This document shows positions 1-14,644 of a stretch of DNA of 14,644 nucleotides, one piece after another. A model generated the notes under the pieces. It worked only from the letters and a program-made list of their open reading frames with translations. It ran no database searches and was not told where the DNA came from. Position numbers and translations under genes: made by a program. Position 1 is the stretch's first letter. Each line of letters opens with the position of its first letter. Source of the DNA: Candidatus Dadabacteria bacterium (GTDB taxonomy: Bacteria > Desulfobacterota_D > UBA1144 > Nemesobacterales > CSP1-2); assembly GCA_040289575.1 (NCBI GenBank), contig PSLL01000002.1:56752-71395 (forward strand), in the 5' to 3' direction.

Positions 1-2
1 TT

Positions 3-767
3 GCAGGTGCAGCCGTATCTACAAAGTGGAACGGTCTGTATGCCGTTGAGTTTCTGGGATTTATTGCGTTTCTTGTGATTTTCTATAGAGAATGGGTGGT
101 CAATGCGCAAAGAAAAGACTCTCCTATCTTTGTAGCCTTAAAAATACTGCCCCGAATCATATCCATTTTTATCTTAATTCCAATTGGGATATATATGCTT
201 GTTCATCTCCCGTTTTTTCTTTATGGGAATTCCCTTGGTGATTTCATATACCTTCAAAAGAGTATGTATGCCTACCATAAGGACCTCAATGCGACACACC
301 CATACGCTTCCCTATGGTGGAAATGGCCCCTTCTTCTTAGACCAGTCTATTTATACCTTGAGAGTAATGGACAGGAGAGCGCACATATATATACAATCGG
401 AAACCCGCTTATATGGTGGACGGGATGCGTGTTTCTCATATTGGGTGTGATTGAGGTAATACGCAAGGAACTGCCTGGTCTTGCCTTTGCGATACTTAGC
501 GTTTTTGCATACTGGCTTCCCTGGGCGCTTTCACTGAGAAAGCTCGTGTTTATCTACCATTTTCTCCCATCGCTTCCCTTTGTCATTCTTATAATCGCAT
601 ATTTTCTCAATCTCATCTGGGCGAGGGCTAGGTACGGAAGGGTTTTTGTCGTCGTCTATCTTGTCGCCGCTTTGGGTATGTTTGTGTATTTCTATCCTAT
701 AATTGCGGCGGTTCCGATTTCAAATGATTCCCTTGGTCGTTTCTTTTGGCTAAAATCGTGGAGATAG
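3..767 (+). CDS. Dolichyl/polyprenyl-phosphate-mannose-protein mannosyltransferase (PMT/GT39-like), 5'-truncated by window edge
   Basis: The frame is open from position 3 (AGAAVSTKWNGLYAVEF...), so the ORF-track start at 75 is internal. Contains the KW.G motif and C-terminal motifs typical of bacterial PMTs (HPYASLWWKWPLLLRPV, IGNPLIWW, FIYHFLPSLPF, YFYPI), plus several hydrophobic helices. Stop TAG at 765-767. Confidence 0.85.
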   Translation, partial: AGAAVSTKWNGLYAVEFLGFIAFLVIFYREWVVNAQRKDSPIFVALKILPRIISIFILIPIGIYMLVHLPFFLYGNSLGDFIYLQKSMYAYHKDLNATHPYASLWWKWPLLLRPVYLYLESNGQESAHIYTIGNPLIWWTGCVFLILGVIEVIRKELPGLAFAILSVFAYWLPWALSLRKLVFIYHFLPSLPFVILIIAYFLNLIWARARYGRVFVVVYLVAALGMFVYFYPIIAAVPISNDSLGRFFWLKSWR

Positions 768-812
768 CCGCTGACATGTCTTTCTATGCGTTCTCTGCGG
801 CTAAAATGAGAA

Positions 813-1439
813 TTGATAAACACATTTAGAAGATCAGATATCCTAAGCAGTGTTATACTTGGAGAGATTGTTGCGGTGTTTCTCATCTTAATCTCAAAGA
901 GTCTTGAGCGAGATATTCCGATATTCGATGTTTTTATAAAGTCTCGGTGGCTAATCCTCATATCTGTTCCCGCCCTTGTGACACTTTCGGTCTATGTGGC
1001 ATTTTGTTTAGGACGGAGGCGCCCTGTGTTATTTCAGTTTGGGAAGTTTATTATTATTGGTGTTGCAAATACAGCCATAGATTTTGGGATACTCAATCTC
1101 TTAATATTTCTTACAGGCATAGAAAGGGGGCATCTCTATTCCGTTTTTAAATCCATCTCTTTCATATTCGGGATTATAAACAGCTATTTGTGGAATAAGT
1201 TTTGGACATTTAAGAGCACCGAAAACAAATGGGCGGGAAGGCAATTCATTCGTTTTATTTCGATAAGCCTAGTCGGATTTGGAATCAATGTGGCTACTGC
1301 CTCTTTTGTCGTAAACTTTATAGGGCCTGTGGGTGGAATCTCCACAAGGCTCTGGGCAAATATCGGTGCATGTGTGGCTATAGTAGTTTCAGTTTTCTGG
1401 AATTTCTTCGGATATAAATTCATGGTCTTTGAAATGTAA
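813..1439 (+). CDS. GtrA-family membrane protein (putative lipid-linked sugar translocase) with N-terminal hydrophobic extension
   Basis: GtrA-like motifs QFGKFIIIGVANTAIDFGIL, NSYLWNKFWTF, QFIRF and WNFFGYKFMVF. 208 aa. TTG start, exact start uncertain. Confidence 0.85.
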   Translation: MINTFRRSDILSSVILGEIVAVFLILISKSLERDIPIFDVFIKSRWLILISVPALVTLSVYVAFCLGRRRPVLFQFGKFIIIGVANTAIDFGILNLLIFLTGIERGHLYSVFKSISFIFGIINSYLWNKFWTFKSTENKWAGRQFIRFISISLVGFGINVATASFVVNFIGPVGGISTRLWANIGACVAIVVSVFWNFFGYKFMVFEM

Positions 1440-1457
1440 GAGCCCTCGAATCTCCCA

Positions 1458-2654
1458 TTAATACCCTACCCATCCGAATTTATTAATCCACAGAACCCCC
1501 CATAGATTCACCAAAATCCCGATGCATATGAGTATCTTGTGATACCATCTTATCCTATCTCGCATTCCTTTTACCGTAAGTAAGAACAAAAATGGGTAGA
1601 AATCCATAGCAAACCTATACCCGAATTGGGCAAAACCCCAAGTGCCGTGTGTAAATTCCAAAAACGCTATTGGAATAATCGAGAGCCAACATCCGACGGT
1701 AATCCTGTTTCTTATATCAGCAAATAGGGCGTAGATAAATGCGGGGGTTGTAATCCAGATTGCCATTCCTGTCCATGAGGGCATAACATATGGGAATTTT
1801 GGGAGAAAAATTGGCAGTCCCGCAAATATTACCTTGAGATGACGCGGTATGTATGTAATATCAAATATGCCCTTTTTATACCAGGGTTCTTTAAGTATGC
1901 CCGGTATTAGATAATAGGAAACATCTAGAGGGGTGCCGAATCTGAGAAGATTATAAATGGAGTTTAGAAAGACAAATATGCCGACTCCGAGTCCTAGATA
2001 AAAAAGGGGCTTCGGGTCAATCCTTTTATTTTTAAGACACCTATCAGAGAGCATAACTACGAAGAAGGGTAAAGAAAAAATAGTGGGTAGACGAGACCAG
2101 TATGAGGCTCCTATTAGAAGGCCGACTAAAAAAGGGTGCTGGCCTTTGAGTGTTGCATATATTGCGAGAAATAGAAACCCAACCGATGTCACCTGTGAGA
2201 AAGTCCAGACACCACCTGCAGTGGCGATCCACCAGTGTATGGTGCCGAATCCAAACATTACCGTCGCCCAGAGCCTTACACTGCGGTTTTTGGTTATCTC
2301 TCCTGTGACCAAGAATATAAGAGCGACATTCAGGCTTCCAATAATTATTGAGGCAAGGGTCTGGTCTGTAGATAGCCCGAAGATATATACGAATGGCAGG
2401 AGAAGAATTGCAGGCATTGGGGGTGGGACGATGTAGTACTTGCCGTCTTTTGGGACTAGTTCAAGCCATTTTACCCTCTCTGTAAGGTAGAGCCTTCCGT
2501 GAATGAATGCGTCGGCGAGTCGGACAAAATTGTTATAAGGGGTTGGATGCCCATCGGTTGTAAAATAGTAGGCTAGAAATGTAATTGCAAAGAGAAGCAG
2601 AGGGGTAATTATAGAGAACCATTTACCCTTAAATACGGACCCATTGGTTTGCAT
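1458..2654 (-). CDS. Polytopic membrane protein, putative GT-C-fold glycosyltransferase (paralog A, 398 aa, intact)
   Basis: Many hydrophobic segments. Motifs shared with B and C: LADAFxHGRL, PPMPAILL, FGFGTIHW, GASYWSRLP, YNxLRFxTP, TTPAFIY, QFGYRxAxDFYPF. ATG at 2654 (MQTNG) preferred over the GTG at 2699 because GGAGAAGG lies upstream and it does not overlap the restored stop of paralog B. The glycosyltransferase function is inferred from topology and context. Confidence 0.7.
   Translation of the reverse strand: MQTNGSVFKGKWFSIITPLLLFAITFLAYYFTTDGHPTPYNNFVRLADAFIHGRLYLTERVKWLELVPKDGKYYIVPPPMPAILLLPFVYIFGLSTDQTLASIIIGSLNVALIFLVTGEITKNRSVRLWATVMFGFGTIHWWIATAGGVWTFSQVTSVGFLFLAIYATLKGQHPFLVGLLIGASYWSRLPTIFSLPFFVVMLSDRCLKNKRIDPKPLFYLGLGVGIFVFLNSIYNLLRFGTPLDVSYYLIPGILKEPWYKKGIFDITYIPRHLKVIFAGLPIFLPKFPYVMPSWTGMAIWITTPAFIYALFADIRNRITVGCWLSIIPIAFLEFTHGTWGFAQFGYRFAMDFYPFLFLLTVKGMRDRIRWYHKILICIGILVNLWGVLWINKFGWVGY
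1480..1529. repeat. 50-bp inverted repeat copy (partner 6365-6414), 2 mismatches, 32-bp perfect core (1480-1511)
   Basis: Reverse complement atatgcatcgggattttggtgaatctatggggggttctgtggattaataa versus 6365-6414 atatgcattgggattttagtgaatctatggggggttctgtggattaataa. Confidence 0.85.
1712..1757. repeat. 46-bp inverted repeat copy (partner 6137-6182), 2 mismatches
   Basis: Reverse complement tggattacaacccccgcatttatctacgccctatttgctgatataa versus tggatcacaacccccgcatttatctatgccctatttgctgatataa. Confidence 0.85.
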
Positions 2655-3906
2655 GTTCCGATTTTCGCCTTCTCCAATCAATCCCAAAGACTCGCCCACC
2701 CGAACTTATTAATCCACAAGACTCCCATAGATTCACAAGGATACCGAGACAAATAAGTAGCTTGTGTTCACGCGTCAAATTAGAATCCGTTCCCAAAGTG
2801 GATTTTATTCCAAGTGCGGTAAGCATAAGTAAAAACGGATAGAAATCTAATGCAAAACGGTAGCCGAACTGGATCCAGCCGACCCCGCCGTGTGTAAACT
2901 CCAGAAGGGCTGTAGGGATAATAGCCGACCAGCAGGCAAGGGCAATCTTGTTTCTTCCCGCAAAAATCGAGTATATAAAAGCCGGCGTCGTAATTAGAAT
3001 TGACATACCCATCAGTGAGGGCACTACATAGGGCGGCTTAGATGTGAAAACCGGTGGTTTTAAAAAAAAGATCCAAAGGTGCTTTGGGATATATGAGATA
3101 CTAAAAAGCCCTTTTGGATACCACCACGGCTCCAATTTAGCCTCTATGGAATAGGCAATATCGAAGGGTGTGCCGAATCGAAGATAGTTGTATGCAAAGT
3201 TCAAAATAACAAATATTCCCACACCCAATCCCAATTTGAGGAGTGGGATAAGATTAATTCTTAGGAAAGACGGCTTGTTGGATTTCTTAAGCCACTTATC
3301 AGAGAGCATAATGAGAAAGAATGGAAGGGATAGAATTGTAGGAAGTCTAGACCAATAAGATGCCCCGAGGAGAAGTCCGATCAAAAATGGGCGTCGGTTT
3401 GTAAATGTCTCGTATATAGCCAGTGTAAGGAAGAGAAAAGACACTACATGGGCAAGATACCAGCCCTTGCCAATGCTTGCGAGGTACCAGTGAATCGTTC
3501 CGAATCCGAAAAGAATAGACATCCAAATCTGTAATCTTCTATTGTTGGTGAGTTGTCTCATAACCAGATAAGATAGAGAAACATTTAAGCTCCCCCAGAA
3601 AACAGAGGCTAGTGTTTGATTGGCATTAAGCCCAGAGATCGCAACCTGCGGTAGAAGAAGAATGGCCGGCATAGGAGGATAGATAACATAGAACCTTCCA
3701 TTTATAGGTATAAGCTCGTTTAACCAGAGTGGTTTTTCCAAAACATATAGTCTTCCATGCAGAAAGGCGTGTGCAAGCGGCACAAAGTAATTATATGGTG
3801 TTGCTCCCCCTTCACCGGTAATGTAATAGACAATGAAGGTTAATATGAAGAAAATGAGAGCAACTGAAATGTGGGAGCGGCTTTTTAGGAGCGATAGAAA
3901 TTTCAT
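2629..3906 (-). CDS. Putative GT-C-fold glycosyltransferase (paralog B); apparent 1-nt frameshift near the 3' end, restored stop at 2678-2680
   Basis: Colinear with paralogs A and C up to ILVNLW, then diverges (ESCGLISS...). Adding one G at the run 2724-2726 restores GVLWINKFGWASLWD-TGA (409 aa). Confidence 0.72.
   Translation of the reverse strand: MKFLSLLKSRSHISVALIFFILTFIVYYITGEGGATPYNYFVPLAHAFLHGRLYVLEKPLWLNELIPINGRFYVIYPPMPAILLLPQVAISGLNANQTLASVFWGSLNVSLSYLVMRQLTNNRRLQIWMSILFGFGTIHWYLASIGKGWYLAHVVSFLFLTLAIYETFTNRRPFLIGLLLGASYWSRLPTILSLPFFLIMLSDKWLKKSNKPSFLRINLIPLLKLGLGVGIFVILNFAYNYLRFGTPFDIAYSIEAKLEPWWYPKGLFSISYIPKHLWIFFLKPPVFTSKPPYVVPSLMGMSILITTPAFIYSIFAGRNKIALACWSAIIPTALLEFTHGGVGWIQFGYRFALDFYPFLLMLTALGIKSTLGTDSNLTREHKLLICLGILVNLWESCGLISSGGRVFGIDWRRRKSEHANQWVRI
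3335..3462. repeat. Perfect 128-bp inverted repeat, left copy (partner 5660-5787), inside paralog B
   Basis: Manual base-by-base comparison of the reverse complement: tggtatcttgcccatgtagtg...tctagacttcctacaat is identical. Encodes WYLAHVVSFLFLTLAIYETFTNRRPFLIGLLLGASYWSRLPT. Confidence 0.95.
3655..3702. repeat. Perfect 48-bp inverted repeat, left copy (partner 5420-5467), inside paralog B
   Basis: Reverse complement is aatggaaggttctatgttatctatcctcctatgccggccattcttctt, encoding NGRFYVIYPPMPAILL. Confidence 0.93.
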
Positions 3907-4020
3907 GAATGCCGAGTCTCAAAATTATTTTTATTATGGGTTCCCCCTAACCCACAATGACTTTACAGAAGATTATTCGGAGCACTATAAATATAGCCTT
4001 ATTATTCCAAGCCCACAACA

Positions 4021-5124
4021 TTAAAAAGCCCACCTCCCTTGTATGAATAGGGATAGAAACAAGCCAAAGAACAGGAGTGAAAAAAAGGTGATTAAATAAT
4101 TTACCCCTCTGATTCTGCCGAACAATGAAATGGCGATAAAAAGGGGAAACATAGAGAGTGTGTAACGGGGTATGCTTAGCCAAAATGAGGTTGATGTTAC
4201 AATCAGCCATGTGATGAGCATATATATACCGTATGAAATACGGAGGCGTATACCTACCCATATGGTTAAGAGAAACCCCAAAATCCCGAATATGGCCTCA
4301 GCCCAGCCTACAAGTATTGAATCGGCTGGTGAGCGCCACAGGATACTGCCCAAAGCGCCCAAGAATCCTCTCCACGGAAGATCAAGCGTCTTTGCCCAGT
4401 GTTCTCTTTGGATTTGGAGGAACTCAAAAGGATTGCCGAAGGCTATGTAATTAACGGCTAGATACAATAGAAAACCCAGTGGAATAAGAGACAGCCAAAG
4501 AATGTCCTTCTTTATGCTTCTTATGTGAAACCCCTTTTGGAATATGTACTCTAGTATAAGGGCGGGTAGCAATATAATCCCTGTGATCCTGGTTAAAGAG
4601 GCGGGCATTCCAATAAGGCCAGAAAGCCACCATCTTCCTTTTCTTCCATAGTAGAAGCTCGCGATTGTAAGGGCCAGAAAAAGGCTTTCCGTGTAACCGG
4701 CATGTAGAAAATAAGATGTCGGAAATATGGAGAAGTAAAATACCGTTCTCAGAGCAGTTTCTTCCGGATAATCTAAAAGGGTCAGCTTATAAAGGTAGAA
4801 GGCGGCAGAGGCGTATGCGAGATTTGAGACTATGAGGGCAGAGAGCATATAGTCCCTAAATATAAAGGCAAAGAGCCTTATGAGAATTGGATAAAATGGA
4901 AGAAAAACAATACGCAGGTATCTTTCACCTATAATTGTATTTGAATATCCTCTTTGTGCGATATCGAGATAATGCGCTGTATCCCATCGATTCCAGATTG
5001 TAATCAGTGACGGAGGGATTTCATTTTGTAGAATTATAAAGACTAAGTAGGAGAAGAGAAATGTTCCAATCGTTGTGATAACTATTATGGAGGCGAGTTC
5101 TTTGGTTGGTCTTCGGTCATTCAT
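4021..5124 (-). CDS. PIG-V-like (GT76 / Mannosyl_trans2-like) membrane mannosyltransferase
   Basis: Motifs RWDTAHYLDIAQRGY, FLPFYP, FPTSYFLHAGYTESLFLAL, TRITG, F.QIQREHW and SIPRY; multi-pass hydrophobic protein of 367 aa. Confidence 0.82.
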   Translation of the reverse strand: MNDRRPTKELASIIVITTIGTFLFSYLVFIILQNEIPPSLITIWNRWDTAHYLDIAQRGYSNTIIGERYLRIVFLPFYPILIRLFAFIFRDYMLSALIVSNLAYASAAFYLYKLTLLDYPEETALRTVFYFSIFPTSYFLHAGYTESLFLALTIASFYYGRKGRWWLSGLIGMPASLTRITGIILLPALILEYIFQKGFHIRSIKKDILWLSLIPLGFLLYLAVNYIAFGNPFEFLQIQREHWAKTLDLPWRGFLGALGSILWRSPADSILVGWAEAIFGILGFLLTIWVGIRLRISYGIYMLITWLIVTSTSFWLSIPRYTLSMFPLFIAISLFGRIRGVNYLITFFSLLFFGLFLSLFIQGRWAF

Positions 5125-5419
5125 TTTTTTTATAGAAAAGAAGGCTTTTTTAATTTATCATTGACCTATGCAATTTCAATAATATAGGAGGTTCAATTAT
5201 TTTATTGATATGGGGCTCTCGAGATTTGTAAACAGTAATTGCTTCCCGTTTTTTATCGCTTTCACATTTTTTATACTGGCTTTCTTGATTTACTCCGCAA
5301 CGGGGCCTGGCTTTCCGACCCCTTATAATTATTTCACATGGCTTGCAGATGCGTTTCTCCACGGGAGATTGGGTCTTACAAAAGCCTCATCTATTTATCT
5401 CGGCGAACTAATACCTTCT

Positions 5420-5467
5420 AATGGAAGGTTCTATGTTATCTATCCTCCTATGCCGGCCATTCTTCTT
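5420..5467. repeat. Perfect 48-bp inverted repeat, right copy (partner 3655-3702), inside paralog C
   Basis: Direct sequence comparison; same symmetry axis as the 128-bp pair (coordinate sums 9122). Confidence 0.93.
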
Positions 5468-5659
5468 ATGCCATTTGTCGCCGTATGGGGTCCGACATTT
5501 AATCAGACCCTCGGATCGGTGCTTTTTGGGAGTCTGAATGTATCTCTGTTTTATATTCTTATGGGGAGATTGACACAGGATTTAAGGATTCAAATCTGGA
5601 TGACACTACTTTTTGGTTTCGGTACAATCCACTGGTATATTGCCTCAGTGGGTTCGGCT

Positions 5660-5787
5660 TGGTATCTTGCCCATGTAGTGTCTTTTCTCTTCCTTACACT
5701 GGCTATATACGAGACATTTACAAACCGACGCCCATTTTTGATCGGACTTCTCCTCGGGGCATCTTATTGGTCTAGACTTCCTACAAT
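5660..5787. repeat. Perfect 128-bp inverted repeat, right copy (partner 3335-3462), inside paralog C
   Basis: Direct sequence comparison; identity stops abruptly on both sides. Confidence 0.95.
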
Positions 5788-6136
5788 ACTTAGCCTGCCG
5801 TTTTTTATTATAATGCTTTCCGATATGTGGCTTCTTAAATCAAAAGAGGGTTCAATCTTAGGGAAGATTAATCTAAAGCCCCTTATCCGGCTCGGCTCGG
5901 GGGTCGGGGTATTTGTTCTGGTTAATTTTACATATAATTTCTTGAGATTTCACACCCCCTTTGATGTTGCCTATTTCATGTCCGGTATTGATACCCCATC
6001 CCATGAGCCTTGACTTAATAAGGGTCCATTTAGTCTTTCATATATCCGTTATCATCTCTCAATCATCTTGGCAAAACCCCCTGTTTTTACCAATGAGCCT
6101 CCATATGTTCTTCCATCATTAGTCGGTATGTCTATA

Positions 6137-6182
6137 TGGATCACAACCCCCGCATTTATCTATGCCCTATTTGCTGATATAA
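6137..6182. repeat. 46-bp inverted repeat copy (partner 1712-1757)
   Basis: 44/46 identical by manual comparison. Confidence 0.85.
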
Positions 6183-6364
6183 AGAGCAAAATAACCCTAG
6201 CCTGCTGGTCTGGTATTATTCCGATTGCTTTCCTTCTTTTTACAAAAAACGGAACCGGATGGACCCAGTTTGGTTATAGATACGCAATGGATTTTTATCC
6301 GTTTTTACTCTTACTAACGGTTAATGGGATCGGCGATAGGATAATGTGGCACCACAGGCTGGCT

Positions 6365-6414
6365 ATATGCATTGGGATTTTAGTGAATCTATGGGGGGTT
6401 CTGTGGATTAATAA
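6365..6414. repeat. 50-bp inverted repeat copy (partner 1480-1529)
   Basis: 48/50 identical by manual comparison; same axis as the 46-bp pair (coordinate sums 7894). Confidence 0.85.
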
Positions 6415-6447
6415 GTTTGAGTGGTTTAGGTGGAGATAGTCGAAGAA

Positions 6448-6476
6448 TTGACCTCTCTGACTATCTTGTGTATTTT
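6448..6476 (+). promoter_or_regulatory. Candidate sigma70-type promoter for the CPBP protease gene
   Basis: TTGACC (6448-6453), 17-nt spacer, TATTTT (6471-6476) in the 88-bp intergenic gap. Pattern match only. Confidence 0.35.
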
Positions 6477-6527
6477 TAAGGTCTCATCTTTTTAGGCGGT
6501 TTTTGTCTTCTCTTCTCGGACTGATTT

Positions 6528-7133
6528 ATGGAAAATCAGACAAGTATTGCCAAGAATAAATCTAGGCTTGAATTAATAAGCCTCCTTGGGGTGTATGCGT
6601 TTGTTGTATGTGCGATTACAGTTCTTAGGAGATTTCTCCCAGGATTTGTTATACCGCTCTCTGCGGTCTTGCTATTTTCTGCGCCATTCGTAATGAAAAG
6701 TAATGTAAGTGGGCTTAAACCCAATCTCGATGGAGTGCTTTTAGGGATTGCCGTATCGGTTGTCATTCTTTCTCTATACGTGATTATTGTGAACAAGCCT
6801 CTGCAACTCGGCAGGGTCTCGTATTCGCTTATCGTATTAGAGCTCTTTCTTGTTGCTTTGCCGGAAGAGGCCTTTTTTCGTGGGTACCTCCAGGAAAAGA
6901 TAGGAAATGATTTAAAAGGAGTCTTGGTAGTCAGTCTGTTCTTTGCCGTCGGGCACTTTGTTACGGGATGCATCGGCGGCGGATTGGGCGGCGTCGGCTG
7001 TGCAAAAACCCTACTTACCTTTTTCCCATCAATCGTTATGGGCTATATGTATGCCACATCGGGGACGCTCTGGGGAAACATAATGTTTCACTTCCTCTCT
7101 AATATCATATACGAGGCTACAGGCGGATTGTGA
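6528..7133 (+). CDS. CPBP/Abi (CAAX type II) family intramembrane glutamic endopeptidase
   Basis: Motif 1 EEAFFRG, motif 2 FAVGH, motif 4 HFLSN; hydrophobic protein of 201 aa. Confidence 0.9.
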   Translation: MENQTSIAKNKSRLELISLLGVYAFVVCAITVLRRFLPGFVIPLSAVLLFSAPFVMKSNVSGLKPNLDGVLLGIAVSVVILSLYVIIVNKPLQLGRVSYSLIVLELFLVALPEEAFFRGYLQEKIGNDLKGVLVVSLFFAVGHFVTGCIGGGLGGVGCAKTLLTFFPSIVMGYMYATSGTLWGNIMFHFLSNIIYEATGGL

Positions 7134-7210
7134 AACGCATGATCACAGAATACATTTTTAATCTCGCGTCTTTCTTGGTGCAATTTTCATAAGTATGATA
7201 TTATAGAGAT

Positions 7211-8950
7211 ATGGATACTTTCAGGGTAGGGCTGGGACAGATTGACGTATGCGTCGGAGACCTAAGGGGAAATCTGAAGAAGATTCTCGAATATATAGAG
7301 GTTGCGAAGAATCTATATGTAGATATTCTGTGCTTTCCTGAACTTGCCGTCACGGGGTATCCGCCCGAAGACCTACTCCTGAAATCGAGTTTCATAGAGG
7401 ATAACTTAGAGGCTCTCGATAAAATACGTGAGTCTTCGGATGGGCTTACTGTAGTAGTCGGTTTTGTGGATAAAAAAGAGGACATATATAATGCCGCCGC
7501 AATAATACACAATAGGGATTTAATAGATGTTTATCACAAGAGGTATCTTCCGAACTACGGCGTCTTTGATGAGAACAGGTATTTTCAATCGGGGACTCGT
7601 GCTCCTGTTTACAAATTGGGCGACTTGACATTTGGGGTGAACATCTGTGAAGACATATGGTATCCGGGGGATCCGACAAGAGAGCAGGCAATACTGGGAG
7701 ATGCTCAGGTAATTATAAATATCTCCTCTTCCCCTTATTATGCCTCAAAGGTCAAATCAAGGGAGCAGATGCTCTCTGTGAGGGCATCGGACTATTCGGT
7801 GGTTGTAGTTTTCTGCAATCTTGTAGGAGGACAGGATGAGCTTGTATTTGACGGGCATAGCGTTGTAATAGGAGAGACGGGCAAAGTAATAGCCCGCGCC
7901 CCCGGATTTCGAGAAGATCTTCTCATTGCGGATATATCTCCGGATAGGGTTTTTCGTTCTCGCCTTCATGACCCGAGGAGGAGGAAGGAAAAATACACAC
8001 TCAGGATTGAATCTAAGGAATCTCAAATAATCACGATTGCCCAATCGCAAGCCGGGAGGAATTCCCGGCCTCGTATTGTGCATAGGGTTGAGGAACTTAT
8101 GTGTGTAGAAGAAGAGTTGTTTCAGGCACTCATTCTCGGAACGAGGGACTACGTTACGAAAAACAGATTTAAGAAGGTTGTAATAGGTCTAAGCGGTGGG
8201 ATTGATTCTTCTTTGGTTGCGGTGGTTGCGGCGGAGGCTTTGGGGAAAGAAAACGTCATCGGAGTCTCGATGCCGTCGAGATACAGTTCCCAAGGAAGCA
8301 TTACGGATGCCGAGAGCCTCTCTAAGAATCTTGGTATCGAACTTCTCACTATCCCTATAGAGAAGGCATTTGATGCCTACGTTGACATGCTCTCTCAGGT
8401 TTTCCATGGGAGAGAGCACGACGTGACTGAGGAGAACTTTCAGGCCAGGATTCGCGGCAATATTCTTATGGCGCTCTCTAATAAATTCGGATGGCTTGTG
8501 CTCACCACGGGGAATAAGAGCGAAATGGGGGTTGGGTACTGCACGCTCTATGGGGATATGGCAGGAGGATTCGCTGTGATAAAGGACGTGCCAAAGACGC
8601 TCGTATATCGTCTTTGTGAGTTTTATAACAGGTGGAAGGGAAGGGATATAATTCCACGAACCATCTTAGAAAAACCGCCTTCGGCGGAGCTAAGGCCGAA
8701 CCAGAAAGATACGGATTTTCTTCCTCCTTATGAAATTCTAGATCCAATACTCAAGTATTACATAGAGGATGATCTAAACGTAGAGGGGATTGTTTCTTTG
8801 GGATTTGATGAGAATCTGGTGAAGCGCGTAATAAAGATGGTGGATTTAAATGAGTACAAGCGCAGACAGGCGGCACCGGGCATAAAAATTACCGTAAGGG
8901 CATTCGGCAAGGACCGCCGTTTTCCTATAACGAATCTCTATAGGGGATAA
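7211..8950 (+). CDS. nadE: Glutamine-dependent NAD+ synthetase
   Basis: N-terminal nitrilase/glutaminase domain ([32 protein letters not shown]) fused to a synthetase domain ([50 protein letters not shown]); 579 aa. Confidence 0.97.
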
Positions 8951-8976
8951 TTTTTCTCATTTTCCTTTTCTCATTC

Positions 8977-9005
8977 TTGATTGTTTATCCAAACATAGTT
9001 AAAAT
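8977..9005 (+). promoter_or_regulatory. Candidate sigma70-type promoter for gltB with an overlapping palindrome
   Basis: TTGATT (8977-8982), 17-nt spacer, TAAAAT (9000-9005); TGTTT-atcc-AAACA at 8982-8995. Confidence 0.5.
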
Positions 9006-9026
9006 GAAGAGGCTGAGATGTAAATT

Positions 9027-9033
9027 GAGGAGG
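9027..9033 (+). promoter_or_regulatory. Shine-Dalgarno sequence of gltB
   Basis: GAGGAGG ending 7 nt before the ATG at 9041. Confidence 0.8.
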
Positions 9034-9040
9034 CGGTGAT

Positions 9041-12000
9041 ATGGGGTCAACGGGATTCCCTCCAAAACAGGGCCTTTATGATCCGCAATTTGAGCATGAT
9101 TCCTGCGGCATAGGATTTGTTGTAAACATAAAAGGAAAGAAGTCAAACGAGATTGTGCGTCAGGCTTTAACCGTTCTCGTAAATCTCAACCATCGCGGTG
9201 CATGTGGATGTGAGGCAAACACGGGCGACGGGGCGGGAATTCTCCTACAGATTCCCCATGCGTTTCTCAAAAGGGTTTGCGCCGGACTGAAAATCTCTCT
9301 TCCTTCTCCCGGAGAGTATGGTGTCGGAATGGTATTTCTGCCCCCTGATCCGGCCCTTCGTCGGGATTGTCAGAGGCGTTTTGAAGAGATTATAAAAGAG
9401 GAGGGACAGCGCGTTCTCGGATGGCGCACAGTACCCACAAACAACGCTACCTTAGGAAATACTGCAAAATCGCATCAGCCGTTTGTACGTCAGGTTTTCA
9501 TCGGGCGCAATTCTAAGATTGCGGATGATATGGCATTTGAGCGCAAGCTCTATGTTATTCGCAAGCGCGCTGAAAATGCCATCCGATATTCGGGAATAGA
9601 AGGCGGTGGCTATTTTTATATTCCCAGCCTTTCTTATAAGACAATTGTCTACAAGGGAATGCTTATGGCGGAGCAGGTTTCGGAATTCTATACAGAACTG
9701 ACAGAGCCCGATATGGAAACCGCTCTTGCCGTTGTCCACTCGCGTTTTAGCACAAATACATTTCCAAGCTGGGAGCGCGCCCATCCGTATCGTTACCTTA
9801 TACACAACGGAGAGATAAATACACTTCGTGGGAACATAAACTGGATGCACACGCGCCAGTCAATGTTTGCGTCTGAACTCTTTGGAGATGATATTAAAAA
9901 GATTCTGCCAATAATCAATTCCGATGGAAGCGACTCGGCGATGTTTGATAACTGCCTTGAGTTTCTAATCCTCTCTGGCCGTTCATTGCCCCATGCAGTT
10001 ATGATGATGATCCCGGAACCTTGGTCAAACCACGAGAGTATGAGTGATGAGAAGAAGGCATTCTACGAGTATCACGGCTGCCTTATGGAGCCTTGGGACG
10101 GTCCCGCTTCGATTGCATTTACAGACGGCATAAGGGTTGGCGCAGTGCTTGACAGAAACGGTTTGCGCCCATCTCGATACTACGTCACAAAAGACGGGCT
10201 TGTGATAATGGCATCCGAGGTCGGGGTGCTTGATGTTCCGCCAGAGCGCGTACTCCACAAAGGGCGTCTCCAGCCGGGGCGTATGTTTCTAGTAGACACA
10301 CAACAAAGGCGCATTATATCCGATGAGGAATTAAAGCTCAGGATTTCAACCGAGTGTCCATACCGACTGTGGCTAAATGAAAATCTGGTATCGCTTGAGG
10401 ATTTGCCAGAACCCCCTCATGTCTCGAAACCGAATGACTATATGCTCATACAGCGTCAGCAGGCGTTTGGGTATACATTTGAGGACCTCCGAATCATTAT
10501 GGCTCCTATGGCAAAAGACGGTGTTGAGCCGGTTGGATCTATGGGCAACGACACACCAATTGCGGTGCTCTCCGATAGACCACAGCTTTTGTACAACTAC
10601 TTTAAACAGCTATTCGCTCAGGTTACAAACCCCCCCATTGATGCCATACGCGAGGAGCTGATTACGGCAACTGAAACAACGATTGGCCCAGAGAGAAATC
10701 TTCTGAAACCAGAGCCGGAAAGCTGCCGTCAAATCAAGCTTAAAACCCCGATACTCACAAATGAGGAGCTCGAGAAGCTCCGTCATATAAATATCCCTGG
10801 CTTTAAGTCCGTTACGCTTCCAATCCTCTTTAAGGTTTCTGAGGGCGGACCCGGATTAGAAAGGGCTATGGATGAACTATTCCAAAGGGCAAGCCATGCC
10901 ATATCTGAAGGGGCAAACATAATAATCCTCTCCGACCGGGGAATTGACCGTGAGAATGCCCCGATACCCGCGCTTCTTGCAGTATCAGGGCTTCATCACT
11001 ATTTAATTCGTGAGGGTGCGCGTACAAAGGTTGGATTGGTTCTTGAATCGGGGGAGCCGCGCGAGGTGCATCACTTCTCGCTTCTGATTGGATACGGCGT
11101 GGGGGCAATCAATCCGTATCTTGCGTATGAAACCCTGGACGACATGATTCGTCAGGGGTTGCTCACCGGAATGACATATAAGGAGGCTGTAAAGAGATAT
11201 AACAAGGCCATTGTAAAGGGAGTCGTCAAGGTAATGTCAAAGATGGGCATATCTACGATTCAGAGCTATCGTGGAGCCCAGATATTTGAGGCCCTGGGGC
11301 TCAACCAGAGTGTGATTGACAAATATTTCACTTGGACCCCTTCCCGTATAGGAGGCGTGGGGATTGATGTGATTGCCGATGAGGTTAGAATGCGCTATAT
11401 GCACGCCTTCCCAGACCGCCAGGTTGATGGAAAAACGCTTGATGTGGGCGGAAAATATCAGTGGCGCCAGGACGGGGAATATCACATGTTTAACCCCGAA
11501 ACAGTGCACAAACTCCAGTACGCATGCCGAAATAACAACTACAAGGCCTTCAAGGAGTATACAGAGATTGTAAACAACCAATCTAAAAAGCTCTGTACAA
11601 TACGCGGGCTTTTGGAGTTTAAATTTGCGCCCGAACCCATTCCAATTGAAGAGGTGGAGCCAGTTGAATCAATTGTTAAGCGCTTCAAAACGGGGGCTAT
11701 GTCCTACGGTTCTATAAGCAAAGAGGCGCACGAGAGTCTGGCAATCGCTATGAATCGCATTGGCGGTAAGAGCAATACAGGTGAGGGTGGAGAAGACCCG
11801 GTAAGATATATTCCCGACCCCAATGGGGATTCGAGAAACAGCGCAATTAAGCAGATCGCATCGGGAAGATTCGGTGTTACGAGCCTGTACCTTACAATGG
11901 CAAAGGAGCTGCAGATTAAAATAGCCCAGGGCGCAAAGCCCGGAGAAGGGGGACAGCTTCCCGGGGCAAAGGTCTATCCATGGATTGCAAAGGTGCGACA

Positions 12001-13617
12001 CTCGGTTCCGGGTGTAGGGTTGATTTCGCCTCCTCCGCACCACGATATCTACTCAATTGAAGACCTGGCTGAATTGATACACGACCTTAAAAATGCCAAT
12101 TCTCAGGCTCGAATCAGCGTTAAACTCGTATCCGAGGTGGGTGTCGGTACCATAGCCGCCGGTGTAGCAAAGGGGCACGCCGATGTTGTTCTGATCAGCG
12201 GATATGAAGGTGGAACGGGTGCATCACCTCAGACGAGTATTCAACATGCTGGTCTGCCGTGGGAGCTGGGACTTGCTGAGACGCACCAAACGCTGCTCCT
12301 CAATAATCTACGCAGCCGAATTGTAATAGAGACCGATGGGCAACTCAAAACCGGACGGGACGTCGTAATAGCGGCTTTGCTCGGTGCAGAGGAGTTTGGG
12401 TTTGCTACGGCTCCTCTTATTGTGCTTGGATGCATCATGATGCGTGTATGCCATCTTGATACATGCCCCGTAGGCGTGGCAACTCAGAATCCAGAGCTTC
12501 GCAAGAGGTTCCAGGGAAACCCCGATCACGTTGTTAACTTTATGCGGTTTATTGCCCAGGAGATGCGCGAGCTGATGGCACAACTCGGCTTCCGCACGGT
12601 CAATGAGATGATTGGACGTACGGATAAACTCGAGATGAAAAAAGCTATAGACCACTGGAAGGCAAAAGGACTCGATTTCTCAAATATTCTTTATCAGCCG
12701 AACGTTTCTCCTGATGTGGGGAGATATTGTCAGATTCCTCAAGACCATGGGCTCGAGAATTCCCTTGATAATCAGGTTCTATTAGAACTCTGCAAACCGG
12801 CTCTTGAGAGAGGCGAACCCATTGAGGCTGTACTCCCTATTCGTAATATCAACCGTGTGGTAGGAACCATTTTAGGAAGTGAACTCACAAGGCGATACGG
12901 CGCGGAGGGACTGCCCGATGACACTATTCGTCTGCATTTCCAGGGTTCGGCGGGGCAGAGCTTTGGCGCATTTGTGCCGAGGGGTATTACTCTTATTCTT
13001 GAAGGGGATTCAAACGACTATATTGGCAAAGGGCTTTCGGGCGGCAAGATTATTGTCTATCCTCCTAGGGGCTCGACATTTGTTCCTGAGGAAAATGTCA
13101 TTATCGGCAACGTTGCGTTCTATGGGGCAACATCTGGAGAGGCATATATTCGCGGCATGGCTGGTGAGAGATTCTGTGTGAGGAATAGCGGTGTTAATGC
13201 CGTGGATGCGAGTACATGACGGGCGGGCGCGTTGTTGTTCTTGGCCCGACCGGACGGAACTTTGCAGCTGGTATGTCGGGAGGCATAGCTTATGTCCTGG
13301 ATGAGGCTGGTGATTTCCATCGCCGGTGTAATCAGGATATAGTCTACCTTGAGCGGATTGAGGATGAAGAGGAGATTTTAGAAGTAAGAGAGATGATTCG
13401 TAGACACGCTGAGTATACAGAGAGTCAGAGGGCTTGGGAGATTCTATCCTCATGGGAGGATATGGTGCCAAGGTTTGTCAAGATCATGCCCAAGGACTAT
13501 AAGCGCATGATTCAAGCAATGAAGCGTGTTCAGCAAGCGGGTTTAAGTGGCGAAGAAGCCATTATGGCTGCATTTGAAGAAAATAAGCGCGACCTTGCGC
13601 GCATCAGCGGAAATTAA
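9041..13617 (+). pseudogene. gltB: Glutamate synthase large subunit, frameshifted near 13203 (ORFs 9041-13219 and 13216-13617)
   Basis: Ntn-amidotransferase start [38 protein letters not shown] domain [14 protein letters not shown]; [3Fe-4S] motif [16 protein letters not shown]-terminal GXGXG domain continues in a second frame as [27 protein letters not shown]. Gene identity is certain; whether the frameshift is biological is not. Confidence 0.9.
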
Positions 13618-13904
13618 ATTACTGACTGGTAATCTCTATTTTGTGGCTTGGTTCCGCCGTAATTTCTTATTCTCTTCATGGACTTTAACTGGCGTTAGCT
13701 GAACCGGTAGGCGAAAGATTTAGATTTTTCTTTAAAATCCGAGTTATCCCTAAGCCCGAATCACAAAGCCCAATAGGGAAGTGTTTGACGGAGCGCAAGG
13801 TTACAGAAAAAATATCCGAATATGTTCTATATACATTTTTATTTGATTTGAGTGTGGCTATTTGACTCTAAATACAGGATTTGATTATTGGAGCTTTTTT
13901 ATTA

Positions 13905-14644
13905 ATGGGTAAGCCCACAGGATTCTTAGAATACACCCGCGAGCCTCCATCGGAGCGACCGCCAGCCGAGCGGATTCGCGATTGGGATGAGTTTGAACTA
14001 CACCTTCCTGAGGAAAAGCTCCGTGTTCAGGGGGCACGCTGTATGGATTGCGGCATACCGTTCTGCCATACAGGGGTTATATTGGGCGGTATGACATCGG
14101 GCTGCCCAGTTAACAACCTTATTCCTGAGTGGAATGACTTGGTCTACAGAGGGCTCTGGAGGGAGGCACTCGACCGTCTCCATAAGACTAACAACTTCCC
14201 TGAATTTACGGGAAGGATCTGTCCTGCTCCGTGTGAGGCGGCGTGTGTTCTGGGGATTAATGAACCGCCAGTCACAATCAAAAGCATAGAGTGCAGCATT
14301 ATTGATAAGGGATTTGAAGAGGGATGGGTGGTTCCGGAGCCGCCTGATAGGCGCACGGGCAAAAGGGTTGCTATAGTAGGCTCAGGGCCTGCCGGACTTG
14401 CATGTGCCGCACAGCTCAATAAGGCCGGCCATTGGGTAACCGTATTTGAGCGGGCCGATCGTATTGGGGGACTCCTCATGTACGGCATCCCTAATCCGCA
14501 TCTTGATAAGAGAATAGTTCAGCGTCGGGTTGATATTTTGGCAAAGGAGGGAGTGAAGTTTATAACAAATACCGAGGTCGGCAAAGATTATCCTTCCGAT
14601 AGGCTTCTTAGGGAATTCGATGCGGTCGTCCTTTGCGGCGGGGG
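13905..14644 (+). CDS. gltD: Glutamate synthase small subunit, 3'-truncated by window edge (absent from the ORF track because it has no stop in the window)
   Basis: Manual translation: [13 protein letters not shown]...[12 protein letters not shown]...[12 protein letters not shown]...[22 protein letters not shown]...[14 protein letters not shown]...[10 protein letters not shown]; Fe-S cysteine motifs and FAD-binding GxGxxG. GGAG at 13890-13893. Confidence 0.96.

Follow-up and report, generated by a model that had tools for sequence, protein, structure and literature searches.

Does a long, perfect inverted repeat, placed in the same reading frame of two divergently oriented paralogs, mark a DNA-flipping switch, or has it been left behind by some other kind of recombination? 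The question is raised by a glycosyltransferase gene cluster of a soil bacterium that is uncultured and related to Dadabacteria, analysed here in a stretch of 14,644 nucleotides (hereafter, the window). A sequence-only reading of this DNA had proposed that a 128-bp repeat inside two paralogs, B and C, delimits an invertible, domain-swapping cassette, which would vary surface glycans in a shufflon-like manner by means of RecA or of an invertase acting in trans.

The gene cluster and its inverted repeats

The genes concerned are the following:

813..1439, plus strand: GtrA-like gene (Pfam PF04138, E 9e-22), a putative flippase partner in the cluster
1458..2699, minus strand: paralog A, predicted membrane protein of an unnamed GT-C-fold family; translation probably starts at ATG 2654
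2629..3906, minus strand: paralog B, of the same predicted GT-C-fold family, with His at position 46 and a 3' frameshift tail that overlaps A
4021..5124, minus strand: PMT_2-like GT-C gene (Pfam PF13231, E 2e-7), located between the repeats and earlier termed 'PIG-V-like'
5210..6439, plus strand: paralog C, a single frame that is broken in the assembly by a TGA at 6011-6013

Besides the GtrA-like gene, the PMT_2-like gene and the three paralogs, the window includes the C-terminus of a PMT gene, and the N-terminus of the latter, together with a GT2 gene of 681 aa, is found just upstream. Taken together, the GT2, GtrA and GT-C genes are predicted to form a lipid-carrier glycosylation cluster with a Gtr-type gene set. 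A, B and C have no match in Pfam; A (36.4 bits) and C (37.8 bits) score against the NCBIfam family LA_3751/LA_3752 but miss its cut-off of 200 bits, and B does not match it. The structure model of B (pLDDT 86.7, pTM 0.89) gave 12 matches in the PDB with E up to 0.001, which comprise GT-C enzymes, including AglB, ArnT (TM 0.55), PglB, ALG12 (0.56) and OST subunits, plus one GPI-transamidase chain, with Pmt4 and PimE just below the line. A, B and C are old paralogs of an unnamed family of GT-C-fold glycosyltransferases. Some B-like proteins elsewhere (P0006, P0007, P0009) are fused to a GT2 domain.

GT-C enzymes possess an acidic residue in the first extracytoplasmic loop, which is catalytic or binds the metal. 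Position 46 of B (codon 3769-3771) is His, seen in B only, versus D or E in 43 of the 44 aligned family members; A and C exhibit Asp in this alignment column, a candidate for the acidic position. B also carries a -1 frameshift in a G-run at about 2722-2726, which exchanges its last residues for the tail overlapping A, and no indels or other letters are listed across this gene, which is covered by runs X1-X3 (see below). The dN/dS ratio of B versus its ortholog in the sister species G002 is 0.15.

Three pairs of perfect inverted repeats connect these genes:

1480..1511, minus strand: R3, a 32-bp tract near the 3' end of paralog A
3335..3462, minus strand: R1, a 128-bp tract in paralog B (codons 149-191), the probable recipient copy of a conversion
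3655..3702, minus strand: R2, a 48-bp tract in paralog B (codons 69-84)
5420..5467, plus strand: R2', the 48-bp partner of R2 in paralog C
5660..5787, plus strand: R1', the 128-bp partner of R1 in paralog C (codons 151-193), the probable donor copy
6383..6414, plus strand: R3', the 32-bp partner of R3 near the 3' end of paralog C

Comparison of the sequences agrees with what had been described for R1: all 128 bases of 3335-3462 are identical to the reverse complement of 5660-5787, and the edges are sharp, as extension by one base at either end breaks the identity (2/2 tests). The tract begins 444 nt into B (codon 149) and 450 nt into C (codon 151), both divisible by 3 and hence in the same codon register, and the segment between the copies, 3463-5659, is 2197 bp long, as claimed. 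Given this register and these coordinates, crossing over within R1 would preserve the reading frame and invert 3463-5659, so the geometry of the proposed cassette holds. No local inverted exact repeat in the genome is longer than R1, and only 3 of the 24 local pairs of at least 45 bp are inverted. R2 and R3, like R1, are maximal and in register between the two genes they connect; neither of them, nor the in-frame TGA of C, was noted in the sequence-only reading.

R1 is embedded in a 344-nt stretch of 78% homology between B and C, genes that share 771 of 1164 aligned nucleotides (66.2%) and use different codons even for a conserved peptide such as GFGTIHW, as had been pointed out and is seen in the nucleotide alignment. 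When the match vector of this alignment was shuffled 20,000 times, the longest run was 37 and none of the shuffles reached 48. Among degenerate codons for the same amino acid, 40 of 41 are identical within R1 and 15 of 15 within R2, versus 61 of 186 outside both. Selection at the protein level cannot account for such an identity, in accord with the earlier argument, and recombination between B and C is therefore required. R3 taken alone is marginal, as shuffles reach 37.

Origin of the 128-bp tract

The genome was assembled and scaffolded from short metagenomic reads and contains N runs; many contig ends overlap by 55 bp, suggesting a maximum k of 55 that is shorter than the repeat, and at least one base, at 6013, is contradicted by 4/4 runs, all of them reading G (TGG) at full depth instead of the TGA of C. 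These features would be compatible with a repeat produced by assembly or binning (collapse, chimera or mixture of strains) from two genes that really differ, an outcome that the sequence-only reading had itself named as fatal to its proposal. However, in k=31 contigs from four soil runs (X1-X4), R1 forms a separate unitig of 128 nt that covers exactly 3335-3462 in both X1 and X2, runs of two different studies. Its depth is 49.1 versus 25.0 and 24.3 alongside in X1, and 33.7 versus 19.6 and 28.6 in X2, i.e. about twice that of the flanks, and no base differences are listed inside, which makes an artefact extremely unlikely. The borders of R2 are likewise break points of the k=31 contigs. We also considered that 128 might be k+1 of an assembler run with k=127, and dropped this idea because of the 55-bp overlaps of the contig ends. 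A search of metagenome contigs with an exact 40-nt core of R1 returned no matches.

It is just as hard to believe that the identity has been kept by selection at the level of nucleotides, e.g. for an RNA element or a binding site present in both genes. No support for it was found: there is no match to an Rfam family anywhere in the window, R1 folds no better than its shuffled versions (z 0.30; matched or surpassed by 115 of 200 shuffles), and the 11-17% of positions at which it departs from the orthologous C genes show that it is not conserved at the DNA level.

The affiliation of the tract within the family points to its source. R1 is typical of C, with identities of 0.89 and 0.83 to the C orthologs of G001 and L045, versus 0.81, 0.69 and 0.59 to the B orthologs of G002, G013 and G040; the remainder of B matches the same three B orthologs at 0.87-0.89, 0.69-0.80 and 0.63-0.69, respectively. 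In a tree of R1 only, B of this genome groups with its own C and with C of G001 (support 0.968), a donor call from C to B that is based on 128 columns, whereas in the tree of the rest of the gene A, B and C are clean clades. On both sides of R1, B matches its G002 ortholog at 0.87-0.89, and C its G001 ortholog at 0.83-0.91. Both genes thus have parental flanks, which argues that no crossover has taken place in the sequenced state. We conclude that R1 is probably the product of a recent, short, non-reciprocal, ectopic gene conversion, in which codons 151-193 of C were copied over codons 149-191 of B. As B and C are divergently oriented, the converted patch shows up as an inverted repeat.

C also overwrote this segment of B in the sister species, presumably at an earlier time: B and C of G002 are 0.88 identical in the R1 columns and 0.61 elsewhere, and in this segment the B gene of G002 nests in the C clade of the genus (supports 0.90-0.92). 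The longest exact matches between paralogs amount to 11-53 bp in 7 other genomes or loci, with 29-53 bp for A and C within the genus and 11-17 bp in four more distant genomes. Contigs break inside C in G032 and in G002 (where two contigs overlap by 121 identical bp), and no repeat partner was found at these breaks.

We infer both the timing of the conversion and its dependence on RecA; the genome encodes RecA (2 matches) as well as MutS. The event would be one of several, with the 48-bp B/C tract and the 32-bp A/C tract as further patches. As points against this reading, the 192 bp between R2 and R1 remained unconverted, with 58% identity, so that either two events or patchy repair are needed, and the flanks of R1, only about 60-80% identical, would be a poor substrate for RecA with MutS present, and hence a seed was needed, for which an earlier, partly decayed patch is a plausible candidate. 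Every conversion would raise local identity and facilitate the next one, which could make the segment a self-reinforcing hotspot. R1 itself might now be a substrate for RecA-mediated inversion of 3463-5659, and rare inversions may arise as a by-product, judging from the tuf genes discussed below.

Evidence for and against inversion

What, then, remains of the proposed cassette? Recombination between the paralogs and the geometry of an in-frame crossover stand, but nothing supports the working of the locus as a DNA-flipping switch: all footprints tested are those of non-reciprocal conversion, and the PMT_2-like gene occurs in a single orientation. The reads were available as k=31 contigs, which cannot phase repeats longer than k, so a minority subpopulation with the inverted segment may be present. 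These contigs carry no phasing across repeats of 32-128 bp, and they break at the R1 borders, where the lack of any joint carries no information. In X4 (depth about 4x) two joints connect opposite strands, 3703|5420 via the 48-bp repeat and 1512|6383 via the 32-bp repeat. We rejected them as evidence of orientation either way, because k=31 is shorter than the repeats and the words at the junctions do not differ between the two orientations. A unitig crosses a repeat only if one entry and one exit lack cover, and X4 is without cover on 3488-3661, 5398-5419 and 1400-1511, which makes the parental and the recombinant path equally likely. A flip of the PMT_2-like gene in related genomes, which the sequence-only reading had suggested looking for, was not encountered: with respect to its flanks the gene has the same orientation in 13/13 loci, the window included, a weak test given that the relatives are without long repeats. 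A search of metagenome contigs with the PMT_2-like protein yielded 7 loci, of which 3 (L045-L047) have flanking genes, all in the standard arrangement.

An inverton- or shufflon-type switch, with sites inside R1 and a site-specific recombinase provided in trans, is very unlikely. Intragenic invertons are known, as described in the available part of a preprint (10.1101/2023.03.11.532203), and the genome holds 7 matches to tyrosine recombinases (PF00589); however, all of these are on other contigs, and a trans-acting serine invertase finds no candidate, as neither Resolvase (PF00239) nor Recombinase (PF07508) has a match in this genome, whose completeness is 95%. There is no recombinase on contig C82, nor, as had been noticed before, in the window (none among the 12 ORFs scanned). 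Moreover, R1 is a 128-bp tract of homology within a longer homologous stretch and not a short site, while the one invertase repeat described, that of thiC, spans 11 positions (same preprint, available part), and relatives with the same gene order are without the repeat.

Reversible flipping could also be driven by RecA independently of any recombinase and be used for variation, with crossovers in R1 (and in R2 and R3) exchanging in frame the first 148-150 residues of B and C, turning the PMT_2-like gene around and rewiring promoters, to produce subpopulations with variant surface glycans. The geometry is right for it, with three maximal repeats in the same codon register, of which R1 has no longer local inverted counterpart in the genome; the same segment has been homogenised in two species; conversion and inversion of the tuf genes come from the same events (PMC5485169, in the part available); and, since B combines H46 with the 3' frameshift, a swap would shift the putative defect between backbones. 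On the other hand, no informative record displays a non-reference orientation, both genes have retained parental flanks, and the orientation of the PMT_2-like gene is constant, even if the test is weak among relatives without long repeats. In G002 the converted B lies outside the cluster, on a contig of its own next to a GSDH-family gene, so recurrence is not tied to an invertible cassette, and R1 differs between species (0.89 to C of G001), hence it is not a maintained site. We therefore consider such a RecA-driven cassette unlikely. A scan for promoters and terminators in 3850-5300 gave 7 promoter-like sites versus 4.1 +/- 2.2 in shuffled sequences, a difference that is no evidence for promoters. 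Quite unlikely, in our opinion, is a device in which R1-R3 shuffle the enzymes by homologous recombination, creating chimeric GT-C proteins and rewiring promoters, with recurrent conversion keeping the crossover site and H46 together with the frameshift acting as an on/off element. It may be added, as a point against regarding the locus in terms of conversion only, that three nested in-register repeats and the recurrence at the same segment in two species would also fit a maintained recombination substrate.

Comparison with known systems

If R1 is indeed a conversion patch, the locus offers a clean and well-dated case of gene conversion in short tracts, between paralogs that are old and have diverged. 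It would also be a recurrent hotspot, where two species have had the same 43 codons replaced; the GT-C family is undescribed and the soil lineage poorly known. The locus calls for caution as well, as perfect inverted repeats in divergent paralogs are what conversion is expected to leave behind and are not in themselves the mark of a switch. Should both orientations be present, the locus would represent an invertase-free, in-frame domain swap between membrane glycosyltransferases.

Shufflons, inversions of the hsdS type and the RecA-dependent sap inversion of Campylobacter fetus resemble the proposed cassette in the in-frame exchange of parts between oppositely oriented cassettes, which leads to variant surface or specificity proteins. 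They differ from B and C in relying on a dedicated recombinase or on long conserved recombination regions common to all cassettes, and in their demonstrated switching. The intragenic invertons, as far as the available part of the preprint describes them (10.1101/2023.03.11.532203), share with the locus inverted repeats within coding sequences, an inversion that would recode the protein, and an occurrence in genes of surface modification. However, they use site-specific recombinases and short repeats (11 positions in thiC) and are seen in both orientations in reads, in contrast to a long tract of homology with no local recombinase and no second orientation observed, on k=31 contigs that cannot phase R1.

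As to the cluster as a whole, it contains a GT2 gene, a GtrA-like gene and several GT-C-fold genes, as do the three-component GtrA/GT2/GT-C systems of extracytoplasmic glycosylation (PMC11127046 and PMC3688519, in their available parts). It differs from them in that A, B and C are outside Pfam and below the NCBIfam cut-off, and in having neither a phage context nor a known gtr-type phase variation.

The closest parallel in mechanism is provided by the inverted tufA and tufB genes of Salmonella enterica, for which RecA-dependent gene conversion has been reported (PMC5485169, citing Abdulkarim & Hughes 1996 and Hughes 2000). There too, according to the available part of that paper, inverted paralogs on one chromosome undergo non-reciprocal conversion in continuous tracts that leaves the donor unchanged, and conversion and inversion of the intervening DNA go back to the same events of recombination; inversion accompanied almost half of the conversions that had been selected at one site (PMC5485169, citing Hughes 2000). 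B and C, however, are only 66% identical and their copies of the repeat are 2.2 kb apart, the tracts among A, B and C are as short as 128, 48 and 32 bp, and the proteins, instead of being kept the same, have diverged.

Inverted repeats shared by the paralogous genes

The window (C82:56752-71395) is an N-free stretch of assembly G000, which is of soil origin and comprises 3.06 Mb in 126 contigs (44% G+C, 95% complete) with scaffold gaps; N-runs lie on both sides of the window (G000:C82:56713-56751 and 71396-71407). A repeat search of the window returned two inverted homologies, one of 344 nt at 78% identity, within which 3335-3462 is the exact reverse complement of 5660-5787, and another of 69 nt at 90%.

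Features discussed (window positions):
1458..2699, minus strand: gene A, GT-C-fold glycosyltransferase paralog
2629..3906, minus strand: gene B, paralog of A
4021..5124, minus strand: PMT_2-like gene
5210..6439, plus strand: gene C, paralog of A and B
3278-3621 / 5501-5844: 344-nt inverted homology
3335-3462 / 5660-5787: 128-bp perfect inverted repeat, B/C
3655-3702 / 5420-5467: 48-bp perfect inverted repeat, B/C, maximal and in register
1480-1511 / 6383-6414: 32-bp perfect inverted repeat, A/C, maximal and in register

The 128-bp identity is maximal, as one extra base at either end brings a mismatch, and the two copies are separated by 2197 bp. The tract begins 444 nt into B and 450 nt into C, so its codon register is the same in both genes. 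Direct sequence comparison and a nucleotide alignment confirmed all coordinates and B/C codon differences quoted in the sequence-only reading, which had proposed an invertible domain-swapping cassette here. Genome-wide there are 119 exact repeat pairs of at least 45 bp, 24 of them on one contig within 20 kb, and only three of these 24 are inverted: the B/C pairs of 128 and 48 bp, and one of 52 bp on contig C79 that flanks a DDE transposase. The C79 pair (locus L060, 837-888 / 4244-4295) encloses 3.4 kb in which a SWIM-finger ORF and part of a DDE (IS240-type) transposase lie, a layout that probably represents a transposon bounded by its terminal repeats.

Over 1164 aligned nucleotides B and C share 66.2% identity. 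When their match vector was shuffled 20,000 times, the maximum run was 37 and a run of 48 never occurred; by this standard the 32-bp A/C match is marginal.

Identical codons among degenerate codons for the same residue in B and C
128-bp tract: 40/41
48-bp tract: 15/15
Elsewhere in B/C: 61/186

The sequence-only reading had named assembly collapse as a possible refuter, and this was assessed with Logan k=31 contigs from four soil runs (X1-X4, two studies) placed on 1400-6600. In X1 and X2 the tract forms its own 128-nt contig, exactly 3335-3462, with a depth of 49.1 against 25.0 and 24.3 for its neighbours in X1, and of 33.7 against 19.6 and 28.6 in X2; no variant letters were found within this contig. 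A separate contig of raised depth and uniform sequence means that two identical copies exist in the population, which speaks against collapse and makes an assembly artefact behind the repeat extremely improbable. An element acting at the nucleotide level to keep the tract identical is just as hard to credit. The contig ends of the assembly share 55-bp overlaps, and read-pair information probably carried the assembler across the 128-bp repeat. One X2 contig ending at 2715 carries 19 loose letters matching nothing in the stretch, which look like a library adapter.

The glycosyltransferase family and the state of its genes

None of A, B and C matches Pfam, and their sole NCBIfam match, to the LA_3751/LA_3752 putative glycosyltransferase family, is below threshold: only A and C score, at 36-38 bits where the cut-off is 200. 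In a database search with 8000 candidates scored, 1775 emerged as relatives (E ≤ 1e-5); the best 120 of them are unnamed or "hypothetical protein". Among these 120, three B-like proteins of other metagenomes (P0006, P0007 and P0009, 646-647 aa) are fused to a GT2 domain, which links this unnamed GT-C family to a polyprenyl-phosphate sugar synthase. An AlphaFold model of B (44 sequences, pLDDT 86.7, pTM 0.89) matched 12 PDB entries at E up to 0.001, of which 11 are GT-C enzymes, including AglB, ArnT, PglB, ALG12 and OST subunits, and the remaining one is a GPI-transamidase chain; Pmt4 and PimE fell just below this line, and TM scores reached 0.56. The neighbourhood is predicted to be a lipid-carrier glycosylation cluster, comprising a 681-aa GT2 gene, a PMT-type gene cut by a scaffold gap, GtrA, A, B, the PMT_2-like gene and C. 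The PMT-type (GT39-like) gene is split by the left N-run, with its N-terminus upstream and its 4TMC C-terminus at 3-767 of the window.

Residue 46 of B is His (codon 3769-3771), a position taken by Asp or Glu in 43 of the 44 family members aligned. Close to the 3' end of B, a G-run at about 2722-2726 carries a -1 shift, through which roughly the final twelve residues give way to a tail of 31 residues overlapping the start of A. Runs X1-X3, which cover B, list no indels or base differences in it, hence both peculiarities are real in the population. dN/dS against the G002 ortholog is 0.15 for B (A, 0.16; C, 0.13; PMT_2-like gene, 0.14), and over the longer term purifying selection has acted on B. 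The assembly has an in-frame TGA in C (6011-6013), but all four runs read G at 6013 at full depth (TGG, Trp); C is therefore intact in those populations, and the TGA reflects either a mistake in the assembly or a variant present in the source sample. Further downstream, gltB lies in two frames (1392 aa and 133 aa), with GXGXG domain positions 2-124 and 136-188 in separate frames; the frameshift at 13216-13219, beyond the read-covered 1400-6600, may be real or an error.

Origin of the 128-bp tract

Segment-wise identities show the 128 bp to be C-type sequence, while on both sides of the tract B is B-like and C is C-like; with parental flanks in both genes, the sequenced state corresponds to replacement without crossover.

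Identity of the tract to orthologs in related genomes (usual range for that ortholog in brackets)
C of G001: 0.89 (0.83-0.91)
C of L045: 0.83 (0.77-0.83)
B of G002: 0.81 (0.87-0.89)
B of G013: 0.69 (0.69-0.80)
B of G040: 0.59 (0.63-0.69)

A tree built without the tracts separates A, B and C into clean clades, and in the tree of the 128 columns alone B of G000 groups with its own C, next to C of G001 (support 0.968). In the latter tree B of G002 also falls inside the C clade of the genus (supports 0.90-0.92), and it is 0.88 identical to its own C in the tract columns vs 0.61 elsewhere. As both B genes are C-like there, C sequence has replaced this block of 43 codons in B on two or more occasions. 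The tract of G002 B is closer to C of G002 and L045 (0.88 and 0.85; 15-19 differences) than to C of G000 and G001 (0.81 and 0.80; 24-26 differences). On this modest support, the overwriting probably happened separately in each species.

We consider it likely that the tract is a recent gene conversion of C into B; as far as sequence comparison can tell, the locus has the testable marks of ectopic gene conversion between inverted paralogs. An earlier patch, by then partly eroded, could have supplied the local identity, since conversion at only 60% identity would otherwise be hard to explain in a genome with MutS. Two full-length RecA matches (G000:C90:27369-28160 and C95:961-1749; E 1e-134 and 1.5e-128) may reflect genuine duplication or contamination of the bin.

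Orientation of the segment and known systems

Gene order is kept across two families: PMT (+), GtrA (+), A (-), B (-) where present, PMT_2-like (-), C (+), CAAX-protease (+), NadE (+) and GltB (+). The paralogs number from 1 to 3. G000, G036 and G040 carry B between A and the PMT_2-like gene, a place where G001, G002 and L045 lack it; in G002 the gene is found on a separate 3.6-kb contig, next to one of the GSDH family. On the complete chromosome of G022 (L034, G022:C1, 10938-12122) a B-like gene lies on the opposite strand relative to G000, G036 and G040, and no A-like match was found in L034; here the same cluster has been rearranged in another way. In G002 (L031:1-121, L032:1-121) and G032 (L040, L041) contigs break within C at residues about 110-165, adjoining the tract position; the G002 ends overlap by 121 identical bases, and no repeat partner was found at the breaks of either genome.

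At each of the three repeats a crossover would indeed be in frame, as the sequence-only reading held for the swap that flips 3463-5659. Its suggested comparison of the PMT_2-like gene (its "PIG-V-like" gene) revealed no flip: orientation relative to the flanks is the same in 13/13 loci holding the gene and at least one flank (the window, G001, G002, G003, G008, G022, G028, G032, G036, G040, L045, L046 and L047), a comparison that has limited power, as long repeats are absent from the relatives (longest exact paralog matches 11-53 bp). G004, G006, G009 and G013 (no PMT_2-like match) and L048 (no flank) were left out of this count. The window has no recombinase, as that reading had noted, and neither has C82; the genome search it proposed gave no Resolvase or large-serine-recombinase domain in the 95% complete genome and seven tyrosine-recombinase matches, all on other contigs. 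The assembly contains no alternative junction contig. The only "inverted" joints occur in two contigs of run X4 (roughly 4x), through the 48-bp and 32-bp repeats, and were dropped as orientation evidence, as k=31 is shorter than the repeats and both orientations give the same words; these contigs pass the repeats because one entry and one exit were by chance uncovered. With one orientation in all scorable loci, no local recombinase and no junction contig, evidence for switching itself is nil, and a functional recombination-driven switch is unlikely. Invertase switches use a local recombinase and short conserved sites (the repeat covers 11 positions in the available part of an intragenic-inverton preprint, 10.1101/2023.03.11.532203), whereas the B/C locus has neither, which makes such a switch very improbable. 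A minority inverted form may exist in the population; by analogy with tufA/tufB, occasional inversions would even be expected to accompany gene conversion of B by C.

For ectopic gene conversion between inverted paralogs, the classic example is the tuf genes. In the available part of PMC5485169, almost half of the tufA/tufB conversions selected at one site were accompanied by inversion, and conversion occurred about once per 10^5-10^6 generations. The present locus resembles tuf in its probable ectopic conversion between inverted paralogs, but its paralogs have diverged much further and its tracts are much shorter.
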